A stretch of DNA of 62,943 nucleotides, counting the filler, from Collodictyon triciliatum (Eukaryota), in assembly GCA_043381765.1 (NCBI GenBank). It is 4 parts of 4 records of this genome, joined end to end, with 100 filler letters (N's around TTAATTAATTAA, not from the genome) between each part and the next. Parts side by side here need not be neighbours in the genome. Positions count along the whole stretch, not along the records: positions 48,271 to 62,943 come from JBHJMP010001487.1; 3 more parts are not named here. One strand, written 5' to 3'. The notes below the pieces were generated by a model, which had not been told where the DNA came from, searched no databases, and saw nothing but the letters and a program-made list of their open reading frames with translations. The translations under genes and the position numbers were made by a program. Shown here in pieces: positions 1 to 62,943 of this stretch (position 1 is the first letter of the stretch; each line of letters opens with the position of its first letter).

Positions 1-92
1 TTTTGTTTTTGTTTTTTTTTGTTTGTTTTTGTTTTGTTTGTTTTTGTGAGTTTGAAGATAAAATATGAAAGAAGCGAGTGCGGGTAACGTAC

Positions 93-443
93 CACCACAT
101 CGCCATCCTTTGCAGTCCACTCAACCACCACACCAGCATCCACCTATTGCAAGAAACACGTTGACCGAAAGGCTATCAACACAGAAACTTCGATACTGAG
201 CAGACGCAGTTCTAGTGAGTGCATGAAAAGAAGACTTACGGCATGGAAAACGCGTATTGCCACCGAAAGTCCTGCGAGAACACCGTCCTGCTTAGCAAGA
301 AAAACAGCCTCGGCCGTGGCGGTCTCTGGGATGGTGGCCTGCGAGGTGATGTCGCCGATGCTTTCGCTGTCCTCGCGCAAGGCTTCACGGACAACGCGCT
401 CCGTCTGCTCCTCCAAAAGGCTTTCAAAGTCTGCAGGGTTCAT
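93..443 (-). CDS. QPRT: Nicotinate-nucleotide pyrophosphorylase / quinolinate phosphoribosyltransferase, first two exons (443-240, 143-93); gene continues past the window start
   Basis: Spliced translation MNPADFESLL...ALREDSESIGDITSQATIP...AVFLAKQDGVLAGL..AIRVFHA|VDAGVVVEWTAKDGDVV matches the NadC N-terminus (EDxxxGDITS, AKxxGVLAG, DGD). Phase-0 GTAAGT...TAG intron. Confidence 0.9.
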
Positions 444-554
444 TGCGTTTCGGGCGTCTTGGTGCTTCTGTTGTGTGTCCACGGTGAGTCGCTTATGTCA
501 GCGTTTGAGAGAGCCTTCTCTCTGGCGCAAACTGGGTGATCGGAGGCCACGCTT

Positions 555-690
555 CTTCCTTTTTTCTTTTTCTTCTTTCTTTTTCCTTTTTCCTTTTTCC
601 TTTTTCCTTTTTCCTTTTTCCTTTTTCCTTTTTCTTTTTCCTTTTTTTTCTTTTCTTTTTTTCCATTTTCTTATTTCTTTTTTCCTTTGT
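555..690. repeat. Pyrimidine-rich (CCTTTTT)n-like tract upstream of QPRT
   Basis: Seen directly. Confidence 0.9.
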
Positions 691-982
691 CTTTTCACTG
701 GTGTTGGAAATTGCCGCGCTTCACTCTTTCTGCAGTTAGATGAGTCGCAAACAGACACGATCACGGCTCAGAACAGATTCACAGAAGCGCGCGCCCGTCG
801 TGGAAAATAGGGGCTCCCAAGCGCGCTGAGTTGTGTGGTTGCTTCGTTCCAGGACTCTTGCAGAAGGAGACAAGGAAGAACACCGGAGCTCAGAGACATT
901 GGCCTTTTCTGTCTTGAGTTATCTTTATGTTGCTATGATATGATGCGTGTCATATGTGACTCGTTTTTCTCCCTCTTTTCCA

Positions 983-3900
983 TTAGTTCTCGTACAGTGT
1001 GGAGTGAATTTTGCAAACCCATCGGAACCGGCCAGAATGGATGGTATAGAAGTTGAGCTGGTTGCCAAAGGTCAGCTCCGGCGACTCGAGGTAGTGGCGG
1101 ATGTCACATTCGACCCCGGACTGCAGCTGCGGTGGAACCGGCTCGTGCTCGTGGTCTTTGTCAAGCATCGCCTGGTAGTCCCTGATGGACTCTATCTTTC
1201 GTAATCGAAACAGTCGTTTCAAGTCCATGTGTTCGTCTCCATCGTCGTCGAAATCTGCGTTTGACTGAAGAGTAAACTCAAAAGCATATCCGGCCATCGC
1301 AAGAAGTCGGTGATAAAATATTTGACGAAATCCTTCCCAGTCACGAATGACGACGCCTTTCTCGGATATCACGTGCGGTCCGTTGGGTGCTTCGCACAGA
1401 AAATAGGCCTTCGCCTCTTTCTCCTCCATGAAGGCAATAAAGAGATTAGGCTGGTGTGCAACGATGCTAGCTTTTAGCTCCTGGGATTCTCCCACCGCCA
1501 GTGAGGTTCCTTGCAAGGCACATTTTTTGGTCATCGAGTGACCTCTGGGGCATTGGACTGTGTCCATATTCTGGTTTCCTTGCTTCAAGTCTGTGAAATT
1601 GAAATAGTGCGAAATATCCCCAGCAAAACTTTGGCACTGGGGGCAAACCACACCAATGTCCAGTGTAATTCCTGGATAGAGTCCATGGATGATAGAGAAT
1701 CCATCCATGAGGCGATTGAGCAGTACTGAGGCCTCTAGCTCGTCTGTGCTCATCTGGTTCCCAAATCTCACTCGAAAGACAACCATTTGTTTGTGTTTGA
1801 CAGAGTGAGCGCATATACTCAAAAGCGGATGACGCCTTTCTTTGCCAGTAATCTCGGGTAGCAAAGCAGATGTCACCAGAATAAAGTGTGTGGCACTGTA
1901 AAATAGTAAGCGCCCTTTGTTCCGGACAGAAAAATCCTGGAAAACCGCCACCAGACGAGAAAACAGTCCAGAAGGAAGAAACGAGTACTGAAAAGCAAAA
2001 GTGAATTCGCGTGTCCAATGAAATTCTGAAGGAAACTCCCAGTAGTCGGCCAGTGGCATTTGTGGCGAGAGCATCGTAGGAAAGGCCTCCATCACGGTGT
2101 CTACAGGAAAAGATAAAAAGAAGTGCCGAAGCATTTGGATTCTCCCGTCGATGTCTACTTCAACCTGTACAGATTGGGTTGAGGGTGACTGTAGAGAAGG
2201 GGAAGATAAAGAATTGGCAGGGGCGATTTGGGACACCAGTTCGTATGATGCCATCATATCGGGTATTTCGGACCGGACGATGGTATCTTGGAGGAGGACA
2301 TTTTTTTTCAAATGAAAGAGTAGAGGGAAAGAGTTGATTAGAGCCTTTGGGTCAAGTACCACTTGGTTTTTGATTTGTGAGCAGTTGCACCAGGTGATGG
2401 TTCCTTGGTCATGAAGGAAGCCCAAAATTTTTTCCATTTCATCTTCTTTGATTTCCATGTTGGACGCGGCGCGGTGGAATTCTTCGATACGGGCGAGGGG
2501 GGATACCCGTTGGCTTCTCCATTCAGCGATTAGATCTGATACGAGTAGATACTTGTATGGCAACTCGCTATTGATGAAAGGCATGGAGAGAGCAACATCA
2601 GCGAGGCAGCGCTTCAGATCTTCGATTCCATCTCCAGACTTGCTACTTGTGCGAAAGAAGGTAGGGTGAATGGTCAGGGTGTTTTCGAAGGGAGCGATGG
2701 ACTGCTTTACGTCTGGAATATGCCTATCCGGGGCTGCATAAATGAGAGAAGAATCTGAACAAGTCCCCACGATGACCACACGGCACTTTGGAGCGATGCT
2801 TCGGATTAAATTAAGCCAACGGTCGATCATACTTTCACTGGCTTTGACTTGCATGTTCCACGTCAATACAACGAGAGAACCGGGAGTCAGAAAGATTGGG
2901 ATGCATGGGGATGTGCCTTCTGTTCCAGGGAAGTCCCAGATGTCTAGAGAGAGCAGAGTCCTGTCTGAGGAGTACGCCTCCAGCGGGGTGTCTGCAATAT
3001 CGATGCTTGTGGATGGAGCGATGGACTCATCCAAGGAGCTGTACCAAAAGAGCAGGTATTTTTTCAGCAGCGACCTAACCAGGGTGGTTTTGCCGGACCC
3101 TGAGGGCCCGAGGATGAGGACGCGAGACTTTAGATGCATTTCCTTGAGCGGGTTCTGTTCTTTTAGATAGTTTCTGAGAGATGGGACGCCCTCTCGAATG
3201 TACTTCCACGGAGGGTACCTGATGGGGTTTCCGTCGACATCGAGGATGTTGAGTTTGCGCATCCTTGCAATCGTGTTTGGGAGGGTTGCTATGCGGTTGT
3301 TTGCCAGATGGAGCTCCTCCAGGTCGATGTTTCTGTCGATGGAGTTTGGGATGGCGGTGATTGCGTTGTTTGAGGCGGTGAAGAACTGGAGGTGGGGGAA
3401 CTTTGCAAAGGCCTCCGGGAGGGAGGAGATTCTGTTGCTGTCGAGGCGCAGGTCGCGGAGGGAGACGAGGCAGAAGAAGCTGTCGGGGAGACTGTGGAGG
3501 TTGTTTTCGGAGAGGTGGAGACTCCGGAGCGTGGTGAGCTTGCCGATGGACTCGGGCAGGTGGTTGATGGGGTTGCAGGAGAGGTGCAGGACCTTGATGG
3601 CGACGAGGCAGCCGATGGAGATGGGGAGCGAGGCGAGGCGGTTGTGGTGGGCGTGGAGGAGCTGGAGGGCGGAGAGGGCGGAGATGGAGGCGGGCAGGGC
3701 CGTCAGGCAGTTGTGGGCCAGGTAGAGCTCCTGCAGCTGCGCGGCGAGCTGGATCTGGGGCGGGATGGCGGCCAGCTGGTTGTGCGTGAGGATCAGGACG
3801 CGCAGGGCGCACCAGGGCTGCAGCTCGGTCGGCAGCACAGACAGCCTGTTGTTGCTGAGGACGAGATAGCGCAGCCTGCCCAGCCGCAGGAAGGACAGCG

Positions 3901-4378
3901 GCAGCCGCGGAAGAGCCGCCCCGTCCAGCCACATCTCCTCGTACAGCTCCAGCTCCGCCTCCGCCCGCCCCGTCAGCTCCGCCAGCCACTCCAGCGTCTG
4001 GTCGAACCGCTTCCCCGGGTTTGCGCTCGTCCGCGTCCTCCCGGCGCTCCCTGTCTCTGCCGCAAAGGGCGCCCCGTCAGAGACCGGCACCGGCGAGAAC
4101 GACGCGGTGCGCGGGCGCGGCAGGGCGGGTTCGGCGGCGGGGCTGCTCGGCGGGTTCGGCAGCGTCGGGCGGCGGATCAGGGCGGGGGCGGGGGCGGGGG
4201 CAGAGGTCGTTGCAGAAGCAGAAGCAGAGGCAGAGGCAGAGGCAGAGGCAGAGGCAGAGGCGTCGAAGGCAAAGTGCAGCGTCCCGTGGGTCGTCGCAGG
4301 CGCGCCGGGCAGCAGGAAGGACGGCCGCTCCGGTGATGTCGACGGCGACGGCGTCCTTGGCGTTGGGGGCGAGCTCAT
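983..4378 (-). CDS. Roco-family protein (LRR-ROC-COR, no kinase domain), 1131 aa, intronless
   Basis: About 11-12 LRRs of the LxLxxNxLxxLP type, then NPIRYPP, P-loop GPSGSGKTT, DIWDFPG (G3), VIVGTCSD (G4), TSSKSGDGIEDL (G5), COR motifs LGFLHDQGTI and VVLDP, FLPSGLFSRL, and a C-terminal CPQC..CPRGH / WVCKIH region. Confidence 0.9.
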   Translation of the reverse strand: MSSPPTPRTPSPSTSPERPSFLLPGAPATTHGTLHFAFDASASASASASASASASATTSAPAPAPALIRRPTLPNPPSSPAAEPALPRPRTASFSPVPVSDGAPFAAETGSAGRTRTSANPGKRFDQTLEWLAELTGRAEAELELYEEMWLDGAALPRLPLSFLRLGRLRYLVLSNNRLSVLPTELQPWCALRVLILTHNQLAAIPPQIQLAAQLQELYLAHNCLTALPASISALSALQLLHAHHNRLASLPISIGCLVAIKVLHLSCNPINHLPESIGKLTTLRSLHLSENNLHSLPDSFFCLVSLRDLRLDSNRISSLPEAFAKFPHLQFFTASNNAITAIPNSIDRNIDLEELHLANNRIATLPNTIARMRKLNILDVDGNPIRYPPWKYIREGVPSLRNYLKEQNPLKEMHLKSRVLILGPSGSGKTTLVRSLLKKYLLFWYSSLDESIAPSTSIDIADTPLEAYSSDRTLLSLDIWDFPGTEGTSPCIPIFLTPGSLVVLTWNMQVKASESMIDRWLNLIRSIAPKCRVVIVGTCSDSSLIYAAPDRHIPDVKQSIAPFENTLTIHPTFFRTSSKSGDGIEDLKRCLADVALSMPFINSELPYKYLLVSDLIAEWRSQRVSPLARIEEFHRAASNMEIKEDEMEKILGFLHDQGTITWCNCSQIKNQVVLDPKALINSFPLLFHLKKNVLLQDTIVRSEIPDMMASYELVSQIAPANSLSSPSLQSPSTQSVQVEVDIDGRIQMLRHFFLSFPVDTVMEAFPTMLSPQMPLADYWEFPSEFHWTREFTFAFQYSFLPSGLFSRLVAVFQDFSVRNKGRLLFYSATHFILVTSALLPEITGKERRHPLLSICAHSVKHKQMVVFRVRFGNQMSTDELEASVLLNRLMDGFSIIHGLYPGITLDIGVVCPQCQSFAGDISHYFNFTDLKQGNQNMDTVQCPRGHSMTKKCALQGTSLAVGESQELKASIVAHQPNLFIAFMEEKEAKAYFLCEAPNGPHVISEKGVVIRDWEGFRQIFYHRLLAMAGYAFEFTLQSNADFDDDGDEHMDLKRLFRLRKIESIRDYQAMLDKDHEHEPVPPQLQSGVECDIRHYLESPELTFGNQLNFYTIHSGRFRWVCKIHSTLYEN

Positions 4379-4808
4379 TGGGCTGTGCTGTGCTGCAGTG
4401 GGTCTCGTCAGCTGCGCTCTGGTGGAGAGAAGAGGATGGAGAGAGGAGAGAAGAGAGTGGAGAAGAGAGCGGAGAAGAGGGTGCTTGGGTGATCGTCCGT
4501 GCGGCAGGTCGTGGCTGCATGATTGTTTGAACCAGGCGAGGGGGGCTTTTTGGCAGGTTGTTTGGGTTTGCCATCACTTAACCGTTTCTGGATTTTATAG
4601 CAATCTGTGGTGGCAACAAGCGGGCTTATTTATGCACCGCCCCGCTTTGGCGTGGGGTGGGAGAGAGTTAAAGAGCGGAGAGCGGCCGGAGAGCGGCAGT
4701 TAGTTTCTTTTGTTTTTCGGGCAGGGCAGACTAAGGGGAAGGTTGGCTTTATCCCATCGGAAAATTGGGTGGGTTCCATTAACGGCTGTTATCTGTCGGG
4801 TGTGCACG

Positions 4809-4847
<39 letters not shown>

Positions 4848-4929
4848 GGTGGTTGGGGGGGGGGGGTGGGGGGGTTTTTTTTTTTTTTTTTTTTTTTTTT
4901 TTGATGGGGAGAATGGTTTAGTTAGCCAT

Positions 4930-7457
4930 GAGCGTCCAACCCAGAGGGCATCGGGGAGCAAGATAAATGCATTTCAATATGTTCTGCGAGTCTGCATATG
5001 ATGAAGGAATCAAAAGAGACCCTCCAAACGGGGCGCAAAATAGATACCTCTGAAAAAGTAGTCCTGTCCCATAGTTAGAGGTATGTTGAGTAGTTTACTT
5101 ATTGTGTCTACAAGTCGCTGGGTTTGAAAAGCTCGCTTTTTCCATATGTCAATCGCCTGCATTGATGTCCAGTAGTAAGAAGACCATTTAGAAAATAAAA
5201 TAATTGAAAAGGATAAGAAATATTCATTTAGCAGACAACCGTACAATCGAATCATAAAGTATGCATCAGCATTTTTTTATCATATGTATGGGGAGAAAAG
5301 AAGGAATTGAAATGAGGCCGACACTGGAAGAGTATTTTGCCACACAACAATAAATATGCAACATATAACGGCTCATTTGGCAATCGCATGAAAGGTCGAC
5401 TTACAACATCCTGGTATTTTCCAGTAGCTATATAGTGAAATAAATTTGAACAGAGAGGAAGAACAGCGATTACCATAAGTTTAATGTCAATCAAAAAAAA
5501 TGTATGAATGAATGAAGTAAAGTGGACAGATTCAAAAAAAAAGTATTACATTTTGGCTGTTACAGCGTTAAAAAAGACTAGTCTTGACAAATATGTGGAC
5601 TTGCAACGAGAGAAGGTCGACATACCTGAACAACATAATATCTCATCATCTTCTTCCAAGACTGGGTTGCCTTCTTCATCAACTGATATTGAATTTCCGA
5701 TGATGGCGGCCACAAGTGTAATGAATGCTTCTCTCCTGAGGATTACATACTATTTTAAAAAAGGGAAAAAAGGAAAAGAAAAACAAAAAGAAAAATTGAC
5801 ATGTACCTCGAAAAAAGTTTATCAAATATTCTCTAGTTCATTTTTTATTTTCTTAATTTTGTTCGTGGATTTTTCATTCTTAAGCTTAAATAAACGGGAC
5901 TCACGCCACTGTGAAGCTCACGCGAACTGTCAATCTGTTACCTTTTGCAAAGACTCGTCCTTGGCTTTGTGGGTGGATAGCTTTAGTTTAATGTCATGGT
6001 ATCGTATCTGATTTAACATAAAAAAAAAAGACCCAAAAGGTAGCAATTTTTCTTTTGAAATAAAATATGTAGAGAAAGAAGCAAACAGCTCATTTTAAAT
6101 TATGAAAAATATAAACTGCATAAATTTGATATCAAAATGGTTTGAATACAAATGAAATCGTACAGGGATGGTCGATTTTGCTCTTTTGAAAAATAGAACC
6201 CGCGTCCGTTCCCATTAATACATGACTCATCCAGGCAATTTGTCAGTGTGTTGAATTCCTGTGTCCGGGCGCAGAGGGGATAGTCAGAATCTCAAAGAAT
6301 TTTTCGGGGATGGGGAATAGCAATGTGCACATGTGTCAAGGAAATCAAAGAGCGAGTTCAAACCTCTGCAGTATCAAACACTAAACAGCAGACCATCGTT
6401 TTTTCAAAGTCTTCCTTCGTAGAGTTCGTCCAGAATGACCATGAGGATGACAAATACGTCAAGGTGCCTAAGGGCATAGGAATTAAGCTGATTTGTCTGA
6501 GATATATCGAGTAAATGAATTCAATTCAAACCGTCGTGTTCTGTTCGCTTAGGTATGTTCGATATATCTGTTGGCTGCTCTATTATGACTGTATTCAGAT
6601 AAATGTGGGCCTTTTAGTTTTTGTGTACATATTTGTTTCGTTTCATGACCAAAATTAACTATGTGATTTTCAAGCTTCTATCTCTTGTTTTCTTTAAAAA
6701 GACTTTGCAGAATTGGACAGGTATCAGTCAATAATTGTATATACGTGTTGTTGGAGACCCTCTTGCGCCCGCTAAAGTGATAATTTTTTTCAGTACAGAG
6801 AAATCTCGACGAGCAATAAACATATTCGTTGAAAATCAACCATTACAAAATGGCGAATAACATAAGTTCATATAAAGGGAAAAAACAAAATGATACAAAT
6901 GAATGATGTTGGTCGTGGAGGGCGGTCTTGGAAACTCTTTGATAAAAGAAGAGAGTGTGTGTAATAAGTAATTAATGAATGAATATTTTCTGGCTTTTAA
7001 TCTAAAAGGATTTGATTAAAAAGTAGTTTGGCCGACGGGTGAGAATGGTTGAAATGTATGAGATGTTAATACGGGATATGAAAGTAAGCATGACAATTGG
7101 CGGGGAATAGACGCATCCATGCATGTAAAATGAGGAAACGTACTTTCTTTCCAAAACTCGACGACCCCGACCCACGGTCGGAGAAATTTTCCGGTGTAGA
7201 TGACTGTCCTGGAGAGCTGCTTTCAAGGCTACCTGATGAGCCAAACTCATTCGATGAACGCCGAAATCCGATCCCTGATGTCTACAGATTCAAAATGGAG
7301 TTGAACCAGTTGTTAATTAAATCACTATTAAGGCGAATGAGAATACGAGGTGTGGGTGATTGAAGGAGTGTGTGCGAGCTTAAAATGTCGTGGAGAGAAC
7401 TATGGCCTAGGAAAGACTTACTGGTTGTCGGCCGTAGAAGCTTCTTGAGGACGACAT
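4930..7457 (-). CDS. Hypothetical multi-exon protein; 3' end uncertain
   Basis: Chain of phase-compatible GT-AG exons: MSSSRSFYGRQP|TSGIGFRRSSNEFGSSG...FGKK ... GTLTYLSSSWSFWTNSTKEDFEKTMVCCLVFDTAE|EFNTLTNCLDES..|IRYHDIKLKL...LQK|RIFDKLFSR|REAFITLVAAIIGNSISVDEEGNPVLEEDDEILCCS|ATGKYQDV. No family recognised. Confidence 0.55.
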
Positions 7458-8625
7458 CTAAAAATTTGGTAGTTTATAACATGAAGTGAACGGCTTTGGA
7501 ACACGAGTTTTGAAAGACCACACTTTTTCGAAACTGTACGTATGACGAGGTGCGTTTGTGTTCGCTCGGCGAGCAGAAACACGATGGAAGACAAAGAGAC
7601 AGGGAAAGAGGGAGAGTGAGCATGGAGTGTTCGATAAACATGCAATTCTTCACAGTTTTTTTCCATGTTTAACTGAATAAACGAAAAAGCGGGCTGGGCA
7701 GTGTGTCTTTCACTCTTTGTCGTGATTTTAAGATTTTGTGTCGAGAAATGAGCTGTTTTATGGAGAAAAAGTGCGCTGCCAATTGCCCATGACAAAGAAG
7801 CGCTGTATTTCTTATTTCTTGGTCATGCTGACGTTAGATATGGTTGTGGGTCTGTGATCGCAGGGAAGCGGTGCAGCCAGCCTCGGTTGGCCTTCGATCC
7901 ATTCGCAGCCACGACTCAAGGGAGAACCAGGCCGCTTTGATTCATGATCACAGTAGCCGGACAGTGATTCAAACTTGCGAATTAGTCCACAATTGGCATG
8001 CATCAACCGGCTTCTGATGTCTGTACGCGAAAGAGATGCGAATCGTGGTGGGTAGATGACCTATACGCTCATACTGGGTTATACATGTCCAAATAATTTC
8101 AATTTTCGTCAATTAATTCATTTTCTAATGGCATGATAATTTAATTTATGTGTTTATTATATAATCCAGATATAGAAAACGTTGTCCACTACATAGGAAA
8201 CTCTTACAGAATCCCCTTGTCTCTCAGCACTAAATCTGTCCCCACTGCCACCACCATGATCAAACTTGAAAAAAACAAACCAAAAAAGATCAGACGAACG
8301 ACTGTTGCTGAAGCAGGTCGAAAGGGGTCGAACAAAAGCAACCCCACCCGATCACATTGCCCAACATGCCAGCAAATAGAGGCCGAACCAAAAGAACCTC
8401 GCTCCCACTTCAGCGCATCGATATCTACTTTCCTATCGTTCACAAAGCGCCTGCACCTGCCAACAATCAGTTCCAAGTGCGTGTGTGTTGGTTTGTGGTG
8501 GAGAGGAGAATACCCAGCAAGGCTAGACTAGGCGTAGCCGCATCTTATGTCCTTGGCAGGGCCCTTACTGCCTTCTGTATTCACACTCAGACATGCACAC
8601 CTGTGCGCACACGTCAACAGCTATG

Positions 8626-8855
8626 AAAAAAAAGAGAGAGAAAAGAGAAAAAGAGAGAAAAGAGAAAAAGAGAAAAAGAGAAAAAGAGAAAAAGAGAAAA
8701 AGAGAAAAAGAGAAAAAGAGAAAAAGAAAAAGAAAAAAGAAAAAGAAAAAAGAAAAAGAAAAAGAAAAAGAGAAAAAGAAAAAGAAAAAAGAAAAAGAAA
8801 AAAGAAAAAGAAAAAAGAAAAAGAAAAAGAAGAAAAGAAGAAGAAAAAGAAAAGA
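8626..8855. repeat. Purine-rich (GAGAAAAA/GAAAAA)n tract upstream of the DSP start
   Basis: Seen directly. Confidence 0.92.
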
Positions 8856-8922
8856 GCCAAGCCTGACCCGCCACCTTTTCCGAATCCTAGGAGAGAGACA
8901 GCAACAGCAACAGCCGCACGCC

Positions 8923-9237
8923 ATGTCCAATCGCCGACGCCTTTCAGGCAGCGCGCCGCCCGCCCCGCCATCGCGCTACCCGGCTCTGTCGCAATCCATG
9001 ACGCTGCCGCGCATCGTGCTTATCAAAGTGAAGGACGGGCTCTTTCTCGGCAACCGTGACGCAGCGTTGCAGGCGCCTTTTGTCTTTGCAAATAAGGTCG
9101 GGGTCATCATCAACTGCGCTGGCAACCAGGTTCTAAACCGCTTCGAGATGAACGGCATCCGCTACCTGACTTTCTACTGGAAGGACATGGACACCACCGT
9201 CATTCTCGACAGCAAGGTTACATTATTGGATTATTAC

Positions 9238-9329
<92 letters not shown>

Positions 9330-11718
9330 TTATAATTGATTCCAACCGCCACCCCTCCTCACGGTCACCATGCGTCCCTCTTGCTTGCTTGCATGCATTA
9401 TGGTCCCTGATTAGCTCTCTCTTGTGTCTAGGACAAGGCCATCGACGAGGTTGTGGAGGCCATCGACGAGGTACACAATCAGGGACTGTCCTGCTTGATC
9501 GTCTCCTTTCGAGGGCAAAGTTTGTGATATTTATGACTAGTTCATACATTCATGGCATGCCCTCTTTCGCAATCTATGATTTTAAAATTGTGTAAATCAC
9601 CCTTATTAGACATTAGCTATCGAATTTAGTTCATCCTCTGATTTTATTTGAAACATACCGCTCTTAGCAAGAAGTTGTTGTGTTGTGATTGCTTACATGA
9701 TGAAGAAGTACTCGTGGACTACAGAAACCGCGTACGAATACATGCTCGCCAAGCAACCTGATATGATTATCAAACCTGCGCAAATGAGACAATTAAAAGC
9801 ATTGGAAGACAGGTCTCTAAACAATGCCTGACCGGATTTTTTCTCCTTTATATCTATTCTTAAGAACAACTTACATGGAAAATGCACATATTAATTTGGT
9901 TTTCTTAATTATGTGAAATTTTACCATGTGTTTATCATTTCTCTGTAACCATGTTGCCTTCATTTCCCTGAGATACCTGAAATATACAATTGATGTGTTT
10001 TAAATAAATGAGCTCCGGTATCATAGGATGAGGAAAAGCGGATCGACGCTGCTCACATTCGACCATCCTTTCGATATGTCATCCGAGGACCCAGAGGGGT
10101 TCATTGTGCGAATGACTGTATGTAGTATGCCCCTTTCTTTATCAAATTAGTCCCTAGGGTAGAAAACCCCATCCTTTTTTTTTTTTGTCTCAGAATAGCA
10201 TCTGGTATGGCTAATATGATGGACGAATGAAGCCTTATTATCTTGATTTCAGCCTATTCATTTTCTGATTGGTTTACTAAATTGCCGATTTCACGTCAAC
10301 ACAATGACTAGTATGTGAACTGCAAACTTGCTGAGCCTGGTACATCTACTCCCCCAACCCCAACACGACGAGAAAGCCAGCGGCGAAGGCTTATCTGGGC
10401 TGATTCATCTGGAAAGCCACTTCTGGATCAACACGATTTCGAACAGGATGAGCCCCTTAGCATATCTGATGGCCCAAAGAAGCAGCAAAACACTCAGAGA
10501 ACAGCAAAACCCATATTAAGGCGGGCACCCACACCAAGCAGCGCTGTAACGACATCCATTTCTCGAAAGCAACCAATCATTATGAAGTCTGAAATACCAG
10601 CCCTGAAGCCATCGGGCTCTGATTCTAAAATATCTGTGAAAGCGGGAGCAAATACAACAGGACAGCAGGAAAATCTAGACAACCTATTCGTTCGACCAAA
10701 AACCAACACGCGAGCCTCGCGCTCGATGGATTCCGATGCTAACGAAACGAGTATTGAGGAGGAGTCGATAGATGACGATTCTGGTGAAACCGGAGAAGGG
10801 ACAAATGCACAGGGCCAGCCCATTCCATTGTCATTGTTGGAAAGGTTGAATCTCAGTGGCAGTCTGGGTCAGATTGAGACAAAATCTAAAACTTTAGGTC
10901 CACTTGCGCCCCTGAATTCTACAATTCCAGGGCCATCTACTCCCTTAACACAGAGCTCTTCCATGCCTTTGTCAACCAATATGCGAAAGTCTATTTTTGA
11001 CGAGAGACGGCCTACTTCAGAATCCACCGTATCGATATCCAGTGATAGAACAGGTTCAAACCACGAGTCGAATACGCTGCCTCGGATGTCTTCGGGTGGC
11101 GGGTTCTCATCTAGTTTTACATCGAGCCAATCATCATCAACGAATGTACCATCTCAGCAACAGCAAACACCACCCACGTTATCTTTATCATCCTCACTCG
11201 CACCTTTATCGTCCACAACCTCTTCAAATACAGCTTCTTCAAATACTACGGCACCATCGAACTATGGTTCCAATTCCAACGTCAGCTTCAACATAAATAC
11301 AGCCGCGAATTCAAATGCAAACGGAGGCATCAACTCAAACGCAAATTCATCTTCTGGGCTTCAGTATTCATCCGGGCAAACTGGTTCTGGTTCGCAAAAC
11401 TCAACAAATCCTTCCCTGAGCGTCACATTCCCATCGCAAGGCACCGGAACCTCGATTCCACCCCGAAGGACATACGGAGTGTCTCCCCAGTCTTCTATGC
11501 TAAGTGTTCGCCCCATAAACATCGTCCCACCTGCGAGCAATGCCTCCCGTCGGCCCCAATCGGCCACAAATAAGAAGCCTGCAGCAAGACCGACATCCTC
11601 GCGACCAAGAAACTCATTTTCACCTGCTGGTGCTGGCAGCAGCTCCTCGTCTTCTAATCAGTCGCCATATTCGATCTCCTCTCGATACGCAATCACAAAC
11701 TCAACCACTTTCAAGTGA
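8923..11718 (+). CDS. Dual-specificity phosphatase-domain protein (predicted pseudophosphatase) with a long Ser/Thr/Asn-rich tail
   Basis: Exon 1 KVKDGLFLGNRDAA...VIINCAG...IRYLTFYW. Spliced signature SCLIVSFRGQTRSCCVVIAYMMKKYSW...AYEYMLAKQPD..IKPAQMRQL. Large last exon about 10311-11718, with a possible further exon near 12124. Confidence 0.85.
9238..9330. repeat. (ATTT)n microsatellite, DSP intron 1
   Basis: Seen directly. Confidence 0.95.
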
Positions 11719-12302
11719 CGGGCCCCCTTACGTTTGCTGTTTCGATTTATTCCTCTTTTTTCTTCCCCCGTTGACAAACTGTACGAATGACACCGAACAC
11801 AAATGAGAAAAACTCCAAATAGTAAAATAATTATAATAATTACTTGGCCGTATAACTTGGTCGTTTGATGTAAATCAAATATATTTTATTCGCCTCCTTT
11901 AATCTGACAAACTCTTTTTGTTTATTATTTTCTATTAAAATATCAAAGTTTTCCTAACCGGAAATGAGACGTTTTTTTTCTGATACAAACCGCAGCCCAG
12001 TCACCCGACCCCCCTTCATTGTTTTGAATTATTCAATATCATTTACTTCACCACCCCACATGGCAGTTTTTTTTCTCTCCACATTTACATCCACATTCAT
12101 TGGCACATACATCTCCAAACAGCCGGCGACGAGATAGACCCGTTCAAAGGCACTATAATCACTCTTTCGCCATCCAACCTTTCAAGGCGGCTCTGGTGCG
12201 GAATAAACCCACAAAACAAAGCACACACACATACACAAATACACGAATAATCGGGGAGCAGAGAAAAGAAACAAAAGAGGAGCGGGAAGAAGAGATTTGA
12301 GT

Positions 12303-12834
12303 NNNNNNNNNNNNNNNNNNNNNNNNNNNNNNNNNNNNNNNNNNNNNNNNNNNNNNNNNNNNNNNNNNNNNNNNNNNNNNNNNNNNNNNNNNNNNNNNNN
12401 NNNNNNNNNNNNNNNNNNNNNNNNNNNNNNNNNNNNNNNNNNNNNNNNNNNNNNNNNNNNNNNNNNNNNNNNNNNNNNNNNNNNNNNNNNNNNNNNNNNN
12501 NNNNNNNNNNNNNNNNNNNNNNNNNNNNNNNNNNNNNNNNNNNNNNNNNNNNNNNNNNNNNNNNNNNNNNNNNNNNNNNNNNNNNNNNNNNNNNNNNNNN
12601 NNNNNNNNNNNNNNNNNNNNNNNNNNNNNNNNNNNNNNNNNNNNNNNNNNNNNNNNNNNNNNNNNNNNNNNNNNNNNNNNNNNNNNNNNNNNNNNNNNNN
12701 NNNNNNNNNNNNNNNNNNNNNNNNNNNNNNNNNNNNNNNNNNNNNNNNNNNNNNNNNNNNNNNNNNNNNNNNNNNNNNNNNNNNNNNNNNNNNNNNNNNN
12801 NNNNNNNNNNNNNNNNNNNNNNNNNNNNNNNNNN
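12303..12834. other. Assembly gap (N run)
   Basis: 532 N. Confidence 0.98.
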
Positions 12835-12872
12835 AGCAACAATACACTGATGGAGCGCTTGTGTCTGGCAGG

Positions 12873-15411
12873 ATGGAGTTCAGCGTGAGCGCGCCGGGGA
12901 AGATCATCCTCTTTGGCGAGCACGCAGTGGTGTACGGCAAGACGGCAGTGGCCTCGTGTATCTCGCTGCGCACGCGCTGCCGCACACGCACGGTTCCTGT
13001 CGAAGCCGACGGCGGCGATGACGCGGTGCTTCTGGCAATGACCCTGCGCGAGTTGAGCGTCGACATTGCCTTCTCACGCGCGCAGCTCTGCACAATAGAC
13101 GGGTCGCTGCAACCTGGTGCAGCCTCACACACTCGCCCATAACTCTTTTCTCTTTTCTCTTTATTTATTTGTTTGTTTGTTTGTTTGTTTGTTTGTTTGT
13201 TTGTTTGTTTGTTTGTTTGTTTGTTTGTTTGTTTGTTTGTTTGTTTGCTTGCTTGTTGTTTTCTTCAATTTCCTTCAATTTCCTTCAATTTCCTTCAATT
13301 TCCTTTTTCCTGATCTGCCTCTCTCCTAGACGCTACACAAGCCCCCTCAACTGAACTTCTAGAGCAGGTTTCTTGAATATCAACCTTTTCATGTTTAATA
13401 TCATCCACAATGAAATGAAAAAAAGAAGGAATTCGGCCTTTACTTGTATGAGCCAAGCCGGCAAACGGTCGTGATTAGCTGTGCTGTGTGCTATTTACCT
13501 TTTACAGACCTTTTTTTTTTATTTCGCCTCTTCAGGTGCAGGCCATGCATATAGTTTGTTGGCATGCGTAAAAGATGGCGTAGATTCACACTGAGGCAAA
13601 TCTATGAAGCACTGATATATATTCCACTCACAAAGTAGCTTCCTTTACCCACCACTTGTCTCTTCTTCCTATCTTCAGATAAAGAGTGTCCACACGTCTT
13701 CGAGAGGGTCGGTCGAAGTTGTCCTCTTCCTTTATGCTGTTCTTCGGGCAAAATCTGGAAAGAATATGTATGTGGTAGCTACGAATGTTGTATTTCAATC
13801 CATCAGATATTATGGGCTCGCACATTAAATTTTTATGTACAACAGAAGCGAGAAGCTCTGCGTCGATTTTGAATCAGATTTGCCCCTTGGAGCAGGCCTT
13901 GGGTCATCTGCATCTTTCAGCGTCACTGTGGCAGCCTCATTTCTGAAATACTTTGGGTTCATTCATGAATCAGACCTTCAGCTCGAGAGTAGAAAGGTAC
14001 CATCACAACTCGATATCATCCATCGCAAGAAATAGGATACATTTCCCTTCTTTTTTCTTTACTTCAGCTCCCCTGTGGCTCATCAGTGAATCATAGATTC
14101 TACGTGGTCAAATGTTTTAGATAATCTCTACTTTGGATAGATGGAGAGTATGGAGCTCATCAATCAATGGGCCTACGTTGCTGAAAAAATCTTTCATGCA
14201 AATCCGTCTGGTGTTGATAATGCTGTGAGCACTTTTGGTGAGCCTTTCAACCTTCTATAATATATCATTTCACACATTCCTTGCTTCAAAAATATGCGAT
14301 CTTCACTAATTACTCAAATAGTATAGACACAATAATATTCCAATAAAATATGGAGAAAACTTTACTTTATGATGTCTTGTTTTAATTTATCTGAGAGTGG
14401 CTTAATTCATCAAGGAAACGCTATTGTTTTTGAAAATAGACAGGCATCGGTCACCCAGTATGACTAATTATATTCTCCATGGACATTGAGTTGCTCTAAA
14501 TATATATTCTCCTCGTCTGCCTTAAAACACCACTCCATTCTTATATTCCTAATATCATAGAATGCCCTCGCTCAATATCATGCTTATCAACACGTGCATC
14601 CCAAGAAATACAAAGTTCCTTGTACAAGGTGTGCGAGGTCGCTATGACGCTCACCCGAAGGTCATGTCGTCTATTCTCGACACAATCGACTCTATTGGAA
14701 AGGAGTGTGTAGAGCTATTTGGTCAAGCAAGTATAATAGCTTGAATTTGATTACATGTCGCTTTCCTTCGTAAACCGGCGCCGTTCTGTCGCACATCATA
14801 TCCTTTAACTCATTCATTTGCACTTCCTTGTAGAGTCTGGTGGAATCACACATGAATCTCTATATGAAAAAATTGGGGTAGGTCTTCAATTTCTTCTTTG
14901 AGACCTTACCAACACACGAATCTTTCAATTTCCAACCCAATGCTTTAGTTTTTCTTCTCTCTTTTTGGAAGGTCTTTATCGGTTTCAACTCTTCACATCC
15001 CACTTCACAGGTGCTCATGGACATCAACCAAGGACTTTTAAATGCAATCAATGTGGGCCACTCGGCTCTCGACCGAATTTGTTGGTTGGCAAAATCAGTC
15101 GGTTTGAAGGCTAAACTGACTGGTGGTGGCGGAGGAGGATGTGCTCTGATTCTTCTACCCGACTGTAATACATTCATCCTCACCCTCAGAATGCCTTGGT
15201 CTATGTGCACTTATTTTCTACTGTCTTTCTTTTTTTTTCTTTTTTTTCACTATTTGTCTTCTTTCATAAAAACATAGAGGTGCTTACATTTTACGCCGAA
15301 TCTCTAGCCACCACAGAGGATGCAAAATCGAAGCTGAAGGAATCTCTTGCTGCAGAAGGATTCCAAGTAATGCAAGTGTCCATCGGCGGGCCAGGCGTAA
15401 CCTTCCAGTAG
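12873..15411 (+). CDS. MVK: Mevalonate kinase (multi-exon)
   Basis: [32 protein letters not shown] (GHMP motif), [42 protein letters not shown], and GGPGVTFQ* end. Confidence 0.95.
13168..13250. repeat. (GTTT)n microsatellite, MVK intron 1
   Basis: Seen directly. Confidence 0.95.
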
Positions 15412-16111
15412 CAAAGCCCATCCTTACTTGCCCATTCGTCCGCACCTTTTGGCTCTTCGCTGCATAATCGAAAGCCTACCCTATTACCTCACAAACACAC
15501 TCTTTTTTTTCCCCTTTGCACCAACCCCACAATAAACCAACGCAAGTAAAACCTATCCAGGCGGTGCGCGCAAAAGTTGTTGCCTGTGTGGCAAAGTGTG
15601 GTATGTTGGCGCCGCAAGCCATTCAAACTATTCATAGAAAAATCACCATTGAGTTGATACCGTATAAATTTCCCGGAAATAATCTATTTTGGTGTGATGA
15701 TTTTCCCTGTCTGCTGCTATCTGATCTCGTCTCTTGATCAAACGTGCCGCAAATAGCGCGGCAAATCACAAGACAGTGATGGCGTGGCCAGACACAGGCT
15801 TCGGTCCGAATGGCTGAGGACTTTCGATTTCTCCAACTGCCCCGACCTCTCTCATAGGATAAAGTCGCATCCATAATATCCCCTTTGCTCTTTATTTTTC
15901 TCCCTCTTCCGTCTCTTGCTCTCCTTTACTACCATTGATAATAGCGTCGGAATTGTTAATCCCAACAAACCCGTGTTTCTGGTCTATTCGCGTGTTTTTG
16001 GTTCTTATGCGGCAACCATATGATCTGCTGGGTCTGTACAAAAAATATGTTACATTCCAATATCATAGGCACACAGCACCTCCCAAGCAGAATTCCTTCT
16101 TATTTCGCCTC

Positions 16112-17607
<1,496 letters not shown>

Positions 17608-17707
17608 NNNNNNNNNNNNNNNNNNNNNNNNNNNNNNNNNNNNNNNNNNNNTTAATTAATTAANNNNNNNNNNNNNNNNNNNNNNNNNNNNNNNNNNNNN
17701 NNNNNNN
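17608..17707. other. Artificial contig linker (44 N + TTAATTAATTAA + 44 N)
   Basis: Exactly 100 nt with six-frame stops. Unrelated truncated genes lie on either side. Confidence 0.95.
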
Positions 17708-18289
17708 ATCGACATCGCAGCGAGCTACAGCAAGTGGTGGGAAACGCTTGCATTTGTGTGTATCCTTTTGATGAAAGAAATACGAGAACATACATAGTAC
17801 GCAAGGGGTCCTCTGTCAGTATTTTTGTGGGAGTGAATCGAAAGCTTAAAGGAAAGACATTTTACCTTGACAAATTGGATTATCTGTGATTTTCCACTTT
17901 TTGTATTTATTTTTTTTTGTGTGTGTGTGTGCGTGTGTGTGTGTGCGTGTGTGTACAGGCATTGGAATGGAGACCGACTTCTCTAAGCTTCGTAAGAAAC
18001 TGACAGGTGGAAAGCCGGTTATGCTTTACTTTGCAGGACAAGTAAGATATTAAAGAGCTTTCATACCTTGCGTATTTCCAAAATCTTTTTTGAACAATTT
18101 TAAGATTGCTGATGAAGCCTAGACTTATGCCAAACTTGATAATTGTTGATGTGTGATATTTCTTTCCCCTTTATTCGATTCAAAGTTAATGATGTGTGAT
18201 TCTAGATTTTCGACACCATTATCACCCTTGGAGCAGCTTACATCGCATTCGGAGGGTCGTTTGGAGTCATTGAGCTTGATGACAATTAA
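17708..18289 (+). CDS. YeiH/UPF0324 (putative sulfate exporter, PSE) family membrane protein; last three exons only
   Basis: Spliced: ...SKWWETLAFVC|IGMETDFSKLRKKLTGGKPVMLYFAGQ|IFDTIITLGAAYIAFGGSFGVIELDDN*. Resembles the bacterial C-terminus LAFVSIGLET.F..L.....GGKP..LY..GQ. Confidence 0.7.
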
Positions 18290-19962
18290 GAGTAGGAGCA
18301 TTAGGCAAAATCAAAAAGAAAAGAAAAATAGAAATGTGTCTCGTTTTCGCCATTTGGTTGTCACCGTTTCTAGATAATCACTACCTGAATGAAACGCAAC
18401 AAAAAGCCTGCGACCCTGACGCACTCCTGAAATCATCACTACATATCCCTAATAAATGCTTTCCTCCACACGTGAGAGTAGGGATTGGAAAACGTATGAA
18501 TACGTACTTGTATGTAGCCAAAATATATACAAAAACATGAAATTTAGCAACACAATATTGCCTTGTTGGTCTTATTTGTGAGAACCTGATTCACCAAAAG
18601 TCTTTGTATAGCTTCTATGTTGATTTTTAACTGATTTCTATTTGCGATGGTGGGAGGTAGTGGCAAAGTTTGGAAGGCTTTCTTTATGGCACAGACTCGG
18701 ACTTGTGCGACCTTTGCATCACCATCACCTGTCAGAAACCTCCCACATAACGAAGAAATCCAGAGAACTGAGTGAGTGCGCAGTGAATCATACTTCGGAG
18801 CGTGTGGTAGCAGGGTCACTAAGACGCCGCACTGTAAACAAATATACAAACAATCCCTGAATGCATTTTACGCTAGTCAGAGTAAATCGAAACTTAGAGC
18901 TATTCTCCTTTGGCTAGAATCCAACCTGATATATTATTTTCGTGGTCATTTCCAGAAATGTGGGTGCACTGTCATTTTGCAGACGTTTCTGGATATGGCC
19001 TTCGAATCTGATGGAAGCTTCATGACTTTATGTGGAATATCAAAAGCTGTTCTGAAAGGCAATTGGATGTGGCTTGGGCTCGTCTGTAGAATGTTCCATT
19101 TGACCTCAACCACGGGGATGTGAACAAATCAAAAGAACCCAGCAGGTTGAAAGGCACTTATAATCTCTGGATGTGGTTTGGTATCGAAAGATCAAATTTC
19201 AGCAAGCAAAAATAAAACGAAATAAAAAATTAAAAATAAATGCGATGATAATTGAAAGATGCAAACACACCAACCAGTCTTTGGAGATCAACCTTGGTTG
19301 GTTGATTATTCTAATTCTTGAAGCCCTTTTGCGCGTGAAATAAAACAATAATGTTTCATCGCTAGCGAACCAAAGCCAACACCTCCACCATCCTGCACAA
19401 AATTGAAAGGAAGAATAATAATAAAAAAAAAAAACAATAATGTTTCATCGTAAGGCCTGTCGTGTTATACTGGCATATTGGCAGTCTTTTGTTTTAATTG
19501 GCATCCTTGTAGCTTTTCTTTCATAACAGTCTTAGTTGCTTCTCATACCTCATGATTAATTCGATACAGGAGGTTTACTTTGTGTTTATATTCTTTAAGT
19601 GTGCAAACATTTTTTTTGGAATGTATTTAACTAAACCATACGCAACTAATACATGCATTTATTGCGAAAAGTCCAATATTATTATTTCTTTTAAAAAAGA
19701 CGTTTTTGTATAGCTTATTATTCTATCTTTTCTTCGGTCCGTCTATTCGACAGTAAGAAGGGACATTTATTTTTGTCATATGCTGTTCAATTTTTAAGAA
19801 TGGAGTTCCTATGTAGTCCAGTTAATTGTTGCATCGAGCCACATGACACTCCACAAAGACAAAAGCTTGATACACTCTCTTTTCCCTCCTTTTTGGATAA
19901 CCTATTGATTCCTTGAAGTATATAAAGTGATGAATTTCAAAATATGTAGGGGGTCGACAGGA

Positions 19963-21910
19963 ATGATGGATGCGAGAACGTTAAATAGGCTTTCTGTCAG
20001 GCAAAGAGCTCTATGTTGTGTTTGCGTTTTTCTTTTTCTCAGTTATGTTACAGCACATACCAAAGTACAAGACCAAGAATCTGGTCCGGAGCAGCTATAC
20101 AAGAAAAATGAACGGCTATGTAGAAACTCTGGAGAGGGTGATAGTAACGAAGAAGAGTCAAACTCTCTAGATTTCATGCGATTAGGGTTTGTCTTCGTCA
20201 TTAGCATAGGAATTATTACGTTCTTGCATCAATTCCATGTAACAGCTATTCCTGAAAGTGTCATAGTAATGATAATTGGTACGTATTTTTAATTTAAAAT
20301 TATTTTAATTTCACTTCGATTTTTACAAAGAAACATTACATACCTGGTTAACTTTATTTTAATTTTTTATTATTATTTACAATCTTAATATATTACTCTT
20401 ATACCTCAAGGTATGATTGTTGGCGGCTTTGCCCGACTGAGGAATAGAAACTCTGAAGCGCATTGGGAAGATGCATTTAGCTTTAGTCCTGATGTGTTCT
20501 TCTTCTTCTTGCTCCCACCAATAATCTTCGAGAGTGGATATAGTGTCCAAAACGTAATCATAAAAAGCTATCAAACTCCGACAATACCACACATCCATTA
20601 TATTGACTTTGCTTTATCTCTTTAGAGAACCTTCTTCCACAATTTTGGAGCTATAAGTGCATTTGCGGTCGTCGGTACAATAATATCAAATACTGTCGTT
20701 AGTGCAGGGCTTTACATTCTTGGAAGCTCTGGGGTAAGAAATCAGTACCCGACATAAAAGGATGAAATATGCTACTCTTTCCATGAAAAAAAAGGAGATG
20801 TAGTGTTGCTCTATCTTACTCATCCCAACATAAACTATTTATTTGAATTATTTTCTTTTATAAAATTGCAATGAATAGTCCATATTCGAGCTGGAATGGG
20901 GAGAATGCCTTGTGTTTGGCGCCCTTATCTCAGCGGTAGACCCAGTCGCTACATTGGCGGTTTTCTCCGAAATGGGTGACACAATCGATTCAGACCTTTT
21001 CTCGACCATATTTGGGGAGAGTGTTTTAAATGATGCTGTATCAATTGTATTGTTCAGGTAGCCTTTCGCCTTGTTAAATAATATCATATCATATCGGTGT
21101 GTTTATGGAAAACTGCACCTTTGATGCCTCTTTCTCATGATTCTATACAAATCTATCCTATCTACCAAAACAGAACGTTTCAAGAAAAGTTTCTTCATGA
21201 ATCTGAAGTGAACAGCAAGATTGTGCTGGAGGCTATCGGAACAGCATTCCTTATCTTCTTTGGTTCGATGTTTGTAGGATTTGTCCTTGGTTTGATTATG
21301 GCATTGGTAATTTTTCCTTTATTCTTTGGTATTGGTAATTTAAAACATCGAACCTATTGTCGAGATAGTTACTTATTATGTTTAAAGCTTTTCAAACGGT
21401 TATAAAATACCAAAAAAACATCTGCATCATTAAAAAAATATTGTATACTATCAGGCCTTCAAGTATTCAAGGATAAAGTCAATTAAGTTAGAAGTGGTCA
21501 CTGCATTTATGTTTGGGTATATGACATATCTGATTTGTGAATCTTTGGAGTTGTCTGGGATTGTCGGGATGCTTTTCTGTGGTATTACAGGTTCTCACTA
21601 CGCCAATTACAACATGAGCACAGAAGGGCGAGTAAGTGAAAATGAATATAATAGAATACTTTCAAGATTCATTTACAGCTATGCAACCCATAATACAAGC
21701 CTTTGATGCTTTGAGCCTGCTAAAATTTTAAGAATCATAAATAGTACCTATTTTTTTTTTTTTTAAAAAAACAAACAAACTTAGACATCCCTGGAAACGG
21801 GGTTAAAAGTGGTTGCCTTTGCTGCAGAAACAGCTGTGTTTGCTTATCTTGGGATGGCTCTAGCGGTCTTTGAGTTAAATTTCAAATGGGACTTAATTTG
21901 GACATCAATA
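19963..21910 (+). CDS. Na+/H+ exchanger (CPA1; NHE8 / plant NHX5-6-like); 3' part lost in the N gap
   Basis: [98 protein letters not shown]. Confidence 0.93.
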
Positions 21911-22059
21911 GTAAGATTGATTAATTACTCTTATCATGTTTGTTTTAGGTTATTAACACGTTTTCAGTGTCGGGTGTGGCGAAATAATTGTTTTTAACGT
22001 ATTTAACACATTTATCATTAGTTTCTGTGCCTATTGGGAAGAGTTTTGAATATCTTCCC

Positions 22060-22564
22060 NNNNNNNNNNNNNNNNNNNNNNNNNNNNNNNNNNNNNNNNN
22101 NNNNNNNNNNNNNNNNNNNNNNNNNNNNNNNNNNNNNNNNNNNNNNNNNNNNNNNNNNNNNNNNNNNNNNNNNNNNNNNNNNNNNNNNNNNNNNNNNNNN
22201 NNNNNNNNNNNNNNNNNNNNNNNNNNNNNNNNNNNNNNNNNNNNNNNNNNNNNNNNNNNNNNNNNNNNNNNNNNNNNNNNNNNNNNNNNNNNNNNNNNNN
22301 NNNNNNNNNNNNNNNNNNNNNNNNNNNNNNNNNNNNNNNNNNNNNNNNNNNNNNNNNNNNNNNNNNNNNNNNNNNNNNNNNNNNNNNNNNNNNNNNNNNN
22401 NNNNNNNNNNNNNNNNNNNNNNNNNNNNNNNNNNNNNNNNNNNNNNNNNNNNNNNNNNNNNNNNNNNNNNNNNNNNNNNNNNNNNNNNNNNNNNNNNNNN
22501 NNNNNNNNNNNNNNNNNNNNNNNNNNNNNNNNNNNNNNNNNNNNNNNNNNNNNNNNNNNNNNNN
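22060..22564. other. Assembly gap (N run)
   Basis: 505 N. Confidence 0.98.
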
Positions 22565-25500
22565 CACTCCTCCAGCGGGCCGTTGGCGTTGAAATGTACC
22601 GAGACGTTGATCCTTTGGTGCGATTGAGGGAGATTTTCACTTGCATCGACACAGGGCGTGACGGGAGTCTCAACTTCGGCGAATTCTTCTATTTCCTTCA
22701 AGTTCACAACCCTTCTATCCCTCAAGTACGTTCGAATTCTCCAGCAAAATCATTCCTTTGCTTTTGCATAAAGTTATGACTTTGTATTGAATATCACATG
22801 GATGCTCATGCAGGCTCAAGCTGAGGTGTTCTTTTCCAAAATAGATAAATCAGGGTAGAGATATTCATTTATATATTCGAATATAGAAAATAATTTTTTA
22901 AACTATGCAGCAGAATGTCAACTCCAATCTAAGTTTAACTAGACTTGATATTTATTCACTCTTGTGCGCTTTCTTTTGAATTCAGGGATAGAAAGATTAC
23001 TTGGGACGAGTTTTCTGATGCTGCTCGTAATCCCGCACTTGGACTTTATTATATCCTCACAGGTGCCAGTTTTTTTATACTTTTTGACTGAATCGTTTCT
23101 CATGATACTCCCTTATTCATATCTTGCAGCCAAACAATATTTTTATGAAATAAAATGTACGTATGGAAAGAATGTCATGTTTTTCTTGAGAAAAGTGGTA
23201 ATGGCAATCAATCACTTTATTTTATTTTTAATGTTGAGATTCCGTACAAAATAGATTATTTTCTCCCAAAAAAAAGAAAAGAAAAAGAAAGAAATCTCCG
23301 AGGCATCACAACCCACCTCTTATCAATACACGCCACTTACAGTGACGCTAATATGGTCATGGCTGTGATAAACAACTTTCTAAAACATTATCGTATTCAA
23401 TATAATAAAAATCACCTATGATTATTCAGGTGGGGTTTTGCCGCCCAACCATCCTGTATTTACTCCGACAGTTGCCCGATTTGGCGCGGATTTGGTCCCA
23501 GCGGCGGTTCAGATTGAAAGGAGAAAACCATCAGCCAAAGAACTGCAATCTGCCCTGCAGTTGTTCCAAAGGTAATGGAAGTGGTATATGCCGTTCATTG
23601 ATACCAGGGATATGCATTTTACATTCGCTTAATTTTTAATTTTTTTTTTAAAAAAATCGTTCATCTATATTTCTAAATAGAATCGATGTGGATCATGATG
23701 ATAATGTCACCTTTTCGGAGTTTTATAATGGAATTAAAGCGACGGACCCTTCGTATCCAGACGCTGATATTCAAAGACTATTCTCTCTCGTACGAATCAT
23801 CATTTACAGTTCTCAAAAATTATTTTATATTAATTTCATAGTTAATAAGACTTTAGTTTCCATATTGCAATCATTTTGAATCGGTGATGATGCCAATCAT
23901 TGTGTATCTTGATTCTCAGATTGATACAGACCGCTCAAAAACAATCACCGTTGATGAGTTTCTTGCGGGAATCTCAAAAGGAACCTTAAACACATCACTG
24001 TTCGCTCGCCTCGCAACATCAGTATGCCAAAATGCAACAATGTCTTTTTAATAATTCTATTTGAGTTCAAGTCACTTGCATACGTAGTGGTGATGAGAAG
24101 GATATTATTTCCCTCAACAGTCTCGCCTCATAATCTGTAATTTGTAGATATCTGAGTTTGATTGGGAGATATCCCCATCTGAAATAACTCTTGGAGGTAA
24201 GCTTGGCGAAGGGACGTATGGGGAGGTCAGTAAGGGTTTGAAGCTTATCCCTTACGCAAAAATCATGTTGAAAATACTCAATATTTGGTCATGATTTTTG
24301 AATAGTATGGTGTAATTGTATGTGCATTTGATCGGGATATACAGGGCAGTGGAGAGGTGCAAAAGTCGCAGTCAAGAGGTTAAAGGACGTTAGAAGAGAC
24401 CCAAGAGTCCAGAAAGGTTCTTTTCCTCTAGAAAATCTAAAAGCCGAGAAAAGAATTCAAATACGTGCTATACGTAACCATTTTTTTTGTAACCTCTACA
24501 CAGTTACTTGATTCTTTCTGTACTTCAACACCTTGCTGTTTACGCGATTTGATTTCATTAACACATTGAATGGGCGCAGCCTTTTTAGGCGAGGTGAATA
24601 TTTTGAGCAAGCTTAGGCACCCTAATTGTGTTCTATTTCTTGGAGCTACTGTAAACCCACCTGAATTTATGATGATTACAGAGTACTATTTTCCTCCTAT
24701 TATATGTAATGGACTTATTATCTTGGCTTATATTTTCTGTATTCTTTAATTTTTTTTAAAGGGCTTCAGACAAGTATTTTGCACGTATTACTTGGTCAAA
24801 AACAATATTCACTAGATATTGCGAAAAAGGGACTCTTACGAATGTGTTGTCTACAAAAAACCTGTCGAGGTATCATTATCACAAGGTGGCTATAGGAATA
24901 GCTCTTGGTCTTGCCTATCTCCATTTGAGGCAACCAATCATTATACACCGGTATTTTATCTTTTGCCTGTCACTTTTTCCACCCCTATTGAAATGTCTCT
25001 TTAATTCATACGATAAAAGCATACTCTTAAAGCATGATTCTTTTTGCGTCAGATTCTTTGCTTACATCTTTGCTTATAAAGCGACCTGAAGCCTGACAAC
25101 ATTCTCCTGGATGACAGCTTCACCCCAAAGTTGGCAGACTTTGGTCTTTCAACGATTCTCACTCTTTCAACCGACGCCACCAGAAAATGCGGCAGTCCGG
25201 TGTGTGCCCCGCAAACTTTATCAACTTGTCATAACTTTCGGCCCGTATCTCGTGAATAAAAGACTTGACCGTGTTACATTGAATTAAAATGACACCACTC
25301 TCACTGGTTATAATCCATTAGGCATATATGGCTCCTGAAATCTGGAGGCAAGAGGTGACACCTATCATCTACCGAAGAAGCATAACATAACACAACACAA
25401 CACATCGTATCGTATTATACCATATCACCCCACTTATAAGAAAGAAACAATTTCCTCTGCAAATTCATTCGAGCCAGGTATACAGCGAAAAGGTTGATAT

Positions 25501-25961
25501 CTACTCATACGCCATTGTGCTGTACGAGTGTACATACTATCAGGTTCACACTCCATCCATTAGGTCCAAAAATTAATAGGCAATCTTTCATATGACATTC
25601 TCTAATTTATTATTCTAATCTCTCCGTTTAATCCTTAAATCCCACGAACAAAAAAAAAAACTCCAGGGGCCGTTCTCATGCCAAACGCTGCTAGAGTTCC
25701 AAAACAGTTAATTATTTATCCGAAGCAATTCATGTGCAAGCGCTTTGCGTGGAAAGTAACAAACTTTTGCTCATCATTCAAAATGTCTCATTTGCCGATA
25801 CAGCCTCCGACTCAGACGTCCGTCCTGTGCTCACCGCCAACATCGACCCTACTATCTCAAGAATCATCACGACGGGCTGGAACAGAAACCCAGCCATCCG
25901 CCCAAGCGCAGACACTGTTGTGAAAGAGCTTGGTCAGATTATGGGTTCCTTTCGTGGATGA
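22565..25961 (+). CDS. EF-hand-containing tyrosine-kinase-like (Raf/TKL-type) Ser/Thr kinase; 5' end lies in the gap
   Basis: Four EF loops (DTGRDGSLNFGEF, DKSGDRKITWDEF, DVDHDDNVTFSEF, DTDRSKTITVDEF), then WEISPSEITLGGKLGEGTYGEV, WRGAKVAVK, EVNILSKLRHPNCVLFLGA, IIHRDLKPDNILL, ADFGL, YMAPE, YSEKVDIYSY. Confidence 0.88.
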
Positions 25962-26166
25962 CGATGCCCGCAAGTGTTTCAACCATGCCTTCTGCCGTGG
26001 CGAAAACAGCATCCCGTCACTTAACGCCCAGAGTAGCGGCAGATTCAACCAATAAAAACAACAACACCAAAAAAAAGCAACACCAAAAAAAGCAACAACA
26101 ACAATAATAATAAAAAAAAAAAAAATTGCAACAAAAAAACTGTCAAACTATAATACTAGCAACTTC

Positions 26167-28992
26167 ATGATGGCTGCGCTACAAAGATTCTGCGCTTGTG
26201 CGCCACTGGCGCAGAGGTCTGCGAGGTCGCCTGTGTGGCTCAAGTCGATTAACATCTGTCGGTGGAAGGCGGGTTTTGCCACGGCTGATAAAGTTGTGAT
26301 TATAGCGGGTCCGACTGGTGTGGGAAAGTCTGAGCTTGCATACCAGATAGCAGCCCGACGCCCAGTGGAGATTATTAACGCCGACTCTGTCCAGGTATTC
26401 TGTGCGTATAGTTGCGTCTGAATGCGACTGAACAGCGTTTCAGGCTTGTCTTCCTTTTCCTTTTCCTTTTCCTTTTTCCTTTTTCCTTTTTCCTTTTTCC
26501 TTTTTCCTTTTTCCTTTTTCCTTTTTCCTTTTTCCTTTTTCCTTTTTCCTTTTTCCTTTTTCCTTTTCCCCTTTTATCTTTTAACTCATTCCTGGTCAGG
26601 TTTATCGCGGAATGGATATCGGATCTGATAAGCCCACACGACAAAAACAAGAGCTCTTTTCGCATCACTTGATTGACATTCTGGATCCAAATGAATGCTA
26701 CAGCGCGGCAGACTTTAGAAGGGATGCCATCGAGAAAATCAAGGCATGAATTACGAGTGCTTGTTCTTTTTTTATATATATATTTTATGGAATATAAGTT
26801 GCTTCAGCTTTTGTCGGCGATAAACCTGACTATAAGCAACTGTTCCTTCCTTCCTTTCTTTGTTTACACGCTTTACATAAACAGAGCCATTTTTTTTGAT
26901 TGCTGTTTCTCGTTTTATATTATATGCATGATTATGCTCAATTAGATTTGTAATGGGCCTGAAAGCACAAGTCTTAAATCTGACCCCTAAGTCGGAATAT
27001 TTTGCAGGAGGTTCACTCAAGAGGGAACATACCCATAGTTGTAGGGGGTGCTGGTTTTTATCTACGATGGTTATTACATCAGCCACCCCAAGCACCCAAG
27101 TACAGTCCTTTTTTATCCTGACTTTCTGGTGGATTATTTTTTTCTGTGTAGTAACATGGTTTATTGATTTATATATGTTCAATACGTGATCTTTTCATTT
27201 TACTGCTACAATTATAACATCAATACACGATTTGTATAGAATTTTATGCAATAGCATCATCATATATTTATTGAAAAATTAAATAGATCTGATTCATCGA
27301 TAAAGAAGGCGATTCATGAGAGACTCTTGGCTGAAAATGATTGGGATAAAAAGTAAGGTGCCGACACTCCAATAATAACTACCATTGTATATACAATTCT
27401 AACCCCTATTGTCGTGTATGAAATCTATTATCCTTCGTCTCACCTGTTGCAGCAAACATTCTTGGATGTTCACAATCTAAGATTAAAATAATTACAACGG
27501 TTTGCTGATACAGCATAGAGAAGCTGAGAATAATCGACCCTGAATATGCGAGAACACTGACAAGGAATCAGTACGTCAGGCTAGCTCGAGCATTTGAAGT
27601 TTATGAGACAACAGGAAAACCTATTTCGTCATTTAAAGCAAACGATAATCCTGGTAAAGGCAACTCTCTCAAGATATTATTTTACGTAAATATGTGGAAA
27701 TGTCGTTGAAAAAAAGTCTTAGAATACCTAGAAAGGAGCAGTTAAACGTGTGATTCTCAGAAAAATCGACATGAAAATAACTCAGGTGTCCAATTGTTCG
27801 ATTTTCGACCACTTTTTCTTCATCGAAATCGTTTGACCCTATTTGAACGGGTTGATAAACGTTGTGAGGATATGCTCATAAGGGGACTTTTTGAAGTGAT
27901 TCTTTTCTGTATCAGATCTTTCAAGTGTATAGTCTCTCTTTTATTCACTTTTAATTTGCCCAGCTACCCTGATTATCGAACAAAAACAAAAACAAAATCT
28001 CAATTGGCTGTCATAATAAGAATAATAATAATAATAACAGATATATCTGGGCGATCTTTTGGTTTTATCTCTTTCTTATTACTTGATTGCCGGCTGTGTC
28101 ACAAACACAACATGATATGATTTAAGAGTTAGATTAATTAACAGCGAACATGATTTCATAGGAGGTTTTCTTGTTACTTGTAAAGTCCCCAAACCTAGAG
28201 AATCCAGCATTTAAATCCATAGGATACCGGGCGACCATAGCGCTCCTTCATGAATACCAGGTTACTTTTCTGACCAATTTCACATATATATGAATTATTG
28301 AAAGTAGAGCAAATCTACTTCATTTTATGTTGAATCCACGCAATAATTCATTATGCATTTTTCTATGTGTAATTTTTAGTCGTCTTCAAATGCCATGAAT
28401 ATCAGTCGCCTTCGCCTTTGGATATATGCATTTCAAACAGAGTCTAGGTTTGCATATTTCTCACAAAACAAAGATATCATCTTATATCCCGACGTTTTGT
28501 TATCTGCTCGTTTTATATGTTCCAATATTTTGGATATTATAATGTAGCCTGACAGGCTGTGTATATATTGCTGGATTAAATTTTGCCATTATATACCAAA
28601 TGCATGAAAATATCAGAAACTATGTAAGACGCCAAATGGTATGGTTCCGGGCAGAGAAGGACTATCATTGGATTGATGCGGAAGTCCCATCCGTGGTTGA
28701 TACTGTCCTCGACTTGTATGATACACAACAGCACGACTTTCGAGTTATCAGAGAGCAGCAACAGCTTGAGTTTCAGAAAACCCCAGTCTCGTCTGGATTC
28801 CGTTTGGGGATGAAGGAGCAGAAGTTGCTCAAAGCACACGTCGCCAAACTCAGCATATACGATGCAGCAGATAAGTTAGACAAGCTGCATAAACAAGCTC
28901 GCCAGATTGCCATGAACCTTACTGAGTACGACATCATCCTAGCAAACATCCCCAACATCGCCGAGTACCTTTCGTTCTCTCAGGCGCGCTGA
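26167..28992 (+). CDS. tRNA dimethylallyltransferase (MiaA/TRIT1-like) with a likely mitochondrial presequence
   Basis: [89 protein letters not shown]. The N-terminus is rich in Arg, Ala and Ser. Confidence 0.93.
26450..26575. repeat. (CCTTTTT)n microsatellite, MiaA intron 1
   Basis: Seen directly. Confidence 0.95.
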
Positions 28993-29337
28993 CAGCTAAA
29001 AAGACAGATTTGGGGTATGGTCACTCGTCCCTGGATTTCCACTTCAGGATGCCGTTATTTTAATAAAGGAATATTTCTTTGTACACTATTTTTTTACAAA
29101 AGGGTGTGCGTATAGTTTAGCTAAATGTGCCCCTTGTCTTGTGGATGCGAATCAAACAGCGAGCCTCGAGCGGAAGCGCAACTTCTGAGATCACACACAA
29201 ACACTAACCACCCAAAGCACAAATCAAGAGGCTGCCGCAAAGGCCTCTCCAAGAACACAAGCAAAGCACGACCCGTGTTTTTCTTCAACAGCATCCAATC
29301 CACTAAGACTGTTTGCTCCACTTTCAGCGGGTTCTTT

Positions 29338-29368
<31 letters not shown>

Positions 29369-29373
29369 CTCCT

Positions 29374-29410
<37 letters not shown>

Positions 29411-29918
29411 TCTCGCCAACTTCGTTTTGGGTGTGAAGTGTGCTTTTCCGCCTCTGCTTTGGCGATGGACACACACATGTCTTTGGCGCTGCCACGTCCC
29501 TAATATGCCGGCCAGTTTGTCGCAGAATGCATCTCTTTATTTTTTTTGGGTGTATTCCATCTTTCAGAGACGGTTCCTGTGCAGGCCTTCACATGTCTCT
29601 TACTTTAGAAAGGACGAATAAAGATAGCTGCACTTCATAGAGCGCAGGTTTGGTTAAGCGCACAGCCTCAATTATATTCCTTTGCTGAAACGCGATTTCC
29701 TTCAACTGACCGGCTCTCGTATTGTCTAAACTCACTTCCCTTATCTGACATTCATCACCATATTCATTCGACACAAAGCAGCATTCTGATAAGGCAGATT
29801 CTTCAGTCCAGATACAATCATTATTCTTTTCTAAATTACTCCATATTTCAAGGCATATATATTAATATTCCTTAAAAAAAAACAAAAGACAACAAAATAG
29901 TCTAGAAACCCCGATCCC

Positions 29919-32421
29919 ATGAATCGGTACAAAGTGACCAAGCAACTGGGGGACGGGACTTTTGGGTCGGTAACAAAAGGAACGAATAAGCAAACAGGAG
30001 AGACGGTTCGAGATTTAGTTTGATAACTCATTTGTAGCCGTCAATCTACCTTGTTTTCCTAACGGGCGAATATCGTACAGGTTGCCATTAAAAAAATGAA
30101 AAGGAAATTCTACAATTGGCAAGAATGTGTGGAGCTTCGGGAAGTGAAGGTTGAAGACTATGTTGCATAACATATTTGATAGTTTGGTATCTGATTTCTC
30201 CTCATTCCATCGCAGACCTACAAACCACCATTTACACATGCAATTGGTAATCCCTTTCTATGCCTTTAATATTTTCATCTTAATTAATACAGTCTCTGCG
30301 CAAGTTGAACCACCCAAACATCATAAAGCTCAAAGAGGTTATCAGAGAAAACGACGAGCTCTTTTTTGTATTTGAATTTATGGACCACAACCTGTACCAG
30401 CTTACCAAAGACAGAGAAAAACTTCTTCCTGAGTCCAAGATAAAGTCTCTGATGTGGGTTTGGTTGAACACATCTGATTCCCCAATCATGACTCATTATG
30501 TTTGTCGCTTGGTGAGAAATGAATCAGTGTGTACTTAGCTCCTATGTTTGTTTGAGAAGTTTAATAAAATTCAAAATATGCAGGTATCAGCAACTGAATG
30601 GAATCGCATATATGCACAAGCATGGCTTCTTCCACAGAGATATCAAGCCAGAAAACATGCTAATCAGTAAGGATATTGTCAAGGTGGCCGACTTTGGTTT
30701 GGCCAGGGAAATCCGCTCTAGACCACCGTACACAGATTACATATCGACGCGATGGTGAAACTTCTACCTCCCTGATAATTTTGATTCTCATTAGACTCGT
30801 ATACCATAGTGTTTTTTTTTTATAATTTTTTACATGATAGCTTAGTTATCAGAAGGGGCATGTTTATTTAATGTCATGAGCCATACTTTCAACACATATT
30901 TCCTTATACTTTATTTTCTTCCATCAAATTTACCGCATCGTCGACATTCAACCAGACTAATCAAAAATGTCCATCTGAAATACCACTAGATTCTAATGTA
31001 TTGCATCGATGTAATAAAAAAAAAATTTTTTTTTGATGAATCACCATGACAGGTATCGCGCACCCGAGGTTGTCCTACGCTCGACCTACTACAATAGCCC
31101 TATCGACATATGGGCACTCGGGGCAATCATGGCTGAGCTGTATATGCTGCGGCCTCTTTTCCCTGGGAACAGCGAGACTGATCAACTGTACAAAATATGC
31201 TCTGTTCTTGGCCCACCAACACAACAAACATGGCCGGAAGGTCTTCGACTTGCAGGGGTGATGAACTTTCGCTTCCCTCAGGTACTTTCATACTCCCCTC
31301 TGCAAAACCGCGGTTCGTTCAGAAATAGGCGATTGTATTCATAAATCTATATTATTGTGAGCAACATGTCGTACGAGACGTTTACTTTTTTCTTTCTATG
31401 TTTACTTTCTCTCTTTCACTTTCATCTTTCATCTTTCATCTTTCATCTTTCTCTTTCTCTTTCTCTTTCTCTTTCTCTTTCTCTTTCTCTTTCTCTTTCT
31501 CTTTCTCTTTCTCTTTCTCTTTCTCTTTCTCTTTCTCTTTCTCTTTTCCCTACCTGATGATAGACCTGGCATATCTGAAAATTTCTCAAAAAAACTCCCA
31601 TGCTTACTACCGCAGTGCGCACCTGTCCCACTCTCGACATTGATTCCCAATGCATCACCCGACGCCATCCAGCTGATGACAGAGATGCTTCGATACGACC
31701 CGAATAAGCGCCCCACCGCCGCTCAATGTCTGCAACATCCATATTTCACTGGAGTTCAGCTGCCCCCCGGCCTCACCGCATCTGCCGGTGACGGTGCAGG
31801 TGCTTTGGAGCCGGCGGAGGACCGCGAAGGCTCGCATCTGCCATCCCTCGGGAAAAAAGATGAATCCGCGCCGAAACAGAATCCGCTATCGTCGGGCTCC
31901 AGTTCTGTTCAGAAAGGTGGTCGCTTCTTTCCTGCGCTATCACCAGGCGGGCCGATGTTCAACAGGTTGCTGTATCAATTGTATGATATTTTTTTTGCGG
32001 ACGCCCGTGTGTTCATTGCAGAAATGTGGGGCGTGACTGCTGCGTGCCTCCTGTTGAATGTCAGAACTTCATGACTTCGACGTCCATCTTTACATTTTTT
32101 TTCTTATTCCTTTTCTTTTTCGTCTTTCACATAGCGCACCGGAGCAAGATTTGATGGCCAAGCAACCTGCGGTGAAGTCGGCGATGGGTGTGTCGCTACC
32201 ATCCATCAACCGAGCACAGACATTTGCGCAGCCAACTCAATGGGGTGTTCAGTAAGTCTCGTGTTTCTCTCTTATTTCTACCTGCAAATCAAAGAAAAAA
32301 ACATACACTTGCTTTTCAAGAGTCTGCCATGCTGTGGATAACGTCCCATATTTACCACTGAATGAGGCCGCTTTTGCTTACCTGGCGTAGATATGATGCA
32401 TTTGGCCGACGTAAATACTAG
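29919..32421 (+). CDS. MAK/ICK (RCK family) protein kinase, ciliary-length-regulator type
   Basis: [81 protein letters not shown] (TDY activation loop). Confidence 0.95.
31445..31545. repeat. (TTCTCT)n microsatellite, MAK intron
   Basis: Seen directly. Confidence 0.95.
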
Positions 32422-32971
32422 TATCCGCATGATAGTCCCCAACTTTACAAAGAGATTCCGTTAGATTACTCTCTTCCGATATCGGACTTGTGCGTATTAA
32501 TGATAAAGTCAGGACACACTTTACTTTTTTGTCTTACTTTCCCCTTAAATAGCTTTCTACAATATGCATAACGCATTAAATTAACGCTCCCCAGTCTTTG
32601 TTTTTCTTGCTGCCTTGAGTCTGCTCCACCATCACACCTAATGTTGTCGGGATACGTGAATAAACTGCTTTTGATTTGCGATTTCTTCTTCTTCTGTCCT
32701 TTGATATACCCTTTCCATCTGGTCTGCTTCGTCTGTGCAAAGTATGGCCTCCTCTCTGCTAGGAAAAGGTGTATTTATTCTCTTCGTTTTTTTCTCTTTT
32801 CTTTTTTTTTTTTAAAAAAAAAATGAAACGCAATTTATTTTAAGCTTGGAAATCAACGAGACGAGAAATGAAAGGAACAAATCAAGAAAGGAAGCGACTA
32901 GTGACGTGACAGAGCGAAGGTAACAAAGGACAAAGAGCAAGCAAAAGAAAATGCGAAGCGGATGGTGACAT

Positions 32972-35186
32972 TCATCTAATTTGTGTTCCCCATGAAGCGA
33001 CAAAACACTTCCAAAATGGATTCCGTCGCTGCCTTCTGATCTTGCACCAGCTAATGACGGGATTATCGTGCATTAGATATGGATATGGCAAAGGCAGCTT
33101 CGTCTTTTCGAATAACGCTCGATTTTCTTCTCTGCAAGTCATATATGAAACAGTATTTCCTGATAGCACAACTTTTTCAAGTGCCATACATTTCACTCAC
33201 ATAGTTTGACAAAAAATAATAATAATAGTCGCAAGAGAGTGATAGGCTCGAATTGTTACCACGAGCCATAAAAATTATTACAGACAAGCAAACAAGTAAA
33301 ATACGAGGAACTTTCTTTTTCTTATTTAAAAACAAAATCAATCGATCAATGAAATCCATTAATGCGGGCAAATTAAAGAGGGTTTTTTTTTTTAAAAAAA
33401 ATAAATAATTACTTGTGTTATTCGGTGTGATGTATCGCCAAACACGACCCTTTCGTCAACAATTGGTGCTGCTTGCAGAGTGGTCACCAATTCCCCAAGC
33501 CTTGACCAGATAATACGAGAATTTTCTACAACAGCCTCCCAATCACCTATTGTCCGTTTACAATACAGGAGAGATAAAGGTTGAATTATAACTCGGTCCA
33601 TGATGCGACTGATAGACATAAAGACCAAAAGCAGTGGATATGTGTTCACTACTATGCTTTTCTCGAAATGTGGGATACTTCGATTCCGTGCCACGAAAAA
33701 AAAAGTGCCGGAAAATTTTTTCAGACTACAGTGCGGAATTTACCTTTGGATTCAGTATGAATGAGGTCATCGGGGATGGATTGTTGTTGCTGCATTGTGT
33801 AATTAATATGCTGAGAGTCAGTCTCTGTGCTTGTTCTGCCTTCACAGAATTAGCAGGTATAATTCTCAACGCTCACATTAGAACGGTTGGAATGTAAGTT
33901 TTGCTCGAGAGAGAAAAAAAATGTGCAAATTATAAAGATCATAAAATAAGCATTGAGACGTTTTTTTTCCCTATAGCGGTGCACCAAGCATGATAAAAAT
34001 GGGTCGTTGAGGTGTTGGGGTTGATGTCATATTATTCGATGAGTGTGGATGCATAGACAGAATCGGTGGATTTCATACCGTGTGGTTCTTTATTTTGCTA
34101 CTTGCTACTGGGCTGTGTAGATTCTGCTTGGAGGTTTGAGAATACTTCTGGTCGCTGTGTTCTAAAGTAACATAAATTCTGATATAGAATTCGAAATAAA
34201 AGCCGAAAATTCATTAAAAAAAAACATCATTAATAGAATCTCTTACCAGGCGAATAGCCCGATGGAGTGCAATAAGTCGTTCTGTTTGTGGTTGCAGTAC
34301 TGATATGAAAAAGGTTACGAGTTACGAAAGATTCGAAGGAAAAAACTTGGTGTGATATGCATTTGAATACTCATGAAATATTTTGGTCAAAGGAAAATGG
34401 ACAGAAAAAGGGAAATGGCGTCATTTCCCGGGATTAGTAAAAAGCTGTATGTTTTTTTTCTTGGGATATGAGGAACTATATCGTTTTATGTTATAAAAAC
34501 TGATCGAGATGTGCTTGTATATTAAATACTGATGCCGTCGCTTTCCAGATGTTGGCGTTCTCTCTTTCGTTTTTGAGCTTACATCGGCTCCGACGGGCTT
34601 ATTCTTCTTTTCAGGGGCTAAAAGATAAGACAGTTCATCAGCAAACCCCACAGAGCTGATGGATAGATTTGTAGATGCAGAAAAGTGAACATGCCCTTGG
34701 TCCGACAGCATAAAAATACATACAAAGATACAAAGATAAAATATAAAACATACAAACATACAAACATACAAACATAAAAGATCCATACTTACGTGTAGAA
34801 AGCAAGTATGCAGTAGTCATAGATGCAGTGCCAACCTGAGCTGCCAACAGACTCAGAGAATGCAGGTCGCCCTTGCCATCCGCCTCGCCACGCAACTGCA
34901 ACGTCAATGAAGTGTCTGTCTTCGAAGCAGCCAAACGCAGAGACGCCGGAGACGCACATTCCCCGACAGGCTCGTTGGCTGCATCGTCGACTCTATCAGA
35001 ACCGTGTGACCCTGAAGCAGGCGCGGCTTTCAGAGCCGAGTTGTTGGAGCCTGGCGGGACTGCACAGAGCAGAGGAGGCGGCAGCGGCGGCAGCGTGGGC
35101 GAACCCTGCGGCGACGGAGACGGGCCGCTGCTCTGAGTTGCGGCTCTGGGCGGGATTTTGTGATGTTGAGGAGTCGGAGCGGCAAG
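32972..35186 (-). CDS. Hypothetical multi-exon protein (Pro/Ser-rich N-part, globular-looking C-part); 5' end cut by a linker
   Basis: Acceptor after a (TC)n tract at 35187, long open exon LAAPTPQHHK...AYLLST|gtaagt, more GT-AG exons, and a terminal exon ending ...NPFWKCFVASWGTQIR*. Confidence 0.55.
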
Positions 35187-35246
35187 CTGCGAGAAAGAGA
35201 ATGAGAGAGAAAAGAAAGAAAAGGAGAAGAAAAGAAAAAAGAGGTC

Positions 35247-35309
<63 letters not shown>

Positions 35310-35409
35310 NNNNNNNNNNNNNNNNNNNNNNNNNNNNNNNNNNNNNNNNNNNNTTAATTAATTAANNNNNNNNNNNNNNNNNNNNNNNNNNNNNNNNNNN
35401 NNNNNNNNN
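35310..35409. other. Artificial contig linker
   Basis: Same 100-nt N/TTAATTAATTAA/N structure. Confidence 0.95.
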
Positions 35410-35739
35410 TTTTTTTGTTTTTTTGTTTTTTTGTTTTTTTGTTTTTTTGTTTTTTTGTTTTTTTGTTTTGTTTTGTTTTCCTGTGGTGTGTCTGATCGAG
35501 GGTCTCAGGTTATGGTGACCCAAGCTTCAAGGTGGTCAAACTTTCCTTCGCTCGCGCAACAGCCGTTTTTCCAATGATAAAATCTTAACGTGGAAATTAT
35601 AATATTGATATGTTTTGGCGTGACATATGCCATGTATTTCAAACTTAAATTTTTAAATTAATTATATTATTAAATTTACATACAACATTAGAAAGACCTA
35701 CTGATTACCACAGCGACTCCTGTGCCCTCTTGCATTCGA

Positions 35740-37068
35740 AGTGAAATGTTACGACACGCCATGTGATTCTGGTAAGCTTACTGGGAAATGCACGCGTGAT
35801 GCCTTTTCTTTTCATTTTCATGTTCTTCACAATTGGGATGTGGAAACTCATCACCAAACTGTGTGCAGACTTCAGAACACAGTTGCAACAAAGAACAATC
35901 CCACGAACACCTCCAAATACACCCGAGCCTTTGCTCTCGCGTTGGCAGATTCTGTGCACTCACTGCGAAATGACAATACCCCTGAACGAGCCATTAGCAG
36001 CAGGACAAATATTCTGGGACAACCAGAAAGGCTTCTGCATCATCAAAAAAAGTTCACGAAGGCAACGCGGCCACCATCAGAGAAATCTCATTCAAAGAAG
36101 ACGGTTCGTACATCACAACGCCAGGCTCCACCGCATTCCGCACACAAGATGCACAGCCAACCACAGCCATCCTGAACAACAAAGGAAAATGGCGCTCACG
36201 CAGACCAATCTCATACGGCATCCCGTCGCCATTCTTTTTCCGCCTCAAGAACGAACGCTCGTCTAACGGTGCGCAGTCTACGCAGTTCTCTATGGTTATG
36301 GCCTACTCCAAATTCTTTCGATACAAAATATCGCCGCCGACACCCTACAAAAAGTCAAAACATCAACGATGATGGAGAAACACTGGGCATCACCCACACA
36401 CCCGCTCACCGCGAGCTGTAGACAAGCGCGAACCCCGCATGTCCTTCCAAATCACCACTCTCCAATGCTTAATATCACCAATAGGGAGCTATGGATAGGC
36501 ACACGCGCGGCAAAATCTGGCAAAGTCTCCCAACAATGCACACTTTGCAGCAACGGTGATGAATCCATTCAGCACACATTTGTGCAATGTCCCTCCGCTC
36601 AAAGGAGCGTGAAACAGCCAGTGAGGTTCTTCGACCGACACTCAAGACGGCTGCGGCTGTTTGCCCAAGCCAGGCGATATTTGGGCCTCTGAAACAGTTG
36701 CGCCCAGATGCAAAAACATTCTGAGCAGTGACGCGAGGCCATTTGCTATGGACTATATGGAAAGCACGCATATACTCACGCAAAGCAAGACTCAACAACC
36801 AGCCACTCATTCCTGATAACAGACTGGATGACATCATACAAATCTCTTTCCTCAATAGCTTCCTTTGCCACCTGTACGTTCTCTACTACTCAGACCCGTG
36901 AGAAGAGACATGTGGAAAGAAGATGAGAAAGTTATTAAACCTCGCCTTATGTCTCTCATGCAAGCACTAGACCCAGGCTACAGGCCAAAGCGCAGGATGC
37001 AATTCCTGATTACTGACTACTTTTCTGCCACCTGGCCACCAAGTAGCGTCCATGCAAACGATGGCTAG
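35740..37068 (+). mobile_element. Degenerate non-LTR retrotransposon (L1/Tx1-like), 3' part of ORF2
   Basis: Intronless frameshifted frames with zinc knuckle CTLCSNGDESIQHTFVQCP (about 36537-36593) followed by HLLWTIWKAR (about 36740-36770), typical of the post-RT region of L1-clade ORF2. Confidence 0.75.
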
Positions 37069-39273
37069 CGAATCATAGCCAAAACTTCCATATTTTTGCA
37101 CAAATTGAATATAATTCATAATTCAATATATTTGGATAAAAAAACTTCTCAATCTTTGCATTATACCTGGAAAATAGGGAATTTCCTCTATCTGTATAAT
37201 CGGCAAGAATGTTTGTCAGCAGTTAAAGCATATCAAAGTTTTGGTATTGTCAGATATATCTTTCTGATTCAATTACCTGGTTGTTTGAGATATCAAGTTT
37301 CCTTGATTCGAGAGACCAGTTATGGCTTCTGGAACCTTAAATAAGTGCACTGAAATTCCATTTATTTTTTTCGCAGAGGAACTTTATGACGGTATTACAC
37401 TGGCTTCATTAACGTGTCACTTTATTCCTGTATATATTCAGGATTTTGATCCAACTCATTTTGCCGAGCCATTCGGGAAATTCATAGAGCTCTTCAAGAC
37501 TTTGCTTTTAATATTTATTTATTTATTTTTTACATTTTTTTACCTCAGGATTAAAATGAGTTAATTTTTAATTTTTGCAACACATAAAAGGAAAAATGCT
37601 ATCAATCTTAAAGTTATTTCACCCTTTATTTGATGCAAGACTCCATCCTTTTTTCTTTTTTTTTTTTTTTTTTTTTTTTAATATTTTTGTGGACAGGGGC
37701 AAGTTGGCGGGTCGGGAAGTGATCTGGTGAGTCTACAGCAACCAAGGCGCTTTTGTCAGCGCCGAAAAATGGCCACACTATCTGGCGTACGGCTGGTCAA
37801 ATATGAGGACAGGGAGTAAATAAGCACGAGGGATAGGCGATTGCATTCATTTCTGGGAAACTAGAAACAGAGTGTGGAGTTGCGATATCAGTTGGGTTTG
37901 AAATCCAAATGATAACCTAAAGGAGAACAAGAATCGCGCACATCCTGAAACTCTTCTCAGAAGTATACGCCCAGAGAAACATCTAATACTTTGGACAGGC
38001 ATCCAATTGCAGATGCTATTGGGAAGAAAAATAATCGTCGGCCCATTATTCGCCAGAGTTTTGTGACAAGAGAAGAATTAATAATTGCTGCAGATAATGC
38101 CGGGGCCACACAATTTGTCACAAGTGCACGTCTATGGCTTCTAGCTGTCTGTAAGGAAGCAACAGACAACCAGCGTTGCGAAACTGGGAAAATAGCACCG
38201 GGATTACATCGGGGTATGTTCTGTGGTGGCTTTCAGAAAATGTTCTACAGATATGGAATGTAAAGCAGTTGAACATATTCTCACTCAATATGGAGTCAAT
38301 CTTTTTCGATCATATTACAGGGCTAACACATTTACAATCCTAATACTCTGTTGAAATATATCAACATCATCTTTGCATAATGTATACAATGCGGATGAAA
38401 TGACACATAGGCCTTTCCATGAAGCGATTTGAAGGGCAAACTTTTCGCTATATGTCCATTCGACATTAGAGTGCGCAACATACTCCAGATTTGTATATTT
38501 TCAATGTAGACCGTGTGCGCGTTCTGTCAACGAATCGATCAATCGATCATCCGATCACACAGCTTTTCACGAAAGATCTGGCGCAAGAACAAAACCAGTG
38601 CTCTGTGCAAGTTTGACGCTTGGCAAAACCGTACTTGACTGTGAGGTATGGAATGAGAGGAAGCGTAAACTGGCTGGAGTAGGTTGAGGCTGTGTAGTTG
38701 ACTCTTTTCATTTTCTTTTTTCACATGAACAAAAAACCACTCGGCGCATATTATGTATTGTGGCTACGGGTCTACCCTTGTCGTTGGCTGAGAGTTGGCC
38801 GTGTCTGTTTGCCTCCTACCATTGAAAAAAAGAAAGTAAAATAATGACAGCAAAAAGAAAAAAAAAACTCAACTCTTTTTGCTCTTTCACCCTGCAATTA
38901 TGCGGGGGGTCTCTCAGTCCAGGAAACAAGAAAGGAATAAAGCACGATGGCCGAGAGCACCGGGTTTTCGTTGGAGAGTTTTGCACAATCAGCAAAGTCG
39001 AGTGCCGGACAAGGTTCTCTCTTTCGGCTTTCTGATGCCACTATAATAAGCCCACCCTTATCGCCTCTGTTTCTTGACCCCTCTCTGACTGCACCTGTCA
39101 GCATATTTGTTCATATGATTTTATCTCCTTTTTTTTATTTTGTTTGTCACAACTGTTCGTTTCAGAACGGTTATTCTCGGTCACATGCGTTTCCTCATGG
39201 ATTTGTTCATATACACAAGTACGGATGAATAAATACTATATTTGTTGACCAATAATACTTCATAGGTGAAAAT

Positions 39274-46276
<7,003 letters not shown>

Positions 46277-46692
46277 CACGAACCCATAGGCGCCGGCATA
46301 TCTCTTTCTTTCGCTTCTATATCTTCGATTTCACTTAAAGAAAATGGATACTATAAATCGGGACATCGAAATGCTCTTGCTGGCCTATTCCGTTGATTGT
46401 GCATATTTTATTATGTTCTTCTTGCAACTATTTTCGTGGATTCTGTGTATCTACACATACTCGTTTATTTAAATCGTTTGCTTGTCTGCTGCATGGCCCG
46501 GTCATTTGCAGAGCCGAATCCTCTCGTTCTCTTTCAAGATTGATGAATCCAGACCAGTCTTTGGTTCGGGAATGCCCCGTTTTCTGCACAAGCTTTGCAG
46601 ATTGCCTTATGTTCGTCGTTCTACATGAATGCAAATGATTCACTTCTCAAAAATATATATATAATAGATTCAGAGATATCAGTAAAATTAAG

Positions 46693-46806
46693 TGTTTTGT
46701 TTTGTTTTGTTTTGTTTTGTTTTGTTTTGTTTTGTTTTGTTTTGTTTTGTTTTGTTTTGTTTTGTTTTGTTTTGTTTTGTTTTGTTTTGTTTTGTTTTGT
46801 TTTGTT
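46693..46806. repeat. (GTTTT)n microsatellite
   Basis: Seen directly. Confidence 0.95.
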
Positions 46807-47677
46807 CGGATAAAGTGTCGAGAAAAGCATCAGAAACACACAGCAAAGATTAAGATGTTTCCGGCAGTCGCATACGACCGACACCCTTCGCAGATTTTCG
46901 GCTTTGGTTTTGCAAGATACCGGTTCACAAGTTCAGTGTTTGCCTCCAGCCGTGCCTCTGTTAAAAAAAAGAAAAAAAAAGGTTATTATGTGCAGTTCAT
47001 GGCAGACTAAGCTTGAGCATGCAAACAACAAAAATAATATTATTATGAAGCACACCAAGGGGTGGGATAAAGGGCTCTCCACACGACAGGAACACAGTGT
47101 CATCCCGAAGGGCTCCAAAGTTTTCAGAGTCCACACGAACTCCATCTGCGCGGAAGGCAAAGACACACGGATAAGGCAGATTCAGAATGCGGTTGGATAT
47201 TTCGAGCAGCTACAATGCGTACAGAGTCTGTCAGTCGCAGAGTCAAACACATGGACAAAGTATGCATTCGGCGCGGGGTTCGTTTGCACCTCTTCGACTG
47301 ATTGAGGCCGAATGATTTCAGTGAGCCCAGAGTCGGCTGCTGTGGGCGCTTTGCCGTTCTTGCATATTTTGATGCGGGTTGCAAGCTCCTGTCCCCACAT
47401 CTTGATTGTGTTTGTACCCTCGCCTTGACTCGGTGCATCTATCGCAGCGAATGTTTTTACGAGGAGTCAGTATGCCACAAATGCTCTTAATTCCTAGTTG
47501 TTGTTTTTCCCCCGTATGTTGTGATAAAACGTTCACATCAGAGAGCACGTGATATACTTCGCCATAACAGCAGTATATTTTCCTCTCGCGTGAATGCTCT
47601 CAGTTCAGGTGAAAGAACGAACATAAGCATAGTCATGAGAAAACACATGTTTGTGTCAATTCCATCAATGTTCATAC

Positions 47678-48040
47678 CTTTTGGTTTTCTGAATCCTTCT
47701 CCAGTGGATATGACATACGTTTCTTTGTCCTTTAATGTGGATACATCTGCAACCTGTTGCCCTTCCATGGTAAATATCTTTTTCGCGCTGAAAGGGAGAT
47801 TCAATCTAGCTGAACACTCTTCTAAAGTCTGGAAAACAAAATATGTTGAAACCGTGCTGGATTGTTAGATATAAATGCCTCCTGAGACATATGCGATGCT
47901 ACTCATTCATCGATTTGCAAGAAAAAGAGAAGAACTACTAAACAAATACCAATTCGAGTGATTTCTGAACGACAATCAGCGGAGGACTCTTGAGTGGAAC
48001 AACTGCCAATCCGCCATTTGGAATTGCATAGAAGCGAGTC
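47678..48040 (-). CDS. Doublecortin (DCX) domain-containing protein, internal exons; 5' end cut by a linker
   Basis: FYAIPNGG...LIVVQKSLEL|TLEECSARLNLPFSAKKIFTMEGQQVADVSTLKDKETYVISTGEGFRKP has the DCX pattern (L.L......IFT.EG..V.....L.D...YV.S.GE.F). Confidence 0.8.
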
Positions 48041-48170
48041 AAACTCTTTTGTTTGTATAATATACCGGGAAGCTCTAACAGAAGGGGGGGGGGGGGGGGG
48101 GGAGGCCAGCACCCTTTGCGCCGCCAACGTTCCCCCCACCTACCCACCCCTCTCAATCCCACCTGCACAT

Positions 48171-48270
48171 NNNNNNNNNNNNNNNNNNNNNNNNNNNNNN
48201 NNNNNNNNNNNNNNTTAATTAATTAANNNNNNNNNNNNNNNNNNNNNNNNNNNNNNNNNNNNNNNNNNNN
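48171..48270. other. Artificial contig linker
   Basis: Same 100-nt N/TTAATTAATTAA/N structure. Confidence 0.95.
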
Positions 48271-48425
48271 TCTGTTTCTGTTTCTGTTTCTGTTTCTGTT
48301 TCTGTTTCTGTTTCTGTTTCTGTTTCTGTTTCTGTTTCTGTTTCTGTTTCTGTTTCTGTTTCTGTTTTGTGTTTCTTAGGTATATCGTATTGATGACTCG
48401 ACCAACACGCTTTTGTATATCTTAG

Positions 48426-51004
48426 ATGGGGACAAGGAGAGTGGAATGGACCTTGGTCAGACAACTCGCCGCAGTGGACAGCAGATTTGCAGGTCACATC
48501 ATAGAAATCCAATCTTACCACTGAGTTCTCGGCCAATCAAAAAAAAAAGTAAAGAAAAGAAAGAAAAACAAACGTCATAAATGATCGCAAAGAAGTCTAG
48601 TTAACCTTTCCTTTTTTTTTAAAAAAAAAAAAGAAGTCTCTCATGTATGACTATTATCTACATTCCCAAAACTTTATTCATACACAGGCAGAACTCAATT
48701 ATGAGTTTTTTGATGACGGAACCTTTTGGATGGACATCGATAACTTTACAAAGTATTTCAACAAATGTAAGGTTACACACCAAACTGATTGTTTACCAAT
48801 ATTGTTTCTTATCCAGCACGATTATGGAAATTGTATGAAACCCCATGAACAGAGATTTTCCACATTGCCAAGCTGTATAATCCAAGATTCACCGTTTTCA
48901 TAATTTAAGAAATATTCGCTCATCTTAGTATACATATGCCGATTGTATGACGATAGCGTAGGGAATATTTGGTGTAAATACATGACAACAGTAGGGACAT
49001 TCGTTGATATCAACCAGGATAACTGTTTCTTCTCCTATTTTTGATATGGACTCCTGGAAATAAAACATTATCCGACTTTTTATGATTCATATAAATAAAA
49101 ACTACAGAATCGATGGACTGAAGAAAACAGCGGTGGTTGCCTGAATAATAAAGAAACATGGATGCTTAATACCCAGTACTCCATATGTGCAAAAGAGGTT
49201 GTCTTTTTTTTCTCCTTTTCTTAAATGTAATTTTGATATATGCCTATGCCTTACCTTAACCCATCACCTCCTATCTATTTAGGGAGACACTGTCGCATTC
49301 ATCGTATTGAACCAAACTGATTCGAAGATTTATGGTCACGAGACTTATGAAAACAATATCGGCTTTGTTGTTGCAAAGCACAAAGGTCCTATTTTCAAAA
49401 GACTGTTATTCAGGCAAACTTGTTCACATAACCCCAATATTTACATTGCCAGAATCATGACAAATTTCCGCCAGATTCAAAACAGTTTGGTTGTCATATT
49501 AATCACGTAAACACACAGACATTGAAGAGCAGAAAACCACGATTAAGTCAAGTGACGTTGTGGCATTTACAGCATACGGCCCATTCCGTGAAGGTTTATA
49601 TTGTTTTGTTATATTTCAACATGTATTCTACACTGTTACTCATCTAGAACAATGAACTATAAGTGTCTTGCGAGGTTAAAGTGAGTACCAGCGCCCCCGT
49701 TATAGTCATTCCAACCACGTATCATTATGGAAAAACAGGGAAATATTTTTTAACAGGTTGCTGCTTTGCACCCATTCAAAACTTATCATATGACTTAATT
49801 CCCATTGCTCTGCAGATAAGTTTCCTTGACTCTAAATAGGATGTTTTGTATCTGCCTTTTAGTGTATTCTGATATGCCGATCGACTTTATGAAAATCGGT
49901 GACCATCCTCTGCCTGATGTAAAATATTCGCTGTTTCCTATTATTATTATTATTTTTGGGGGTTCTTTCGTCCAAATTTCACTTCGTTTATTTACTCCTT
50001 TTTGCTATTGTTCTTGATATACTATGATAATTCTTTTATAATTCATCGCTTATTTTTCTTTCTTTCTTTTTTTAATTTTGACTATCTTTTTGGATTAGAT
50101 TTCGAAATCCATCACAGTGCCCGCTAGAATATCCCACGTCTCTCCACCAAACATCGCCTCCTTGCGCAATGGCCACAACAAGACAACAACGTTAAGGACT
50201 GAGAATATGAACTCATTCATAGAACCTAAAGTGCATGACACCAATTCTAGTCTCGATCAAGAAGCGACAAAACCAGTGTCTTTTCTTCAGGTTTCTTTGG
50301 CTCTCCATTACAAACGTCTTCTAGACCTAGATTATGCAAATAAATGCTGATTGCAACTGCTACCGCATGACACATTCTACTGTCGTAGGAAACTGTAGAG
50401 AGAACTGAAGACCCATATTCAATCCCTATCAGCAAAGCTATCAGCATCATAAACGCCCATGAAAAATATGTGGACACAGGTACAATTTTAATGTTCATAG
50501 TTTACGTATGAATATTCTGATATTAATTAATTTCATTCTATAATTGAATTATCACTCTGAGCTGTGTACCTGGCATTTTGTCTGAAAGATTTCTGTTCAT
50601 CTACAGATTTTCCTGCAAATGTGACATCCATTTACCCAGAGCCGAATTCAATACCCGCAGGTTCACGTCAAATTCAGATGTAGTTTTATTTTGCAAAAAT
50701 TGTTGATGATATTTTTAAAATATGAAAATAAACACATATTCAGATGTTGTTCTTCCTCGAAGTTGGAAGCGAATAAGCCTCATGCACGCAGATTCATGCT
50801 TGTTCAAGTCGAAGCCTCTTTCTTCAGACATCATTCAAGGTTGAAGTTTTTTTTTAATCTCGTCTCGTTTAGCATACTATTTCAACTGAAAACTGGAGGC
50901 AAAACAACGATGAAAACTCATTTGATTGCAATACAAGGAGCTTTGGACGATTGCTATCTCTTAGGCGCCATCGGCAGTAAATTATTATTATCATTATTAT
51001 TTCC

Positions 51005-51068
<64 letters not shown>

Positions 51069-54000
51069 TTTTGAACTGAGTTCGTCTTCTTGCATGACTT
51101 TCTTTTTATAAAATTTCACCGTTGATATAATAAGACCAACAAGAAGGAATGATTTATTTTCAAAAGTTGTCGCTTGTAGGCCTGAAATTCTGAGTAAAGT
51201 TATTCTCAGCCATTCACAAAAATACGGAATGTGGGGTTTCTTTTCTTTATTTTTTCTTCTCTTATCATGCTTAATGTGCAAACGAAGGTTAAGCATATAT
51301 TGATAATTGTTAAAAAAAATGAAGATAGAGAAATTAGAGATAATAATGATGAAACCCGCACTTCAGATATCACCTTCGCATCTACAAAGAGGGAGATTGG
51401 AGAGATGTTTTGGTTGATGACTTTATTCCTGTTGGAGAGGATGAGCTTCCCATTTACGGCCGCTCGACCCATGGTGAGTAATTTCAGCACATGATAAGGA
51501 TACAGTTATAATCAGCACATGACATTTAGAAATCCGCTCCATCTTGCGGAATTATAACATTTACCAAAAAAATTACTTTGGAATATCGATGAAATTATCT
51601 TAAATCCTTTTTTTTTTCTGAATCAAAATTCAACCCAGAAAATGAAGCTTGGGTTTCAATAATAGAAAAAGCATATGCCAAAATACATCAATGCTATTTG
51701 AACATCGATGGCGGCGGGTTAGTTCATTTTCAATCCATTAATTGTTACCCTTTTCCATCTCTTCAACAATGCACGATAGAACGATGTGTTCTCTGGTAAA
51801 ATGTATGCTGATATATGGAATAATTTGCAGAACACTGCAGGCGCTCACAGATCTTACTGGAGGCGTTTCTCAAAAAATGTAAGCGATTTTTCAAAAAAGA
51901 GAGATAGGAAATGAAGCAATTTCTTATCATTTTCTCCGCTATTTTTTTTTTGTCTTAAAACCACTAAGATACGTCTCGTGCATACAGTAATTTAGATGAG
52001 AAGGAAACAAAAGGAGAGTTGGAAAGCGGCAAGTTTTGGGAGCAAATTTGTTCGTTTAAAAGAAACGGGTAGCTCGATGACATCCTTGCTTCCATCATTT
52101 TATAATTAAATGACGTACATCGCCAGGCTTCCAATTCTTATACTACAATTGCATCCAAACAACACCTGCATATTTTTTTCTTGGGTTGCATTTTCTTTTT
52201 GAAATACCTATTCCTCGCTTCTTATTTTTCTTGCGATTTCCCCTTTTTTCTTCTTGTTTTCAGTTGGCTTCTGGGTTGCGGGTATACTGTTGGCTCGATA
52301 GCCTCCGACAAACCTGAATACGGGATTCTTGCCGTTTGTTCCTGAGCTTCATACAACTCAGTCGCATGACATCCTCTTGCAATTTTGCATACTTTAGTTG
52401 CATATCAATCCATTCTCCAATTCGTTATTGCAATCCATTTTTACTCTTTCATGCTCTTTTTTGAAAAGGAACTCAATACCCATAGAATCGAGCGTATGGT
52501 ATTGTCGATGTTCGTACTTATTTGGGCCACCAGCTTTTGTTGATAAGAGACATGTATGAATATCTGATAATTTTAACGGATTTAAGGCACTGTCCTTTTT
52601 CGAGTAATCAGTCCGCAAAAAATGAAGATAAAAATAAAAATTAAATACACACCTGGTTATTTCATATGTATATTTAGATGGGGAACTTTCAGATGGGCTG
52701 GTGCATGGTCTTCTGAGTCATCAGAATGGACACCCAACGCACAGGTATTTTTACCATATATATATAGTTCATTTGAAAAGCTCACTTATTCAATATATTT
52801 TCTTTCTTAATCTGTTTCAATTTATCTCTCAAAACCAACACAGACGGATAGTGTTTTTTTTTTTATTGCATCATGTAATTTTCGGGTTTTAACGCCTTTG
52901 ATAACAATAGAGGGAACTTGGTCAAGAGCCAGACTCTGGTCGGTGCTTTTGGATGAATCTATCTGATTTTAGTCGCATTTTCAACAAGTTGTATGTGTGT
53001 CGTTTGTATGAACATGATGAATCATGGAAGAAAACAAGTTTACAGGTAAATATATGCTAGAATCATAATTCTTATAATCCTTATAACCCTTAAATTAAAG
53101 ATAAAATCTACCAAAAAATAATGAATTTTTTTTTTTAAAAAAATAACCTTTAAAAATGCTATCATTATGTATCTTGTGACTTGAAATACGACTCAATCCT
53201 AATGCAATCCTATTGCGAATGATCATGAAGGGCGAGTGGACGTCGCGCACGTCCGGTGGATGTCTAAACTTCAAGTCATGGGTGAACAATCCGCAATATT
53301 CTGTTACATCGAAGCATCCTAATCTCGAATGCTACATAGTTCTTCGGTATTAATCACATACGAAATCTCTAATAAATTCCTCAACTTCTTGACATCCCAA
53401 AACATAAAAATAGAAACTGCATACTTGACCGCCTGAATATTAAATTGTAAACACTCTAACTTAGTCAGCCCGACACTCGCCTATTTGGATTGCCTGACTA
53501 TCCAAACAGCATCGGCTTCGTGGCTTTGAAAGGGGAGGCCAAGCAAGGAACACGTACGGAGAAATGCAGATACCCTGATTATATTTTCATACATAAATTG
53601 AAAATATGCTAATATTATAGATAGCATGACGGTTTCAGAATTCTAACACTTACGTCACCAGACTTCAAAAAAAAGACGAAAGTTACCAAGGCTGACATTC
53701 TCTGCAGCAGCCCTTATGGACCAATACGGGATGGTATGTTTGATTATGTTTCCCTAGATTTCATTTCACTTAATTTGACTTGATAACATTTGCTTCAGTT
53801 GGGTGCGAAGTAACACATGGCGCACAGCTTTCGGAGACCTGTTTTGTGGTTATTCCAACAACCTTTCATCCAGGTCTTTTTTTTAGAATTTTATTTGTCT
53901 ATCTGAAAGCTTGCATGATGCAAATTGGGGTCAATTGTAGAATATCTCTTAATAGCCCGCATTTATGTTCCATTCGTGTGATTGCTTATCCCATACCCCG

Positions 54001-55269
54001 CAGAGAAAACTGGAAAGTTTACGCTGGTGATATATTCAAATCACGAGATTGAGCTCAAAGAAATAAGCACTCTTCCGGATGGAGCAGAAACCTCGCCTCT
54101 TTATGATAAATTTCTTACAAAACAAGTGACGGTACCCAAACTGAATGATAGTAACAACCCGGAGAAAACTGAAAATTTGACAGAAAACAAAAGACCGAAA
54201 GAACCATCCCTTCCAAAAGTGAGTGGGAATGTTCAAGCAACATCTGCCAACACAGAGAAACAAAAAAAGCCGGATTCATCATCAGCGGCTCCTAGAAAGG
54301 TAATCAACATGCATGGCCTTTTCGAAGTATATCAGTACGCATGCAAATATCAATTATACACTTTGTTAGAAACCCTGTAGAATTTTTTTTAAAATAAAAC
54401 ACACAGGAAATATCAAATCCTCGATTGTCCCCAAAGCCTGTCGCAAGAAGCACAAGCGTGTCATCACAGGCACAATTTCATGTCACCCCATCCTTGGCCG
54501 CAAAAGCACCGTCAAAGTTTGTTCTTGTCATCTGCCACACAGAAAAACGTCTCTATCGAAACAGCAATCTGACTATCTTTGAGATTATCTGATCTAATTT
54601 CTCCTCATACTTTTTTTTTACGTGTAATACAGGACTCTGGAGGGCCCAGGTTTGTTTCTCATCAAGAGTGGGATAATACTGATTATTCATCGCCTTTTAC
54701 ACACAATTTTATCGGACACTTTACATGTCGCTTTTTCTTTCTCTTTCTCTTCTTTCTCTTCTCTTTCTCTTTCTCTTTCTCTTTCTCTTTCTCTTTCTCT
54801 TTCTCTTTTTCTTTTTCTTTTTCTTTCTCTTTCTTTTTCTTTTTCTTTTTCTTTTTCTTTTTCTTTTTCTTTTCTTTTTCTTTTTCTTTTTCTTTTTCTT
54901 TTTCTTTTTCTTTTTCTTTTTCTTTCTTTCTTTTTCTTTTTTTTTCTTTTCTTTTCTTTTTCTTTTTCTTTTCTTTTTTAACCCTTGAAATTCTAGGAAA
55001 TGTCGGGCTACCGTCGTCTGCAGAATTAAGACGTAAGATTCAAGTGTCCTGAAAGTCAACAGAACATATTGGTACTGACGGGACTGCCTTGCTTATGTTT
55101 TTTCTGTATGTTTTTGTTTTTGTTTTGCATAAAAAAAATAGGTGATGAAATCGGATTATTGAGACAGGAGGTAGCACAACTACGAGTAGATATGGAAATG
55201 CAGATGCAAAAGCTTCGGGATGACATTATGAACGAACTCGGTGATATTAAGAAGCTTTTACAAAAATGA
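48426..55269 (+). CDS. Calpain-family protein with two tandem CysPc + domain III (C2L) units and a C-terminal coiled coil; 5' end cut by a linker
   Basis: Unit 1 end: WGQGEWNGPWSDNSPQWT, DDGTFWMDIDNF, SGGCLNNKETWMLNTQY, VIPTTY. Unit 2: YVDTDFP, DIIQGALDDCYLLGA, VLVDDFIP, EAWVSIIEKAYAK, ALTDLTGG, WGTFRWAGAWSSES, GRCFWMNLSDF, SGGCLNFKSWVNNPQY, VIPTTF. Ends with EVAQLRVDMEMQMQKLRDDIMNELGDIKKLLQK*. Confidence 0.9.
54730..54980. repeat. (TTCTCT)/(CTTTTT)n tract, calpain intron
   Basis: Seen directly. Confidence 0.93.
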
Positions 55270-55445
55270 TGCAGATATGTTTTCGAGAAATATTTATAAA
55301 TAATAGTGCCATACTGGAACAAATAAAAGAAAAAAGTTTATTTTTTGTTTCTTTCCTTATTTTATTTATTTATTCTGGAGTTGCCATACGATTTGGATTC
55401 GATATCTCTAATGATACGAAAGAAAATGTTTTTACTATTAAAAAG

Positions 55446-57365
55446 TCAATCCGTTGGCCAATCTTCCGTATTGAGTCGATAGGGGGACAGAGCAAGATTC
55501 AAAGCCATGAGAATTGCAAATGAGTATTGAAGGATAATAGCAGGCTTGAGATTATATTTCCAAGACCTTGACACAGCAACCTCAATACCATACAAATAAC
55601 TTTCGAGAGACATATACGCAACTTGTGTGACTAATTCTATGGGGAGCTGTATCAATATGCTAACAAACATTTGGCGAATCGATGTGAATGTTTGGAATGT
55701 AACATACGCTTGGATGGGCTCGAAAAGGAACAAAATAATGGGCAGAAAAATGGTTAGCTGAATGTCGGTCATGGATATCAAGTACGACCGATTAGAACGG
55801 TAAGTTAGAAGAAAGCGGGTCATCTCGTCCTCTTTGTTGAGCTCTGCAAAAAGCTTGCGAATGCCTGCCATACTCAGATCAACTTCATGCAATTCTTGAG
55901 ATTCCACTGGCACACCGTTTTCGATTTCATGACTCTGATGATTGTGCTGATTGTGTTGATTCTGTGATTGACTCTGGCATAGGTTATGAACTTTCCTGGG
56001 CGAGAAGCAAGCAAACCATTTCTTTTTCCTTATGCGATTCATGAGTTTGAATGTGTAAATCGTTCTCGGCGCGACCGTGCCTTGGAGAACAACATCAAAA
56101 ATACCCGAGGAAATGGCCATCAGCGCCGTATTCTTCATACTACCTGAGCTTGATACCATGAATCGAAGGATAAACGCCGATGTCGAGTTCATGATGTTCC
56201 CTGTGACCATCCGGTATTTAGCGTATTCCTTCGATTTATAAATGATAAGGTTATTCATATAAGAGTCTGCAATACTGAAAAGGAAAGGAACTATGATGAT
56301 TCTACCAATAATCCTGATTGTAATGCTTGAGCCCATGATAAATGGTATGATAAAAACAGTGAGGGTGAAATAGGGTATGACAAAAACAATAAAGCCTTTG
56401 AATATTGTCGAGGGTGTCCCGTCACCAGAGAGTGTTTCATACCGAGCGTTTCTCTCCCAATTGCTATCTTTATTGCCGCCCTGCTTCATCTCTGTATTAA
56501 TTTTGCTCGACAAAGGTATACATCTCTGCAAAAGATACATGTTCAACAGAAAAATCCCGTAGTTCACCAAGGACATCGTAGGGAGCATATACACCTCTCT
56601 GATGACGAACGTAGCCATATTTATCAGACAGCACGGAATCGTGATCTTGTAAATAAGATGCCAAACTCGCTCTTTTCCAAAGAGGTACAGACAGGTCAGA
56701 GCCACAGTGGCATACATCGAAGCCATAAAGAAACACGTCGATATAAGAAAATGAATCAGCACATTTTCGTAGTTGATTTCAAAAAGCCATGAAGATCCAA
56801 ATATAACGGAGGAGACGACCAGGGGTGTAATATCCAAAAGAGAAGAATGATAAATCAGCCACACGACATTCTGGACAGCATATTTGAGTGACTTGGAAAA
56901 GCTCGGGGCGTTCTTTGGCCGAATAAAAGATGCTTCGTGGTTGAAACTCCTGTCTTGTTTTCTAATGCTCTTGATTCTCCAAGCGTGCTTGTTTACCGGT
57001 GCGTTTTTGTGCTCGTGGCGATGGTGGTGTTTTCGGATTTCTTCGTCACCCACCAGCTCCGCAGGGCCAGTATTCTGGGCCTCTTGAGATTGGTGGATAC
57101 ACGAACCGCTTGCTGTCTGTGCTTCATCTTCGATTATATCCACACAGTCGCCTAATTGCGCAACCTTTTCTTCATTACTGGAGCCAGAGTCACCTTCATG
57201 CGCATATTTGCGATCTACAACAACACGGCTGCTTGCTTGTTTGCTGTCTTGGCGTGCTTTTTGCTGTCTATGCTCATACTTGTCGAACCTGACCTGTTGA
57301 CCTGTCCGTCCGTTGTCGATAGCTGCTGCGTCGAAATCGGCTGCAAAACTTCCGGCCGCTTGCAT
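55446..57365 (-). CDS. Intronless multi-pass membrane protein of unknown function (about 640 aa)
   Basis: Single long ORF with a hydrophilic N-terminal ~165 aa, then roughly 10-11 hydrophobic helices and a Gln/His-rich loop. The first ATG is at 57365. Confidence 0.75.
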   Translation of the reverse strand: MQAAGSFAADFDAAAIDNGRTGQQVRFDKYEHRQQKARQDSKQASSRVVVDRKYAHEGDSGSSNEEKVAQLGDCVDIIEDEAQTASGSCIHQSQEAQNTGPAELVGDEEIRKHHHRHEHKNAPVNKHAWRIKSIRKQDRSFNHEASFIRPKNAPSFSKSLKYAVQNVVWLIYHSSLLDITPLVVSSVIFGSSWLFEINYENVLIHFLISTCFFMASMYATVALTCLYLFGKERVWHLIYKITIPCCLINMATFVIREVYMLPTMSLVNYGIFLLNMYLLQRCIPLSSKINTEMKQGGNKDSNWERNARYETLSGDGTPSTIFKGFIVFVIPYFTLTVFIIPFIMGSSITIRIIGRIIIVPFLFSIADSYMNNLIIYKSKEYAKYRMVTGNIMNSTSAFILRFMVSSSGSMKNTALMAISSGIFDVVLQGTVAPRTIYTFKLMNRIRKKKWFACFSPRKVHNLCQSQSQNQHNQHNHQSHEIENGVPVESQELHEVDLSMAGIRKLFAELNKEDEMTRFLLTYRSNRSYLISMTDIQLTIFLPIILFLFEPIQAYVTFQTFTSIRQMFVSILIQLPIELVTQVAYMSLESYLYGIEVAVSRSWKYNLKPAIILQYSFAILMALNLALSPYRLNTEDWPTD

Positions 57366-57849
57366 TATGTTGGCCACTTTCCTTTTCTACTCTGCTTCCT
57401 CCTCCCCTTCTCTTTTTCTTTCTTTCGTGCGCCGCACCCTGGCTCAACCGCCTATATTCAGTTTTGTGGTGAGTCAAGGGAGTCAGCACTACCGCAGCTG
57501 CGGCCAGTTCGACCCACAAACAGTCGCAAGCCATCCAAGTGACGCTGTTTTGAAAACCCATTGAAAGAAATATAATGGAAAAGCGGTGAAGAAAAGAATG
57601 AGAGGAACGGGGCTCAAGAGAAGAAAAAAACATCTGATTCCCGTTTGGAGATGCACAGGAAGGTTTTGCTTCTCGTTTAGAAGGAAAAATGCCTCGTTTA
57701 GGTTTGTCTTTATTTGGCATAAAATGCGATGAAAACGCGTTTTGTTGGAAAGGCTGCTACATATTTGGTATCAAGTGTCAAAACGCCAGGATTCTGGTGC
57801 TTTGTTTGCCCCAAAACTGCCTTCTAGATGCATCTATTTTTTAATCCAC

Positions 57850-58055
57850 TATAATAAAATATAATAAAATAATAGAATAGAATATAATAGAATAGAATAT
57901 AATAGAATAGAATAGAATAGAATATAATAGAATATAATAGAACAAAACAAAACAAAACAAAAACAAAAAAACAAAAAAACAAAAAAAACAAAAAACAAAA
58001 AAACAAAAAAACAAAAAAACAAAAAAACAAAAAAACAAAAAAAACAAAAAACAAA
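57850..58055. repeat. A-rich compound microsatellite (AATAG / CAAAA) just upstream of the Ctk3-EYA start
   Basis: Seen directly. Confidence 0.92.
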
Positions 58056-58084
58056 GACGTAACTCTTCACATAAGCAGAGCAGG

Positions 58085-59268
58085 ATGAACATTTTTGAAG
58101 CTTGTCGCACTTTCGGATCCCTGCTCGGCTGTCTCGACCATCCAAAGAAGCTCAAATCGGTGGCGAAACTTGCGACTTCGTATGTCGATCTTGTGGGAGA
58201 GTTTACTGACACGTTCCAAGAGAAGATGCAGGAGGTTTGTCTGACCCCATCTCTCGCGAGACATTTATTTATTCATTCATTCATTTATATTTTTCTTTTG
58301 GTTTTATCGATGCCGTTGGCTTCATATATGGTTTATACGGCCTCGTAGTGCATAGATGTTTTTATATAGTCTATGCGCCTTCTTTTTTTCTTTTATTTGT
58401 GCTTCTTGTTCACGAGGTGTCTGACTCTTCTGAGAACTAAAAACTTTGAGTATACTTCTTTATTTGAAATCATTTGCATCTAATATTTGAATGGAAGCTT
58501 CCTCGAGCCTTATAATCATGCCGATAGAGCCAACTTTTAATTATCTATTTACCATATTACTACCATCATGCATCTATCTAACTTAATTTTAAACATTTCC
58601 AGTTTGCCTTATTTTTTTTTAAAAAAAAATCTCGTCTGTATTTTCACCACAGAACTGTTCTTGGATTATGTTCTTTCGCAATCCGCGGATATCAGCACCG
58701 TAATCAGTTTTTGGTATAATACAGGTTGCGCCAGAACAGCGCGGATTGATGATGTATGCTGTGGATGCAATATGTCTGCCAAAGGCTGGAGAGGCGTGCA
58801 AGGAATATATGGCAACATTCCTGCCGCTGCTTCCCGAATTCGTCAAACTGTCAGCCGAGAATTCAGAATCAGCACGCATGAGCAACAGAGTAAGTGTTTG
58901 AAGAGATAGAGAGAAATCATATTGGCACCGTCAAAATCAAGAAAAAAATTTTTGGTTTCGATATCATAATCATTTTAAATGCATGAAGTTTGCTATCTTT
59001 TGATTTCTTTATTAATAATGTGCATCATTCTACTTGAGGCAATCGGCTGGTGGAGAAAGAGGCGTTGCTTTTCTGAAGAATTATTGGATGAATTGCAGAG
59101 AACGATCAATATGGAATCGGACAAATCAGAGTACACAATTGCCAACAATCTCTATATATTGTAAATGTGAATCTATCTGCTACATTTTTGCAATTGAATT
59201 CCTTATTCAAATTACTATATATTATTATTGTTATGATTATTATTATTATGATTATGATTATTATTATG

Positions 59269-59354
<86 letters not shown>

Positions 59355-61744
59355 GATTTACACTGCTGAAAGCTCTACAACATCGTGGCATGATTTGTTT
59401 ATTCGGCCTGAAAACGAAGGAGACCACATGATTGATACATCGACGCACACAGACGAAACTATGTTAGTGAGCGAAAATAGAAATATACGCCCTTATTATT
59501 TGCGTCCTTTGTTATTTACGCAAAATGCTAGAGAAAAAGCGGAAAATAATCATGAAGATTATTTTTCGTATGAGTGCATTAGGGTCTGATTAAAGTGTTA
59601 AAATTTTGAGTGAATATGTTTTCAGAAAGTCGTCATCACCTAAGCTACCACGAGAAAGGGAAGTTGATCACAGAGAAAACGAACGGCGTGCCATTTTTTC
59701 ATTTATGGATGAATTTCATCAAACAGTGAGACCTACCTTTTTCTCTTTCCCTCATTATTTTCCCTATTGTTAACCATTTTGTTATTTTTTCTTTACAAAC
59801 ATCAAGAATGGGCTTACTCTTTATTCTTTTTTTCTCCTTGTAGCGAAAGGCTCTTATATTTCATTTATTAAACAATCTATAAGAAGGTTATATGCTTTTT
59901 TTTAGCAAAAAAGAAGAAGATTGGAGGCCTGTCTAAGACCAGAAAACGAAGATGAAGAGCACGAATTCAACGAGCATTATTTCAGTGCGCTGCGAGATCA
60001 CCTCGGTGAAAAAGCAGACCAAGTTATTCGAAACATTTTGAAGCTAAATGAACCTGACGTGGTAAATATTTATCACTGAACAAAAATAAATAAATAATTT
60101 TTTTTGGGAAGAAGTCATGGATGGATTGCTACATTTGTGGGTGCACATTTTTTTATTTGTTTCTATTCTTTTTTGTAATTGTCGGACCCGAAAGTCCTTA
60201 AAATAGGACTTGGTATTGTAAGATTTGTGGCGTACTATTTCCAAAGTATTTGTCGACTTTTTTCACCGCCTAGGAAATTCCATCTAATCACGCCAGTGGT
60301 CATCCAAAGAAAGTTTTCATATGGGATTTGGATGAAACTTTAATCGTTTTTCAATCACTGCTGCCAGAAAAAGGTTATCGACCTGGAGCAAATCAGGAAA
60401 ATCCTGCGCTCGAGCATCAAAAATTCACCTTGTATCAGATGGAGAATCTTGTCTATGATATTTGTGATGATTACTTTCATTATAGAAAAGTAGAAAATAT
60501 TCCCATCACCAAGATTACAAATAATCAAATGAAAGAGGGAAATACCTTAAAGTACATATTTTGTTACATTCCTCACATTTCGTTCTCTCCACTGAATTAT
60601 ATAGATCTCCTTGCTTGAGAAAAGTACCAGATAAACAAGAAGAAACAAAAGAAATCATTCATACTACTTTATATTAGAATTGATGAAATCCCAGCCCTGG
60701 ATCCAAGCGATTCGAAATGTGCCGAGCTACTATCTGTCATGTAACCTCATTAAAAATATCCTGTTCTTTTTCTTTTTGATGTTTTTTTAACTGTTTCTGT
60801 TCAAAATAACCACTACCGCTCCATCATAGATTAGAAGAGGTGGCACGTACTTTTCTGAGTGTAATGATTATTTATATAATTCATAATTTACTTATCTTTG
60901 CATGACACGCATTTATTAATTAAATTCATATCACATGTAAACGCGTGATGAATGAAGTATCGGTCAGCTATTCCTGAAAAACTCCTACGGGATGGTGAGA
61001 AGCTTCTTTCTGCTATTGACAAAATCACGGATGGGTGGATTCAAACTTCTGATCAAATACTCCGTCAACTAAAAGAGAGGTTTGTACAATATTAGAAAAT
61101 CATGCTCAGAAAAGCCCCTTTAAAATGTCATATCAACCATCTGTGTTCAAAAAAAAGTGCACTACATGCTATTCGTTTTATTTCAGGTATGACTGTCATT
61201 TTGTCATCGTTTCGAAGGCGCTTCTCATTCCCACACTATCCAAGCTGATCCTTTTTGGCTTGGCTGATTTCTTTGCTATTGATATGGTCTACTCATCTGC
61301 TTCATCAAGTATTGTTTTAATTGTTTTTTTATATTTACGTTTTATTATGTGTTGACTTTTTTTGCTTTCTGTTATCATCATTATCATTATCATTTTTTAT
61401 AATATTGTCATGTGTTTGCATTTTATGAATATCTTTACTTGCAAATTTATGGTTTAGGTAAAGAAGAGTGCTTTCGTGATGTCATGAGTCGTTTCGGAGA
61501 TAGCGAGTATTATGCCATAGGTGATGGGGCTGAAGAAAAAGAGGCTGCGACCCAGGTTTCTATTTAAAAATTTTCGATTTCTTACAGGATTGTAACTATG
61601 GCGATACTTTTTTTCAGCGCTGACTAGTGAATCATTGGGTAAAAGGTGAAAATTCCATTCATGCCAATCCACAAGGGCGACCATCTTCTCGCCATTTTTG
61701 AATGGTCCGCTCGCAATTACTCAGATCTACAAGAGAGCGGGTGA
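58085..61744 (+). CDS. Fusion protein: Ctk3-like (CID-fold + CTK3_C) N-half and Eyes-absent (EYA) HAD phosphatase C-half
   Basis: Phase-consistent exons 58085-58234, 58725-58889, 59039-~59130, ~59372-59462, 59626-59725, 59906-60061, 60274-..., 61646-61744. EYA motifs: KVFIWDLDETLIVFQSLL, MENLVYDICDDYF, ITDGWI, LIPTLSKLILFGLADFFAIDMVYSS, GKEECF...SRFG, YAIGDGAEEKEAA, IPFMPI. Confidence 0.85.
59220..59357. repeat. (ATT)n microsatellite, Ctk3-EYA intron
   Basis: Seen directly. Confidence 0.95.
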
Positions 61745-61759
61745 AGAAATCGACATAGC

Positions 61760-62450
61760 CAGAATAAAGTCATAATCTCGATGCACAGCTCTGTTGGAGA
61801 TATTGAGCTGAATGGTGCGATGTTTCGAAAGTAGCTGGAACATGCAGGGTTGCTTCCAGCTTTTGACTATCGACGGTTCTATAATGCCTATAGTTTCGGC
61901 CCATCGACTCATTTTCTCCCGGTTTTTAGGGATTCGGACTGATGATTTTATATCGAAACAGCTTGGAATATACCATGGCCATCGAGAATTGGTTTGCCAA
62001 GTGCAATTGCTTTCTATCAATTGCATGGTGTTCCGTCATCGCGTGCGGCACATCAGAATAAAAAAAAAAATATTGAAAGGCGATGCGTCAATTGCACCTT
62101 TTTAACCACCGAGACTACGGAATAAAAGCGAAAAAAAAACACGGTGTACATACCCGGTAATTGTAATGAGAAAACTCTCAAACTGATTTGATGGAGTCGA
62201 GCCAGACGAGTTTGCAAAGTAAAATTCGTTTGTCATCGCCACACACAACAGCCTGTGAACATAAAGCAAGAACCGCCGTGGGAAAAGGGTACACGGTTGA
62301 TTCTTTAGTTTTTTAAGCAATAGCCATGTATGTCCAAAAAACATATTCAACCATCTCTTATAAAACCTGTGTGTGTCTTGTGATGGACTGCTTCTGATGT
62401 TGGGTAAAACGAAGCCATGACATCCCTTTCCGGGATTTTAGACACATTTT
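61760..62450 (-). mobile_element. Second decayed copy of the L1/Tx1-like element, antisense, just 3' of the EYA gene
   Basis: Minus-strand NQFSMAMVYSKLFRYKIISPNP aligns with TQFSMVMAYSKFFRYKISPPTP at about 36280-36345. Downstream LNISNR matches LNITNR. Upstream PERGCHGFVLPNI resembles the post-RT GGLGLPNI motif. Confidence 0.65.
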
Positions 62451-62819
62451 CTCAGAACATCGGCAGTATCCTTTGGAAAACAAAGTCCAACTCACCCCGC
62501 CCATTTATTCATTAATTCGTTTAATTTTTGTTTTGTTTGTTTTGTTTGTTTTGTTTGTTTTGGCATTCCAGCGAGTCGCTGAACACGGCAAAGAACAGAA
62601 AGAGTCACAGAGACGTGACAGACACAGGAGGCAACGCTACAAGAGCTGTTGGCCCGTCTGAAGCTCTCTGCTCACTTTACTTTCAGTCCAACGAAGTAGA
62701 TCGAGTCTCCTCTTCCTGGCTGTTGCGTCGGAAGCGGCGGTGATATCCCCGATTGAAAAGGACCAAAGTTTCCGGAAGATGATCGTCCAGAATTCCCGCT
62801 CATTGTTTTTTTTTTATTT

Positions 62820-62943
62820 TCTGTTTTTGTTTTATGTTTTATGTTTTATGTTTTATGTTTTATGTTTTATGTTTTATGTTTTATGTTTTATGTTTTATGT
62901 TTTATGTTTTATGTTTTATGTTTTATGTTTTATGTTTTATGTT
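62820..62943. repeat. (TTTTATG)n tandem repeat at the window end
   Basis: Seen directly. Confidence 0.95.

Follow-up and report, generated by a model that had tools for sequence, protein, structure and literature searches.

Does the locus at 58085–61744 of Collodictyon triciliatum encode one protein in which a module resembling Ctk3, the gamma subunit of the CTD kinase CTDK-I, is joined to an Eyes absent (EYA) phosphatase, and what would such a protein do? The locus lies on the forward strand of the window, by which we mean the whole stretch of 62,943 nucleotides that was analysed, and a first-pass annotation had read it as an in-frame fusion of these two halves. Our preferred reading, to which we assign a probability of roughly 0.7, is that it is one 13-exon gene, whose product combines a CID of the Ctk3 lineage, a CTK3_C-like motif and an EYA domain and is tethered to the Pol II machinery as a phosphotyrosine phosphatase.

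Thirteen exons with GT–AG boundaries (Table 1) were found to join into a single stop-free ORF of 521 residues (CDS of 1566 nt, stop included), with the ATG at 58085 and the TGA that had been proposed for it, and every peptide string quoted in the first-pass annotation is present in the spliced product. Contig joints with GT..AG ends from X1 or X2, two cDNA-like runs whose joints were mapped on the window, back 10 of the 12 introns. Intron 3 (59131–59372) rests on arithmetic alone, in that 92 and 90 letters fill positions 324–505 of X1 record 1; intron 6, at the fusion junction, is discussed below. The overall ORF of the earlier exon set stood, but its details required correction: exon 3 ends at 59130, with a GTACAC donor at 59131, and not further on; exon 4 had been omitted and was added from contig joints; the 31-nt exon 9 had also been omitted; and the end of exon 8 was corrected to 60740. 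One BLASTP HSP (41% identity, E 4.8e-146) aligns residues 1–515 of the model end to end with residues 5–509 of P0048, a Diphylleia rotans transcript protein, and spans all exon boundaries, including residues 251/252 at the fusion junction. This junction is also spanned by the alignments of residues 58–515 with P0001, an N-truncated Diphylleia protein (E 1.9e-115), and of residues 49–507 with P0003 (E 2.9e-36). Judged from sequence comparison alone, the agreement of the model with P0048 is far beyond chance.

Table 1. Features of the Ctk3-like/EYA gene, in window coordinates; a > b denotes a contig joint.
Feature	Coordinates	Strand	Residues	Content and support
Exon 1	58085..58234	+	1-50	Start codon and first CID-fold helices; aligned with P0048 residues 5-54; X1 record 1 covers 58077-58232 and joins 58723, cut possibly 2 nt further (58234/58725)
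Exon 2	58725..58889	+	51-105	CID core with LMMYAVDAIC (Tyr/Asp helix); joints 58232>58723 and 58889>59039, GT..AG
Exon 3	59039..59130	+	106-136	Last CID helices with NRAIGWWRKRRCF; joint 58889>59039, 92 letters
Exon 4	59373..59462	+	136-166	Linker exon; joint 59462>59626, 90 letters; 5' edge implied by record 1 arithmetic and AG at 59371-59372, collinear with P0048
Exon 5	59626..59725	+	166-199	CTK3_C-like motif begins (FMDEFHQT, from 59705); joints 59462>59626 and 59725>59906
Exon 6	59906..60061	+	200-251	Remainder of CTK3_C-like motif (QKRRRLEACLRPENEDEEHEFNEHYF, 59906-59983) and linker; joint 59725>59906; 3' edge inferred from GTAAAT donor and collinearity with P0048
Intron 6	60062..60273	+		Fusion junction; GTAAATAT...CCTAG; 212 nt, GC 0.32, resembling the other introns
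Exon 7	60274..60551	+	252-344	Start of EYA domain, DLDET 60325-60339; TIGR01658 9.8e-12; X2 joint 60551>60678
Exon 8	60678..60740	+	344-365	EYA cap region; joints 60551>60678 and 60740>60830 (X2 record 5)
Exon 9	60830..60860	+	365-375	31-nt micro-exon; joints 60740>60830 (X2) and 60860>60958 (X1 and X2)
Exon 10	60958..61079	+	376-416	EYA helical region YRSAIPEKLL...DGWIQ, aligned with EYA2 and EYA3 via P0048; joints 60860>60958 and 61077>61185 (cut possibly +2 nt)
Exon 11	61187..61308	+	416-457	HAD motif II region (FVIVSKALLIPTLSKL); TIGR01658 1.4e-6; joints 61077>61185 and 61308>61458
Exon 12	61458..61555	+	457-489	SSKEECF (motif III Lys) and GDGAEE (motif IV, 61520-61537); TIGR01658 1.5e-5; joints 61308>61458 (X2) and 61553>61644 (X1 and X2; cut possibly 2 nt further)
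Exon 13, coding part	61646..61744	+	490-521	TGA 61742-61744; aligned with the EYA C-terminus IPF..I; joint 61553>61644 (cut possibly +2 nt)
3' UTR	61745..61787	+		AATAAA 61763-61768; poly(A) addition site 61787; X2 record 7 extends to 61787 and then has 23 A as a loose end

The architecture recurs elsewhere: proteins combining a Ctk3-like module with EYA were observed in Diphylleia, Protostelium, Endogone and Ichthyophonus, as well as in a further lineage. A CID or CTK3 domain is present in three of the 10 long matches scanned (P0001, P0003 and P0034) and in four of nine further matches (P0068, P0079, P0048 and P0053). The EYA profile TIGR01658 also matches all six of these proteins that were scanned with it (P0001, P0003, P0034, P0048, P0068 and P0079), and P0053, for which there is no TIGR01658 scan, carries EYA motifs I and IV. 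The Endogone protein scores 125.6 bits for CTK3, 58.9 for CTK3_C and 163 for EYA. On these comparisons, the fusion is no peculiarity of C. triciliatum but belongs to a conserved Ctk3-like/EYA family.

Turning to the C-terminal half (residues 252–521), the first-pass annotation had assigned it to EYA with intact catalytic motifs, and this is upheld: it is predicted to be an EYA-type HAD phosphatase, its phosphotyrosine activity being inferred. Motif I (DxDxT), which provides the nucleophile and general acid, is intact within FIWDLDETLIV (DLDET, residues 269–273), and motif IV is likewise intact; motif II reads VIVSKALLIPTLSK where EYA2, aligned through P0048, has VLVTTTQLIPALAK, and SSKEECF in motif III aligns with KTGKESCF. 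Of five EYA exons scored one at a time, three match TIGR01658 (exons 7, 11 and 12, at 45.2, 28.3 and 24.9 bits, respectively). The curated cut-off of this profile is 195.3 bits; among the orthologs, P0003 lies above it (220.7), and P0048 (130.2), P0034 (154) and P0068 (163.2) lie below. The best solved-structure matches of P0048 are EYA2 and EYA3, both by sequence (EYA3, 1.2e-29) and by fold (4e-13); 3geb, 4egc and 9n0y are structures of EYA phosphatases. Motifs I–IV are common to the window protein, animal EYA1–4, Drosophila Eyes absent and plant EYA.

FCP1 and SCP1 are also aspartate-based HAD phosphatases with a DxDxT motif and act on the Pol II CTD, but the EYA domain of the window protein belongs to a different HAD subfamily; FCP1 and SCP1 show specificity for serine, and their targeting relies on BRCT or other modules, not on a CID. 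Solved-structure searches with the family profile or with P0048 gave no sequence match to FCP1 or SCP1. CTD phosphatases are listed among the HAD cap classes in the accessible part of PMC8069645. As far as the available text of two reviews goes, the N-terminal transactivation region of animal EYAs is poorly conserved and lacks recognisable motifs, and plant EYAs have no N-terminal domain (PMC8069645; PMC8286820), whereas the window protein begins with a predicted folded CID/Ctk3-like module.

This N-terminal half is assigned, with support from profile comparisons, to a putative CID-fold domain of the Ctk3 lineage (approximately residues 1–130) followed by a CTK3_C-like motif (approximately residues 193–225). 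Scored against an HMM of the N-terminal parts of four CTK3-positive fused relatives (P0003, P0034, P0068 and P0079; Diphylleia was left out), the N-half of the window protein reached 63.9 bits, and the best of 200 shuffles 11.1. The Pfam gathering scores are 23.7 bits for CTK3 (PF12243), 25 for CTK3_C (PF12350) and 23.9 for CID (PF04818). CTK3 is passed by P0003 (48.9 bits), P0034 (41.7), P0068 (125.6) and P0079 (53.3), and CID by the nearest ortholog P0048 (40.9, residues 16–128) as well as by P0034 (62.5), P0068 (55.8), P0079 (40.4) and P0003 (38.1). The resemblance of the first ~250 residues to Ctk3 and CID, proposed in the first-pass annotation, is borne out, through relatives, by the HMM score but qualified in two respects: no N-half exon matches Pfam by itself when exons are scanned one by one, and P0048 passes CID but not CTK3 (17.3 bits).

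The stretch QKRRRLE..LRPE...EF, likened to CTK3_C in the first-pass annotation, scores 24.7 bits against a home-made motif HMM of four fused proteins, where 1000 shuffles reached at most 10.4, and falls where P0068 matches PF12350 (58.9 bits). P0068 is the only protein above the PF12350 cut-off; P0003 (20.5) and P0053 (22.0) fall below it, and P0048 has no CTK3_C match at E <= 0.01. Fungal Ctk3/Lsg1 (the CTDK-I gamma subunit; 5ce7) and the fused family have in common an N-terminal CID fold and, after it, a helical motif that is short and basic/acidic in character, M(D/E)(D/E)..R..KRRR.E...RP......EF. Unlike Ctk3/Lsg1, the window protein has a complete C-terminal EYA domain and its nearest ortholog lies below the PF12243 cut-off; to our knowledge, yeast Ctk3 contains no EYA phosphatase domain.

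We propose that the Ctk3-like module would serve to dock the protein on the Pol II elongation machinery. The inferred partner of first choice is the Ctk1/CDK12–cyclin complex, of which the protein would form the third subunit, docked through its CTK3_C-like motif and possibly aided by direct CID–CTD contact. The EYA domain would then strip nearby phosphotyrosine; the substrate is inferred, and Tyr1-P in the CTD heptad is the most plausible candidate. An EYA domain docked at the Ser2 kinase and removing Tyr1-P would link the dephosphorylation of Tyr1 to the phosphorylation of Ser2. According to the accessible parts of two sources, Ctk3 binds Ctk1 and Ctk2 and activates Ctk1, the C-terminal part of yeast Ctk3 holds Ctk1–Ctk2, and Ctk3 lacks a human ortholog (PMC10746219; bioRxiv 10.1101/2024.10.14.618141); the latter source cites 7JV7 as a structure of the CTDK-I complex. 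Inhibition of the EYA tyrosine phosphatase is described, in the available portion of PMC12548103, as raising Pol II CTD Tyr1 phosphorylation in leukaemia cells.

An alternative that seems unlikely, but retains real support, is that the fused protein is a canonical phospho-CTD reader, in which a CID of the RPRD/SCAF8 type places EYA on the Ser2-phosphorylated CTD without Ctk1–Ctk2. RPRD1A/B offer a comparable case, as they scaffold the phosphatase RPAP2 and bring it to the CTD. The scores of P0048 point the same way, with CID above and CTK3 below their cut-offs. Searched alone, its N-domain has RPRD1A as best structure match (E 0.0022), and Ctk3 is absent from the matches listed. The AlphaFold2 model of P0048, an ortholog and not the window's own protein, contains the right-handed helical CID fold, which counts equally for our preferred reading, with seven helices at residues 7–134 (block pLDDT mostly 73–87); confidence is low across the CTK3_C-like helices (blocks of 41–64). 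By fold, too, the N-domain is best matched by RPRD1A and RPRD2: Foldseek gave target-normalised TM-scores of 0.78–0.89 against canonical CIDs (RPRD1A 4jxt_A 0.85, rmsd 1.8; RPRD2 4flb 0.89) and 0.81 against Ctk3 5ce7, although this comparison does not separate Ctk3 from canonical CIDs. In ESM Atlas features, 23 of the 30 matches of the P0048 N-terminal part fall in plain CID clusters.

At the residue level, the YxxD helix has an invariant Tyr and an invariant Asp in alignment A2 (Y65 and D68 of P0048), and an Arg in exon 3 aligns, through P0048, with the one in GRVLSIW of RPRD1A, the residue that contacts Ser2P; these conserved residues are only indirect evidence of CTD binding by the fused protein. 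This Arg position, before (I/L)xxW, is occupied by Lys in four of the six A2 members, which speaks against a reader of that type. The fused-family profile also favours Ctk3 (5ce7_A, 81.5 bits, 5.2e-22) over every canonical CID, those of RPRD and SCAF8 scoring about 40 bits (at most 39.9). Further against a reader, the CTK3_C-like motif is kept in all fused proteins, and fungal P0068 has CTK3_C beside CTK3; it is through the corresponding C-terminal part that yeast Ctk3 is described, in the accessible text, as holding Ctk1–Ctk2 (bioRxiv 10.1101/2024.10.14.618141; PMC10746219). Canonical CID proteins (RPRD1A/B, RPRD2, SCAF4/8, Pcf11, Rtt103 and Nrd1) have the fold, the Tyr/Asp helix and a basic residue before (I/L)xxW in common with the family, but none seen here carries a CTK3_C-like motif or an EYA domain, and their phosphatase is a separate, serine-directed polypeptide. 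The kinase-subunit and CTD-reader modes are not mutually exclusive.

Our preferred reading of a single fused product also depends on the splice from 60061 to 60274, which is inferred. As the first-pass annotation had it, the join runs from phase 0 to phase 0 (GTAAAT...CTAG) and is collinear with P0048, but no spliced joint for intron 6 occurs among the X1 and X2 contig joints. The locus might instead, improbably in our estimate, give two products: a stand-alone 256-aa Ctk3-like protein, made by read-in to intron 6 and polyadenylation, and a separate EYA transcript or minor fused isoform, leaving the fusion at most an alternative isoform here. Only one contig, X1 record 1, extends as far as the exon 6 donor, and it continues for 11 exact intron letters, to 60072; read-through would meet an in-frame stop at 60077–60079, 16 nt past the donor, with an AATAAA 6 nt beyond it, at 60085. 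Contig depth, a poor measure, is 18.8 in this 5' contig and 5.9 to 12.9 in the 3' contigs, and the Diphylleia cluster includes shorter isoforms of 140, 407 and 410 aa. However, beyond 60072 record 1 has 55 more letters without a match on the window, which cannot therefore be read as a 3' end. The sole X1 contig across exon 7 (record 2, depth 5.9) begins at 60148, within intron 6, and resembles pre-mRNA because it likewise retains introns 7 and 8, whose splicing in X2 is certain; with unspliced molecules thus common in X1, the read-in to intron 6 carries little weight.

The first-pass annotation had held that transcripts ending before 60274, together with a separate EYA start, would refute the fusion. 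For the former there is only the entry of X1 record 1 into intron 6, and no EYA start codon was found. The frame of exon 7 opens directly after a TAG at 60271–60273, there is no in-frame ATG ahead of DLDET in exon 7, and 60062–60273 contains just two ATGs, 60117 and 60121, which open frames of 29 and 26 aa, respectively; the EYA half therefore appears unable to start alone. Moreover, relatives with both domains are all single ORFs, and three of them (P0001 and P0048 of Diphylleia and P0034 of Protostelium) bear names that mark them as Trinity transcript ORFs, which places the fusion in the mRNA of relatives.

Hardly tenable is the suggestion that the N-half amounts to a generic helical or CID-like extension, lineage-specific like the unrelated N-termini of animal EYAs and without a role in transcription: the lack of single-exon Pfam matches and the many EYA relatives with other N-termini (seven of 10 and five of nine in the two scanned sets lack CID and CTK3, and the N-terminus of Paulinella P0035 carries PF16622) would fit it, but the module is conserved over very distant lineages, CID or CTK3 is well above cut-off in six fused relatives, and, as far as profiles can tell, these relatives, the 63.9-bit HMM score and a family profile that finds only Pol II CTD-related CID structures have already largely refuted it.

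We found no description in the literature searched that pairs EYA with Ctk3 or a CID, and the novelty claimed for the fusion stands to that extent. In the accessible text of two EYA reviews, the N-terminal domain is said to resemble no known protein and the origin of the combined activities to be open to speculation, and one of the two reports no protozoan EYA (PMC8069645; PMC8286820). The recurrence of the fusion in amoebae, an early fungus and an animal relative hints that EYA began as a phosphatase of the transcription machinery. It is possible, though we advance this only tentatively, that Ctk3 and EYA are two halves of one ancestral gene, already fused in the ancestor that Amorphea and CRuMs share. 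Present-day carriers of the fusion are Diphylleia (CRuMs), Protostelium (Amoebozoa), Endogone (early fungi) and Ichthyophonus (Holozoa); on this view, dikaryan fungi would have kept the Ctk3 half alone, as the third CTDK-I subunit, and animals the EYA half alone, with the Ctk3 module replaced by a disordered transactivation region. If this is true, EYA was originally a phosphotyrosine (Tyr1) phosphatase inside the Ser2 CTD kinase complex, and the transcription-linked roles of animal EYAs would be a remnant of that work.

The finding widens the range of EYA to protists of several supergroups, and the presence of a Ctk3-type module and EYA on one chain connects the question of EYA origins with that of CTDK-I. 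It leads to a testable hypothesis, namely that EYA is, or was originally, a Tyr1 phosphatase that the Ser2-kinase machinery brings to the Pol II CTD, which would agree with the increase in CTD Tyr1 phosphorylation upon EYA inhibition in human cells, as given in the available part of PMC12548103.

The locus at 58085–61744 on the plus strand is AT-rich, intron-bearing eukaryotic DNA, in which the exons of the fusion gene have a GC content of 0.43 and its introns of 0.15–0.33 (window, 0.39). A hand-built first model of the gene was revised by comparing 57800–62100 with contigs from three public sequencing runs of one study (X1, X2 and X3), which are only guessed to be RNA, none being declared on the record. 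X1 and X2 yielded spliced contigs with GT..AG joints over this interval; because of these joints, a contig ending in a 23-A tail and a 21-letter non-genomic loose end on the 5′ side of one contig, which we take to be a cDNA library oligo, both runs behave as cDNA, and they look to come from the organism itself or a very near relative. In the revised model, 13 exons make up a CDS of 1566 nt encoding 521 aa. Ten of its 12 introns have a listed joint in X1 or X2 contigs. Intron 3 contains an (ATT)n run that was passed over in contig placement, and its splice is implied by lengths within X1 record 1. The start, the stop, the quoted peptides and the phase-0 join given by the first-pass annotation are all correct, and its exon set was right in the ends of the open reading frame but missed two small exons and the earlier donor of exon 3. 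Contig joints rule out an exon 3 extended to 59160, the absence of exons 59373–59462 and 60830–60860, and another end for exon 8.

Features of the fusion gene and its surroundings, with the basis or content of each
Feature	Coordinates	Strand	Basis or content
Fusion gene, exons 1–7	58085–58234, 58725–58889, 59039–59130, 59373–59462, 59626–59725, 59906–60061, 60274–60551	+	
Fusion gene, exons 8–13	60678–60740, 60830–60860, 60958–61079, 61187–61308, 61458–61555, 61646–61744	+	
Polyadenylation signal AATAAA	61763	+	sequence
Poly(A) site	61787	+	contig ending in 23-A tail
646-aa uninterrupted frame	55446–57386	-	hydrophobic-rich; divergent upstream neighbour of the fusion gene
ROCO-type GTPase, 1196-aa open frame	983–4573	-	domain matches: LRR repeats, Roc, COR-A, COR-B
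Exon-sized frames	40871–43143	+	glycosyl hydrolase family 2 matches
Exon-sized frame	31361–32074	+	protein kinase domain tail
Microsatellites (TTTG)n and (TTTTATG)n	62520–62560, 62830–62943		near window end

Several further observations concern the surroundings of the gene. Microsatellites of (AATAG/AATAT)n and (CAAAAAA)n lie directly 5′ of the start codon (57850–58060), and the long (ATT)n microsatellite of intron 3 occupies 59216–59365. An X2 contig carries its 21-letter non-genomic loose end directly 5′ of 60373, within exon 7 and downstream of the catalytic motif, which we read as a library oligo on a truncated cDNA and not as a real transcript start. Just 3′ of the poly(A) site, at 61852–61991, X1 and X2 contigs are stacked at a depth of 129–249, with 5–12 differences and long unlike tails; the segment has no second copy in the window and no Rfam match (none was found anywhere over 57000–62943), and may be a dispersed repeat or a piece of an abundant transcript from elsewhere. 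The divergent upstream frame matched no Pfam family, and the ROCO-type frame is apparently intronless over its stretch. The frames with glycosyl hydrolase and protein kinase matches are probably neighbouring spliced genes.

Turning to relatives of the fused protein, word-index searches with exons 7 and 2 (at the "longer" lengths) gave no match, and the window's own protein is evidently absent from that collection. A phmmer search with exon 7 against 1.84 billion representatives returned 45 matches at E ≤ 1e-3, the best of which, P0001, is 54% identical over the exon. P0001 begins with MMIYAIDAICLPK, corresponding to the window's exon 2, and this start continues unbroken into the EYA domain. 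Its cluster is made up of Diphylleia rotans ORFs from Trinity transcripts, including the full-length P0048, to which the spliced window protein aligns in a single HSP (1–515 versus 5–509, 41% identity, E 4.8e-146) that spans both newly found small exons. A CID/CTK3 module was present in 3/10 and 4/9 of the long EYA relatives scanned in two sets, and was not found in the animal, green-lineage or Paulinella EYAs among them.

Relatives with a fused architecture and their domain scores in bits
Protein	Source	Length	CTK3	CID	CTK3_C	EYA (TIGR01658)
P0068	Endogone sp.; NCBI name "CTD kinase subunit gamma CTK3-domain-containing protein"	922 aa	125.6	55.8	58.9	163.2
P0003	contig of ~1.7 kb, as are P0050–P0053 (also fused)		48.9	38.1	20.5 (below cut-off)	220.7
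P0034	Protostelium nocturnum transcript	617 aa	41.7	62.5	-	154
P0079	Ichthyophonus hoferi gene model, ending just past WDLDET	1029 aa	53.3	40.4	-	start only
P0048	Diphylleia rotans transcript ORF	509 aa	17.3 (below cut-off)	40.9	-	130.2

Searched exon by exon, the N-half gave no Pfam family for exons 1, 2, 3, 5 and 6 (exon 4 excluded; the exon 3 piece reached 59158), and exon 2 had no phmmer match in the PDB at E ≤ 10. A BpsA_C match in exon 7 was judged to be chance. The spliced 521-aa protein was scored by scripts, with P0048 and other relatives serving as proxies for Pfam, structure and atlas comparisons. The window's N-half scored 63.9 bits (E 1.4e-19, HMM positions 7–225; best of 200 shuffles, 11.1 bits) when compared with an HMM built from the N-terminal parts of P0003, P0034, P0068 and P0079, which excludes Diphylleia, and its CTK3_C-like stretch, FMDEFHQT/QKRRRLEACLRPENEDEEHEFNEHYF, reached 24.7 bits on an HMM made from the matching segments (best of 1000 shuffles, 10.4). 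A profile of the alignment of six fused proteins (A2) recovered EYA3 and EYA2 among solved structures at ~1e-62 and the solved "non-canonical CID of Ctk3" (5ce7_A) at 5.2e-22 and 81.5 bits, against no more than 39.9 bits for each of RPRD2, SCAF8, RPRD1A/B, Rtt103, Pcf11 and Nrd1. P0048 alone matched RPRD1A best (E 0.0022) and did not find Ctk3, and in the Atlas it lies next to plain CID clusters. Its AlphaFold2 model (mean pLDDT 65.7; N-domain helices 7–134 mostly at block pLDDT 73–87) superposes on all kinds of CID with target-normalised TM-scores of 0.78–0.89 (Ctk3, 0.81) and on the EYA2 fold with E 4e-13; Foldseek and the Atlas did not separate Ctk3 from canonical CIDs. The Ctk3-like N-half postulated at the outset is thus borne out as a CID fold, predicted on the model of P0048, and as a homologue of the fused proteins that are CTK3-positive; the results fall short of placing the window/Diphylleia branch strictly within Pfam CTK3, its P0048 score lying below the cut-off.

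The two halves meet at intron 6 (60062–60273). Junction reads across this intron, named in the first-pass annotation as a check on the fusion, were not obtained: no contig in any of the three runs bridges 60061 to 60274, X3 gave no placed records, and 60073–60147 has no contig cover in the runs compared. Against the splice stands record 1 of X1 (827 nt), which has exons 1–6 correctly spliced, followed by 11 exact letters of intron 6 up to 60072 and then by 55 letters without a match on the window. Read-through into the intron meets a frame stop at 60077–60079, with AATAAA next at 60085. A separate EYA start within intron 6 is rejected, since its ATGs at 60117 and 60121 open ORFs of only 29 and 26 aa; exon 7 itself opens straight after TAG and has no ATG upstream of the catalytic DLDET, and both points favour the splice. 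A short isoform ending in intron 6, alongside the fused mRNA, is possible. A further point against the splice is that record 2 of X1 begins at 60148 within the intron; this record also keeps two introns (7 and 8) that are spliced out in X2 record 5, so unspliced molecules are common in X1. Also in favour of the splice, intron 6 has a GTAAAT donor and a CTAG acceptor, spans 212 nt at a GC content of 0.32 and is similar to the confirmed introns, and the joined protein is collinear with its relatives across the junction. We put the probability that a fused mRNA is produced from the locus at about 0.85, its splice being unseen in RNA.

Irregular forms were also noted among the relatives. P0053 has a hydrophobic insert, in frame and absent from P0003, that resembles a translated retained intron, and the Diphylleia cluster includes isoforms of only 140, 407 and 410 aa, which stop within the EYA domain (P0046, P0047, P0049). 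It may be usual for genes of this family to be incompletely spliced or to have alternative isoforms.

The spread of the fusion across CRuMs, Amoebozoa, Fungi and Holozoa suggests that it is old. An EYA-domain tree of 20 rows, hand-picked from ~80 and limited to complete domains, is too poorly resolved to date it: 10 of its 17 inner branches are unresolved, and the fused rows require three changes, with a single origin not excluded. In two reviews, the EYA N-terminus is described as unlike any known protein (PMC8069645; PMC8286820), and the former records five fungal EYAs with unidentified N-domains and no protozoan EYA. Table S1 of PMC10746219 covers >400 fungal Ctk3 orthologs and may be relevant to fused proteins in fungi. 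The CTK3 half is already apparent in names assigned automatically by databases, for instance that of the Endogone protein. The initial claim of novelty stands within the full-text literature searched, where no paper describing EYA paired with Ctk3 or a CID was found (subscription papers and supplements were outside its scope), and the window gene is a new member of an architecture undescribed there.

As for function, the EYA domain is catalytically complete by motif, the DLDET and GDGAEE motifs reported earlier as intact being found together with the Ser and Lys, and the same protein holds the conserved CTK3_C-like motif and the CID-fold domain. Direct reading of the CTD by the N-domain remains a live rival to docking on the kinase complex, or an extra mode, because a Tyr/Asp helix is invariant across the six aligned fused proteins and the Arg preceding IGWW aligns with an RPRD1A Arg that presumably contacts Ser2-P. 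The fusion as an observation is confirmed and its interpretation as Ctk3-like/EYA is supported; the function and the junction are still to be tested. According to two sources, Ctk3 binds Ctk1 and Ctk2, activates the kinase and has no human ortholog (PMC10746219; bioRxiv 10.1101/2024.10.14.618141). In human leukaemia cells, Tyr1-P on the Pol II CTD is reported to have risen when EYA tyrosine phosphatase was inhibited (PMC12548103). We propose that the Ctk3-like module would bring the phosphatase to the Ser2-kinase complex, the CTD or both, where the EYA domain may strip phosphotyrosine, its likeliest target being CTD Tyr1-P and the alternative a kinase tyrosine.
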